Positions 1 to 64,000 of a stretch of 64,000 nt of DNA are shown here, one piece after another (position 1 is the stretch's first letter; each line of letters opens with the position of its first letter). The stretch spans positions 29,636,001 through 29,700,000 of the forward strand of contig OZ024750.1 in NCBI GenBank assembly GCA_964016885.1, read 5' to 3'. The notes under the pieces are model-generated. The model worked only from the letters and a program-made list of their open reading frames with translations. It was not told the origin of the DNA and did not search any database. The position numbers were made by a program, and so were the translations under genes. Origin of the DNA: Eledone cirrhosa (taxonomy: Eukaryota).

Positions 1-115
1 CAGTGCCTTAACTGGTACTTTATTTTATCGGCGGGATTTGAACTCAGGACGTAAAGAATCGTAACTATATACCGCAAAGCATGTTATCCGACGCTCCACC
101 GATTACTGTCAATCC
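1..115 (-). mobile_element. tRNA-derived SINE, family A (internally deleted copy)
   Basis: Reverse complement of B-box GAGTTCAAATCCCGCC followed by the family motif GATAAAATAAAGTACCAG seen in many copies in the window. Confidence 0.75.
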
Positions 116-1591
116 ACAGCGATTTTATAAATAACGACTGTACTATTTAAAGAAAATATTACATCTTCCACTATATAATAGACTTGTTGTTATTTACGTT
201 TTTGTAAATATCCTTGGTGTTGTTTAGCTGCTGGTCAATTCAAAGTATTTCAGGGGTATAGAGGACTACCTTATCCAATGTGCCTGCCTTCCTTTTTTAG
301 GGAGATTTCACATCTATTTTTAACTGGCCGAACGACCATGTAACGAGGTTCCCTTTCTTGTAAATATTTTTAAAATTCTTTTCTACTAACGATAAAATAA
401 AAGCCGGTCAAATATTGATATCGATCTAATCTACAATCCCTCCCTCCTTCCCAGAATGTTGTGGACTTGTGCCTAATGGTAAAAAAATCATTATTTGTAT
501 TGTTATTTAGATTATAAGTGGATTCCCATCGTGATCGGTCTAACTTTTTATCTCATTGGGGTCGATAAAATAAGTAGAAAAATCATTCTGGGGCCGTCGT
601 TGCTTAAAATAAGTACCAGCCATACACTTGGGTTGATTTACTAAACTATGTCTCCCTTACACATCTGTGACCTTGTGCTAATGTAAAACTATTTATTCAT
701 AAGGCATGTTGACACTGCAACGAAAAAGCTGTCCCTGTTGAAGCTATTTCACTATATTAGTTATTTAAATATGTTTTAGAAAGGCATGAGATCACAACAT
801 CTCCTTTCACCCACTTTAAAATATGTATGTATATATATCCACACACACATACACATACATAAACACACACATACACATACATAAACACACACACACACAT
901 GTATATGACCAAATGATAAACAGACGAAACTCCAGAGTGACAGGACTCACTTTTTAGCCCTAATAATAATGAATATATATATATATTCTACCCAGTTAAA
1001 ATAAATTATTTTCCAGAGGCTCTTTTCTTCCCTTTGAAGGGGACAGGGTTGTTCTTCAACCTTGATTAAACAGGCTTGTGGTCAAAGGTAGTATCCAGCC
1101 GTGACCATCTCGTCTTTTTAGAGTTATCTAAGACAACATCGATTGGGTTCAGGGAACAATCAGCCTGTCATGTTGTTAATTAGTCCCAAATCAACGTTGA
1201 TGGGCAAACTAAAGGTATTTTTAACTATGACCACCCCATCTCGTGTTTTAAGGGTTTCTTTTTAGGACTACTACACAATTAATGTGTCCTTCCTTGAAGG
1301 AGGGTGTGATTGGAACTCAGCCTTATTTCTAGCCATTACAGCAACCACGTAAAGGCACTCACGTTGATTGGGGAGGTTGTTTACTTTTAAAACTGTTGTG
1401 AATCTTAAGATTTGCAAACTCTAGTTCGGCGTCTCACTGTTCCCAGATCAAATATCTTTGTAGCCAATTGTTCCGGCTTTTGATAAAATAATAACTGTTA
1501 ATAAAATAAGTAACAGTGGTACACTAAGCTCAATAAATTTTCTATGATCTCCGGTACAAACAGACTTGATAAACTAATGAAAAGAAATACT

Positions 1592-1862
1592 CAGTCCTTG
1601 ACTTACCTATAAACTAAATAAGCTATAGCCTTAGGGTCACACACCCTCGAGGGTCTAGTTTTTATTCTTTAAACACTAAATTATCAAAAATGATACATAC
1701 ACACCACACACAAACACACACACAACACACACACACTCACATTAATATAAAAAAAATAATAATCATGTATATTTATATTTAAAAAAATTACACGAATGTT
1801 TTTAGAGAAGGGCCTCTAATGTCATATAGCTTAGGGTCTCAGCAGGTGAAAGGCCGGCCCTG
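1592..1862. mobile_element. hAT-like MITE (same family as 21845-22284)
   Basis: Shares ACTTACCTATAA(A/G)CTAAATAAGCTATAGC..TAGGG subterminal motif and the GGCCGGCCCTG right end. Confidence 0.6.
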
Positions 1863-2399
1863 GAAATACACCTTTGAAGCATTAAAACTTCGATATGTTG
1901 ATAGGTATTTTAAAGTAACAACTAGAACTCGATTTTTAATACGTACGGGAAAGCTATAAACACCGCAACACCTTATCTCATTATCACACGTAAACAAAAT
2001 TTAAAAAAACTCATTAAAATTAACGAGGGTGGAGGACTTGGTGCCGCATGTTGACAGCCGGTGTCTGAACTTATGGCCTGAGTTCTCCTGAGTTCGAGAC
2101 AAACAACAGGTTTGACTGTGATTTTTATCGTTCAGGAGGAGATATGAAATTTGATACCAATAAATAAATTGGGGTTAGGGTCTAATTAATTTTACATAAT
2201 TAATTAGCTATTATTTATAAAAACGGTAAAGGAGGGCGAAGGGGGGAAAGACGATCATTATGCTGTTTGACGCTTTAGAGTTTGTAATTTTGAAACGCGA
2301 GGTACGTTAAAACAACTGTGGCCTTTACACACACATATGACCAAATGATAAACAGGCGAAACTCCAGAGTGACAAGACTCACTTTTTAGCCCTAATAAT

Positions 2400-2495
2400 A
2401 ATTGTTTCTACTTTTGGCACAAGGCCAGCAATTATTCCAGTGTATTACTGGTACTTTATTTTATCGACCCAGTAAGGATGAAAGGCAAAGTTAAT
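2400..2495 (-). mobile_element. SINE family A, 3' fragment
   Basis: TTTCTACTTTTGGCACAAGGCCAGCAATT..TACTGGTACTTTATTTTATCGACC..GGATGAAAGGCAAAG. Confidence 0.8.
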
Positions 2496-2499
2496 GAAT

Positions 2500-2551
<52 letters not shown>

Positions 2552-2989
2552 TATGCATAAGGCTTCATATTCAAAACACGGGAGAGAGAGAGATTGATTG
2601 ATTGATTGATTACGGGGGGGGGGGTGGGATACTAGATTCTGTGACATTCATACCTTTCCCGGATATAATTAGTCACGATAGTTTATCAATAAAATATTAA
2701 GATGATACAGTAAACATTGCAAAAAATATCTACAAAAAGCAGAAAAATAAACAGGCAAAAAAATACCTTCCCTTTCTCTCCCTCGTCAATAAAAACAAAT
2801 CATTAAATTCAAATATAATTTTTAGCTAACCTGATTTGTACTTCATGGTAAAATCACTGAAATATTCGATCTGGGAGGTAAATATCGATCAAATGACGAT
2901 ATATAAAACCCAGTTATTTTCTTGAATATTTTGGTTGAAAATAAAACCTTCCCTGTATTTACCTCGTGTGCATTAGGGAACTGACTAAA

Positions 2990-3340
2990 ATCTCTCTCTT
3001 TCTCTCTCTCTCTCTCTTAAACTATGGTCCCCCCCTCTTTCACACTCTCTCTCTCTTAATATATGCTGAGCCCCTCTTTCACACTCTCTCTCTCAATATA
3101 TGTTCACCCCCTCTTTTACTCTCTCTCTCAATATATGTTCACCCCCTCTTTTACTCTTTGTGTCTCTCTCTCTCTCTCTCTCTCTCTTTCTCAATCTATG
3201 CCCACCCGGTCTTTCACTCTCTCTCTCTTACTTTATTCTTACCCCCTCTTTCTCTCTTTGTCTGCCTGTTTCTCACTCACTCTATGCTCTCCCCCTCTTT
3301 CACTCTCTCTAATTCTATTATCACCCTACCTTCACTGTGT

Positions 3341-3385
<45 letters not shown>

Positions 3386-3829
3386 TCTATACCCACCTCA
3401 TCTTTCACTCTTTTTCTCTCTTTTATTCTGTACTCATTCTCTTTTCATTCCTTGTCTCTCACTTATTTTATTCTTACCTCTCTCTCTGTCTCTCCCCTTG
3501 CCTTCTCTACTCTCTCTCTCTGTTGCTTTCTCTCTTTCTCTTTTTGCCCCCTCACTCACTCCACTACTGTCAGCCAGTACGACATATTCTACCAGTTACA
3601 CTATATATACATATATTTATGTATACACACTTATATATATATATATTTATGTATACACACTTATATATATATATATATATATTTATGTATACACACTTAT
3701 ATATATATATATATATCTATATATATGTATACACACTTATATATATATATTTATATATATACACACACACACTTATATATATATATATATGTATACACAC
3801 TTATATATATATATATATATGTATACACA

Positions 3830-3868
<39 letters not shown>

Positions 3869-3923
3869 TTATATATAATATATATATACACACACTTATA
3901 TATATATATATATATACACACAC

Positions 3924-3957
<34 letters not shown>

Positions 3958-4144
3958 CCTTCCTCCCACCATCACTGCCTGCTGTATAAAACCTTCTCAA
4001 CAGACCTTCACAAATTGTTGGTGTGAGCAGTGGAGAAGGGGAGGGGACGATGGTTGGGCGAGGGGGAGCAGGGATTAGACGGGCAGGGGGAGGGGAGAGT
4101 CGCTAGATGTTTGGTTACGTTGAGAGAACAAAATCGTGTTGCTG

Positions 4145-4217
<73 letters not shown>

Positions 4218-5110
4218 CACCATTACGTTTACAAACTACTATAACGTCCACACACATTACAACTACTACTACTACTGGTACTACTAACGTTACCACCACT
4301 ACTAAAAACACTACTACTACCATTACCATCACCACTACTACTACTGCTACTGCTACTACAATCACCATCACTACTACCACTATCAGCATCATCATCACCA
4401 CCACCACAACTACTACTACTACTACTCTAGCAACTACCACCACTACTACTACCACCACCCAAATTAGTACCCCACCACCACTACTACTACTACCGCCACT
4501 ACCACTACAAGCACCACCGCTACTACCCCACTTACTACCACCACTACCACTACAACTACCATCGCCACTACCCTACTTACTACTACCACTACCACCACCA
4601 CTCCCCACATGCTACCACCACTACCACTACCATCACTGTAACCACTACCACCACCATCACCAATACCACTACTACCGCACTGACTACATCCACCGCCACT
4701 ACCACCGCCGCTACCACCACTACAATCACCACCACCACTACTACTGCCGCACTGACTACATCCATCTCCACCACTGCCACTACAATTACCACCACTACTG
4801 CCACTACCGCCACCACCACCACCACTACCACCACCATTACTAGCACCACCACCACTAGCACCACCACCACTAGCACCACCACCACCACCACTACCACCAC
4901 CACTATCACCACCACCACTATCACCACCACCACTATCACCACCACCACCACCACCACTACCACAACCACCACCACCACCACTACCACAACCACCACCACC
5001 ACCACCACTACCACCACCACCACCACCACCACCACTACCACCACCACCACCACCACCACCACCACCACCACCACTACCACCACCACCACCACCACACTGA
5101 CTACTTCCAC
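2990..5110. repeat. Low-complexity block: CT-rich, (TA/CA)n, then ACT/ACC triplet repeats
   Basis: Direct reading; accounts for ORFs 2966-5150. Confidence 0.95.
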
Positions 5111-5534
5111 CGCCACCTATCAACTTCATTAGTCTACAGTTTCCAAACATTACGATTCTCTCCTTAGATTTTAATAAACAGACATCTAAAGGGAGTGTTT
5201 GTATACTAATTGCATAGATAACCTTAGTTAATCGAAGCTTATCAATTCACGTATGTGAAACCTTACTCTACCGTATTTATACTATCGTGGCCTGCTAGAA
5301 ATAGCAGTCAAATCAGCCTACTGTTTTTTTTAAATTAACACAAGAAGTTGTAAATACGGTATTTCTATATACAGTGTTTAAAATATCATTTAAATCTATC
5401 ATCACAACTACTAACGAGGCAGCCTCTCCGTATTAGCTTGATCTAGATATAAGAGCTAATTCTCCCTCATCATACTCTGCTGGGTCAGTCATCACTTGTG
5501 GTTAAGCAACATCTATTATTTATTATCACAGGGC

Positions 5535-5745
5535 CTTGGATTAGCAGTAATCGGTAGAGCATCAGACATGCATTGCGGCATAATTACGGTCCTTTTTGTT
5601 CTGAGTTCAAATCCCACCGAGGTTAGCTTTGCCTTTCATCCTTACGGGGTCGATAGAATAAAGTACCCGTAACGAACTGGGATCGATTTAACCGACTTTT
5701 CCCTTCCCTACAAATTGCTGGCCTTGTGCCAGAAGTAGAAACAAC
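5535..5745 (+). mobile_element. SINE family A, near full length
   Basis: A-box-like AGCAGTAATCGGTAGAGC, B-box GAGTTCAAATCCC, central CCTTTCATCCTTACGGGGTCGATA..AAAGTACC, tail TTGCTGGCCTTGTGCC..TAGAAAC. Confidence 0.85.
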
Positions 5746-5809
5746 TACCAACGGGGGAGCCTCTGTGTATTCGCTTGATCTAGTAATAACAGCTAAAATC
5801 TCCCTGGAG

Positions 5810-6030
5810 ACTTCCGGCGTTCTAAGCCTACCCTCCTCCTAGCCCTGGACCATATCCCTACTCATTGCTATCGGAGACAGAGTTGACTACCCGCAAGTGC
5901 GAGACCCACGCGGTGGAGTGACTGTACCCGCGCGCGTCTCCCTCGCCATCCTTCCGAGGGGGGGGGGGTGTTCTCGATCCTGTCCGCCGGGGACCACGAG
6001 GCGGGGACTGACCCTTAAACTATGAGTGGT
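5810..6030 (-). mobile_element. GC-rich dispersed element, homologous to 58165-58420 (unclassified)
   Basis: Shared blocks GGACCA.ATCCCTA..TGCTATCGG..GAGTTG.CTACC, CTCCCTCGCCATCC and CACGAGGCGG. Confidence 0.55.
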
Positions 6031-6339
6031 TAATACAGATCTAACAGTAGTCACACTCTACAACCATTAAAAATAAAAATAGCCTTGTTTAGCCCCAGGC
6101 CAGTCATAATCCACTAAAACTACGATCGAAGGCATTCTAGCCATGGACATCCCATATTTTTTCTGTGTGTTAGAAACCCAAGAGCATGTTATCCAATAGA
6201 TCCTATTTTAAGACGGTAAGGTGTGATTAGAGGAGGATTGGGCTGGTATTTCTAGCATATCGTGTCGTGCAATCACGTTGGATTGTATAGTAAATAAAAC
6301 TTTGGCGCATGTGCGCGTTAGTATATATAGAGAGAGAGG

Positions 6340-9300
6340 GAGAATCGACTCACGCACATACACACAAACACTTTCAGACACGCACACACACAAACACAGA
6401 CACACACACGCAGACAACCATACGCACTTAGACATGCACACACAGAGGCACAAACATTCAAACTAATACACAGCCCCACACACAGACATGTACACACCCA
6501 CACAAACAGGCGCACACACACACACACACTCTGACATACACAAACACACACACACACTGACACTTACACAGACACAGACCCCCCTCACACACACATATGT
6601 ACAGTGTTCCACACCCCGTGTGTGTGTGGAGGGCTCTGTGTTGTGTATGTCTCAGAGTGTGTGGGTCTGTATGTGTATGTCAGTGTGTGAGTGTCTGGAA
6701 TGGTCCGAGCTGACACACATACACACACACACACATATTTATACATATATACAGTGTTCCACACTCCCAGTGTGTGTGTGTGTGTGTTATGTGAGGTATA
6801 TGTGAATGTGTGTGGTATGTGAGTGATATGTGTGTGATGTGAGTGTGTGTGGTATGTGTGTATATGTGAGTGATGTATATGTGTGTATATGTGAGTGATG
6901 TATATGTGTGCATGTGAGTGTGATTTGTGTGTGTGTGTGTGTGATATGTGTGTGTGTGTGTGTGGGTGTGATATGTGTGTGTATGTGAATGATATGTGTG
7001 TGTGTGATGTGTGAGTGTGATATGTGTGTGTGTGTGTATGTGGGTGTGATGTGTGTGTGTGTGTGTGAGTGTGATATGTGTGTGTGTGTGTGAGTGTGAT
7101 ATGTGTGTGTGTATGTGGGTGTGATATGTGTGTGTGTATGTGTGTGTGATGTGTGTGTGAGTGTGATATGTGTGTGTGTGTGTGTGTGTGTATGTGGGTG
7201 TGATGTGTGTGTGTGTGAGTGTGATATGTGTGTGTATGTGGGTGTGGGTGTGATGCGTGTGTGTGTGAGTGTGTATGTGGGTGTGATGTGTGTGTGTGAG
7301 TGTGATGTGTGTGTGTGTGTGTGTGTATGTGTGTGTGATGTGTGTGAGTGTGATATGTGTGTGTGTATGTGTGTGTGATGTGTGTGAGTGTGTGTGAGTG
7401 TGATATGTGTGTGTTATGTGTCAGCTCGGAGTTAGGGAGTTTTTGTTAAAAGATAAACCAAAGCTTCGTCTCCACTCTGATGGAACTAATACTGTCTGAT
7501 ATTGTTGATAACACAACTGTTGGTAGATGGTGGTAGTAGTTGTAGTGGTGGTGGTAGTAGTGGTGGTGGTGGTGGTAGTGGTGGTGTTGTAGTAGTGGTG
7601 GTGGCTGTGGTGGTAGTGGTGGTGGTAGTAGTTGTAGTGGTGGTGGTAGTAGTGGTGGTGGTACTGTGGTGGTGTTGTAGTAGTGGTGGTGGTGGTAGTG
7701 GTGGTGTTGTAGTAGTGGTGGTGGCTGTGGTGGTAGTGGTGGTGGTAGTAGTTGTAGTGGTGGTGGTAGTAGTGGTGGTGGTACTGTGGTGGTGTTGTAG
7801 TAGTGGTGGTGGTGGTAGTGGTGGTGTTGTAGTAGTGGTGGTGGCTGTGGTGGTAGTGGTGGTGGTAGTAGTTGTAGTGGTGGTGGTACTGTGGTGGTGT
7901 TGTAGTAGTGGTGGTGGTGGTAGTGGTGGTGTTGTAGTAGTGGTGGTGGCTGTGGTGGTAGTGGTGGTGGTAGTAGTTGTAGTGGTGGTGGTAGTAGTGG
8001 TGGTGGTACTGTGGTGGTGTTGTAGTAGTGGTAGTGGTGGTGTTGTAGTAGTGGTGGTGGCTGTGGTGGTAGTGGTGGTGGTAGTAGTTGTAGTGGTGGT
8101 GGTACTGTGGTGGTGTTGTAGTAGTGGTGGTGGTGGTAGTGGTGGTGTTGTAGTAGTGGTGGTGGCTGTGGTGGTAGTGGTGGTGGTAGTAGTTGTAGTG
8201 GTGGTGGTAGTAGTTGTAGTGGTGGTGTTGTAGTAGTGGTGGTGGTGGCTGTGGTGGTAGTGGTGGTGGTGGTGGTAGTGGTGGTGGTAGTAGTTGTAGT
8301 GGTGGTGGTAGTGGTGGTGGTAGTAGTTGTAGTGGTGGTGTTGTAGTAATGGTGGTGGTGGCTGTGGTGGTGGTAGTAGTTGTAGTGGTGGTGTTGTAGT
8401 AGCGGTGGTGGTGGTAGTGGTGGTGGCTGTGGTGGTAGTGGTGGTGGTAGTAGTTGTAGTGGTGGTTGTGGTGGTGGTAGTAGTTGTAGTAGTTGTAGTG
8501 GTAGTGGCTGTGGTGGTAGTGGTGGTGGTAGTAGTTGTAGTGGTGGTGTTGTAGTAGCGGTGGTGGTAGTGGTGGTGGTAGTAGTTGTAGTGGTGGTGTT
8601 GTAGTGGTGGTAGTAGTTGTGGTGGTAGTAGTTGTAGTAGCGGTGGTGGTAGTGGTGGTGGTGGTGGTAGTAGTTGTGGTGGTGGTGGTGGGGGGTAGTT
8701 GTTGTAGTAGCGGTGGGGGTTGTGGTGGTGGTAGTAGCGGGGGGGGGTTAGTTGTTGTAGTGGTGGGGGTTGTGGTGGTGGTAGTAGCGGTGGTGGTAGT
8801 TGTTGTAGTGATGGTGTTGTAGTAGCGGTGGGGGTTGTGGTGGTAGTAGTGGCGGTGAGGGTTGTGGTGGTAGTAGTGGCGGTGGTAGTAGTTGTGGGGG
8901 TAGTTGTAGTAGTGGGGTGGGGGGTGGGGTTAGTTGTTGTAGTGGTGGGGGTTGTGGTGGTGGTAGTTGTTGTAGTGGTGGTGTTGTAGTAGCGGTGGGG
9001 GTTGTGGTGGTAGTAGTGGCGGTGAGGGTTGTGGTGGTAGTAGTGGCGTTGGGGGTTGTGGTGGTAGTAGTGGTGGTGGTAGTAGTTGTGGGGGTAGTTG
9101 TAGTAGTGGGGTGGGTGGGGGGTGTAGTTGTTGTAGTAGCGGTGGGGGTTGTGGTAGTAGTGGTGGGGGTTGTGGTAGCAGTGGTGGTGGTGGTGGTTGT
9201 AGTGTTGAATGTGGCGGTGATAGTAGTGGTAGTGTTGTGGTGATTGTGGTGGTGGTGGTGTTGTAGTAGGGGTGGTGGTGGTTGTTGTAGTAGTGGTGGT

Positions 9301-9490
9301 GGTAGTGGTTGGGGTTGTGGTAGTGATGATGGTTCTAGTGTTGATGGTGGCGGTGGTGGTGGAAGTAGTGGTGGCGGTAGTGGTAGTAGTAGTGTTGGTA
9401 GCAGTGATGGTAGTAGTGGTGGTGATGGTGGTAGTAGTAGTGATGGTGGTAGTAGTAATGATGGTAGTGGTAGTAGTGGTAGTAGTAGTT

Positions 9491-9525
<35 letters not shown>

Positions 9526-9690
9526 TATATGGTGGAAACATAGCTGCTGTTTAACTCATTCGTTAAACAGTTAAGATAAGACCGAAATTGAAGTGATAAG
9601 TCATATTAATACACCATGCTGGTAACTAACATGTGTACACACATTAAAATAGTACTGTGTGTGTTTGTGCGTGTGTGTGTGTATGTATAA

Positions 9691-9724
<34 letters not shown>

Positions 9725-9767
9725 ATGTATATATATGTGTGTATGCATATATATGTATGTATGTATG

Positions 9768-9799
<32 letters not shown>

Positions 9800-10035
9800 T
9801 GTATGTATGTATGTATGTATGTATGTATATGTGTATATGTATTTATGTATGTATACATATATATACACATATATATTTATATATATATATGTATATATAT
9901 ATATATGTATGTGTATATATATATGTATATATGTATATATGTGTATATGTATATATGTATGTATACATATATATACACACATATATATATCTATATATAT
10001 ATACATATATATATGTGTATATATATATATGTATA

Positions 10036-10093
<58 letters not shown>

Positions 10094-10450
10094 AATGTAT
10101 ATATATATATATTGTATATATATATGTATGTATGTATATATATGTATATATATAAATGTATATATATAAATGTATATATATATATATTGTATATATATAT
10201 GTATGTATGTATATATATGTATATATATAAATGTATATATATATATATATATGTATATATATAAATGTATATATATATATATATTGTATATATATATGTA
10301 TGTATGTATATATATATGTATATATATATGTATATATATGTATGTATATATATATGTATATATATATGTATATATATGTATGTATATATATATGTATATA
10401 TATATGTATATATATAAATGTATATATATATATATATGTATATATGATAA
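6340..10450. repeat. Low-complexity block: (CA)n/(GT)n, GGT/AGT triplet array with about 120-bp higher-order period at 7530-8270, (TA)n/(TATG)n
   Basis: Direct reading; lines 7561, 7681 and 7801 are near-identical. Confidence 0.95.
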
Positions 10451-10696
10451 TTAATAATGATGGCTGCGCGTTGCAAATGGTGGTGCATATGAAAAAGTAA
10501 GTCCTTCATCAGTGACCCTCCAACCGTCCCAGGCATTTCATCGCTTTAAGGGTCATATGCCTCAGGTTGGTGCGAACAACGGCTAAAAAAAGTCGTTGGG
10601 ACACGTAAATAAAGGGGACGTTATGTATATATGTATATATATGTATATATATATATATATATATACATACATATATATCATACATATATATATATG

Positions 10697-10738
<42 letters not shown>

Positions 10739-10778
10739 TATATATATATATATATGTATGTATATATATATATATGTA

Positions 10779-10827
<49 letters not shown>

Positions 10828-10831
10828 TATA

Positions 10832-10982
10832 ACCAAAGATTAATATGGTTCATTGATTACTCAATGAATATAGTTTTACAATAGATTAAAAGCACCCTAC
10901 AGAAAGTTTTCTGGAGTTATTATTATTCAGAATAATAATAAATGAAGACATTCACATAATCAAAATATATGTTTTATTATAT
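10832..10982 (-). mobile_element. 3' part of the HHR element family seen at 62753-63008, lacking the ribozyme core
   Basis: Reverse complement matches 46825-46885 and 62863-63008; homology ends at the ATATAATAAAA cleavage-site region. Confidence 0.7.
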
Positions 10983-11148
10983 GTGCATGTGTTTTTATTG
11001 GCAACATGACCCTTCCAAAGTATAACAATATCTGTTTCAACGCATGCATCCCTATAGTTAGTTTAGTTGGCAATCAATGTTTATCATTGATTGACCAACA
11101 GTTAAAAATATAGATATAAATAAATATATATATATATATATATATATA

Positions 11149-11253
11149 GGCTCTCAGAGTTCTTTCGTCAAACACCTGTGACATCATCAGTGATAATAAT
11201 ATATAGTATCATTGATGATGTCACAGCTGTGTGACGAAAGAACTCTGAAAGCC
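11149..11253. ncRNA. Palindromic element in (TA)n carrying a divergent pair of type I hammerhead ribozymes
   Basis: Minus: UCA CUGAUGA U GUCA..UGAC GAAA GAAC UC/UGA (core 11190-11184, GAAA 11166-11163). Plus: UCA UUGAUGA U GUCACA GCUG UGUGAC GAAA GAAC UC/UGA (C3U variant). Confidence 0.75.
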
Positions 11254-11634
11254 TATATATATATATATATATATTCATATCTATATTTTTTCTAGAGAAC
11301 TGAAGTTCCCCTGTGTGTGTGTATATATATATATGTGTGTGTGTGTTACCACTATACTTAAGTATATATACAATATTTTGTGTATTCTCTACGATATATG
11401 GTTCTTTCTCTTTGTATATATATAACATTTGATATATATATATAGGCTGAAAAAGACGGGATGTTGACTGTAGGAAATGTTTAATCAAGACTCACTTAGG
11501 GCTAAATATTATATATATAGTCAATAGCTGAGATTTGTTGACAGCGTTATAAACGGTTATGTAGTTAGTTATAAACGACAAACCGAAAGTGAAAATTTGC
11601 AACAAATCTGAGGTCAAAAAGCAAACCTCACTTC

Positions 11635-11708
<74 letters not shown>

Positions 11709-12559
11709 ACCCTTTCTTTCTCTCTCTCTCTCTCACCCTTTCTTTCTCTCTCTCTCTCCCTTTCTTTCTCTCTCTCTCTCACCCTTTCTTTCTCTCTCTC
11801 TCGCTCTCTCTCTCTCTCTCACTCTTTCTTTCTCTCTTTCTCTCTCTTTCCTCTCTCTTTCTCACATACACAAGCACAGACACTCTGCCTTTTCCGCCCC
11901 CTCCCTCTCTCTCTAGAGACAGAGAGAGTGGTGTGGGGGGCGATGAAACATCTTAGATGTAGGTAGGTACCACGTGTGTTGCTATAATTACACATTCTGC
12001 TTCTCTCGCTCTCTCTCTTTCACACACACACACACATACGCACACTCACACACACACTATCTGCCTCTTCCGTCTCTATCTCTATCGAGAGAGAGAGAGA
12101 GAGAGAGAGAGATGTTGGGGTGAGGTGTCATCTTAGTTGTAGGTAAAGTACCACCTGTGTTGCTATAATTACACTGATGTAAGAAGCGGAAGTAGTGGAA
12201 AATTGACGAATCGTTTCATTGGTTTGTTTTGCAGAGCTGGGTCTAATTTATCTTGTCGGTTAGATTGTCTTAGGGAAGAATCGCTGGACAGATTTCACAA
12301 GCAAAACCAACCGGCAGGGGACCCAGGTGCAGACCCCGGGCATGAGTTCACCCGGTCTATATCTCTTTCTCACTTCCTTTCTGTTTGACACACACACACA
12401 CACACTCTCTCTCTCTCTAGAAGAAATCTGCAGTATTCAGACCTGGAGAGGAGATGGGCGCTGCTGGGTTTAAACAAGCCCAAGAAACGCCGTATGTCAA
12501 TATGGCGGTCCTACCACTTCCTCGGGAGTTATGGGACCATCGATCCATCTAAGAAGAAT

Positions 12560-12905
12560 GTTGTATAGAATGTTTTGCGGTATTAGTTTTGGCCCTCTGC
12601 TCTCTTGAGTTCAAATTCTGCCGTGGTCAACTTTGTCTTTCATCTATCCAGCGTTGATAAAAAAATAAATAAAAAAAAGTACCAGTCTAGTAACTGTGAT
12701 CGATTCTTCCTCTACAGTATCTCTTTCTCACTTCCATTCTTTCACTCTCTCTCTCTTCTTCTCTGGAAGAAATCTGCTGTATTCACCTGTAATCACCTGG
12801 AGAGGAGATGCGCTCTGCCAGGTTTTAAAATATCCCAGAAACGCCGTATGCTAATACGGCGTCCCAACGACTCCCCCGGGTGTTACGGGACCATGCATGC
12901 ATATA
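12560..12905 (+). mobile_element. Composite SINE: family A head plus a hairpin-rich 3' module
   Basis: B-box at about 12606, then AAATCTGCTGTATTCA..CCTGGAGAGGAGATG..CCAGG and CGCCGTATG..ATACGGCG. Module repeated at 12420-12550, 17370-17475, 24390-24500, 41250-41370. Confidence 0.7.
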
Positions 12906-13600
12906 AATAAACCCTGAAGAAGGAAAAAAATGTTGTACATCTCCGCCCGTGGGACTCGAACTCACACTTGCAATATTTTTTTTATATGAATAAATTCTCT
13001 CTTTAAAACAAACTTGCGTTTCATTTAATGTTTTATTAAAATTAGGCGGGCGGGTTGTCCGCGAATTTTGGAAAGTCGTATGAAGGGCCATGGTTTGTCC
13101 TGGTCGCTCGATCTGCTAGAGATAACAGTAAAATCCCGCTTAACTCATCATACCATATCGTCTTGAAAAAAAAAAGGGGGGGGGGGTACATTGGACACTT
13201 TAACCCTTAAGGTATATAAATGAATGGGAATCGTTGTAACGTCTTTGAAAATAAGATCTTCTCGATCAAGACAGTCTTGAAGCTAAGCAACAACAACAAC
13301 AACAACAGCAACAAGTAAACCTGGTCATATGAAAGCTTGTCTTTTCGACCAGGACTGTCCTGAAGCTAAACAGCAACAACAACAACAGCAACAACAAGTA
13401 AAGCTGGTCATAAGAAAGCTTGTCTCTCAGTCATAATTTCTTTGAGAAGCATGTGTAGTGAGTTATATAAATTCCTTCACGCCGGTAACCCTCACCTTTC
13501 GGAATTCCCTCTCTCCAGCGAGGCAGACACGATACTGTTTTGTCACTCTCATTTAGCCCAGATCTTTTTTATCCCCGTTCTTCTTCTTCTTCTTCTTCTT

Positions 13601-13631
<31 letters not shown>

Positions 13632-14487
13632 AAAAATGTTTCTATTTTCTTTTTCTTTTTCTTTTTCTTCTTGGAAAGGGTAGCTTCTAATGTTTTTTGA
13701 TACCATAAGTAATGCATAAGGACCAGAGGAAATGTTCAGTTAGAGGTCTCCGGGCGAGCTTACCCCGTCTTTGCCATTCATTTTGGAAAATCATATAAAG
13801 GTCCATGGTTTGACCAGGTCACTCGATCTCCTGGAGATAGCAGTTAAACCCCGCTTAACTCATCATACCCTACCGCCTTGAAAAATAAAAAAGGGAGAGG
13901 GCTGAGCACAGTGGAAAATATAGCCCCTGATATATAAATGGGTGGGCACATTGAAAAATATAGCCCCTGATTTATAAATGAATGGGCACGGCTGTAACGC
14001 CTTTGAAAATAAAGGTGGGCACATTGGAAACTATAGCCCCTGATATATATTAATGGATGGGCATGGTTGTAACGTCTTTGAAAATGAGGTCTTCTCAATC
14101 AGGATTGTCCTGAAGCTAAACAACAGCAATAACAACAACAACAAATAAAGAGTGTTGTATTACTGAATCTTAAAATATTACAATTTTATACAAATTTGTA
14201 TAATTAAATAAAATATGTAATCATTTACTGCAATCAATAAACATTTTCGCTGCGAGGAGAGAGATTCGTATGATGTTTTGACCTGTAATTGGATTTGGCG
14301 TGGGTGAATGTGGAGTGTGTAGTAAGAAATTCAGGTTTATGAATTTACTTAGTGTGGTCAGATCAAGAAGTATGGAAAATTAGGTTGGTCAGTTGACCAA
14401 ACTGTGAGATAAAATTATTTTATTTGGGAGAATTGGGCGCAAAACTAGGAGAAGAGGGTGAACATTGTAGAGATAGATTAGGGGATG

Positions 14488-15025
14488 AAATACCCAGGAA
14501 AACATTGTAGAGCTAACCTAGAGTGTTAAATACCCAGGTACATATTGTAGAGTTAACCTAGGGTGCTAAATACCCAGGAACACATTGTAGAGCTAACCTA
14601 GGGTGTTAAATACCCAGGTACATATTGTAGAGTTAACCTAGGGTGCTAAATACCCAGGAAAACATTGTAGAGCTAACCTAGAGTGTTAAATACCCAGGTA
14701 CATATTGTAGAGTTAACCTAGGGTGTTAAATACCCAGGAACACATTGTAGAGCTAACCTAGGGTGTTAAATACCCAGGTACATATTGTAGAGCTAACCTA
14801 GGGTGCTAAATACCCAGGAACACATTGTAGAGCTAACCTAGAGTGTTAAATACCCAGGAACACATTGTAGAGCTAACCTAGGGTGTTAAATACCCAAGTA
14901 CACATTGTAGAGCTAACCTAGGGTGTTAAATACCCAGGTACATATTGTAGAGCTAACCTAGGGTGCTAAATACCCAGGAACACATTGTAGAGCTAACCTA
15001 GGGTGTTAAATACTCAGGTACACAT
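14488..15025. repeat. 40-bp minisatellite, about 13 units
   Basis: Unit AAATACCCAGG(A/T)ACA(C/T)ATTGTAGAG(C/T)TAACCTAGGGTGTT. Confidence 0.97.
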
Positions 15026-15137
15026 TTGGGGGTTTGAAATCAGAACAAGGTGACAAATAGAACTCCTTAACCACACATACCTACCTGCCTCTAATTGTTT
15101 GTATGTGTGTGTGCACGTACGTATGTATGTCTATAAG

Positions 15138-15182
<45 letters not shown>

Positions 15183-15257
15183 TGTGTCTGTGTGTATATA
15201 TATGTGTATGTATATATATATATATATATATAGTGTGTGTGTGTGTATATATATATA

Positions 15258-15288
<31 letters not shown>

Positions 15289-15348
15289 GTGTGTGTGTGT
15301 GTGTGTATATATATAGTGTGTGTGTATATATATGTGTGTGTATGTATA

Positions 15349-15394
<46 letters not shown>

Positions 15395-15506
15395 CGTGTG
15401 TGTCTATGCTTGGTTACATGTAAACGTGATATGTATCGTTAATCATATTTTCATGCATGACACACTTACAATGGAGCTGGTACTTTCTGTGTACACACAC
15501 GCACAT

Positions 15507-15572
<66 letters not shown>

Positions 15573-16310
15573 TTATATGTATAGATATTTATATTTCCAC
15601 TTCTCGCTCTAATTACAGTACACACACCAACGAAGTCAACGGTTAAATACCCCACCTTCCACCCACCCGTACATTTTTGAACTTCTCGATTGAAATTTTA
15701 TAGCACACCATATCTGATTGTGAGGATGAGGGGGGTGGGGGTACTGGTGGTGGGGGTGTGGATGAGGGGGTTGGGGTTGGGTACTGGTGGTGGTGGTGGT
15801 GTGGATGAGGGGAGTGGGGGTACTGGTGGTGGTGGTGGGGTGGGGGGGGGGTACTGGTGGTGGTGGTGTGGATGAGGGGGTGGGGTACTGGTGGTGGTGG
15901 TGGGGATGAGGTGGTGGTGGTGTGGATGAGGAGGTGAGGTACTGGTGGTGATGGTGAGGATGAGGGGGTGGGGTACTGGTGGTGGTGGTGTGAATGAGGA
16001 GGTGGGGTACTAGTGGTGGTGATGAGGATGAGGGGGGGGGGGGGAGTACTGGGGGGGGGGGATGAGGAGGTGGAGTGGTGGTGGTGGTGTGTAGGAGGTA
16101 CCGGTCGTGGTGGTAGTGGTGTGGTGGTGTCGGTGGTGGTGGTGGGGAGGAAGTACCGGTGGTGGTGGTGGTGGTGGTGTGGAGGAGGCGCCGATGGCGG
16201 TGGTGGGGCTGCGGGGTCTATTGGTTTGATGGGACCCTAATGAGAAGTTACAAAGTTCGGTCATTAAGGAAGCCATACACACACACGCACACACATACAT
16301 ATACATATAT

Positions 16311-16715
16311 ACATGGTGGCTGCCAACTCGTTTTCGAGTACGGCCACTACATTATATCCATGTAGGAGAACCTCTACCGATTCGCTGAACGAGTGTGACT
16401 TTTTAGTCCAGCCAGCGACTTGAAAACTCTGGTACAAACACTACACTTGTGACAATTATTGACACATAGTGCTGGGCCCATGGTACCATGTGAGGACAAG
16501 TGCAGAGAGATCTCCAGATATAAAGCAATGCCTGTGCCGTGAAGCTTTTATAGTGAGCAAAGGCACTGCACAAAGCCAGTCCCACTCTCTTAACCAAGAT
16601 GATATTTACCAAAAAGAATAACAAGTCAACATCATTGGATACCATCAGGGTTGCAGGTGTTATATCAGAGTTTTCCTTCTCCTAGAATTCTGCCTTGACA
16701 AAGGCTAAGGGGTCA
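16311..16715 (-). mobile_element. Non-autonomous retroelement with (ATGT)n tail, probably RTE-related; second copy at 60004-60390
   Basis: About 390 bp nearly identical to 60004-60390 in opposite orientation; begins CTAGGAGAAGGAAAACT, ends GGCAGCCACC(ATGT)n; diverged copy at 25530-25800. Confidence 0.75.
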
Positions 16716-16841
16716 TCTCTCCATACAAACACACATACATACATATACATACAAACACACATACATACACATACATACATACAAACACACATACATACAT
16801 ATACATATACATACACATACAAACATACATACATACATAAG

Positions 16842-16931
<90 letters not shown>

Positions 16932-17016
16932 ACATGTAAACAGAAATAACACAGTAAACCACACAGTACAATGAAGAAATATATTAGTTTAACGCTTGAT
17001 ATAGTAGGAAAAGAGT

Positions 17017-17050
17017 CTTAACGTTTCGGACACTAGTTCTTCATCAGAAA
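17017..17050 (-). ncRNA. Minimal hammerhead ribozyme motif (GAAACGUU type)
   Basis: UUU CUGAUGA A GAAC UAGU GUCC GAAA CG UU/AAG with one mismatch in stem II; related degenerate copies at about 23020-23045 and 63168-63210. Confidence 0.6.
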
Positions 17051-17189
17051 ATAGAATGAGAAATAAAAGATGAAATAGAAAGGTAGAGAATAAAAAGACG
17101 AAGGAACGGAAAAACTATTTTTTAATAGAAAAAACACGTGTGCATTCGGCCATTTTGGAGAAAAGTATAATATATATTGATTTAATATG

Positions 17190-17475
17190 GCTAAGGCGGC
17201 GAATTGGCAGAATCGTTAAGACGTCGGATAGAATGCTTTACGGTATTCATCCCACCTCATTGCGTGCTCTGAGTTCAAATTCCGCCGGGGTCAACTTTGC
17301 CTTTCATCCTTTTGAGGTCGATAAAAAAGCACCAGTTCAGTACTGTGGTTGATTCTTCCTCTATAGTAAAAATCTGCTGTGTTCAGACCTGGAGAGGGTT
17401 GGGCTCCACCAGGTTTAAATGTGCCCTAGACATGCCGTATGACAGTACCTCTACGACTCCACAAGGAGTTATGGC
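17190..17475 (+). mobile_element. Composite SINE family A
   Basis: GGCAGAATCGTTA A-box, GAGTTCAAATTCCGCC B-box, central domain, 3' CCTGG..CCAGG module. Confidence 0.8.
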
Positions 17476-17544
17476 AGCTTTATCCTTTATGGCTAACAGT
17501 GAGTCTTGTTACTCTGGAGCTTCACATGCGCACTCACAGGAGAA

Positions 17545-17900
17545 ATCAGACAGAATAAAAGCTGTTTTAAACTATCAAAAAGAGGTATCCATACCATGGT
17601 AGATTTGGTGATAGCAGGTGTTCTAAACCAACAGAAAGAGGTATACATACCTTTGTAGATTTTGGATATCTGCTGTTCTATACTAATAGAAAAAGGTATC
17701 TATACCATGGTAGATTTGGTGATAACAGGTGTTCTAAGCCAAGAGATAGAGGTACCTATACTATTTTAGATTTGATGATACCTGCTGTTCTAAACAGAAA
17801 GAGTGTCTCTTGAGATAAAGATTTTGTGATGCTTGCAGTCCTAAACTAAGAGAAAGTGGTGTCTTGTAATAAAAGATGTTCTCAACTATCAGAAAAAGCC
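17545..17900. repeat. Degenerate tandem repeat with about 55-57-bp units
   Basis: Recurring (G/C)TGTTCTAAAC..AGAAAGAGGTAT..ATACC.TGGTAGATTTGGTGATA. Confidence 0.7.
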
Positions 17901-18309
17901 ATCCATACCCACAAACTTAATCCCAACACATCTGCACTAATTTAACCCCATTTTTTAAACACTTCTCGCCTCATCTACCACAAGTTGTCGGCATTACCTT
18001 TCTTTATTTAGGAAATCACGATCTTTCTCGATAGTTAATATTGCAATTTAGAACTCATTATTATCACATTTAGAAATCATTGCTGTTTAGCCTTAGTGTA
18101 ACAGCTATGATTGGGTAGACATTTGATCCCAGGTGTTCCAGCTATGTCTATCCCGTTTTAAATTTAATCAGTGTATCAAATCAAAGACTACATTATGCTA
18201 CAACGAATCCTACATGTATTTAAAAAAAAAAAAGACCGTAGGGAGTGATTTGAAGGAAATTTGGTTGCTATTTTTAGCATGTCAAACGATATCTTAGAGG
18301 TTCCGTCTC

Positions 18310-18714
18310 CGACTATTGGCTTCTGTGGTCTTTACTGTTCCCACTGTTCTCAAGTTGCTACTTTGAAGAGCTGATTAATAATTAAGTTGAAGGGTTACAC
18401 TGTTTTCGTAACACCTCTAGGGATAATTAAGATATCTTGTTACACCTTGGTGAAACTTTCGTGATTTCTATGTTCTCATGGTGTTTATGACAAGAAGAAA
18501 CTAAAAACCACCTTTTTTGATAAACAGTCAATCTAGTCTGACATTTATAGACTTCACCCGAGGACCCCACTGCTGCTCTAATTTCCTCTAAATATGACCT
18601 GGTCACTAATATAGGTGTATTGATCTGGTTTTTTTTAGAAATGACAAACGGGTTCTTCTTAACTCCCACTTCTTTCTTAAATATAACTCTTGTCAGATAT
18701 CTCTCCAATGTCAT
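18310..18714 (-). pseudogene. Decayed pogo/Tigger-type DDE transposase fragment
   Basis: Minus-strand frames give VIFKK..., then DILIIPRGVTKTV*PFNLIINQLFK and, after a shift, LEKQWEQ, resembling the pogo motif IPGGxTxxxQPLDxxINKPFKxxLRxxW. Confidence 0.5.
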
Positions 18715-18742
18715 GTATAAGTTAGTATATACCGTGTACCGC

Positions 18743-19071
18743 CGGCATTCCCAGTCCCGGTTATTCGCGGGATTTTCCTCTGAACCTAACTAATAATTGT
18801 GGAAACCACCACATATTCGCGGAATCGTGAATATCTTCCGCGATTTTTTTAATGAGTTTTTTTCGTGGCAATATATATATTTTTTAACGCTAAATTATTA
18901 ATAACAATATACTGTATTTGCCGATCTACTGGACGCCCCCTTCGCATAAGACGCTCCTTTTTTTAATTATATTTTACGTTATTTTGACGTTTATAGGCAT
19001 TTTTATGGACCACGTCCAATCTTCACGGGTGGTCTTGGAACGTAAGCCCCGCGAATACCGGGGGAATACTG
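18743..19071. mobile_element. Tc1/mariner (Tigger-like) MITE
   Basis: Imperfect TIRs: left C(G)GCATTCCC..CCCGGTTATTCGCGGG, right CCCCGCGAATACCGGGGGAATACTG. Confidence 0.6.
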
Positions 19072-19097
19072 TGCATATATATATTTATATATATATA

Positions 19098-19313
19098 TAG
19101 TCTGTTCGCTTTTGAGGGAACTTGAATTACGCGAATTTGCTTTGACGCCTCTTGAAAAAAATATTATTAAATATTCACTTTGCGCGAATAACGCGTTATA
19201 ACGCGTGTAGTATTTAATTTTTTTATTTATCAGAAATATAGGCTTAAATTACGCGAATTTGCTTTACGCGTCGCGTTCACAAACGCATCTTCGCGTAAAA
19301 AGCGAACACACTG
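19098..19313. mobile_element. Tc1/mariner-type MITE with TA flanks
   Basis: TIRs TA-TAGTCTGTTCGCTTTT and AAAAAGCGAACACACTG-TA; internal TTACGCG repeats. Confidence 0.7.
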
Positions 19314-19389
19314 TATGTGTGTATATATATATGTATGTGTATACATGTAAGTGTATATATGTATATATATATATCGATGTATGTATATA

Positions 19390-19422
<33 letters not shown>

Positions 19423-19653
19423 TTCTTCCAAACTCTCGTTTGGAGTCATCGGAGCATAATCAATGTTTGTACATGTAATTAACCTCCTATTCAACTGAAC
19501 AACATCAATATATATGTATCTATATTATTGTTCAGTTGAATACATAAATATATATATCTAAGTTATGTGTGTCACTACAGTTATATATACACACACACAC
19601 ATACATAGTCATAAGCACATACAAACTTGCATGAGCGAACGTGGGAAAACATA

Positions 19654-19729
<76 letters not shown>

Positions 19730-20697
19730 GTTTGCAGTGTCAGATTAGGTTGGTGCGGGGTTTGTAGCATATATCATCAAGGGACGCAAATATATTTTAA
19801 AATAAGACAAAGGTTAAAGTTAATATTACACTATAGTAGAAAACACTTATCGCATGGTCCCTGGAAATGTGGGACCCGTGGCAGATGTTACTCTTGTTAC
19901 GGTGTTAATCTGGCCCTGTGTGTGTGTGTGTTGTATTCTCAACATATTTCAATAGACAGACTGTTGTTTTACACATACGCATTTACGGGTAAGTAAACAA
20001 TTATTCTATGCTTTGTGTGTTTTTACGTACTATTAGGATTCGAGTAGGGTGCTTGTTGTATATTCTCTGATACCAATCTGTTATCTTTCCAATCACGGTT
20101 ATTTTAACTAGTTTCCTAACCTCTGGATAACGTGTTTTATTAACTGAAGGTTTTGTGACTTGTCTCGTTGTATTTGCTTTCTATCTGTTTGACAGTTGTT
20201 TCGTAAAATTTGTTGTGTTCACTCAGATATTTATTGGCTGGACATGTGGGGTCAATAGAAGATGTAGGGTTTATAGTTGGTGTAGGGTTCGTTAGAGAGT
20301 TGGATATTTGTTCCAAGTCTTTGCATTCTCAATTCAAATCTCAACCGGCGTCCACTTTGCATTTCTTCTTTTCGGGGTCGATAAAGAAAGTACCAGTGTT
20401 CCGCTCGATCAAGGCGGAGAGGTTCAAGATTGAGAGGGTGGTGCCTGTCTCTACTGGCGACTGCATGGGCACTTAAAACACTCAGTGAAAACATGATACA
20501 TGCGACCAAGTCCTAGTCGATTGCTAGTGACAACTGTAGTTAGTTCTGATGAAGCAAGAAGTTAAGATGAAGTAAATTAGAAAACAAGGCGCGGGGGTGG
20601 GGGTGAAATGACTAAATGAATTAATTACAAATAAAAATAAAATAAAATAGTTTGTGTTAATTATGGGAAAGCCGGGTAATATTACCATCACGCTAAC

Positions 20698-20762
<65 letters not shown>

Positions 20763-20778
20763 TGTGTATGTGTGTGTG

Positions 20779-20818
<40 letters not shown>

Positions 20819-21484
20819 CAATGAGATGAAGAATATAAGTCCTTTACTTAACGGTTATTTTATTTTAAAATATTTGAATGCACACGATAAAGAAAGAAAA
20901 GAAAGAAAGGAAAGAAAGAATGAGAAGGAATGAAGAATGAAAGGGAAAACAAATGAAGGAAAGAAAGAAAGAAAAGACCCGAAACAGAAAAACGACAACC
21001 ATTCACGTGACCTCGTCTCGTAATGAAAGAACAGACATTTTTTTTTCTGCGATTGTTGTGACATCTGATACGTTAGCAAGAAAAGATAATAATAATAATA
21101 ATAATAATAATAATGTTTTCTTTATTAACCACAAGGGTTCACATAAAGTAGACATTAAGGACGGTACAGGACAATACAGGACGGTACAAATGGGCATTTC
21201 TGCGTGTAAAAAAACAGAGGTTGAAATAAAATAACAAAGAAAAATTCCCCAATAGGGGGGAGACTTCCAAGGGACATTTGTGGAGAAAGCCCATTAAAAG
21301 ACCACAGTGACCCTGACCACCAGGGCAAGTGCCCTCTCCCAGTTTTCCACCTTTAATTTACAGACACATACTCAGAGAAGGCCCATTCACTCGGGCCATA
21401 CTTGCTTCTCTCACCCATCTTTCAACAAAATGCTGGGAAGAGAGCACTTCCCTCTCTACCCTGATTTTCCTTTTATCAAAAATA

Positions 21485-21695
21485 ATGATTTCTACTATAG
21501 GCACAAGGCCAGCAATTTTAGGGAGGAGGAAGTCGATTAAATCGACCCCAGTGCGTGACTGGTACTTTATTTTATCGACCTCGTAACGATGAAAGGCAAA
21601 GTTAACCTCGGCGGGATTTGAACTCAGAACGTAAAGGGGCGTAACTCTATGTACTCTGCAAAGTATGGTGTCTGACGCTCTACTGATACTGCCAA
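21485..21695 (-). mobile_element. SINE family A, near full length
   Basis: Complete head, central domain and tail in reverse orientation. Confidence 0.85.
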
Positions 21696-21844
21696 CAATA
21701 ACAACAATAACGAGGCAGGAGTTTGATTTCTTTGTTATATTAAAAAAAGCAAGAAAACGTCTGTTGATGTTGGTTTGACTTTGTTACGTCAGATAGAGTT
21801 TACTGTTTTCCCTGGTTATGTTTTCATCATGGTGTCAGCGGGGG

Positions 21845-22284
21845 CAGAGTAGGATTTACGTATAAGCTAAACAAGCTAACGTATAAGCTAAACAAGCTAT
21901 AGCTTAGGGCCCCCACTTTCTTGGGGCCTCGAAAAAATTGGAAAAAAAAAACGGTGTGTACATTTCCAAAATATAAGATAAAAAAGAACTAAAATAATTG
22001 TTTCTACTTTTGGCACAAGGCCAGCAATTACCCAGTGCATTACTGGTACTTTATTTTATCGACCCCGTAAGGATGAAAGGCAAAGTTAATCTCGGCGGGA
22101 TTTGAACTCAGAATGGCAAGGGCCGTAACTCTATGCCTCAAAGCACTAAAAATGAACTAAAATAATGCAATAGTTTTAAACAGTTTTCTGCTTTAATATT
22201 GAACGTTTTGCAATGTTTATAACATTTAAAGGACCGCATCATCTCAAATAGCTTAGGGCCTCATCAAATCTAAATCCGGCCCTG
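21845..22284. mobile_element. hAT-like MITE with 8-bp TSD and a nested family A SINE
   Basis: TIR CAGAGTAGGATTTA / TAAATCCGGCCCTG; TSD AGCGGGGG / AGCGGGGA; nested minus-strand SINE at about 21999-22153 flanked by 13-bp TSD GAACTAAAATAAT. Confidence 0.8.
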
Positions 22285-22860
22285 AGCGGGGAAGTTATAC
22301 CACTTAGATACCGGTGGACAGTCCCCCCCCCCGCACTCTACTTTCACCTCTACCTAGACACGCGTGGACAGTCTGTCTACCCCTCTCTTTGCTTCACCCA
22401 CATAGATACGGATGGGCAGTCTAACCACTTCCTCTCCACCCCAGCTACCACCTATACAGGTGGACAGTCCACTTCATCTCTTCACCTCCACCCTATCTAC
22501 CACCCACACTGAAGTGTTGTCTACCTTCTCTCTCTTCACCCACCCACACTCAAGTGTAGTCTACCCCTCCCTCTTCACCCACCCAGACACATGTATACAT
22601 ACTTTAAAACTAATTATACTATATTGTATAACACAAACATATAAATCTTGATTATAAACACACACACACGCACACACACACACACACACATATTTATATA
22701 TAAACCATTGAAAAAAATGTATATAATATATACACTCACATACCATTGAAAATAATTACACACACACACACACGCGCACACATATGTATATATGTGTGTG
22801 CATATATATATAAGTATATATTATATCTATATCTATACACACACACACACACACACACAT

Positions 22861-22926
<66 letters not shown>

Positions 22927-23113
22927 GCAAGTCAAAGCTCTAAAAAAGGTCAGTATCAGATAACAAAACATTATAAATAGTATATATTAGTTTAACGCTT
23001 TTGAGAAATTAGAAAGGAGTTTTAACGTTTCGGACGCCAACCCTTCTGAGCCGCGGTGCTCATGCTTAAGTATCATGCGATGGCATTATTCGAAAATCGA
23101 GTTTCAGCCATCA

Positions 23114-23179
<66 letters not shown>

Positions 23180-23212
23180 GCGTGTGCGTGTGTGTGTGTG
23201 TAATAATAACAT

Positions 23213-23460
23213 TAAGAAAGATGCTGAGGTTACATAAATCGTTTATTCATTATAATTATTTCAACGGTTCTCCCATGCAATCAAGATGTAATTCATGCAT
23301 TTGTTGTTGTTATGCCGGCGGCATATCACAAAATCGAATTTCATCCGAAGATACCGTTCTCATAACAACAACAAATGCATGAATTACATCTTAATTGCAT
23401 GGGAGAACCGTTGAAATAATTATAACGAATAAACGATTTATGTAACATCAGTATCTTATT
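23213..23460. mobile_element. Foldback element with about 100-bp arms and degenerate hammerhead-like motifs
   Basis: Arms about 23213-23313 and 23361-23460; CAU CUUGAUUGC AUGG GAGAA CCGU U GAAA UAAUUA UA/AUG with palindromic stem III but non-canonical core. Confidence 0.6.
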
Positions 23461-23464
23461 GACA

Positions 23465-23660
23465 GTAAGGGCGTTGGATTGGCAGTATCGGTAGAGGGTC
23501 GGACGCCATGCTTTGGCGCATAGAGTTACGGCCCTTGCCATTCTGAGTTCAAATCCCGCCGAGGTTAACTTTGCCTTTCATCCTTACGGGGTCGATAAAA
23601 TAAAGTACCAGTAATGCACTGGGATAATTGCTGGCCTTGTGCCAAACGTAGAAACAATTA
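23465..23660 (+). mobile_element. SINE family A, full length
   Basis: GGCAGTATCGGTAGAG, GAGTTCAAATCCCGCC, central domain, tail GTAGAAACAATT. Confidence 0.9.
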
Positions 23661-24194
23661 TTATACCGAATCTCCATCGTAACTAAAAACTACGAATGTT
23701 GAGATCTTTCTCCTGCTTGCTCCTGTTTTTACCAAAACAATCTCTTCGGAACACAATATATATGTATGCAGTGCTTTCTTCTCTGTGTTGGTTATATTGT
23801 TTACTCATTTCATTTCGTCAAATGACATGTCACCGCCACCGTTCTTAACACCTTTTACTCCGACCTACACTCACATTAATTCTCTGAGTCTAACTCTTCG
23901 GAGTGCATTAAACAACTTATACTTCCACTCACTTTACTACAGCTGTCACACAATATCTGTTGATCTGGTTAGTGTGACAACAAACAACAACCATATTCTT
24001 AATATCGTCATTGTCATCATCATCATCGTCATCATCACCGTTTTTATGTCGACCTTTCCATGCTGGTATGGGTTTGAGGGGACTTTTTGAGGCAATGTTT
24101 TACGGCCTGATGCCCTCCCTAGCACCAATCATTTTAGTCACTTCTTATGACATGCATATATAATAATGGCGAGGACTTCGCTATGAAGATACCT

Positions 24195-24500
24195 ATCAGT
24201 CGGGTAACATACTTTGCGGCATATAGTTACGATCCTTTACGTTCTGAATTGAAATCCCGCCGGGGGTCAACTTTGCCCTTTATCCATTCGAGGTCGATAT
24301 AAAAAGTACCAGTCAAGTACTGGGATCTATTCTTCCTGCATATCTATTTCTCACTTCCATTATCTCACTCTCTCTTTCCTTTATTGGAGGAAACCTGCTG
24401 TATTCAAACCTGGAGAGGAGATGGGGTCTACCAAGTTTAAAAACGCCCTTGCAATGCCGTATGTCAATACGACTCACTCAGGCGTTACGGGTCCATGTAT
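24195..24500 (+). mobile_element. Composite SINE family A
   Basis: Degenerate B-box, central domain, 3' hairpin module. Confidence 0.7.
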
Positions 24501-24519
24501 ACATGCATGCACATGTCAG

Positions 24520-24850
24520 GTCCTCTTTGCCTTCTCTGCGTACATGCATGCTGGTGACTGATGTGATCGATCTCGGCCCCTGATACAGCCCTTCCACCAG
24601 GATCTTCTCTCCTCCTGGCTGATTGTTTGCCTCAAATGCGCTGGTAGTCAACTGGATGTTACAGCACCAAACATTGTGGTCAGCTGCCTGGGTGGTCCGC
24701 TGGTGGGGGTTGTTGTTACATATTTTCAGGTTGTCTTTTAGTATGCCCTTGTAGCACTTCTTAGGGCGCACCGCTGTTCCGACAGCCAAGAGTGGGATCT
24801 TTGGAAGGCGATGGTCTGCCATTTTGGAAACATGTCCTGCTAAGTGCAGC
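24520..24850 (-). pseudogene. RTE-clade LINE ORF2 C-terminal fragment
   Basis: LAGHVSKMADHRLPKI...RPKKCYKGILKDNLKICN...AADHNVW...FE matches the RTE motif WAGHVxRMxDxRLPK..RPKKRYKD.LK..LK. Confidence 0.8.
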
Positions 24851-24894
24851 TGTAATTACATGAGCGTGGTTTCGATACTCCTGATCTTGGCTTT

Positions 24895-24949
<55 letters not shown>

Positions 24950-24954
24950 GCGTG

Positions 24955-25075
24955 TGAAGGCGCGTGGCTGAGTGGTTAGAGAATTGGATTCGCAATCGTG
25001 AGTTTGGAATTTCGATTCTCAGACCGGGTGATGCGTTGTGTCCTTGAGCAAGACACTTTATTTCACGTTGCTCTT
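24955..25075 (+). mobile_element. tRNA-derived CORE-like SINE, family B
   Basis: GAAGGCGCGTGGCTGAGTGGTTAG, TTCGATTC, GTTGTGTCCTTGAGCAAGACACTT. Confidence 0.8.
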
Positions 25076-25210
25076 TCTGCCTGGAGTTACGACAGACGGA
25101 TAGTATTAGTAATTGGAAAGACCAATGGAAACATTGTTTCCTCGGTCCGATTTGATGAGCTCCACCCCACTCGTTTAGCGAATGAGGTCTGGGATCTTGT
25201 CGATCGAATG

Positions 25211-25287
<77 letters not shown>

Positions 25288-25297
25288 ATATATATAT

Positions 25298-25505
25298 AAC
25301 GGAGGAAATGTGGTAAGGAACCAGGTGGACCATAACGCACCAAAGTACTCAATACTTAGGATAGTAGAGTGGGTAATAGGAACGAGTAGGACCCCGACGG
25401 CTGAGCTCAAGCCATTTCGACGGCTAATTCTGGACCCTTAGACCCGGTTCAGAATTAGCCGTCGAAACGGCTTGAGCTCAGCTGTCGGGGTCCTACTCGT
25501 TCCTA
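25298..25505 (-). mobile_element. Foldback element in (TA)n with two hammerhead 3' halves (family D)
   Basis: Palindrome 25376-25505; GAA ACGGCU UGAGCUC AGC(C/U)GU C/GGGGUCC on both arms; CUGANGA absent; tail 25298-25375 contains GAGTAC. Confidence 0.75.
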
Positions 25506-25807
25506 TATATATATATATATATATATATACATGATGGCTGTAAACTCTGCTAAGAGTACTGCAATCGCTTGTCATATTATAGAGTTTAGTGCACTTTTAG
25601 GCTACGGCCAGCCGCACGAACCTGTAACATATCCTGAACAAGCAATGCCTGTGCTTTGAAGGTTTTTTAAGTGGGGAAAGGCCTTGCACTCGACCAACCC
25701 CACTCTCTGAGCATCAAAAACACTACCCGAAAAGGAGAACTGGTCAACATCATCGGATACTTCCGAAGCTGCAGGTTTTTTTTTCTTTTTCAGTGTTTCC
25801 CTCTCCT

Positions 25808-25868
<61 letters not shown>

Positions 25869-25979
25869 GAAACGTTCATTCTCAAATTTAACTAAAGATT
25901 TTGTCTTTATACTTGTTTTTAGGAAAATTTCATTCTCAAATTTAACCAAACTTTCTACTACTACTACTACTACTACTAG

Positions 25980-26024
<45 letters not shown>

Positions 26025-26214
26025 CACTGCTGCTGTTGGTATTGTTACTATTATTACTACTACTGCTGCTGCTGCTGCTGTTGTTTCTGTTATCTTATTT
26101 TCTTATTCTCCATCTGATCTTCCTAATATTCGGAAGTATTTGAAAAGCTACACCGCCTTCCGAGCTATTTTTATTGAAGTTGATAATACTTTCTGCCGTT
26201 ATGACATCATCATC

Positions 26215-26330
<116 letters not shown>

Positions 26331-26599
26331 GATATTTGTCTGTCAATAGTGCAATCTTTTAAAACCAAACCCCGTTTAATATTACACACCACGACGGTGT
26401 TTCCCCACCCCCCACCCCCCAGGGCCATGAGAGCCACGGTGTTTACCAGTTCTCACAGACGAATGGCGCTCAATTCCATAACGTAACACTCCGTTCTTTT
26501 CTGACTCGTCGTCATTTCTCCTGGTCTCTTCTTCTTTGTTGTTGTTCTTGTTGTTGTTGTTGCCGTTACTATTTTTACATTTGCATAATAACAATAATA

Positions 26600-27950
26600 A
26601 TATACATGTGTGTGTGTGTGTGTGTGTCTGTGTGTGTGTGTGTGTGTGTGACAACATATATGTGCGTGTGTTGCGTTGTGGTGGTATTGTGGTGTGGTGT
26701 CGTCTCGTGATGTGGTGTTGTGATGTTGTGGTGTGGTGGTGTTATTGTGGTGTGGTGTTGTGGTGTGGTGTTGTGATGTTGAGGTGTGGTGTTATTGTGT
26801 TGTGGTGTAACGTGTTGTGTTGTGCCATTGGGGTGGTGGAGTTGTGGTATGGTGTGGTGTGGTGTTGTGTTGTGATGTGGACTTGTGGTACTGGTGTGGT
26901 GTTGTGGTATTGATGTGGTGTTGTGATGTGATGTGGTATGGTGTGGTGTTGTGTTGTGGTGTGGTATGGTATGGTATGGTGTGGTGTTGTGGTATTGATG
27001 TGGTGTTGTGATGTGATGTGGTATGGTGTGGTGTGGTGTTGTGTTGTGGTATTGGTGTTGTGATGTGGTGTTGTGGTGTGGTGTTGTGGTATTGGTGTGG
27101 TGTTGTGTTGTGGTATTGGTGTTGTGATGTGGTGTTGTGGTGTGGTATGGTATGGTGTGGTGTTGTGGTATTGGTGTGGTGTTGTGGTGTCATGTGGTAT
27201 CGTGTTGTTATGTTGTGGTGTTGTGTTTGCTCTACAAGTGTTTTTTCCATGTTTAATTGTATCAATTGTGCAGTGGGAGAGGGGGGAGTGAGTGGGAGGA
27301 AGAAAGAGGGGGAGGGGAGAGGCGACAGAGCGTGGGAGGCATTTTGAAAAATATTTGGATGCAACTCTAAATGATGATGATGATGATGATGATGAGGAAG
27401 ACGATAATAATGATGATAACGACGATTATGGTGATGATGATGATGATGATACTGATACTGATAACAATGCCACCCCCGCTGGCGACGATGATGATGATAA
27501 CGATGATGGTGGTGGTGGTGGTGGTGGTGGTGGTGGTGGTGACAATGATGATGATGACGGTGGGAGTGGTGGTGGTGACAATGATGATGATGATGATGAT
27601 GTTGGGAATGGGAATGGTAGTGGTGGCGATGGTGATGATGTTGGTGTCAGTGATGATGATGGTGGTGATGGTAGTGATGATGGTGGTGATGATGGTGGTG
27701 ATGATGATGGTGGTGATGGTAGTGATGATGGTGGTGATGGTAGTGATGATGGTGATGATGATGGTGGTGGTGATGGCAGTGATGGTGATGATGATGGTGG
27801 TGATGGCAGTGATGGTGATGATTATGGTGGTGATGGCAGTGATGATGATGATGATGGTGGTGATGGCAGTGATGATGATGATGGTGGTGATGGCAGTGAT
27901 GGTGATGATGATGGTGGTGATGGCAGTGATGATGATGATGATGGTAGTTA
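26600..27950. repeat. Low-complexity GTGGT/GTGTT and GAT/GGT arrays
   Basis: Direct reading. Confidence 0.95.
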
Positions 27951-28057
27951 CGTAAAGGGATCGGTTCAGATTCGCAAAGTTTGCATATCTAAAAATAAAT
28001 CTAATCCTGTGAGAAAATAATAAAATATATTGTAACGGATTTTGGACGCCGCCATGA

Positions 28058-28893
28058 TGTCAACCTTGTCTCACTCACTCACTCAACCTAGTCTCACTCA
28101 CTCACTCATTCAACCTAGTCTCACTCACTCACTCTTTCAACCTTGTCTCACTCACTCACTCACTCACTCAACCTAGTCTCACTCACTCACTCACTCATTC
28201 AACCTAGTCTCACTCACTCACTCACTCATTCAACCTAGTCTCACTCACTCACTCTTTCAACCTTGTCTCACTCACTCACTCACTCACTCAACCTAGTCTC
28301 ACTCACTCACTCATTCAACCTAGTCTCACTCACTCACTCACTCTTTCAACCTTGTCTCACTCACTCACTCACTCAACCTAGTCTCACTCACTCACTCACT
28401 CATTCAACCTTGTCTCACTCACTCACTCACTCACTCAACCTAGTCTCACTCACTCATTCACTCACTCACTCAACGTAGTCTCAGTCACTCATTCAACCTA
28501 GCCTCTGTCACTTACTTACTCACTCACTCAACCTAGTCTCACTCACTCACTCATTCAACCTAGTCTCACTCACTCACTCACTCACTCAACCTTGTCTCAC
28601 TCACTCATTCACTCACTCACTCAACCTAGTCTCACTCACTCGTTCAACCTAGCCTCTGTCACTTACTTACTCACTCAACCTAGTCTCACTCACTCACTCA
28701 CTCATTCAACCTTGTCTCACTCGCTCACTCACTCACTCATTCACACTCACTCACTCACTCATTCAACCTAGTCTCACTCACTCACTCACTCAACCTAGTC
28801 GCACTCACTCACTCAACCTAGTCTCACTCACTCATTCAACCTAGCCTCTGTCACTTACTTACTCACTCACTCAACCTAGTCTCACTCACTCAC
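28058..28893. repeat. (TCAC)n-based minisatellite punctuated by AACCTAGTC/AACCTTGTC
   Basis: Direct reading; abuts the stop codon of the minus-strand RTE fragment. Confidence 0.95.
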
Positions 28894-30245
28894 GAGTCGA
28901 GTTTCCTCGCTTCGATGAACAGTACTCTTTCCACTTGTTTCGATCTAACATCACTCCAAGATCCGTTAACTTTCCTCCCGTGTCAGCATATACCATATCT
29001 AGATACATTGTTGCAGTATAACCTCTACTTCTCTGACCATGTACAGTACGACCTCTACTTCTCTGACCATGTACAGTACGACCTCTACTTCTCTGACCAT
29101 GTACAGTACGACCTCTACTTCTCTGACCATGTACAGTACGACCTCTACTTCTCTGACCATGTACAGTACGACCTCTACTTCTCTGACCTTGTACAGTACG
29201 ACCTCTACTTCTCTGACCATGTACAGTATAACCTCTACTTCTCTGACCTTGTACAGTACGACCTCTACTTCTCTGACCATGTACAGTACGACCTCTACTT
29301 CTCTGACCATGTACAGTATAACCTCTACTTCTCTGACCATGTACAGTACGACCTCTACTTCTCTGACCATGTACAGTATAACCTCTACTTCTCTGACCAT
29401 GTACAGTACGACCTCTACTTCTCTGACCATGTACAGTACGACCTCTACTTCTCTGACCATGTACAGTATAACCTCTACTTCTCTGACCATGTACAGTACG
29501 ACCTCTACTTCTCTGACCATGTACAGTATAACCTCTACTTCTCTGACCATGTACAGTACGACCTCTACTTCTCTGACCATGTACAGTACGACCTCTACTT
29601 CTCTGACCATGTACAGTATAACCTCTACTTCTCTGACCATGTACAGTACGACCTCTACTTCTCTGACCATGTACAGTACGACCTCTACTTCTCTGACCAT
29701 GTACAGTATAACCTCTACTTCTCTGACCTTGTACAGTACGACCTCTACTTCTCTGACTATGTACAGTACGACCTCTACTTCTCTGACCATGTACAGTACG
29801 ACCTCTACTTCTCTGACCATGTACAGTACGACCTCTACTTCTCTGACCATGTACAGTACGACCTCTACTTCTCTGACCATGTACAGTACGACCTCTACTT
29901 CTCTGACCATGTACAGTATAACCTCTACTTCTCTGACCTTGTACAGTACGACCTCTACTTCTCTGACCATGTACAGTACGACCTCTACTTCTCTGACCAT
30001 GTACAGTACGACCTCTACTTCTCTGACCATGTACAGTATAACCTCTACTTCTCTGACCATGTACAGTACGACCTCTACTTCTCTAACCATGTGCAGTACG
30101 ACCTCTACTTCTCTGACCATGTACAATATAACCTCTACTTCTCTGACCATGTACAGTACGACCTCTACTTCTCTGACCATGTGCAGGCTGCCATAATAGA
30201 ACCCCGCTGACACACTCGTCTTTTGCCGCAAACGGCATAGTATTG
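28886..30245 (-). pseudogene. RTE/RTE-X-like LINE 3' end interrupted by internal tandem amplification
   Basis: AKDECVSGVLLWQPA[HGQRSRGRTV]n HGQRSRGYTATMYLDMVYADTGGKLTDLGVMLDRNKWKEY...RE*. Confidence 0.8.
29012..30185. repeat. 30-bp minisatellite, about 39 highly homogeneous units
   Basis: Unit GTACAGTA(CG/TA)ACCTCTACTTCTCTGACCAT. Confidence 0.99.
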
Positions 30246-30284
30246 TATGTATATAACCGGCATGTCTCCATTATTGCATTTTGA

Positions 30285-30880
30285 GGAGGTACGTGACTTA
30301 GTGGTAGGTATGTTGGACTTATGATCATAATGTTGTGGGTTCCATCCCTGGACTAGAGTTGTGTGTTGTGTTCTTCAGCAAAACACTTCATTTCACGTTG
30401 CTCCAGAAATGAATACCAGCAACAGGGGAGGGGGGGGGGTAGTCTTGCACTCTCGGTCGCTTCTCGCCGCTTAACCTGTGATAAACACTGGCCTGGTGAG
30501 CATCCGGGCTCGAGACAAACTTTAGAGAGAAGACGACTGCAGTTTATTGTGAAGGCGCGTGGTTTAGTGGTTAGGGTATTCAGCTCACGATTGTCGCGAG
30601 ATCGAGTACTGGCGACGATTTGTTTTACCTTGCACCAGTCCAGTCTAGTCCAGCCCAGCCCAGAAAATTCCACTCTGCTAGCAAAATTGGACTGCACCTG
30701 GAATTCAAATGTCACTCATACACACGGTCACGCTGAATCTCCCTGAGAATTATGTTAAGAGTACAAGTGTCTGTGGATGTGTGGGATGCTCAGCCAATAT
30801 CACGTAACTTCACAAGCGGGCTATTTAATTGACCAAGCAACTGGAAAACTCGTCGTCGGAACCGACGGAGACCCACAGAC
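30285..30880 (+). mobile_element. Two family B (CORE-like) SINE copies
   Basis: Heads at about 30287 and 30551; TGTGTTCTTCAGCAAAACACTTCATTTCACGTTGCTCCAG; tail ending CTCGTCGTCGGAACCGACGG. Confidence 0.75.
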
Positions 30881-31024
30881 ACACACACACACACAACTAT
30901 GTCAGAAACGATAGAAATATAAGATATATATATATATACACACTACAACACTACCACACCATACTACACTACCACCACACCGCCCTACCACACGCGATAG
31001 AAACATAAGATATATGCGTGTGTG

Positions 31025-31220
31025 GTTTCTACAGGACTAGAACTGTTTTATTCGAAGGAAATCTTCAAGAAAGCGATGATTTCCTTCGAATGAAACAGTT
31101 CTAGTCCTGTAGAAGCCATTTTTATATTAAATTTTGTTGTATACACTCTACTAATGTATTGAGTACCTTACTTACTGTGGTTACCCTCGAGATTGAACCC
31201 GAGACTCATTCCCACACACA

Positions 31221-31285
<65 letters not shown>

Positions 31286-31465
31286 GTTTATCTCGGGTTC
31301 AATCGGGGGTAACCAGAGTAAGTAAGGTACTCAATACATAGCAAAGTATAAATATTTAATATATAAATGGCTTCTACAGGACTAGAACTGTTTCATTCGG
31401 AAGAAATCACCAGGAAAGCCCTTTCCTGGTGATTTTTTCCGAATGAAACAGTTCTAGTCCTGTAT
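31025..31465. mobile_element. Two family C foldback HHR elements arranged tail-to-tail around (CA)n
   Basis: Hairpins 31027-31113 and about 31376-31464; motif UUUC CUG(G)UGA UUUC UUCC GAAU GAA ACAG UUCUAGUC CUGU A/GAAG; tails with GAGTAC at 31161 (+) and 31327 (-). Confidence 0.75.
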
Positions 31466-31548
31466 ATATATTATATATACCCAAGGAATATTCAACTGAT
31501 AAAGTATGATTTTCCTCGGCTATGCCAAAATTTATAAAACACTCTTTG

Positions 31549-31611
31549 TATTTTATCTGATGAAAGCGTACCAAAGTTTTTTGGTACCCTTGAAATATAT
31601 ATAATAGAATA
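31549..31611 (+). ncRNA. Type I hammerhead ribozyme
   Basis: UAUUUUAU CUGAUGA(31557-63) AAG C GUACCAAA..UUUGGUAC C CUU GAAA(31592-95) UAUAUA UA/AUAGAAUA; 8-bp stem I; predicted cut after 31603. Confidence 0.85.
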
Positions 31612-31752
31612 AATATGGTTTTATAAATATAGTTTCCATTTATTTAATATCATTGTATATATATTATATATATATTTGTTTTGCGAGGTTTTTGATATGA
31701 AATCGTGTGTCGAAACAAATATTGTTATACTTGGGGAGGGTCATATTGTTGT

Positions 31753-31840
<88 letters not shown>

Positions 31841-31896
31841 AATCGAAAATGCAACTGGAGTCTTATTTTTTTAAAAATATATATATTTATTTGGTT

Positions 31897-31934
31897 CCTT
31901 TACCGGTTTCGCAGTTCTTCTGCTTTTCAAAAGG
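31897..31934 (-). ncRNA. Minimal hammerhead ribozyme with U3-A8 core variant
   Basis: CCUU UUGAAAA GCAG AAGAA CUGC GAAA CCGG UA/AAGG. Confidence 0.7.
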
Positions 31935-31969
31935 TGAGTTGAGATGGAGGGTCTGTGGTTTTTCTCACA

Positions 31970-32032
<63 letters not shown>

Positions 32033-32275
32033 TTCCACTATATAAGAAATATAAGAAAAATAAATATATAAATAACTTACTGTTGTCGTCTGGTTGTACA
32101 GTGTTTTTATCCAAATTGTTTGGAGGTGATGATGGTCGCATTGTCTCCAACTGAAATAGAAACCAGAAATTGGAATTAGAAATATGTTCCAATAGGATTT
32201 AGTTTTATCAATGGACGCCGTTGGATGTCGATGGTAGAGAATGAATCTACTAATTAGTAACATTCCACCACGCTG

Positions 32276-32829
32276 AGGTAAGTCTCAGAATGGAGTAGTG
32301 CTGTCTCACCTGTGATGGTGATACTGTTATATATACAGGTAAGTCTTAGAATGGAGTAGTGCTGTCTCACCTGTGATGGTGATACCGTTATATATACAGG
32401 TAAGTCTTAGAATGGAGTAGTGCTGTCTCACCTGTGATGGTGATACCGTTATATATACAGGTAAGTCTTAGAATGGAGTAGTGCTGTCTCACCTGTGATG
32501 GTGATACCGTTATATATACAGGTAAGTCTTAGAATGGAGTAGTGCTGTCTCACCTGTGATGGTGATACTGTTATATATACAGGTAAGTCTCAGAATGGAG
32601 TAGTGCTGTCTCACCTGTGATGGTGATACTGTTATATATACAGGTAAGTCTTAGAATGGAGTAGTGCTGTCTCACCTGTGATGGTGATACCGTTATATAT
32701 ACAGGTAAGTCTTAGAATGGAGTAGTGCTGTCTCACCTGTGATGGTGATACCGTTATATATACAGGTAAGTCTTAGAATGGAGTAGTGCTGTCTTACCTG
32801 TGACGGTGATACTGTTATATATACAGGTA
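32276..32829. repeat. 61-bp minisatellite, 9 units
   Basis: Unit AGGTAAGTCTTAGAATGGAGTAGTGCTGTCTCACCTGTGATGGTGATACCGTTATATATAC. Confidence 0.98.
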
Positions 32830-33189
32830 TCCTCTTAAAACTGTCTACCCAACAGATTGACACGAAGTTGCTCCCCAATACTCTCCGGGTTCTGGTCCAC
32901 TGATGTGCTGCCCCCACCCCCTCTCTCTCTCTGTGACAAACTCCTCATCTGAAACTGTTCTTAGACCCAGTCAAAGGTAATCTATACCTCCCTCCCCCAC
33001 CCACCAACGACGTCACTAATACCATTGAAGAATGCGTGTATGTCACATAACCTCATTTCATCTTAGTCTTGAATAAGATATCTCTGTCTCTCTCCAAGTA
33101 ATTAGGGAACCTCTGTCTCTCTCTAAGTAATTAGGGAACCTCTGTCTCTCTCTAAGTAATTAGGGAACCTCTGTCTCTCCAGGTAGAGC

Positions 33190-33455
33190 TGCTACTTCTC
33201 CTAATTGAGAGATCACAGCTCTGATACTATGGGAATGGGATTACTATATCTCAGGAAAGAATCACTGGACAGATTTTACGCGCAAAAACCAACCAGCAGG
33301 AGACCCAGGGGTAGACCCTGAGCAAGATGGTTGGATAACATCCATGAACTTGGCTGGTCTCGCTTGGGGATCCAGCCGGATCAGCTGGAGACGGTTGCTT
33401 CTGACAGGACCCCCTGGAAGGAGTGTTTGAGGACTCTGCCTCCACGACCCTCTCA
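33190..33455 (+). pseudogene. RTE (Expander-like) LINE 3' fragment; other copies at 12270-12355, 36100-36335, 58715-58915
   Basis: PTSRRPRGRP*ARWLDNIHELGWSRLGIQPDQLETVASDR..WKECLRTLPPRP. Confidence 0.8.
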
Positions 33456-33470
33456 GAAATAAGTGGGCGA

Positions 33471-33525
<55 letters not shown>

Positions 33526-33619
33526 ACAGAGAGAGAGAGAGAGATTTAGCTGATATTTCTTGCCGTATTATCTTACCCTCACGAAGTCGTCTTCCTTACT
33601 GATTAACGAAAGTGTGCAC

Positions 33620-33667
33620 TCAAAAATTGAAAATTAGAATTGGTGCTCTGAAATAGCGATATATACA

Positions 33668-33722
<55 letters not shown>

Positions 33723-33758
33723 CTATTTCAGAGCACCAATTCTAATTTTCAATTTTTG
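33620..33758. repeat. About 40-bp perfect inverted repeat with a (TA)n apex
   Basis: CAAAAATTGAAAATTAGAATTGGTGCTCTGAAATAGCGAT and its reverse complement; the left arm continues into GAGTGC on the minus strand. Confidence 0.85.
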
Positions 33759-33832
33759 CTGGACCGGCAACCGCTCTGTATAATTAATTCCTGATTATTA
33801 CTGGAATTCTATAAGAATCCAACATTCATAAT

Positions 33833-33923
33833 TTTCAACAAACAAGGGGAGTACTAAGCTCTGAGGAATACCAACAGTATGAAACAGAGATCTGTCAGCT
33901 TATCTCCCTTTGTTTGTTGAAAA
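33833..33923 (+). ncRNA. Canonical type I hammerhead ribozyme with GUC site
   Basis: UAAGCU CUGAGGA(33861-67) AUAC CAACA GUAU GAA ACAG AGAU CUGU C/AGCUUA; predicted cut after 33896; stem I extended by UUUUCAACAAACAAGGGGAG / CUCCCUUUGUUUGUUGAAAA. Confidence 0.9.
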
Positions 33924-34025
33924 AAGAAGTAAGTGACATAGTCACTACTTTAAAACAATAGCGTAAGGTCTTCAAAATGCTTTTAATTAAGCATACAGTG
34001 TATTGCAAAATACACTATATATACA

Positions 34026-34085
<60 letters not shown>

Positions 34086-34123
34086 ATATTAATAAATGGA
34101 AACTATATTTATAAAACCATAAT

Positions 34124-34189
34124 TATTTTATTATATATATTTCAAGGGCAACCAAGGCAAATTATGGTGCGCTTTCATCAGATAAAATA
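34124..34189 (-). ncRNA. Type I hammerhead ribozyme (related to 31549)
   Basis: UAUUUUAU CUGAUGA(34181-75) AAG C GCACCA..UGGUUGC C CUU GAAA UAUAUA UA/AUAAAAUA. Confidence 0.85.
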
Positions 34190-34465
34190 CAGATTTGTTT
34201 TATAAATAAATATTGACATACCCGGAAAAAAGGTAACCTTAACGGTTGAAGTTCCTAGTGTATCTAGGTCTACGTTATCCTTTTAAAAATATGTCAGTGA
34301 ATGATTTGAGGGAAATTTGGCTGATATTTCTTGCCAGTTGAGCGTCTACGTGGAAACTCCTCGTTCGTAGGTCTATACCTGGTGTGTTTTAACCACAGGA
34401 CACTGTCTAAATATATTTTACATTAGTTCATTTTGTGCATGAAACGTTATGTAAGGGATTAACTC

Positions 34466-34520
<55 letters not shown>

Positions 34521-34758
34521 ATATTGCCTGTTAAGTAAGGGGCTTCTGTTTTAATTTATTAGCCCCTACCAATACCATCACCTCTACCGCCACCAACATC
34601 ACCATCACCAATATAGGGGCCAGTCAAAAGATAAAGATACAGGCCTCCTCCACCTTTTACACCTTACTAAAAATTAAACAACGCTGTGGATATATGTGTG
34701 TGTGTGTTTCTATATATATATATGTGTGTGTGTGTGTGCGTATATATACTTGTGTGTG

Positions 34759-34829
<71 letters not shown>

Positions 34830-34927
34830 TGTGCAATCAGTTATATTATTATGTATTTCTGTTTGTATAGATGGATGTTGAACGGATGTGCCTAAATACA
34901 TATGTTCAAGCTGATAAACATTTTCGG

Positions 34928-34959
<32 letters not shown>

Positions 34960-35250
34960 TGTGTGTGTGTGTATGTACTCATTTTACATATACACTTACA
35001 AACACACACACACACTATATATATATATATTCAACCCAACATGGCCACAGCGGGATAACTGAAATCTGTTCGAAAATATAAGTACGATTATTCATATGAA
35101 TATATTTCTACATGAATAGTTCCATAAGTGTATACACGTTTCTCTGTGTAGTTTGTACACATTCACACACACTCTTATGCACTCACACACACACACACAC
35201 TCACAAACACTTACATACACACACATACCCACACATACCTCTCTCTCTCT

Positions 35251-35282
<32 letters not shown>

Positions 35283-35654
35283 GCCACAAGGTATGTCTAC
35301 ACATGCATGTGTGTATATATATATATGCCAGAAGGTATAATGTCTATACATGCATGTGTATATGTATAAAGACTGCTAGTTCTTATTTGAAACTGCAGAC
35401 GATAATGTAAATAATACAGTTAATATTTGATAGCACGCTATGATAACCAGCCATACCATCTGTTGAATTTTGACAGTGAAATTTAATCATTTTTGCTGTT
35501 ATTTACTGTTGGTAGTCATGGTAACCCCAGGATTTTTTACTTCTTTTTTTTTATTTTGGAGAGGGGGGGGAGGGCACCTTGATTGATATAGAACCTACCA
35601 AAGACAGCTTCTATTTGGACACTCAAGTTGCTAGAAATATGAGCGAGCTATATA

Positions 35655-35818
35655 CAGGGCCTTTGGTAGGGGTGTCCAGCCGGTACTAGGTTTCGGGGCT
35701 CAAGAGCTAAGAAGGCCCCACAGCATCCATTTCAACATCCATTTTGAGAAACATCTTTGCCTGCTTCGGGCCTCAAAGGGGTCTTGTACCCCTTGTAAAA
35801 TTCCTCTTGGAGGCCCTG
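35655..35818. mobile_element. hAT-like MITE
   Basis: TIR CAGGGCCT / AGGCCCTG with 8-bp TSD GCTATATA / GCTATATC. Confidence 0.8.
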
Positions 35819-36725
35819 GCTATATCTCCCTCAAATCGCTCACCTTTAATTAATCTTCCCTGTTACCACCCACAGGTGGATTGATGGAGTAGTTTGAATG
35901 TCTCGTACATTATGAGTTCAAATCCTGCCTCTTTCAAACCCAGCAGACTCTCAACATGGCACGACCCACGAAACTCTGGTTTTCTTGGTCCAGTCTAACG
36001 ATAGGCTTCTTTTTTTCTTTTCCTTATTAAATATATTTACCCGCCGAAATTGGGGTTCCTACGAGTGCGTAGCTCGGAGATCGGAGAGTCATTTCCAGGT
36101 AGGGCCGCTACATCTCCGAATTGAGAGATCATAGAGTCTATACTACGGACATGTGATTAGAATATCTGAAGAAAGAATCGCTGGGCAGATTTTACGGGCT
36201 AAACCACAGGTAGACCACGAGTATGATGGGTGTGTAACATCTATGAGCTTGGTTGGTCTCGCTTAGTCTCATCGAGGGATCCATCTGGATCATTAGTAGG
36301 AGGTTGCTTCTGATGGGATCATCTGGAAGGCGTGTCTGAGAAATAAGTGGGCGAATAATAATAGGCCGCATATGTCTATCTGTACTCCTATCACATCTGT
36401 GTACCCTGTAGATACACTGTCACCTTTCAGTCATTCTATGTCTATTTATACCCCTATCTTATATGTATACCCTTATCCTATCTGTCTACCTCTGTTATAT
36501 AAATATATAAATATATATATATATATATATATGTGTGTAGAGAGAGAGAGAGAGGGAGGGGGGGATGATAAGGAGATTTGCCGCCAAGGACTTGTTTTTT
36601 TTAAGTGATGGTAATGAGAACGATAGAGTGTTAGTTGGCAGGTTGAGAGAGGTTGAGTGTTCCTATGATGTGGGACTCTGACATATGTTTCGTTGAATTA
36701 TAAGTAGAATTATATTGACTCGACA

Positions 36726-37090
36726 AGATTAAGGGTGTTGGCAGAGAAGATTAAGGGTGTAGATAGTGAAAATTAAGGGTGTAGATAGTGAAGATTAAAG
36801 GTGTAGATGGTGAGGATTAAGGGTGTTGGTGGAGATTAAGGGTGTTGATAGTGAAGATTAAGGGTGTTGGTGGAGATTAAGGGTGTAGATATTGAAGATT
36901 AAGGGTGTTGATAGTGAAGATTAAGGGTGTTGATAGTGAAGATTAAGGGTGTTGATAGTGAAGATTAAGGGTGTAGATAGTGAAGATTAAGGGTGATGAT
37001 AGTGAAGATTAAGGGTGTTGGTGGAGATTAAGGGTGTTGATAGTGAAGATTAAGGGTGTAGATAGTGAAGATTAAGGGTGTTGATGGAGA
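36726..37090. repeat. About 22-bp minisatellite
   Basis: Unit GAAGATTAAGGGTGT(T/A)GATAGT. Confidence 0.95.
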
Positions 37091-37218
37091 TAAAAAGATA
37101 AATTCAGAAAAAAGCAAGTATAAAAATGGTGAAAGAATAATGATTGAGTAATGAAATCAATAGTTGATCATTGGAAAGTGATCAACATAAAACTGATGTT
37201 AACTAGCAACGAATCAAA

Positions 37219-37385
37219 CCCTCGTGTTTAATACCTTGTGTTTTATACATATGTGTTTAGTACTCTCGTGTTTTATACCCTTGTGTTTAATACCTTCGTG
37301 TTTAATATCCACATGTTTATACCCACGTGTTTAATACCCTCGTGTTTAATACCTTCGTATTTAATACCCTCGTGTTTAATACCCT
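37219..37385. repeat. 15-bp minisatellite
   Basis: Unit CCCTCGTGTTTAATA. Confidence 0.9.
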
Positions 37386-37689
37386 GAAATATAAAATACA
37401 ATGGACTTCTAAACAGTTTCTGTCTACCAAATTCCACTCACTTAGGTTTAGGTCGACTCGAGGCTGTGGTAAATACCACTTGTCCATGATACCACATAGT
37501 GGATTTGAACCCAAGATCTTATGATTGCGAAGCTAACTACTTAACCATTTGGTCATGTAGTGTCCACTATACGTACATAACATATACTAAAAAGGCCCCA
37601 TTCGGACATGACTGACCAATGGTTTTCACTTGGAAAGTTCCTCTTCTTCAAGGTGCAAGCCTGGACAAGGTGAGATGTGCAAGAGCAGT

Positions 37690-37815
37690 GGTCGCCCATG
37701 CATACAAAGTGAAATAAAGTGTTTTGCTCAAGGACACAGTTCGCCACCTGGAATCGAACTCACCACCTTACGATCGTGCGCCTATCACCTTATTTACTAA
37801 GCCACGTGACATCAC
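37690..37815 (-). mobile_element. Family B SINE
   Basis: Reverse complement of GTGGCTTAGT..GAGTTCGATTCC..TGTGTCCTTGAGCAAAACACTT. Confidence 0.75.
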
Positions 37816-38444
37816 ACATTTACATATGATTCATTAATGCCTGCATAAGAACAACACAAAGTAGTTTCCTTAACTCTTCTTTTGATAAAGGAATCCTATC
37901 CCGAAATATTAAAGACTAATTAAATACATCCAAGGTAACATTCAAATGACTTTGTTAATGTTATTTATAACATTTTAAGTCCTATTTTCATTGCTGTAAA
38001 CTTTGGCAAAACATTTTCTACGCTTCCCACAATGTTTCAAGCAAACTACAACCTCCTCATATATATAAATATTGAGACACGGCAAACATAGACAATACTC
38101 ACCAGACTGTGAAAATGAAGTAATGGTAACAACCTCTTTAATTGTTGTAATCTATCCCCGATTAAATTAAATTGGTCATCGTGTGCGATGTCGGTCGAAT
38201 TACAGAGGTTCTGAAAATATATATAATATTTTGAAAACAATTCAGAAAACACACTTGCATGCACAACCACACACGCACACAAACGCGCGAATACACACAC
38301 ACACACGAGAGAGAGAGAGAGAGATAAACATACGAGCATACACATAACTAACACCTTAAGTTTTTACTATAAACTATATTAAATATTACAGCCGCATAAA
38401 AAAAAATAATTTACGTAGATAAATTTATGTGGATACCATGTGCG

Positions 38445-38483
<39 letters not shown>

Positions 38484-38485
<2 letters not shown>

Positions 38486-38850
38486 GTGTATATAATGGTA
38501 GCTATGGTGCTTCCATAGGCGGTATGCCAAAATTAGCACTCAATATTCATACAGAGCAGAGTGTGGATAGTATAAAAAAACGAAAAATCAGTGATGCATC
38601 TGGACTCAGTTTATTGCGTGTTACAATTGTTTCGCCGGCAGGTAGCTCGAGACATGATTACTGTATGGATCTGGCTGATTCTACGGCTGCAGGTTCCTTC
38701 GGACACGGGCAGTTCGTTCGGAGCAAATTTTCCGTAGACTCAGCCAGATTCATACAGTGATCATGTCACGAGCTACCTGCCGGCGAAACAATTGTAACAC
38801 GCAATAAACTGAGTCCAGATGCATCACTGATTTTTCGTTTTTTTATACTA
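38484..38850 (-). mobile_element. Foldback element in (TA)n with core-deleted hammerheads (family E)
   Basis: Arms 38568-38688 and 38732-38850; CAUGU C(A/U)CGA GCU ACCUGCC GGC GAAA CAAUUG UA/ACACG; tail with GAGTGC (-) at 38536. Confidence 0.75.
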
Positions 38851-39729
38851 TATATATTTATATATATATACGTGTGTGTGTGTAATAAATTATAATATGC
38901 ATATAATGATGTGCACACAAAATACACCAGGAAATAGAAATATTGACATTAAAATATCAGTTTACTCCTGGCGTGGTTCTGTGTTTCGATTGGTAACTAT
39001 ATATCATCAGCAGAAGAAAGAACCGTGTATCTGTAGCAGTTTTGTTTCTGTTGTTTTAATATAGATTTGTGTTATTTTAGTGAAATTTTGCATGACTGTA
39101 CAAGACTGCTTTAGGGTCCCAGGGAGGGGATGAGTTTTCTCAAAATTCAAGAGAGCTGAAATAGGGTTACTTAGATATTCAAGAGCGTCACTTTATCTCT
39201 CTGAGTCCTTGGCTAGTGTAACAGATAACCCCTTTTTTACTTATAAGCTCTATCAACAAACGTGAAGTATCCACCCTCGAAACATACCCTACATTGAATA
39301 AAGTACTCGTGGGTATATTATGTTTGAAGAACAACATTCCGTTAGTACTGTCATGGCTGGAGCGCTTTTGGTTACATAATTGTTCAATGATGGTTGACCA
39401 GTGACAAAAGGAAGTTTGTCTGGCAAGTAAGGATGTCTCTACAAGATCACTCGTTTACTAGAAATAATTACCAGGTCTCCCCTTAAAACACACGTTAAAA
39501 AGAAGAAAGAACCCATTGAATGTGTAGGTGAGCAGCCAAATGGTTTGTGTGTTTGTCTCAAGATCGTTAAGTCGTAGGTTCAATCCCCCATTTGAAACTA
39601 CAACACGCAGGAATCGATCTAACGACATTACGATCGTACGTCAAGTATTCTAACCATTAGGCCATGCGTTTTTACCATGAGACAACGGTCATCTTTGAAT
39701 GTCTCCCATGGGATTACATACTTATGTGA

Positions 39730-40562
39730 AAGTCTTCTACGATACTACAGACATTTTATGACATCTACTACGATACTACAGACATTTGACATCAGCTACA
39801 ATATTACAGACATCTTATGACATTCTACTATAGTACATACATCTTATGACATCTATTATATTATAGACATCTTATGACGTCTTGTATAATACTACAGATA
39901 TTTTATGACGTCTTGTACAGTACTACATTTTATGACGTCATCTACAATACTACAGACATCTTATGACGTCTTCTACGATACTACAGACATCTTACGGCAT
40001 CTACTATACTATAGGCATCTTATGGCGTCTACTACAATACTACATACATCTTATGACATCTACTACACTACATACATCTTATGACGTCTTCTACGATACA
40101 ACATGCATCTTATGACATCTACTAAGCTATTATAGATATCTTATGACGTCATCTACTATACTATAGACATCTTATGACGTCTTCTTCAATACTACAGATA
40201 TGTTATGGCGTCATCTACGATACTACAGACATCTTATGACGTCTTCTAAGATGCTACAGATATGTTAGGATGTCTCTTCTACGATACTACAGATATGTTA
40301 GGATGTCTTCTACGATACTGCAGACATTTTATGACGTCTTCTACTATACTGTAACCATGTTAAGATGTCTGTAGTATTATATAAGACTTTCTATGACATC
40401 TATTATACTACAGACATCTTACGACGTCTCTGCGATACTATAGACATGTAAGAAAGTCTTCTACTATACTACAGACATCTTATGACATCTACGATACTAT
40501 AGACATGTAAGAAAGTCTTCTACTATACTACAGACATCTTATGACATCTACAATACTACAGA
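39730..40562. repeat. Degenerate minisatellite with about 27-31-bp units
   Basis: Recurring TACTACAGACATCTTATGAC(G/A)TC(TTC)TAC. Confidence 0.9.
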
Positions 40563-40710
40563 CCCGACCCTTCTTCTACAGAAGTCAATGAAACAGTAAA
40601 TATTAATGAAATAGACATACCATTCTATGTATCTAGTCAGTGGTTCCTTGTTAATAGAGCTGCACCGTTTATTGTATATGGCAACACCTAGAAAAAAACA
40701 ACAAAGACGG

Positions 40711-41172
40711 ACAATATAATTAGCTGCTAAGAATTACAGAGCAGGTATTTATTCATGTTAAGGGCGGTGGGTTGACAGAATCGGTAGAGCGTTGGACAAA
40801 ATGTTTTACAATATAATTAGCTGCTAAGAATCACAGAGCAGGTATTTATTCATGTTAAGGGCGGTGGGTTGACAGAATCGGTAGAGCGTTGGACAAAATG
40901 TTTTACAATATAATTAGCTGCTAAGAATCACAGAGCAGGTATTTATTCATGTTAAGGGCGGTGGGTTGACAGAATCGGTAGAGCGCTGGGCAAAATGTTT
41001 TGCAGTATTTAGCAGCGACTTTCTACGTTCTGAGTTCAAATCCCGTCGAGGTCAACGTTGCCCCTCATCCTTTCGGGAGTCGATAAAATAAAGTACCAGT
41101 TAAGTACTGGGGTCCGTGTAATCGACTTTCCCATCCCACAAATTGCTGGCCTTGTGCCTACATTAGAAATCT
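40711..41172 (+). mobile_element. Family A SINE whose head plus upstream flank is triplicated (about 97-bp unit)
   Basis: Units start at 40711, 40808 and 40905; the last continues into B-box, central domain and tail. Confidence 0.85.
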
Positions 41173-41517
41173 TTATTTAGTTAGGGTGACATTGACTTTT
41201 AATCAGAAAGATTTCTAAATATCTGTTCCATTTTTTTCTTTGAAAGATTTCGGCTGTGCTCAGAACTGGAGAGGGATGGGTTCCGCCAGGTTTAAATAGC
41301 CATGACATGCCGTATGTCACAACAAACCCCACCCCCTTACAACTCTATCATGTGTTAAGGGCACATGCCAGGAGGGATAGAGGCACAAGGTCAAAACATT
41401 CGGGGGAGCGGTAACAATCAATGGTATTGGCTCCGGAAGGATAAAAATCTGAAGTGTTTGCACAGAGAGAGGTGGAACGAATATCATTAAACGTTCGTAA
41501 TGAATCTGTCACTCGCA

Positions 41518-42000
41518 ACCACCACCACCACCATCACCACTACGACCACCATCACCACCACGACTACCATAACCATCGCCACCACCACCACCACCACCAC
41601 CACTACGACCACCATACCACCACCACCATAACACCCGCCACCATCGCCATCTCCACCGCCGCCATCACCATCTTCACCATAACCACCGCCGCCATCACCA
41701 CCATCACCATCGCCACCATCACTACCACCACCACCATCATCACCATCACCATCACCACCACCATCACCATCACCACCACCATCATCACCATCAACATCAC
41801 CACCACCATCATCACCTCCGCCACCATCACCATCTCCACCACCGCCACCAACACCACCACCACCACCATCACCATCACCACCACCATCATCACCATCAAC
41901 ATCACCACCACCATCATCACCTCCGCCACCATCACCATCTCCACCACCGCCACCAACACCACCACCACCACCATCACCACCACCACCAACACCATCACGA
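41518..42000. repeat. CAC/CAT triplet array
   Basis: Direct reading. Confidence 0.95.
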
Positions 42001-42778
42001 CTCTATGAATTAGTAGAGAACTTAAAATCTTGAAACTCAGGAAAAATTCATTAAAAAAATGTTTAAATCATAATCTGTCATTTTGACAACATAAGTAAGA
42101 CTACATAGATGTGTGTGTGGGGGGGGGGGGGGCAAGTGTGTGTGTCGTGTGTGTATGGGGGGGGGACAAGTGGGTGTGGGGGCGGCGGACAAGTGTGTGT
42201 ATGCGCCGTGTTGTGTATGTATGTCGCATATGTGTGTCTCGTGTATGTCGTATGTGCGCGTGAAGAGGGTATGTATATGAGTGTGTGTGTGTGTATGAGT
42301 GTGTATATGAGTGTGTGTGCGTGTATGTGTAAGAAGGTGTGCGTCAGTTCTTCCCGCCTCACAAAGGGAACGCCAAATTGTGACAATCGGTTTCCATGGA
42401 GATATTGACCCATTAAAAGTATGAGACTACAATTACGTTGATGCTACACGTGTCTGTAGAATGTTCAGGCACATAATTTCCTGAAGTTGATGTTTTGTTG
42501 GTCGAACAACTGGAACACTCATCGTCGAAACCGACGGATGTCCATTCCAAGTTCATTGCACAATCACCACAATTTGGTTTCTATTTGAACAGGGCGTTGG
42601 AAGGAATCCTCTGTGGTGTTTGTTCCGACTTCGTGTGCTCTGAGCAACCCTGGACTTACCTATAAGCTAAATAAGCTAGGGGTTAGGGCCATACACGCTC
42701 GGGGGCGTCATTTAAAAAAATATATATATTTTTTTATTTTATCATCAGTTTTTTATTCTTTAACATTAAATCATCAAA

Positions 42779-42831
<53 letters not shown>

Positions 42832-42860
42832 CCCACTCTACTACCCCAAGTATTGAGTAC

Positions 42861-44990
42861 TTGTTATCCTAGTAACTTGTGTATAACTTCCTGCCCATTT
42901 CTCCAGCAATGTCCCGCAAGTCTTTGAGCAATTGTAGTTGTTATCCTAGTAACTTGTGTATAACTTCCTACCCAGTTCTCCAGCAATGTCCCGCAAGTCT
43001 TTGAGCAATTGTAGTTGTTATCCTAGTAACTTGTGTATAACTTCCTACCCAGTTCTCCAGCAATGTCCCGCAAGTCTTTGAGCAATTGTAGTTGTTATCC
43101 TAGTAACTTGTGTATAACTTCCTGCCCATTTCTCCAGCAATGTCCCGCAAGTCTTTGAACAATTGTAGTTGTTATCCTAGTAACTTGTGTATAACTTCCT
43201 GCCCTTTTCTCCAGCAATGTCCCGCAAGTCTTTGAGCAATTGTAGTTGTTATCCTAGTAACTTGTGTATAACTTCCTGCCCTTTTCTCCAGCAATGTCCC
43301 GCAAGTCTTTGAGCAATTGTAGTTGTTATCCTAGTAACTTGTGTATAACTTCCTGCCCTTTTCTCCAGCAATGTCCCGCAAGTCTTTGAGCAATTGTAGC
43401 TGTTATCCTAGTAACTTGTGTATAACTTCCTGCCCATTTCTCCAGCAATGTCCCGCAAGTCTTTGAGCAATTGTAGTTGTTATCCTAGTAACTTGTGTAT
43501 AACTTCCTGCCCTTTTCTCCAGCAATGTCCCGCAAGTCTTTGAGCAATTGTAGCTGTTATCCTAGTAACTTGTGTATAACTTCCTACCCAGTTCTCCAGC
43601 AATGTCCCGCAAGTCTTTGAGCAATTGTAGCTGTTATCCTAGTAACTTGTGTATAACTTCCTACCCAGTTCTCCAGCAATGTCCCGCAAGTCTTTGAGCA
43701 ATTGTAGTTGTTATCCTAGTAACTTGTGTATAACTTCCTACCCAGTTCTCCAGCAATGTCCCGCAAGTCTTTGAGCAATTGTAGTTGTTATCCTAGTAAC
43801 TTGTGTATAACTTCCTACCCAGTTCTCCAGCAATGTCCCGCAAGTCTTTGAGCAATTGTAGCTGTTATCCTAGTAACTTGTGTATAACTTCCTACCCAGT
43901 TCTCCAGCAATGTCCCGCAAGTCTTTGAGCAATTGTAGCTGTTATCCTAGTAACTTGTGTATAACTTCCTACCCAGTTCTCCAGCAATGTCCCGCAAGTC
44001 TTTGAGCAATTGTAGTTGTTATCCTAGTAACTTGTGTATAACTTCCTACCCAGTTCTCCAGCAATGTCTATAACTTCCTACCCAGTTCTCCAGCAATGTC
44101 CCGCAAGTCTTTGAGCAATTGTAGCTGTTATCCTAGTAACTTGTGTATAACTTCCTACCCAGTTCTCCAGCAATGTCCCGCAAGTCTTTGAGCAATTGTA
44201 GCTGTTATCCTAGTAACTTGTGTATAACTTCCTACCCAGTTCTCCAGCAATGTCCCGCAAGTCTTTGAGCAATTGTAGCTGTTATCCTAGTAACTTGTGT
44301 ATAACTTCCTACCCAGTTCTCCAGCAATGTCCCGCAAGTCTTTGAGCAATTGTAGCTGTTATCCTAGTAACTTGTGTATAACTTCCTACCCAGTTCTCCA
44401 GCAATGTCCCGCAAGTCTTTGAGCAATTGTAGCTGTTATCCTAGTAACTTGTGTATAACTTCCTACCCAGTTCTCCAGCAATGTCCCGCAAGTCTTTGAG
44501 CAATTGTAGCTGTTATCCTAGTAACTTGTGTATAACTTCCTGCCCATTTCTCCAGCAATGTCCCGCAAGTCTTTGAACAATTGTAGCTGTTATCCTAGTA
44601 ACTTGTGTATAACTTCCTGCCCTTTTCTCCAGCAATGTCCCGCAAGTCTTTGAACAATTGTAGCTGTTATCCTAGTAACTTGTGTATAACTTCCTGCCCA
44701 TTTCTCCAGCAATGTCCCGCAAGTCTTTGAACAATTGTAGTTGTTATCCTAGTAACTTGTGTATAACTTCCTGCCCTTTTCTCCAGCAATGTCCCGCAAG
44801 TCTTTGAGCAATTGTAGCTGTTATCCTAGTAACTTGTGTATAACTTCCTGCCCTTTTCTCCAGCAATGTCCCGCAAGTCTTTGAGCAATTGTAGCTGTTA
44901 TCCTAGTAACTTGTGTATAACGTCCTGCTTACTTCTCCAGCAATGTCCCGCAGATCATAACTCTTTGAGTAGTTGCAGTTGTTATCCTAG
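42861..44990. repeat. 77-bp minisatellite, about 27 units, derived from RTE-X-like ORF2
   Basis: Unit TTGTTATCCTAGTAACTTGTGTATAACTTCCT..TCTCCAGCAATGTCCCGCAAGTCTTTGAGCAATTGTAG; minus strand reads QRLAGHCWRNGQEVIHKLL. Confidence 0.95.
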
Positions 44991-45211
44991 GTAGGACGTT
45001 CACATAGTATCTAACTGCCGTGTTTTCTATCTGTTCCCAAAGCTAGACTCAACTGACAGCGCTGTGTAACACTGAGATATCTGAAACATCGCTGCAGTGT
45101 TTGTTTTATCTAAAATAACCACAGAATATTAATTATTTTTCAACTCTCTCATATCTTGTCTGATAGCATTGATAAGATATTTTTGTAGAGGCTATCTATT
45201 CAGTGTGTTAC

Positions 45212-45275
<64 letters not shown>

Positions 45276-45333
45276 CTGCTATATGTACACAGTGCAGTAC
45301 CATGCTGTGTGTTCTGTGCTAGTTAGACACACG

Positions 45334-45370
<37 letters not shown>

Positions 45371-45794
45371 GCACATCCGCAAACAGGCACAAACACACAC
45401 ACACACACACACACACAAACAAACAAGCACACCCAGAAATCGCGCGTTTACACAACGTTTACAGATGTTTCCAGACACACATAAATGTGTGTATGTATCT
45501 ACGTTTATGTATGTGTGGGTGAGGCGAGAGCAGTAAAGAATGTTGTGAGCCCCTCTCAACAAGCCCACCCCCCTCCGAGTCAGTGCCTGGTTTCAACGAT
45601 ACCTAATTAGATTCTCTATTACTACTGTGGCTAATTAGTCGTGCCTGAAAGGAATAGGTGTGATCCTTTGTTTTATAGACAAGGTGAAGAGGACTTATCT
45701 ATTCTACCGTAGTAACAACTCAGATATAAACGTATAAATTATCCCTGATTTTCTTTGACACCACCACCGCCACCACCACCACTACTGTCATCTC

Positions 45795-46392
<598 letters not shown>

Positions 46393-46395
<3 letters not shown>

Positions 46396-46558
46396 CGAAG
46401 AAGTTGTGGTAAGGAACCAGATGGACCATAACGCACCAGAGTGGGTAATAGGAAAATGTATGACCCCGACGGCAGAGCTCAAGCCGTTTCGACGGCTATT
46501 TCTGGACTGAAATAGCCGTCGAAACGGCTTGAGCACTGCCGTCGGGGTCATACATTTT

Positions 46559-46562
<4 letters not shown>
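46393..46562 (-). mobile_element. Family D foldback element (hammerhead 3' halves)
   Basis: Palindrome about 46448-46562; GAAACGGCUUGAGC(A/U)CUGCCGUC/GGGGUC. Confidence 0.75.
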
Positions 46563-46602
<40 letters not shown>

Positions 46603-46605
<3 letters not shown>

Positions 46606-46879
46606 CCAAATGTTAATAAGTTTCATTGATTACTCAATGAATATAGTTTTACAAAAGATTAAAAGCACTCAACAAGGAAGTTTTCTGGAGTTATTAATAT
46701 TATTCAAAATGACTGCCAAGACTGGAATTGAACCATCAATACAGTTGAGGTATGTCATACATCAATTCATGTATTTTATCTGATGAGGACGTATTGAAAA
46801 AACAGCACAGTACCTCCGAAATATATATAATAAAACATATATTTTGATTATGTGAATGTCTCCATTTATTAATATTTTG

Positions 46880-46885
<6 letters not shown>
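46603..46885. mobile_element. Inverted/permuted HHR element with a plus-strand hammerhead at 46774-46835
   Basis: UUUUAU CUGAUGA(46780-86) GGA C GUAUUG..CAGUAC C UCC GAAA UAUAUA UA/AUAAAA; the left part is the inverted tail of the 62753-63008 family. Confidence 0.85.
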
Positions 46886-46928
<43 letters not shown>

Positions 46929-47065
46929 AACATAAATACATAAACGGGGAAAGCTAATAGCGATACTCCGACCATTTTCCAACTCACTCAATAAACTTTA
47001 GGAAATACCGGAGTATATTCCCAATTAAACGTTTATATGAGACATATTGAAAATCTCATATATAT

Positions 47066-47388
47066 ATATAAATATTAATAAAATAGATGTTCTTTTGATC
47101 AATTACATTTTATTATACATATTTCGGATGTACAACAGTACGTCCTCATCAGACAAAATATAATGATACATGACATACCCTGAGATGTTAAATGGTTAAG
47201 ATTTGAAGAGGACGTACTGTTGTACATCCGAAATATGTATAATAAAATGTAATTGATCAAAAGAACATCTATTTTATTAATATTTATATTTTAATATTAA
47301 TAACTCCGGAAAATTATTTCTCCGTAGAGTGCTTCCAATCTACTATAAAACGTATTCTTTGACATAATCATTGAATATCGTTTAACAC

Positions 47389-47392
<4 letters not shown>
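47066..47392 (+). mobile_element. Foldback HHR element: intact minus hammerhead at 47106-47160, stem-I-truncated plus copy at 47203-47250
   Basis: Minus: UAUUUUGU CUGAUGA GGA C GUAC UGUU GUAC A UCC GAAA UAUGUA UA/AUAAAAUG; tail GAGTGC at 47327. Confidence 0.85.
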
Positions 47393-47446
<54 letters not shown>

Positions 47447-47679
47447 AGAGAGAGTCGAAACGAAATTGTGTGAGAGTGAAGGATAGTCAGAAAGATAAAA
47501 GAGGGGAGAACTAAAATATTGAGAGAAGGGTCATATATATATATATATATATATACTATAAAGTATGTCCATAGAATCATTTGATAATATATATACACCA
47601 TTTCCTCTCCCAATTAGCATAATCAACCACACAAAAACCAATTAAACTAGGCTATAAGAATATATATCTATATATATAT

Positions 47680-47885
47680 GATATTAAATAAAATGAAACT
47701 ATATTTATAAAACCATATTTATTTCGTTATATATATTTCAGGGATATCATATTAACAATATGTTATGCCTTCTTCAGACAAAATACAATATCATAAATAT
47801 ACTCCAAATACTTGTTGAGTGCTTTTATATCAGTTATAAATATTTACTCGTTGTTAACCCAACAATTTAAATATAACTTTCCATG
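47680..47885. mobile_element. HHR element with a minus-strand hammerhead at 47720-47785 joined to a plus-strand tail
   Basis: UAUUUUGU CUGAAGA AGG C AUAACAUAUU..AAUAUGAUAU C CCU GAAA UAUAUA UA/ACGAAAUA; GAGTGC at 47817; same family as 55402-55855. Confidence 0.85.
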
Positions 47886-48055
47886 TATCTATATATATAT
47901 ATATATATATTCTTATAGCCTATAGCTTATGTGTTTTGGCCTTTTAACATATGTTGTAGCTCTGGTTCGTTAGAATCTAGAATCTATTGAGCGCTTGTCA
48001 CACCTCGGAAGTTGTTTTTCGCTAAATTCCAATAGCCGAAATACGATTCTCGCTA

Positions 48056-48086
<31 letters not shown>

Positions 48087-48090
<4 letters not shown>

Positions 48091-48583
48091 GGAGGTGAGT
48101 TTTATTGTAGCACAATAAAGCAATGCAAATATCGTATAAGTAGCACTCTACAGTTTGTAGGACTGGAGTATAAATAATTGTTTCTACTTTAGGCACAAGG
48201 CCAGCAATTACCCAGTGCATTACTGGTACTTTATTTTATCGACCCCGTAAGGATGAAAGGCAAAGTCAACCTCGGCGGGATTTGAACTCAGATCGTAAAG
48301 GGACGTAACTATGCTGGAAAGCATGGCGTCCGACCCTCTACCGATACTGCCAATCCACCATCCACTGGAGTATAAATAATATAAGATCAAAAGATGGTTA
48401 AAAGTGAAGTTTTAAATCAACATATGTTGATTTAAAACTTCACTATTCACAAGTGTTTTTTAACCTTCATATCATGTATTCCTATTTTATCTGATGAAAA
48501 CGCAGATATCACCTCATGATGATATTTGTTTTTGAAATGCGCATAATAAAATACTTGGAACACTTTTAACCATCTTTTGATCT

Positions 48584-48590
<7 letters not shown>
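48087..48590. mobile_element. HHR element (family of 45938-46350) with a nested family A SINE; plus hammerhead at 48483-48553
   Basis: UAUUUUAU CUGAUGA(48491-97)..GAAA(48534-37) UGCGCA UA/AUAAAAUA; SINE flanked by 17-bp TSD ACTGGAGTATAAATAAT (48162-78 and 48364-80). Confidence 0.85.
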
Positions 48591-48649
<59 letters not shown>

Positions 48650-48791
48650 TCTCATTATTTCAGTTCCCCCCTTTTTTCTTTCTTCTCATATCTGAATATC
48701 TAACGAAGCCTGCTAGAAAGAAGTGAATGTGGGGGAGCGAGAGAGAGAGAGAGATAGGAGTGTGTGTATGAACATATGTGTGTGTGTGTGA

Positions 48792-48825
<34 letters not shown>

Positions 48826-48844
48826 GTGCGTGCGTGTTTGTATT

Positions 48845-48899
<55 letters not shown>

Positions 48900-49269
48900 G
48901 TAAATATATATATATAAACAGAGAGAGAGAGAGAGATGTGGGGTGGTGAGATAGAGGTATGTGGGGTGGGAAGGGTAGGGTATAGATAAGTGGAGTGTGG
49001 TGGGGAGGAAGGTGGGAGAGAGAGAGAGATATGTAGGATGGGGGATACGAGAGATGTCTTGATAATATGTTGTTAGTTCGTCACCAATGAAAGGAATCAA
49101 TGGTGACTAAAATGTGGCCCCAGACTGCGGAAAAGAAGGAAATATAAGAGCTAACATAGAAATCCTTAAGGGAATGTTCTCTAACTTCTCCACATTTCAC
49201 AAGATAAACAGATAAGATAAAAAAACATGGTGAGAATAATGTCCCTCTAGCTAGCAGATATATAGCGGG

Positions 49270-50730
49270 AGGTGTGTGGCTGAGTGGTTTAGGTGTTGGG
49301 CTTAACGATCATAACGTCGTGGGGCGTGGGGCCTAGTGGTTAGGATGTTGGGCTTAACGATCATAACGTCGTGGGGTGTGGGGCCTAGTGGTTAGGGTGT
49401 TGGGCTTAACGATCATAACGTCGTGGGGCCTAGTGGTTAGGGTGTTGGGCTTAACGGTCATAACGTCGTGGGGCGTGAGGCCTAGTAGTTAGGGTGTTGG
49501 GCTTAACGGTCATAACGTCGTGGGGCGCGGGGCTTAGTGGTTAGGGTGTTGGGCTTAACGATCATAACGTCGTGGGGCGTGGGGCCTAGTGGTTTAGGAT
49601 GTTGGGCTTAACGATCATAACGTCGTGGGGCGTGAGGCCTAGTAGTTAGGGTGTTGGGCTTAACGATCATAACGTCGTGGGGCGCGGGGCCTAGTGGTTA
49701 GGGTGTTGGGCTTAACGGTCATAACGTCGTGGGGCGCGGGGCTTAGTGGTTAGGGTGTTGGGCTTAACGATCATAACGTCGTGGGGCGCGGGGCTTAGTG
49801 GTTAGGGTGTTGGGCTTAACGATCATAACGTCGTGGGGCCTAGTGGTTAGGGTGTTGGGCTTAACGGTCATAACGTCGTGGGGCGTGAGGCCTAGTAGTT
49901 AGGGTGTTGGGCTTAACGGTCATAACGTCGTGGGGCGCGGGGCTTAGTGGTTAGGGTGTTGGGCTTAACGATCATAACGTCGTGGGGCGTGGGGCCTAGT
50001 GGTTTAGGATGTTGGGCTTAACGATCATAACGTCGTGGGGCGTGAGGCCTAGTAGTTAGGGTGTTGGGCTTAACGATCATAACGTCGTGGGGCGCGGGGC
50101 CTAGTGGTTAGGGTGTTGGGCTTAACGGTCATAACGTCGTGGGGCGCGGGGCTTAGTGGTTAGGGTGTTGGGCTTAACGATCATAACGTCGTGGGGCGCG
50201 GGGCTTAGTGGTTAGGGTGTTGGGCTTAACGATCATAACGTCGTAGGGCGCGGGGCCTAGTGGTTAGGGTGTTGGGCTTAACGATCATAACGTCGTAGGG
50301 CGCGGGGCCTAGTGGTTAGGGTGTTGGGCTTAACGATCATAACGTCGTAGGGCGCGGGGCCTACTGGTTAGGGTGTTGGGCTTAACGATCATAACGTCGT
50401 GGGGCGCGGGGCCTAGTGGTTAGGGTGTTGGGCTTAACGATCATAACGTCGTGGGGCGCGGGGTTTAGTGGTTAGGGTGTTGGACTTACGGTCATAATGT
50501 CATGGGTTCGATTCCCAATCATAAAACTTACGACAAAGGGAAATTTCCTAATCACAGTACAGTGTGGCCTAGTGGTAACAGTGTTGGTCATAATGTCATG
50601 GGTTCGATTCCTGGTCTAGGCGGTATGTTGTGTTTCTAAGCAAAACACTTCATTTCATGTTGCTCCAGTATATTCAGCTGAAAATGAGTACCAGCAATAT
50701 CTTGGGGTTTAACCCAGCGATCGACTGGTG
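49270..50730 (+). repeat. 52-bp satellite (about 24 units) made from the tRNA-like head of a family B SINE, ending in the SINE body
   Basis: Unit GGGGCGCGGGGCCTAGTGGTTAGGGTGTTGGGCTTAACGATCATAACGTCGT; the final unit runs into GGTTCGATTCC and the CORE-like domain follows at about 50628. Confidence 0.92.
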
Positions 50731-51055
50731 TCCATTTTTTTATGTTTAGAATCTCTTACTATTTTGTCCTCTCATATATTAATTTTATTTTTTAATTTGT
50801 AGTAGTTGTAGTTGTTGTTGTGGTGTAGTAGTTGTAGTAGTTGTTGTGGTGTGGTTGTAGTTGTTGTAGTAGTTGTTGTAGTAGTTGTTGTGGTGTGGTT
50901 GTAGTTGTTGTAGTAGTTGTTATAGTAGTAGTTGTAGTTGTATTACTTGTTGTATTCTTTTATTTTGTCTTTCGATTTTTTTTTTCTTTTAAGAGAAATA
51001 AAAGAAAATGTACGTTTTACTGTTTATAAATTTCTGGGCTACATTTGTCTCGTAA

Positions 51056-51560
51056 TTTAGTCTGAGGTGGTGTGATGGGACTATAGTAGTTGTATAGTAC
51101 TGGAGTTAGTGTTTAGTCTGAGATGGTGTGATGGGACTATAGTAGTTGTATAGTACTGGAGTTAGTGTTTAGTCTGAGATGGTGTGATGGGACTATAGTA
51201 GTTGTATAGTACTGGAGTTAGTGTTTAGTCTGAGATGGTGTGATGGGACTATAGTAGTTGTATAGTACTGGAGTTAGTGTTTAGTCTGAGATGGTGTGAT
51301 GGGACTATAGTAGTTGTATAGTACTGGAGTTAGTGTTTAGTCTGAGATGGTGTGATGGGACTATAGTAGTTGTATAGTACTGGAGTTAGTGTTTAGTCTG
51401 AGATGGTGTGATGGGACTATAGTAGTTGTATAGTACTGGAGTTAGTGTTTAGTCTGAGATGGTGTGATGGGACTATAGTAGTTGTATAGTACTGGAGTTA
51501 GTGTTTAGTCTGAGATGGTGTGATGGGACTATAGTAGTTGTATAGTACTGGAGTTAGTGT
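51056..51560. repeat. 56-bp minisatellite, 9 near-identical units
   Basis: Unit TTAGTCTGAGATGGTGTGATGGGACTATAGTAGTTGTATAGTACTGGAGTTAGTGT. Confidence 0.98.
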
Positions 51561-51614
51561 AAACATTACACACACACATACATACACACATATATACACA
51601 CATATATATATATA

Positions 51615-52145
51615 TACCAGAGATCTACCAACGGTAGGCATTACACACACACACACATACATACACACATATATACATACATATATACCAGAGATCTACC
51701 AACGGTAGACATTACAGACACACACACAAACCAGAGATCTACCAAAGGTAGACATGACATATAGACCCCCCATCAAAAAAAAAAAAGTCTACCAGAAATC
51801 TACCAAAAGTTTCCCAGAGATCTACCCGAGATTTACTACTAGTGATCTCGTCTACCAGAGTACTCCTGGAGATCTACTAGAGATCTTCTACTATGTCTAC
51901 CAGATGTCTGTTACTAGAGGTCTACTAGAGATCGTCTACCAGATGTCTTCCAGAGATCTACTAGAGTTCTTCTACCAGAGATCTTCTACTATATGTCTAC
52001 CAGATGTCTGCTACTAGAGGTCTATTAGAGATCGTCTACCAGATGTCTTCCAGAGATCTACTAGAGATCTTCTACCAGATGCCTACCAGAGATCTTCTAC
52101 CAGATGTCTACTAGAGATGTTCTACCTGAGATCCACCTGAGCTCT
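51615..52145. repeat. Degenerate CCAGAGATCTA short-period repeat
   Basis: Direct reading. Confidence 0.85.
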
Positions 52146-52327
52146 ACACTCATGTCAATTTCCCCACCAAACGACCCTAAAACAGATTTCACCCAGATTT
52201 CACCCTCTACAAAGCTCAATATAACAGAATATTGCTTACATACCTAGGACTTTTATTTATTGTTATTAAATAAATTTGAAGAAGGAAGAATAAAAACAGA
52301 AATATGAATTATAAATATTCAAAATGT

Positions 52328-52590
52328 TGTGAAGGTGTGTGACCTAGTAGATAGGATATTGTGTGCTTGTGATCGATGGGTTCGTGGTCGTGGGTTCGAT
52401 TTCAGGACGATGTGGTTCGTTGTATCCTTGAGCAAGTCTCTTCATTTCACGTTACTCCAGTCTACTCAATCGAACAAAATTAGTACTAGTAGCTTGAGGG
52501 TTAACCCTGTCCCAGACCGGTCTCCGTCTGGTATTCTGTCACTTAACGCCAAAGAAATTGAGATAAGACGCGACATGTTGAGCTTCTAGG
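52328..52590 (+). mobile_element. Family B SINE (diverged)
   Basis: GAAGGTGTGTGACCTAGT, GGTTCGATTTC, GTTGTATCCTTGAGCAAG. Confidence 0.7.
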
Positions 52591-53134
52591 TTTGGGATTG
52601 AAGAGACTCTAACTTTTAATACATATATATTTCCGGTCTTTGTAAACGACATATTTAAAAAATTGACGTGTTAGTGCTAATATTTATATATAAATATTTA
52701 TGTCCATAAAGGTAACATCCTGGTGTAAGAAGTAAGCTCTCGGAAAGTTAAGTCTACGAGCTGGATTCAATCTTCATTGATGTTAATCTATTAAACTTAT
52801 ATCACTAATGAACTTAAGAAAAACATGAACGCCGCCCACATAATTAATCATTTCCCGTTTCTATGGTCCCTAAGTAAAAAATCATCTTTAAAGCCAGATT
52901 AGTCTAAACTAGTGAGCCGGAAGATTTCGACACTTTGCAGGTGTGAACTCAATTATCGCCCATGTTGAATCTTGTTAATTATTCATCTGGTGTTGATTAT
53001 AAACTAATAAATGCTATAACGGAGATGGTTTAATCGATTATACACGATAGCTACCACCTCTAAGGTGAGGGCCTGTATCTTGGCTAGAGGAAACCGGTGA
53101 CGTAGGGCAGACATACACCAGAAAATATTATTAA

Positions 53135-53345
53135 TCATTCGGTAGATCGTCAGACACCATGCTTTGCAGCATAGAGTTACGGCCATTTACGGTCTGAGTT
53201 CATATCCCGCCGAGGTTAAGCTTTGCCTTTCATCCTTACAGGGTCGATCGATAAAATAGAGTACCAGTCACGCACTGAGGTCGATTTGATCGACTTTCCC
53301 CCCTCTTCCAAAATTGCTAGCCTTGTACCTAAATCAGAAACCATA
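53135..53345 (+). mobile_element. SINE family A
   Basis: Head, B-box, central domain and tail recognisable. Confidence 0.85.
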
Positions 53346-53786
53346 AGTAATCATTGGTGGTGGACGTCACGGATGGAATGTCTCAGGTAGCCTAAGTTAA
53401 GCTAAGCTAAGCTGTGTCGTCCTTAAAACAGCATTGTTTACACCACTAATTCTTTAGGAATAACACCTTTCCCTTTTGACTCTGGAGAGGAGGAGAGATT
53501 TTGAGGTAGGGCCGCACAATAACAAAACTAAAGGTTGTAGGGTAATGAAATACTTTTCTGTGTCTACCTTTCCCTTTTGACTCTTGTGTCTTCTGATAAC
53601 TAGACGTGGCCGATATATAAAAGTACGTAGAAAAACAACAACAGCAGCAGCAACAACAATGACAAATATATGTCAACAAAAACAATATATATTCATAATG
53701 ATACATTTCTTATTTAATTAATAGAACATCAGAATAATGAGAAAACAGTACATACATTTAAAGGTGGGTGTCTATATGTACACACT

Positions 53787-53820
<34 letters not shown>

Positions 53821-54036
53821 TATATATATATATATTTGTATACGTGTATGGTAATCCATCGTTATATCGATAAATGGTCGGATGCCCTTGAGATGTAAAT
53901 TATCTTTAGTCGAATCCACACATCTGACGAACATACCCCACCGTCCACACTCCACACTCTCAAGCGTGAAACTAATATTAATATCATTTGTACTGCCTCT
54001 TCGTTTTTCTGTTTTTCGTTCTCTGTTTATTTATTA

Positions 54037-54069
<33 letters not shown>

Positions 54070-54075
<6 letters not shown>

Positions 54076-54237
54076 TTTCTACTTTTGGCACAAGGCCAGC
54101 TATTACCCCAGTGTATTACTGGTACTTTACTTTATCGACTCCGTAAGGATTAAAGGCAAAGTTAACCTCGGCGGGATTTGAACTCAATGCGTCAAAGCAT
54201 GGCGTCCGACCCTCTACCGATACTGCCACTCCACTGC

Positions 54238-54303
<66 letters not shown>

Positions 54304-54385
54304 GTTTCTACTTTAGGCACAAGGCCAGCAATAACCCAGTGCATTACTGGTACTTTATTTTATCGACCTCGTAAGAATGAAAGGC
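54070..54385 (-). mobile_element. Two family A SINE copies separated by (TA)n
   Basis: 54070-54240 and a truncated copy at 54300-54385. Confidence 0.8.
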
Positions 54386-54571
54386 ATATATATATTATAT
54401 ATACATTATATATATATTATATATATATTATATATATATATATTATATATATTATATATATATATATATATTATATATATAATATATATATATATTATAT
54501 GTTATATATATATATATATATTATATATATATATATTATATATATATATATATATTATATATATATATATA

Positions 54572-55389
54572 TCTATATATATAAAACTGTGGTTGTCTGT
54601 CTGTCTATCGATTTTTGGCACACATCTCCTCTTAGAATCTCTCCCGGAATTGCACCGAAATTGCTATACTTGTACATTGAGCCCTAGCGAAGACATCGGA
54701 AAAAAATATTTCAAATTGACCCACCCTATGTGACGAAATCGAATATAATGTAACGATTTTTGAGCGTAAGTTATCAGTTATTTCCCTTTGTTCTGTTTAC
54801 ATTGAGCGTCTTACGTAAAAAATTACGCTGGCTTTCTCAGCGTTTAAAATGACATTAACACAATACACGAACAGACAGTTGTCGAGCCAGCAAAATATTG
54901 ACCTGCAAAATTCATCAGTTCGAACACTAAGCTTCCGTTTTGCTTCATTTCCATTTAAAAGCATTTTAAAACAATATTTTTACTTGAAAACAAGTCTATT
55001 TAAAGACTACGTAAAACAAGCAAATATTTCAGGCGTGCAGACAGACAGTCGTGCAGAGAGGTGATATAGGCGTGCAGACAGACATAACTGATAATTTGGT
55101 TACGCTAATGTTTTTCTCTGCGTTGCAGTGTTTACATTTTCGATCTTTGTTAATAAATAACCAGTGCAGTTTCTATCCCCAGCATCCTCTTTTGTTATAA
55201 CATTCGGGTTATCGTTATGTTTTCTTAACTTCATAAGGCATATTGTTGGTTGAGGGAATATTAATCAAAAACACCACATGCAAGTCTGCACAGTAGACAC
55301 TACAGGTTTTAAGCCAAGAAAGAAACTTAACATTGTAACTTTAACACAGCTACTGAGCGACCCCGAGCAACGCCGGGCTTTACTGCTAG
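54572..55389 (+). mobile_element. Non-autonomous Helitron
   Basis: 5' A|TCTATATATATAAAA; 3' hairpin CCCG-AGCAACGC-CGGG then CTAG|T; no TSD, inserted between A and T. Confidence 0.85.
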
Positions 55390-55401
55390 TATTATATATA
55401 T

Positions 55402-55855
55402 GGAAAGTTATATTTAAATTGTTGGGTTACAACGAGTAAATATTTATAACTGATATAAAAGCACTCAACAAGTATTTGGAGTATATTTACGATATTAAAT
55501 AAATGGAAATTATATTTATAAAACCATATTTATTTCATTATATATATTTCAGGGATGACATATTAAAAATATGTTATGCCTTCTTCAGACAAAATACAAT
55601 ATAAACAGTCTTATAAATAAATAGATTCGACATACCTTTCAACTTCGACTTGCATTTGAAAAGTTGATTTGATCAACTTTTCAAATGCAAGTCGAAGTTG
55701 AAAGGTATGTCGAATCTATTTATTTATTTATAAGACTGTTTATATTGTATTTTGTCTGAAGAAGGCATAACATATTTTTAATATGTCATCCCCGAAATAT
55801 ATATAATGAAATAAATATGGTTTTAAAATATAATTTCCATTTATTTAATATCGTA
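55402..55855 (-). mobile_element. Foldback element with about 180-bp arms and two hammerheads
   Basis: Apex at about 55670; minus HHR 55531-55596 (CUGAAGA 55588-82); plus HHR 55748-55813 (CUGAAGA 55756-62, GAAA 55794-97); tail GAGTGC (-) at 55461. Confidence 0.9.
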
Positions 55856-55890
55856 TATATTATATATATATATATTATATATATATATAT

Positions 55891-56246
<356 letters not shown>

Positions 56247-56247
<1 letters not shown>

Positions 56248-56423
56248 GTTATTCCGGGTTGAATCAGAGGTAACCACAGTAAGTAAGGTACTCAATACAT
56301 AGCAGAGTATAAAAGTTTTAATATAGATGAGATTCTACAGGACTAGGACTGTTTCATTCTTTAGAAATTCCTGATGATTTCTAAAGAATGAAACAGTTCT
56401 AGTCCTGTAGAATCTCATCTATC

Positions 56424-56425
<2 letters not shown>
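56247..56425 (-). mobile_element. Family C foldback element with a plus hammerhead at 56367-56413
   Basis: AUUC CUGAUGA(56371-77) U UUC UAAA GAA U GAA ACAG UUCUAGUC CUGU A/GAAU. Confidence 0.75.
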
Positions 56426-56455
<30 letters not shown>

Positions 56456-56924
56456 AGAATGTAGTACAGCACAATCGAAGCTCTGGTTGTGGGCAAGCTA
56501 ACGAATGCTGTCGGGAAGTGCAGCCAAAAGCACTCAGTAAGGAATTTTACCTTAGAGTTATCACATTACGTTGAGACAGCTATGCAAATTGAAGCCAGCG
56601 ACCGAAAAGCGAGCCGCTAGGACCAGAACAACGAAAAAACCGACTCAGAGAAAAGGTTGGGGGGGTCAGCTTGTACATCAGGCCACGGGGGGGGGGGGGG
56701 GGTTATCTAATAATGCTTAATTTCAAAGAACTCCTCATCTGCTCTCCCACACCAACTCCATCACACCTGAGGCCTGAAAATCCGTCTTGTTCTGACTTGC
56801 AATAGTTTGTTGTCACTGCTGCTGATATTATTAGTGCTGCTGGTGTTGTTACTGTCTTACTGTCACTGCTGCTGATATTGTTAGTGCTGCTGATGTTGTT
56901 ACTGTCACTGCTGCTGATATTATG

Positions 56925-57105
56925 GCAGTATCAGTAGAGGGTCGGAGGCCATGCTTTGACGCAAAGAGTTACGTACCTTTACGGTCTGAGTTCAAATCCC
57001 GCCGAGGTTAACTTTGCCTTTCATCCTTACGGGGTCGATAAAATAAAGTACCAGTAATGTACTGAGTGATTTGCTGGCCTTGTGCCAAAAATAGAAGCAA
57101 TTATT
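56925..57105 (+). mobile_element. SINE family A
   Basis: GGCAGTATCAGTAGAG, GAGTTCAAATCCCGCC, central domain, tail. Confidence 0.88.
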
Positions 57106-58164
57106 AGTGCTGCTGATGTTATTACTGTCACTGATGCTTGTGCTGTTGTTGTTACTGCAACTGTGGTTGTTGTTGTCGATGTTATTGCTGGTGGTGATGT
57201 TGTTACTGTTTCTGCTGCTGTCATTACTGCTGCTGCTACCACCGGCTGCTGCTGCTGCTGCTGCTGTTGTTGCTGGTGGTGGTGTCGACAGGAAATTAGA
57301 AACGACTGGCATTAATTTCTCGAAGCATCTTTCTTCTCTCTCTGTTTGGTGTCGGCGGCACGTGTACCTCGGTGAAATCTCACTCAGCCAAAACAAATGA
57401 ATGAGAGGAAACACAGCACGCCAGCAGCTGAACGATTTAGGGGTACGGATGAGGTGGAGGTCGGTGTGGGATGAGGGTGAAGTGGGGGGGGGGGGGATAG
57501 CTGTGCGGGTAAAAAGCAGAATATCGTTTTTTTTATTTATTTTTTTTTTTTTAAGCAACCGGATGTGGTCGGTTGTCCAGCTGTCAGAGGCTGAAGAGAG
57601 ATAAGAATGTCGCTAGCACCGATTACTTCCTCCATCTCACTGGCATCGTAATCAGAAGGATCACACTTTTAAGTGTGCCCTTCTTTCTTTCTTCACGTTC
57701 TTTCTTTCTTCCTTCATTTCTTCATGAAACTCACCAGTTCTTGAAATATTTAAACGATACGGATAAGAAACCTCACTAAGGCTAAAGCAACGTTTTTAGT
57801 AAAACACACACACACTTACACACACACACTTACACATACACACACACTTACACATACACACGCTCATACACACACACTCACCCGCGTACACACACTCATA
57901 CATACGCACACATTTACACATACACACTCAAATACACATACTCATACACACACATTCACCCGCGTACATACACTCACACACACACTCATACATACACACA
58001 CATTCATACATACACATACATACTCACACACACACACACTTACACATATACACCCACACACAAACTCACACACACACACACATGTTCTCGCTTAGTGTGG
58101 TCAATATCGTTTAAAAAGAAATGTAGATGTTTCTCCGATAAGTTTGTGGTTGAGCCTGTAGCAG

Positions 58165-58420
58165 TAAGGACTTCCGGAGTTATTGAACTTCCGGAGTTGT
58201 TGGATTTCCGGAGTTGTTGGACCCCGGACCACATCCCTAGTCGCTGCTATCGGGACGGAGTTGGCTACCACGCAGGAGTGAGGGCCGCCAGCTGGAATGT
58301 CTATTCCAACATGACTCCCTCGCCATCCCCTTGAGCAATGTTTCCTTCATTCTGTCTGCTGGGAGCACGAGGCGGCCTACGCATGGGCTCAACCCCACAA
58401 CAGAGAATGCTTCCCCCCTC
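58165..58420 (-). mobile_element. GC-rich dispersed element homologous to 5810-6030
   Basis: Shared blocks as listed for 5810-6030. Confidence 0.55.
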
Positions 58421-59501
58421 ATGTCCAGGCCCGCATCACTAGGGTAGCGATGCTAAGTTGTACTGTTATTTGTACACTATGTCACTCAACGTAATCGTTA
58501 GAAAACTGCCATGGCGTGAGTGTCCGTCAGTTCCAACGACGAGTGTTTTAGTTGTTCGAACAGCAGAACAGCCTGCTTAGGGAGTTGACTAGCAAGTAAT
58601 TGAGCCTTCCATAGACACGTGTACCCTTAACGGAATTTTCATGGAGATTCGGTGTGACAGAGTGTATGACTAGACATGTCTTTTGATTTTACATGTACAA
58701 TCCCTTTCTGCTGGACAAAGACAAATTTTACAGGGCAAACCATCCGGCAGGAGACGCAGAGGAAGACCCCGAGCAAGAAGATAACGGTTGGATAACGTCC
58801 ATGAGCTCGGCTGGTATCGATTGGGGATCAAGCCAGATCAATTGGAGACGATTGCTTCCTACAAAGAGGACTCTCTGGACGCTGTGTTTAAGGACTCTGT
58901 CTCGACGACCCTTCGAAAAAGAAGAGAAAGAGCTCCCTTTTGGCATCTGAGTGGACTAGAGCAACTTAAATAAAGGGTTTTTCTCAAAGACACAACACAC
59001 CGCCTTACGATCCTCAGACATGTATTAACCCATACATAAATTCTATGTATTTGGCACTGATTACTTTCAGCTATTTGAAATAGATTTTACATTTCACATT
59101 TAAACTGAGTGGAGGCCTACATTTCACACCTGGTCAGGACTTAACAGCTTTGTAGGGGCCAGTATTTATTTGTGTTTAATTGTTGATGTTTGTGTGTGTG
59201 TGTGTGTGGCTGTATGTGAAAGAGATGTGTGTGTGTGTCAAAGAGCGAGAGGAGGAGTGAAAGATGGGGTTAAAGAGGGAATGAAAGAGTCTGAGAGAAG
59301 AGAGAGAGGACGTGTGTGTGTGTGTGTGTGCGTGTGTGTGTGTCAGAGAGATAGGGTGAGTGTGTCAAAGACAGAGATAGAGGATATGTATGTGGACGAG
59401 GCTATCAAATATCCATATAATTTGATGAGACAAGACATTCTAGAATGTTCCTCGCTTTAGAAATTGGTCGGTGTATGATTGATACGGCATTGATACACCA
59501 G

Positions 59502-59609
<108 letters not shown>

Positions 59610-60003
59610 TCACACATTCACCGGTACATCAACTATATAATTATTTAGACATATACATACATAGTGCAAATTTGGACGGGAACGAAACAGAGAGGCAGGC
59701 ACATACATACATATATACATACATACTTACACACACATATATACATACACACACATACATATATACATGCATACATCATACACATACATGCATACATACA
59801 CGCATACATACACATTCATACATATATATATATACCAGTTCACAATTAATGAAAAAAACCTATGATAAAACCTCATTCCAGGTGTGTTCATTCTATGTAT
59901 GTATGTAGGTATGTATGTATGTATGTATGTAGGTATGTATGTATGTTCTTCTGGTTTTATAATTTCGTATGTATGTATGTATGTATGTATGTGTATGTAT
60001 TGT

Positions 60004-60390
60004 AAGGCAGAATTCTAGGAGAAGGAAAACTTTGATATAACACCTGCAACCCTGATGGTATCCAATGATGTTGACTTGTTCTTCTTTTTGGTAAATATCA
60101 TCTTGGTTAAGAGAGTGGGACTGGCTTTGTGCAGTGCCTTTGCTCACTATAAAAGCTTCACGGCACAGGCATTGCTTTATATCTGGAGATCTCTCTGCAC
60201 TTGTCGTTACATGGTACCATGGGCCCAGCACTATGTGTCAATAATTATCACAAGTGTAGCGTTTGTACCAGAGTTTTCAAGTAGCTGGCTGAACTAAAAA
60301 GTCACACTCATTCAGCGCATCAGTAGGGGTTCTCCTACATGGATATAAAGTAGTGGCCGGTACTCGAAAACGAGTTGGCAGCCACCATGT
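60004..60390 (+). mobile_element. Non-autonomous retroelement with (ATGT)n tail inside an (ATGT)n tract
   Basis: Near-identical to the reverse complement of 16311-16700; GTATGTTCT..GGTTTTATAATTTC occurs on both sides. Confidence 0.8.
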
Positions 60391-60849
60391 ATGTATGTAT
60401 GTATGTATGTATGTATGTATGTATGTTCTGGTTTTATAATTTCACAAATGTTTGCCAATAGAGAGAGAGAGAGAGAGTCGGTTTCTAACATAGTTACAAG
60501 ACTCTCTCATTGGAATTTACACAACATCAACTAAGTAGATATGTATGTCTGCTTGCATGCATGTGAGTGCAGGTATGGATGTTATTGTATGTGTGGATGT
60601 GGATGTTTTTAGTTATATATGTGCATGTGCATATGTTTTGTATCTGTACATGTGTATATGCAGTTATTAGATGCAGAATTTTTGGAATGTTTTACATATT
60701 TTTACTGTTCCATTAATAGATTGTACTTGTAATTTCCTAACTAGTCGTGTTCTTTCTTTTTGTTTCCGTGAAGCCCAGCTTCTCAAGATTTGTATTAAGG
60801 CAGTTACTAACATATCTCAGTGCCCCAATAAACACAGGTATATATCTGA

Positions 60850-61040
60850 AGGTACATGGGTTCGATCTTTCTCTTCTGTCTTTGATCAGAAGTTTCCTGT
60901 GAGATCATACCCTCACAACACTTCCTGATGGAACTCCTGCTGACCTCACACACTATCACGTATGGTGTGCCCCAGGGTTAAGTTATGTCCCCCCCCCCCA
61001 TACACTTCTTCATCTATATCAACGACGTACTTGCTGTCAC
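60850..61040 (+). pseudogene. CR1/L2/Jockey-group LINE reverse transcriptase fragment
   Basis: TITYGVPQG*VMSPPPIHFFIYINDV resembles GVPQGSVLxPxLFxIYINDL; upstream WVRSF. Confidence 0.75.
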
Positions 61041-62161
61041 CTATAAAGGCATTCACTTTTCAAAATTCCCCAAATTCCATAGTCATTCGCGACTGAGGGG
61101 GCTTTTTACCCTTACTCACATCACATTGGTAACTTCGCAGCTACCTCAAACTGTTTCACTTGGGATCAAACTAATATCCTTGAAACACACATTGATCCAA
61201 TCCCTACACCCAGAGCCATATCTACGGTATGGCAAGCATGTCATAAATTATTCGACCTCCATAGGTAAAAATACAGTGCTGGGAACTACATGATCACAGA
61301 GGCATATCTCAAAGTATGTCTTGTCAAATATTTTAATAGGGTCTAATATTTGTTGAAGATCAGTATTACACAGATCATTCCCTTTAAATACACTAACACT
61401 TTTGCCAATACTTTACATATACTTAAGCGTAAAGGATACCTGTAGAACAAATGAAAATGCAGTTTAATACTCTAAACCCTCATTTATTTAAACTGTGATG
61501 TCAATCTCATTGTTTAACTACTATATAGCTTGCTACATGGTCAGGGGCGCAGTTTCAATTTTTGCCATAGGCGCTATTTTCCCTTGTTACACCTCTGCTT
61601 ATACCTATCGAGAAAAACTAATTATGAGCAGCTTGTAATTAGGAACCCCCTAAACCAAGCTCTTTACAAATGATAGGCCACACCACCATTAAGGATTTCA
61701 TCTGGAAAACATAGTGCCTCGGTGTGAGTTGTCTTGGTTGCATTTGGGGTGACACCTGGGTACAGATGGTTGGGGGAGAAATGAAGGGTTGGTATAATTT
61801 ACGCTAAAATAGACGTTGTAGGGGGTAATGTCATGTAGGGTGAGAATGGGGTGGAGCATGCCATTGGTGGAGTGAGGGTGGAGGAGGCCATTGGTAAAGT
61901 GGGGGTGAGAAGGGCGGGGACTAAACTGGACGTTGAACAACCCCAGAGTTGACTGAGGGTGAGTTAGAGAAATCACCAACAGTACACTCCGTATGGTAGG
62001 GTCTGATAGAAAGTCACTCTGATCCAAAACGCGAGACAGACAGGTGGGGGTGGGAGGTTACCATAGTCAAACAGTTTTAGCGGGAGATTCGCGTCCCTGA
62101 TACGGTTGAACGCTTCGGTGATATTGAGGACAACAGTTTTCGCCAGATTTCACGAGTGCAA

Positions 62162-62271
<110 letters not shown>

Positions 62272-62574
62272 TGTGTGTACACCATGGAGATACACAGTCT
62301 CCGCGAGAAACTTTTAGACTATAGAAAAGGACTTGCTTTTGGCTCCCAAAACTGAAAAAGGGGTTGAAAAGTTTTTGTTATGAAGACATTTATCGGTTTT
62401 CCAGACCCCTGATTTTTATATAGATTGAAGCTCTCTCTTATAGACTGTGGTGTGTGTGTGTGTGAGAGAGACAGGGAGAGAATCCTAAACGCAGATATTT
62501 ACTGTAACTGCAATAGATTGCAAAGAATAATAGTTTAGAAAATCGGGTAAAATACCCGTATCGACGAGGGGAAT

Positions 62575-62655
62575 GGCCTGCAGCACCTGCCAAGAATCGA
62601 ACTCTGTACCTCACGAATACCGTGTGAATACGTTCCCTTTACGCCAAGGGTTCGC
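62575..62655 (-). mobile_element. tRNA-like SINE head or tRNA pseudogene of a third type
   Basis: Minus: TGGCGTAAAGGG (A-box-like) ... GAGTTCGATTCTT (B-box-like). Confidence 0.45.
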
Positions 62656-62752
62656 TGAAAACTTCTTTCCGTCTATTTTTAGGATGCTATACTATACAAC
62701 TTGAGGCTTGAGTGTGTGTGTATGTATGTATATATATAATATATATATATAT

Positions 62753-63006
62753 GCCAAGACTGGAATTGAACCATCAGCACAGTTGAGGTATGTCATACAT
62801 CAATTTATATATTTTATCTGATGAGGGCGTACTGAGGAAACAGCACAGTACCTCCGAAATATATATAATAAAATATATTTTGATTAAGTGAATTTCTATA
62901 TTTATTAATATTTTGAATTAATATTAATAAATTTTTCTCTTGAGTGCTTCTAATCTATTGTAAAACTATATTCATTGATTAATCAATGAACCTTGTTTAA
63001 CTTTGG

Positions 63007-63008
<2 letters not shown>
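62753..63008 (+). mobile_element. Uninverted HHR element between (TA)n tracts; hammerhead at 62807-62878
   Basis: AUAUAUUUUAU CUGAUGA(62818-24) GGG C GUACUG..CAGUAC C UCC GAAA(62856-59) UAUAUA UA/AUAAAAUAUAU; 11-bp stem I; GAGTGC at 62942. Confidence 0.9.
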
Positions 63009-63064
<56 letters not shown>

Positions 63065-63167
63065 TATATATATATAATATATGTATATAGATAAATGAAA
63101 CAAATCAAAACGCACAAAGCAAAATTACACAGTTATATTAGATTCACGCTTGGAGGAAGTGGAGGGG

Positions 63168-63210
63168 GTTTCAACGTTTCGGACAGAAGTCCTTCAGGAA
63201 AGTTCAAATA
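63168..63210 (-). ncRNA. Degenerate minimal hammerhead (GAAACGUU type)
   Basis: UUUC CUGAA GGAC UUCU GUCC GAAA CG UU/GAAA; stem I and II intact, core shortened. Confidence 0.5.
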
Positions 63211-63492
63211 AGTGGTATGAGAAGGTTAAGAAAGGAAGTTAAGAAAAAAAGGTGGTTGGGAGGAGAAAGAATGATAGGAAGAGGTGGGTGAAATGTCTGG
63301 CATGGGGAGAGGGCTGTGTGGAAAGTACGAGGTTGTGTGTGAAGAAATTGGTAGATGTGCGTGGCCTCAGTCTATGTGTGGCAACGTGTGTGTCCCAGTG
63401 TGCACACTGATATGTGTATGTCTGTGAATTTGGGGCTTTTTTTCTCTGTGTGTGTGTATGAGGGACTTTTTCTGTAGTTCTATGCATGTGTA

Positions 63493-63525
<33 letters not shown>

Positions 63526-64000
63526 TATCACGTGTGTGTTGAATGAGTGAGTGTGTACATACACAGGTGTGTGTATAGGTGATTTTTTAATTGTTTCTAT
63601 TTATGTGAGTGTGTACGTATGTGTGTGTGTGTGTATGTCTGTGTTGTTGACTGTGTATTTTCTGTAGAGAGAAGCGTGTGCGTGTGTCCATAGGTGCGTA
63701 TATATATATATTTATATATGTAGAAATTTGTAACTTATTTTATTAATAATACGTATTTCTGTGGCTTTCATGATTACGCAATGCAGTCCACAGGCAACTA
63801 CCAACAGGACTTCATCAGGCAGCAACTTAAGTAATAACATTGTTATGTGACATTTCCATTCCAATATGGGCTAGAATATACATAAGGGGACGGGCTGTGA
63901 AAGAACAAACACGCTTTAGTCCCTCACACACACACACACACTCTCTCTCTCCCCTTCGGCACAGATGGTGTGCAGGGTTGAACGTGTTTAACTTACGTGA

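Follow-up and report, generated by a model that had tools for sequence, protein, structure and literature searches.

Palindromic insertions in the genome of Eledone cirrhosa are 5' fragments of a Penelope-like element and were probably formed by end joining of two target-primed cDNAs

The 64,000-nt stretch of the Eledone cirrhosa genome analysed here (contig OZ024750.1; hereafter, the window) carries three palindromes of one repeat family, family D, at 25376-25506, ~46448-46563 and ~56112-56210, that is, where an earlier reading of the sequence (hereafter, the original prediction) had located them. In copy 1, a segment of 80 nt (25296-25375) stays unpaired and precedes a hairpin of 60 bp whose centre measures 11 nt; (TA)n flanks the copy on both sides. 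Folded as DNA, this hairpin has a z-score of -16.5 and none of 200 shuffled sequences folded equally well. The earlier description was incomplete in that the element includes the unpaired tail and sits in (TA)n. Its claim that the arms carry the 3' half of a hammerhead is borne out by five matches of the corresponding 23-nt motif in the window vs. none in 100 shuffles. The parts of the three insertions are listed in Table 1, with positions numbered such that +1 is the A of TTAGTC at position 3349 of a natural long copy, L125. The stem III loop of copy 1 (25473-25480) is self-complementary, TGAGCTCA, and could, speculatively, pair two RNAs.

Table 1. Parts of the family D insertions in the window and of their (TA)n targets.
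Feature	Position	Strand	Basis
(TA)n target, left of copy 1	25214..25295	.	
Copy 1, 80-nt PLE tail, between putative RT start site 1 (+61) and site 2 (+141)	25296..25375	-	blastn vs. natural long copy L125
Copy 1, tailed arm, paired part, leader +2 to +61	25376..25435	-	fold and comparison with L125
Copy 1, junction filler, 11 nt, copy-specific	25436..25446	.	sequence, comparison with L125
Copy 1, tailless arm, +2 to +61, ending at putative RT start site 1	25447..25506	+	comparison with L125
Hammerhead 3' half: GAAA, stem III with GAGCTC loop, stem I 3' strand; mirrored on the opposite arm	25464..25491	+	
Predicted hammerhead cleavage point, copy 1	after 25486	+	
(TA)n target, right of copy 1; TAT overlap with arm end	25504..25529	.	
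Lone 36-nt piece of family D tail	42827..42862	+	comparison with L125
Copy 2 (second subfamily), tailed arm reaching +1; internal deletion in tail	46392..46508	-	
Copy 2, tailless arm from +7; blunt +1/+7 join, the commonest junction class	46509..46563	+	
Copy 3, more divergent subfamily, ~80% to L125; tailed arm -, tailless arm +; apex ~56163	56048..56212	.	

Family D is abundant in this 3.0-Gb genome, with 38,075 exact matches to a 22-nt arm motif and at least 15,671 short palindromes (exact inner flanks, spacer of up to 30 nt), and its insertion target is (TA)n. Among the 95 arms of the first pattern sample, 72 were part of short palindromes, 15 continued into common upstream sequence and eight were joined to other DNA. 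The junctions were assessed in 127 palindromes, i.e., the 179 collected minus 48 from similarity-biased searches and four that were not scored as one-tailed; these 127 comprise 42 unselected for the tail, 84 from 90 of the 100 matches listed in a search anchored on the tailed arm, and one from the window. The samples were drawn mostly from the first 75 Mb of a single contig, and arm ends were measured against natural reference copies matched by subfamily. There were 114 distinct junction strings among the 127 palindromes, in agreement with the original prediction that the loops differ; since the arms are nearly constant while the centres vary, each palindrome must have arisen at its own insertion. 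Further, subfamily sites were identical between the two arms of one insertion in 86 of 120 cases vs. 20% between insertions, which fits one RNA copied twice and, equally, snap-back or gene conversion. A MITE or foldback DNA transposon was rejected based on the 114 distinct centres, the one-sided tail and the RT-coding parent described below. A few loci show additional rearrangements: three tailless arms in tandem, each from +2 and with (TA)n-like spacers between them, look like a later segmental amplification (L116), one palindrome centre holds ~110 nt of foreign sequence resembling PLE coding DNA captured between the arms (L223:1393-1505), and long A/T homopolymer runs serve as junction filler in two others (L075, L150).

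Uninverted copies of the family, represented by 6,521 long arms, read in order ACCCC, TTGANAA, G-N-TCGGCTA, a 35-37-nt loop, TAGCCGTC, GAAA, stem III, GTC and GGGGT, an order that makes up an entire type I hammerhead fold, a predicted ribozyme whose core is of the U3-A8 kind. The core was TTGANAA in 27 of 33 distinct long copies, CTGAGAA (a 3-8 mismatch) in four and another sequence in two; all four bases occur at position 7, and G10.1-C11.1, GAAA, UC and the 6-bp helix II were each retained in 32 of the 33. Hence, uninverted copies with ACCCC, a core and a CGGCTA/TAGCCG stem II exist as originally predicted, but with TTGANAA rather than CTGANGA as their core, and it is because of this variant that CTGANGA, which is indeed absent from all three palindromes of the window, had appeared to be missing from the element altogether. 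Searching for CTGANGA upstream of the stem gave 24 matches, all of them junction filler, other elements or composite sequences, and none with both stem I and stem II, a result that by itself would have spoken wrongly against the ribozyme. The structure predicted earlier for the putative ribozyme is thus essentially right. The stems are paired in 96.8% of the cells of a 12-copy alignment, with no compensatory change; the MFE structure of L125:3294-3412 is a three-way junction, recovered in 11 of the 33 long copies, although with z = -0.5 it is no more stable than shuffled sequences. Rfam returned no match in the window at the gathering threshold, and E-value scans gave just microRNA and AT-repeat chance matches. 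Four long copies (L062, L129, L242 and L243) form a subfamily with a mismatched C3/A8 core, predicted to be a weak or dead ribozyme, that has nevertheless made both long and short insertions. Readings by eye as HDV-like, twister or tRNA-SINE sequences were abandoned after the parent element was found. Non-LTR retrozymes are head-to-tail monomers bounded by the hammerhead cleavage site, and were rejected as well since family D arms are head-to-head and start ~42 nt upstream of that site.

The family D palindromes derive from the 5' end of an autonomous Penelope-like element (PLE) whose protein has Hydra-clade motifs. At the L125 locus (G000:C1:11225500-11233000), two runs of (TA)n enclose, in this order, a tailed copy in inverted orientation, a copy truncated at its 5' end and a full unit; that is, a partial tandem forming pLTRs with an adjacent inverted 5'-truncated copy and a tail on one end, an arrangement shared with 20 other long pairs. 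The intact ORF of this locus (L125:3580-5739, 719 aa) lies within the partial tandem, beside the inverted copy, and has RWR at residue 37, DKT at 117, YRDD, CxCx5C at 572, IY..YIG, CxxC at 670 and CxH at 698; GxK[FY] and CX2-5CxxC were absent from it on motif inspection. Accordingly, a single ORF combines RT (YRDD) with a GIY-YIG endonuclease (IY..YIG), as in EN+ PLEs. HTH_animal is present in the Atlas clusters nearest to the ORF (0.99), GIY-YIG and RVT_1 in other rows, and Pfam and PDB scans of the ORF gave no match, so that the clade call relies on the motifs. An RWK-like motif, DKT, no GxKF/Y, a CxCx5C linker, no CX2-5CxxC, and C-terminal CxxC and CxH are described for Hydra-clade PLEs (PMC8557442), which points to this clade for the parent, and the Neptune clade was ruled out by the same protein motifs. 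A canonical hammerhead and a length generally below 3 kb are also described as typical of Hydra-clade PLEs (PMC8557442), and the parent shows neither, its core being the U3-A8 variant and its unit exceeding 3 kb; since that source presents these two traits as merely typical, we base the putative assignment on the protein. The hammerhead cores of L125 are 3,118 nt apart, and the upstream unit has an extra ~427 nt in its 3' UTR (2488-2915) that the downstream unit lacks, which might represent a deletion or an intron spliced between tandem units.

Each of the 42 unselected palindromes and each of the 21 long inverted pairs had exactly one tail. According to the original prediction, a nascent cDNA that had copied stem II snapped back on that helix and primed its own second strand, the ribozyme fold thus setting the inversion point. 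The apices are in fact not random: they fall in the region of loop II, between the two strands of stem II. The helix that the model needs, CGGCTA/TAGCCG, is present in native copies. However, a snap-back copy is templated by the first cDNA, and therefore the tail-bearing arm must extend further 5' and the native loop must be retained. Instead, the tailed arm was longer in 62 palindromes, the tailless arm in 53 and neither in 12 (strict parsing, p = 0.46), or 56, 57 and 14, respectively, with lenient parsing; the unselected subset gave 17 tailed vs. 21 tailless. Similarly, among the 21 long pairs, two of which (L286 and L295) parse poorly, the tailless arm was longer in 10, the tailed arm in nine and the two were about equal in two, the excess of the tailless arm ranging from 110 to 4,250 nt (e.g., 4,950 vs. 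701 nt in L125). A tailless arm that is the longer one in about half of the insertions cannot be a copy of the tailed cDNA. Four of the 127 junctions formally fit snap-back (tailed arm longer, loop of at least 3 nt, microhomology of at least 2 nt), but six belong to the mirror class, which snap-back cannot produce, none of the 127 retains the native inner loop, short arms hardly ever extend as far as the 5' strand of the helix, which lies ~30 nt upstream of the apex, and the predicted product has a single match genome-wide that, on inspection, had captured other sequence. The recurrent apex pattern GAC(G/A)GCTA, noted originally, merely mirrors the 3' strand, the native 5' strand of stem II being G-N-TCGGCTA. 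Snap-back on stem II is thus largely refuted by arm symmetry, and we regard it as very improbable.

The symmetry could, alternatively, have been imposed later. The centres of palindromes are known to be revised, and a single cDNA might have made a snap-back or perfect palindrome whose apex was subsequently scrambled symmetrically by repair; perfect palindromes do occur (7/127) and, as mentioned above, subfamily variants are common to both arms. This hypothesis cannot account for the 10 of 21 long pairs in which the tailless arm is the longer one, by as much as 4,250 nt. Moreover, 36 copies whose arms are still identical already have 35 distinct junctions, and their symmetry does not exceed that of older copies. 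The hypothesis also leaves unaccounted for both the extra G on tailless arms (see below) and the joins between families; hence, we consider it improbable. The latter joins are found at three loci (L035, L041 and L046, ~1300-1560), where a family D arm is joined head-to-head with one other hammerhead family; the arm of the partner family stops at about the same place in all three chimeras. L1-type twin priming, which gives adjacent, non-overlapping pieces, was rejected as both family D arms cover the same +1 to +61 segment. The junctions themselves were classified as microhomology, blunt or filler in 35, 32 and 60 cases with strict and 71, 19 and 37 with lenient parsing (n = 127), that is, the classes depend on the parsing and the strict filler count is inflated by point mutations. 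Eighteen of the 35 fillers of at least 5 nt contain at least 6 nt of arm sequence, a count inflated by mutated arms.

Of 254 arm ends in the 127 palindromes, 186 fell at +1 to +8 (74 of them at +1/+2), 40 further downstream and 28 upstream of +1, including 11 at -3/-4, which need either a second start or chance matches, and two upstream of -4. The sequence at +1 was TTAGTC in 26 and TCAGT in six of 33 long copies, similar to the initiator of animals, and a box starting with TATT lies 29-31 nt upstream of +1 in all 33, with the exact TATTTAAATA in 12 only. In addition, a non-native G preceded +1 in 2,143 arms genome-wide vs. an A in 636 (the pattern excluded direct joins at +3/+4/+5), while filler is composed of 35% A and 15% G; a G preceded +2 in only 769 arms. 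The extra G could be placed at 25 palindromic loci of the 30 inspected, on 13 tailed and 12 tailless arms; among the 100 matches listed for long arms, no G at -1 was found. Based on the initiator-like site and the TATA-like box, we infer that +1 is a Pol II start inside hammerhead loop II and that the extra G is a copy of the RNA cap, although part of it could be templated (in L271 it matches the stem III loop). Splicing at the AG of +1/+2 onto a fixed exon was rejected, since the bases preceding the extra G vary. Contig depth over the leader, summed over four runs, shows a step near +1 and another near the tail end, a measure that cannot reveal transcript starts. An extra G marks capped, full-length 5' ends of L1 as described elsewhere (PMC11702581; PMC9341517); promoters are described as internal and TATA-less in Penelope (PMC2377424) and as having TATA and Inr-like motifs in rotifer pLTRs (PMC3846280).

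It is also conceivable that two cDNAs were joined as we propose but that their 5' limit reflects RT stalling at, or nuclease cutting in, the extended stem II/loop II. In the MFE fold, loop II does contain an inner hairpin, with +1 in its 3' strand, and some arms end at -1 to -4; yet this hairpin is marginal (-0.3 kcal/mol for the isolated RNA), whereas RT traverses stems I and III and the outer 3' strand of stem II, and stalling yields no G specific to +1. We deem such a limit unlikely, also given the second family described next, whose arms stop outside stem II, ~30 nt after a TATA box. For head-to-head junction palindromes in rotifer Penelope elements, the published reading (PMC3846280) is self-priming on an antisense transcript; this reading predicts neither a sense-strand 5' limit at an initiator-like A with an extra G on both arms nor fixed +61 and +141 ends on the target side, and appears extremely improbable for family D.

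A second PLE-like palindrome family with a one-sided tail is present in the window (31023-31118, 31375-31464 and 56270-56422) and has 27,663 exact arm matches genome-wide, the same anatomy as family D and a canonical CTGATGA core. Of its 15 long copies, 10 have TATAAATA with its first base 30 nt ahead of an A where stem I begins. Among 29 palindrome arms, not one extended more than 1 nt upstream of that A, some of these arms having been measured without a matched subfamily reference. In this family the apex is thus placed where stem I begins, with an intact core downstream of it, which is at odds with the idea that the ribozyme fold sets the inversion point: the apex feature common to both families is promoter-like spacing, not a ribozyme helix. 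The tail of the second family shares the motif GTACTCAATAC with that of family D, possibly a shared RT-binding signal. More palindromes occur at 23218-23457, 46042-46344, 47066-47289, 55613-55727, 11149-11253 and 48403-48444; several of them adjoin (TA)n, some have CTGA(T/A)GA in their arms, and they are probably other PLE families of like build.

We favor the hypothesis, which we hold to be likely, that family D palindromes form when two target-primed cDNAs run off the capped 5' end of an RNA and are then end-joined. Specifically, the endonuclease would cut both strands of (TA)n, and each cut end would prime separate reverse transcription on the leader RNA, one at +61, the base of the extended stem I, and the other at +141. 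The two cDNAs would be extended until they run off the predicted capped 5' end of the RNA, after which their ends would be trimmed and joined, NHEJ or polymerase-theta joining presumably accounting for the trimming, microhomology and templated filler. The favored blunt +1/+7 join (14/127) is not explained by this model. Long and tandem arms would derive from read-through, multimeric or circular RNA. With +1 located within loop II, the transcript would be devoid of the core and the leader would stay uncut. The proposed priming at +61 and +141 matches the two start sites, two-strand extension and predicted dimer described for an Anolis PLE (PMC11167929). A broader version, to which we give somewhat less than even weight, is that a single capped leader RNA serves a PLE dimer as the template for both cDNAs, begun at two fixed sites, that the promoter lies within the ribozyme, the mRNA thus arising without the catalytic core while read-through copies keep it, and that this is the general origin of PLE inverted pLTRs and tails; two fixed start sites, one per target end, would give exactly one tail per insertion.

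Several elements of this picture have precedents. Hydra-clade PLEs as described in PMC8557442 resemble the family D parent in their C-terminal GIY-YIG, RW(R), DKT and CxCx5C linker, absence of CCHH, and CxxC and CxH, as well as in the (TA)n target and an inverted 5'-truncated copy with a tail on one end, but have canonical hammerheads and tails of 30-40 bp, in contrast to the U3-A8 core with a long loop II, the 80-nt tail, the unit of ~3.1-3.5 kb and the preponderance of tiny palindromes (72/95 sampled arms) in family D. The protein of Poseidon PAc of Anolis, a predicted dimer, nicks the two strands and extends each of them (PMC11167929); the shared features are two internal RT start sites that bound the tail downstream of the hammerhead, an AT-rich target and extension of both strands, whereas the same start site was used for both strands in vitro, as reported there, and family D insertions have one site-1 and one site-2 arm. 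Second-strand synthesis and repair are left open for Poseidon PAc in the available text of that paper. The minimal hammerheads of the Schistosoma Cercyon PLE (PMC4209133) share with family D the U3-A8 covariation, G10.1-C11.1, a palindromic loop 3 and a long helix II in which a base close to the 5' end is unpaired, and pairs of such motifs on opposite strands, 100-700 bp apart, are mentioned there; unlike these, family D has a full helix III stem of 5-6 bp and a putative promoter start in loop II. L1 twin priming and end-joined inversions (PMC11702581) are similar in that both target ends are RT-extended, joining is by NHEJ/MMEJ and full-length 5' ends have a cap-derived G, but the twin-primed pieces are adjacent and scarcely overlap, whereas family D arms copy the same 5' segment and hence make a palindrome. 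Finally, the inverted pLTRs of Penelope in Adineta vaga (PMC3846280) are likewise head-to-head, with an optional tail, TATA and Inr-like motifs and junction palindromes; these junctions were read as self-priming, while the junction statistics of family D favor two separate cDNAs.

The class and clade of the element, the inverted-plus-tail anatomy and the U3-A8 core are thus already known, and family D may already be among the Hydra families with hammerheads listed in the supplements of PMC8557442. Our literature search, which largely did not cover subscription journals, found no report of junction evidence or statistics for two cDNAs, of a one-tail rule or of a start site inside loop II, and the origin of PLE inverted and tandem structures and of the tail is stated as unresolved in PMC8557442 and PMC11167929. 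Since family D offers no fewer than 15,671 independent junctions within a single genome, besides an intact ORF and an RNA leader that is short and defined, the question of PLE inversion becomes countable and accessible in vitro. It is also important to note that insertions of this type are easily mis-annotated as MITEs or microRNA hairpins. If the PLE-dimer hypothesis is true, it would replace the self-priming model and would explain why this genome has tiny palindromes of each family by the tens of thousands.

Follow-up and report, generated by a model that had tools for sequence, protein, structure and literature searches.

The metazoan non-LTR retrozymes are, in the available text of Cervera and de la Pena (2020; PMC7229834), small non-coding elements of low GC (150-450 bp) with one canonical type I hammerhead per unit, occurring as monomers to multimers and proposed to cycle through RNA circles with the aid of a Penelope-like reverse transcriptase. 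The locus discussed here lies in a 64-kb window, the whole stretch of DNA that was analysed, and is alike in all of these respects; a U-U at the base of helix II, known from the axolotl, also occurs in one of its subfamilies. In contrast, stem I here runs 20 bp beyond its loop, and insertions are dispersed and two-armed with a Penelope-type tail, an arrangement that the same text does not describe for retrozymes. Circles have been demonstrated for the retrozymes of that study and are predicted for the window family. Helix III is composed of 4 bp compared to the usual 1-2 bp reported in the accessible part of PMC4209133.

The vertebrate non-LTR retrozymes (Li, Clavereau, Pollet 2026; 10.64898/2026.07.22.740005) are, as presented in the portion of that report available, members of the same class that co-occur with Penelope-like elements and are likewise proposed to be non-autonomous. 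Their connection to Penelope is one of pseudo-LTR homology, while here it is an insertion footprint, and their arrays are partly ascribed to local amplification, whereas the young arrays described below appear to have been born multimeric. The EN+ Penelope-like elements Neptune, Hydra and Poseidon, as characterized in the excerpts at hand of Craig et al. (2021; PMC8557442) and Frangieh et al. (2024; PMC11167929), share with the present family partial tandems, an inverted 5′ arm, an optional tail, AT-rich or (TA)n targets, a hammerhead and two adjacent start sites of reverse transcription, but the present unit is only 318 bp long, has no open reading frame and carries a tail of about 27 nt rather than 30-40 nt. 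Finally, the extended type I hammerhead of Schistosoma mansoni, compared through the description given in part of PMC11875169, presents the same 6-bp stem Ia, unpaired U1.7 and terminal A of loop II, but lacks the A10.1-U11.1 pair, the 5-nt loop II and the much longer distal stem found here.

By the sequence-level definition, the window unit is a metazoan non-LTR retrozyme, and the family to which it belongs is likely to be a new one within an already known class of element. A literature search covering titles and the beginnings of abstracts, together with the texts cited here, returned no per-insertion haplotype fixation and no arm-coupled start sites for a retrozyme. The features of the locus, in window coordinates, are as follows.

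33621-33659, minus strand: inverted (left) arm, which repeats in reverse the initial 39 nt of the unit, tail included (100% identity to 33720-33758)
33660-33719, plus strand: final bases of an upstream unit with expanded (TA)n, forming a unit-unit junction (repeats 34015-34083)
33720-34038, plus strand: full repeat unit of about 318 bp (retrozyme monomer), non-coding, GC 0.32 (from genome matches)
33720-33746, plus strand: optional tail of about 27 nt, the ends of which are the two putative start sites of reverse transcription (from run-end counts)
33761-33777, plus strand: 17-nt motif with an exact match in the sister family, a candidate protein-binding element (from sequence comparison)
33832-33851, plus strand: 5′ arm of distal stem I, 20 nt (from fold and covariation)
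33852-33860, plus strand: 5′ side of the internal loop (33852-33854) and 5′ strand of stem Ia (33855-33860) (from sequence and fold)
33861-33896, plus strand: hammerhead core with stem-loops II and III, predicted cut between 33896 and 33897 (from sequence and copies)
33897-33923, plus strand: 3′ strand of stem Ia (33897-33902), unpaired U1.7 (33903) and distal 3′ arm (33904-33923) (from sequence and copies)
34016-34089, no strand assigned: (TA)n microsatellite at the right end of the insertion, the target (the same end recurs in the family)

The hammerhead and its long stem I

Every conserved position of a type I hammerhead core (C3-A9, G12-A15.1, U16.1 and H17) is present in the window copy: C3-A9 occupies 33861-33867 with G at N7, G12-A15.1 (GAAA) occupies 33881-33884, and U16.1-C17 lies at 33895-33896 within the GUC of 33894-33896. 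Stem II (33868-33871/33877-33880) and stem III (33884-33887/33892-33895) are closed by loops of 5 and 4 nt, respectively, while stem I is open. A canonical core flanked by two 4-bp stems had been claimed for this place in a preliminary description, and both points are borne out by direct reading of the sequence. A 106-nt fragment folds at -37.5 kcal/mol (z = -6.0, with 0 of 200 shuffles as good). The same description gave stem I about 25 bp continuing past an internal loop; the continuation stands, with the length corrected to 26 bp and the start to 33832, as stem Ia contributes 6 bp (33855-33860/33897-33902) and, beyond a 3x1 internal loop (33852-33854/33903), the distal stem contributes 20 bp including one G-U (33832-33851/33904-33923). 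In the window fragment the active fold lies 0.7 kcal/mol above the minimum-energy fold, with pairing probabilities of about 0.46 for stem II and 0.59 for stem III that are unchanged by the distal stem; that of stem Ia falls from about 0.97 to about 0.47 once the distal stem is removed. The 10.1-11.1 pair, described as a highly conserved G-C in the consulted section of PMC4209133, is A-U in the window copy; in an alignment of 29 sequences it is A-U in 19, G-C in 5 and unpaired in 5, and both U-U and G-C occur in other subfamilies.

Rfam returned no match at its gathering score in the 64-kb window and no hammerhead among 39 weak matches to 33600-34100, which is a limit of the library and not a biochemical criterion; miRNA matches near the motif are artefacts of (TA)n hairpins. 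With a loose core pattern, 5 sites are detected within the window compared to 0.38 expected, and none of the remaining four folds into a complete hammerhead. Core-like motifs devoid of convincing stems I and III occur at 17023-17047 (minus strand), 38983-39010 (minus strand) and 62818-62841 (plus strand). A chance origin of the motif itself is excluded by its copy number, since three motif patterns gave 226, 600 and 1,273 matches genome-wide and none in reversed controls, together with the covariation of its helices, although the pairing of stem III is itself invariant. Judged on these sequence features the motif is a genuine type I hammerhead fold, and self-cleavage is predicted.

The alignment of 29 comprises the window and 28 of 50 sites found with a pattern that covers loop II and stem III and leaves stem I untouched; 17 of the 50 were dropped beforehand for want of a flanking anchor, and curation by hand took out 5 others (a duplicate, two truncated copies, a degenerate one and a poly-G expansion). 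Within it, 89.7% of the stem cells pair, compared to 41-49% in slid controls, and both sides have changed at 7 pairs spread over stem II, stem Ia and the distal stem; the distal stem taken by itself displays A-U/G-C (12/14) and C-G/G-C (12/11) swaps. RNAalifold, unprompted, recovers 8 pairs of the distal stem, including both swapped pairs, along with stems II and III, and prefers a competing hairpin over stem Ia. The number of pairs changing on both sides is no higher than in shuffles (232/500 and 351/500), and the covarying cells are a few inherited subfamily changes. Independent support for the reality of the long stem comes from a sister family, 67% identical overall, which forms a long distal stem from different sequence. 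Whether other genomic copies keep the extension had been posed as a check, and it is kept family-wide, being present in 147 aligned copies among those listed, truncated or deleted ones excepted. The earlier suggestion that it might be a short inverted pseudo-LTR or a by-product of insertion falls with this persistence and with the compensatory changes, and the true inverted arm of the window copy lies upstream, at 33621-33659.

A true insertion fold-back does occur elsewhere in the window, at 56326-56419, where a piece of another hammerhead-like repeat has given rise to a perfect inverted repeat of about 44 bp; some 200 nt upstream of it there is a second long hairpin. A-to-I editing of the long stem was considered and is not supported: when rare variants were counted over 167 copies of the window type, sense A>G stood at 0.0089 compared to 0.0081 for T>C outside the stem and 0.0143 in the 5′ arm, and the large A>G excess derives from two inherited subfamily sites.

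The internal loop had also been put forward as the site of a tertiary contact between loops I and II. Its position is as expected and the partner bases are kept, namely the unpaired U seven bases past the cut in 428 of 444 copies and the terminal A of loop II in 436 of 444, a conservation partly built in since most copies were fetched by patterns covering one or both positions. These two bases form a Hoogsteen pair in extended hammerheads according to the available description in PMC11875169. The contact is thus plausible for the window hammerhead, where it would follow from placement and base identity.

Metazoan type I hammerheads with a short palindromic helix III cleave as dimers (PMC4209133, in the text available). 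The 12 nt of stem III in the window give a hairpin of -1.8 kcal/mol and a self-duplex of -12.2 kcal/mol, so that monomer cleavage appears plausible given the 4-bp stem, and a double-hammerhead mode may apply as well, being also compatible with the modelled self-duplex. Stem III is a perfect palindrome of 10 or 12 nt in two sister subfamilies, one of which is unable to form the hairpin, and a 6-nt palindrome in the sister family.

All core positions are intact in 340 of the 446 copies that span the core, counting a compensatory U3-A8 variant, known to be active from the part of PMC3088659 available, whose subfamily yields 843 motif matches with 0 in the reversed control. The proposal that this weaker core leads to more multimers was rejected, as position-ordered samples show no difference: runs with two cores make up 11/197 for C3-G8 and 6/72 for U3-A8 (p = 0.41), or 17 of 269 sampled runs overall. 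An apparent excess of U3-A8 multimers, in 28 of 29 other loci viewed, is untrustworthy because the query was itself half U3-A8. Long U3-A8 arrays are found at L233 (G000:C1:268924500-268933500), L234 and L299-L301, and the one at L233 shows a higher-order period made up of full units in alternation with a deleted unit devoid of the ribozyme.

The 318-bp unit, its relatives and Penelope-like neighbours

The hammerhead is embedded in a unit at 33720-34038 that is overlapped by no open reading frame of 100 amino acids and that falls, at low GC and with a single type I hammerhead, within the 150-450-bp range of non-coding retrozymes. With its first 271 nt as query, the 40 genome candidates that were scored, out of 2,069 and with the window included, are 96-100% identical, and more than 1,000 copies reside in the 3.0-Gb assembly, which is rich in microsatellites. 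Young minisatellites within the window lie at 14462-15026 (period 40 bp), 29014-30186 (30), 32276-32829 (61), 40711-41008 (97) and 42862-44952 (77). The nearest full-length relative of the window copy among the loci compared is 98% identical, which argues that this branch is not very recent, and the window copy is an ordinary, older member of its family. Tandem copies are arranged head-to-tail, from dimers up to arrays of at least 5 units. For Li et al. a locus counts as active when two units in succession each have a complete hammerhead; with its one hammerhead, the window copy would allow one cut and would release no monomer by itself.

A 17-nt motif at 33761-33777 is a candidate protein-binding element, judging by its exact conservation between families, and was seen in no open-reading-frame context among the retrieved loci. 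No tRNA lies near the unit. Contigs of four sequencing runs under three organism labels contain related pieces and are uninformative about expression. A third, more diverged relative of the unit, with variant tail and motif, occurs at L092, and older 311-bp tandem arrays at L107, L308 and L309, which match only the unit ends at 77-81%, probably represent the sister family or a relative.

The sister family is represented by 16,564 genome-wide matches to a 27-mer and has a unit of 310-311 bp, with insertions reaching 5-9 units per arm among the first 100 listed. It is typified by the very young, two-armed clonal arrays at G000:C1:1239961-1244457 (L372-L385, L402). Its hammerhead bears the cut site GUA along with the 6-nt palindrome at stem III; the variants seen most often in this family map to the ribozyme or right next to it, and certain A>G changes turn up on more than one haplotype. 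Of 30 loci taken in order of position, 26 contain two or more full units and provided 100 units for haplotype analysis. The variant is carried by all units of the array in 79 variant-by-array cases; in another 24 it is restricted to one or two units, and only 3 of these 24 are seen in another array. The arrays fall into 16 haplotypes, and the haplotype is common to both arms in all 9 informative two-armed loci as well as in two further arrays. The cleavage joint is crossed seamlessly at 125 of 127 motif sites. As new variants thereby pass from one unit to all in a single step, a monomer bottleneck followed by re-multimerisation is needed, and rolling on a circle is the simplest route to such uniformity; exact template jumping, the copying of already uniform arrays and assembly smoothing are possible alternatives.

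This genome is rich in families of Penelope-like elements with reverse transcriptase and GIY-YIG endonuclease, one of them very young. The window element contains no open reading frame for either domain, and comparison of the unit with the 3′ ends of two Penelope-like families (60 loci) revealed no similarity. A Neptune-like element (L033:3378-6671 in G000:C3; L342-L371), with 150 of 150 scored matches 100% identical over the endonuclease, has open frames of up to about 1,300 amino acids (1,098 at L033) and a (TA)n target; its hammerhead is different and its optional tail measures about 60 nt, compared to 27-30 nt in the retrozymes. A Hydra-like family (L031:7269-8854; L312-L341) is older and abundant, with 54,857 first-look candidates, and its L031 copy is interrupted by a microsatellite and frameshifts. 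Both clade labels derive from cysteine linker motifs and the accessible text of PMC8557442. The Neptune-like L033 frame and the Hydra-like family lie near some copies; each was considered as the helper and set aside, having no sequence in common with the unit. By analogy, the unit appears to behave as a non-autonomous Penelope-like element without belonging to the autonomous ones.

Insertion anatomy and template

A copy of the window family is made up of sense runs that follow one another head to tail with seamless joints. A run in the opposite direction is often present as well, and the 5′ ends of opposed runs meet mid-insertion (133 divergent pairs compared to 3 convergent). Runs begin at the tail end in 135 of 390 cases, at the TA junction in 198 and elsewhere in 57, which suggests two start sites about 27 nt apart. 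The 92 two-armed insertions with both ends classifiable divide into 73 tail/no-tail, 15 no-tail/no-tail and 4 tail/tail, so that the start sites of the two arms are not independent (chi-square 34, p = 5e-9). In the window insertion itself, the left arm is short and carries the tail (33621-33659), the right arm terminates in (TA)n, and the unit-unit junction at 33660-33719 is one that recurs in tandem copies. Its right flank, 34083-34250, is another dispersed repeat that is also found beside copies L005, L024 and L029, and a 28-nt direct repeat (33537-33564/34308-34335) brackets the insertion region.

Partial tandems, an inverted arm and a one-sided tail are the signature of Penelope-like elements in the excerpt available of PMC8557442, and a partial tandem, an inverted 5′ arm and an optional tail at one end are what the window family displays. 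Its (TA)n targeting is shared by the sister family, in which 1,006 tail-(TA)n ends were counted with a pattern that itself requires a TA run. By analogy with these elements, the insertion pattern matches the Penelope-like type. A further parallel is provided by the Poseidon protein, predicted to be dimeric, which in vitro extends both strands from two adjacent internal start sites, as reported in the part of PMC11167929 at hand.

The template is less readily deduced in the window family. Among 86 second-pass 5′ ends, 3 fall within 5 nt of the cut compared to 3.1 expected, without a pile-up, and few of 176 sites break just upstream of it. This lack of excess indicates that reverse transcription ran through an intact ribozyme joint, and with such read-through a circle and an uncleaved precursor are equally compatible; the uncleaved linear precursor is the main substrate in vitro in the text available of PMC11167929. 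Stalling in the distal 3′ arm was not evident (15 observed, 11.7 expected, p = 0.20). Among pairs in tandem, 21 of 81 share rare variants, as do 27 of 111 pairs in inverted orientation, compared to 25 of 500 controls; only 6 tandem and 10 inverted pairs are mutual nearest neighbours, and at least one tandem (L156) is chimeric for two subfamilies. The signal of a single template is therefore weak in the window family.

The proposed cycle and its alternatives

The family is probably a non-LTR retrozyme: its RNA would be cut to monomers and circularised, and a Penelope-like reverse transcriptase-endonuclease provided in trans would then copy it into (TA)n sites. Where read-through transcription spans several units, the RNA would be cut after GUC, with the distal stem locking stem Ia and positioning the contact between loops I and II, and the same stem would then hold both cut ends together for ligation. 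A dimeric protein of the Penelope type would nick both strands of the target and prime at two start sites, one for each arm, and the reverse transcriptase would keep going round its template, across the uncut ribozyme joint, covering about 1-2 units in the window family and 5-9 in the sister family. Several observations count against this explanation, namely the lack of similarity to the two Penelope-like families compared, a read-through of the cut that suits an uncleaved precursor equally well, the weak single-template signal with its chimeric tandem, a covariation count no higher than in shuffles, and the hairpin that competes with stem Ia. In addition, 8 of 9 predicted frog retrozyme dimers are left uncleaved in vitro in the available portion of 10.64898/2026.07.22.740005.

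An unlikely competitor treats the unit as a non-autonomous Penelope-like element whose template is a linear read-through RNA that has not been cleaved. The hammerhead would be active yet outside the transposition cycle, and tandems would stem from template jumping, from arrays that were homogeneous before they were copied, or from new insertions into the TA run of the element itself. It draws on the anole Poseidon, for which hammerhead mutants left insertion unchanged and no reads ended at the cleavage site in vitro (PMC11167929, as far as available), and it accords with the absence of a pile-up at the cut, the chimeric tandem and the equal share of two-core runs in C3-G8 and U3-A8 copies noted above. 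It is at odds with the sister family, where derived haplotypes differing by one change are fixed array-wide and convincing shared mosaics are absent (3/103 cases), with the seamless joints, and with the compensatory change that keeps core and stems across subfamilies.

A highly improbable reading takes the unit for a pseudo-LTR that has become detached from an autonomous Penelope-like element, with severely 5′-truncated copies. Pseudo-LTRs of such elements do carry type I hammerheads, in mostly 5′-truncated copies (from the portion available of PMC4209133), and their insertion anatomy is identical, but among the first 181 loci no reverse transcriptase or GIY-YIG frame is joined in sense to the unit and neighbouring frames lie at varied distances and orientations; moreover, the upstream neighbour of a unit is another unit, in rows that can reach at least 5. 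That the distal stem is the fold-back by-product of one insertion and the hammerhead a chance or dead motif deserves almost no credence, for while real fold-backs occur in the window (the perfect inverted repeat of about 44 bp near 56371) and Rfam gives no match, the extension spans 147 aligned copies among those listed, covaries and is rebuilt from other sequence in the sister family.

Beyond the retrozyme cycle preferred here, it is an evenly balanced proposition that the two families are the genomic record of rolling-circle target-primed reverse transcription, in which a dimeric enzyme would prime twice, 27-30 nt apart, on one ribozyme-made circle and roll on both strands, such that insertions would be born as two divergent clonal arrays. 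For the sister, with a stem III that would cut as a dimer only, stable circles and long arrays would be expected, and its transposition may be continuing today; the monomer-competent window version would have short arrays. The long, covarying stem I would act as the ligation clamp.

A passage from circular RNA to genomic tandems and a role for Penelope-like elements have been proposed previously (PMC7229834; 10.64898/2026.07.22.740005, in the text available of each), and in vitro work questions the relevance of hammerhead cleavage (PMC11167929, likewise in part). The coupling of start sites between arms and the single haplotype per array bear on both the circle-to-genome step and the role of cleavage, and the weight of the finding lies mainly in these family-level footprints and in the young sister family. 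With C3-G8 and U3-A8 cores, G-C, A-U and U-U at 10.1-11.1, and monomer-type and dimer-only forms of stem III all present as natural ribozyme variants in one backbone, the cycle is directly testable.
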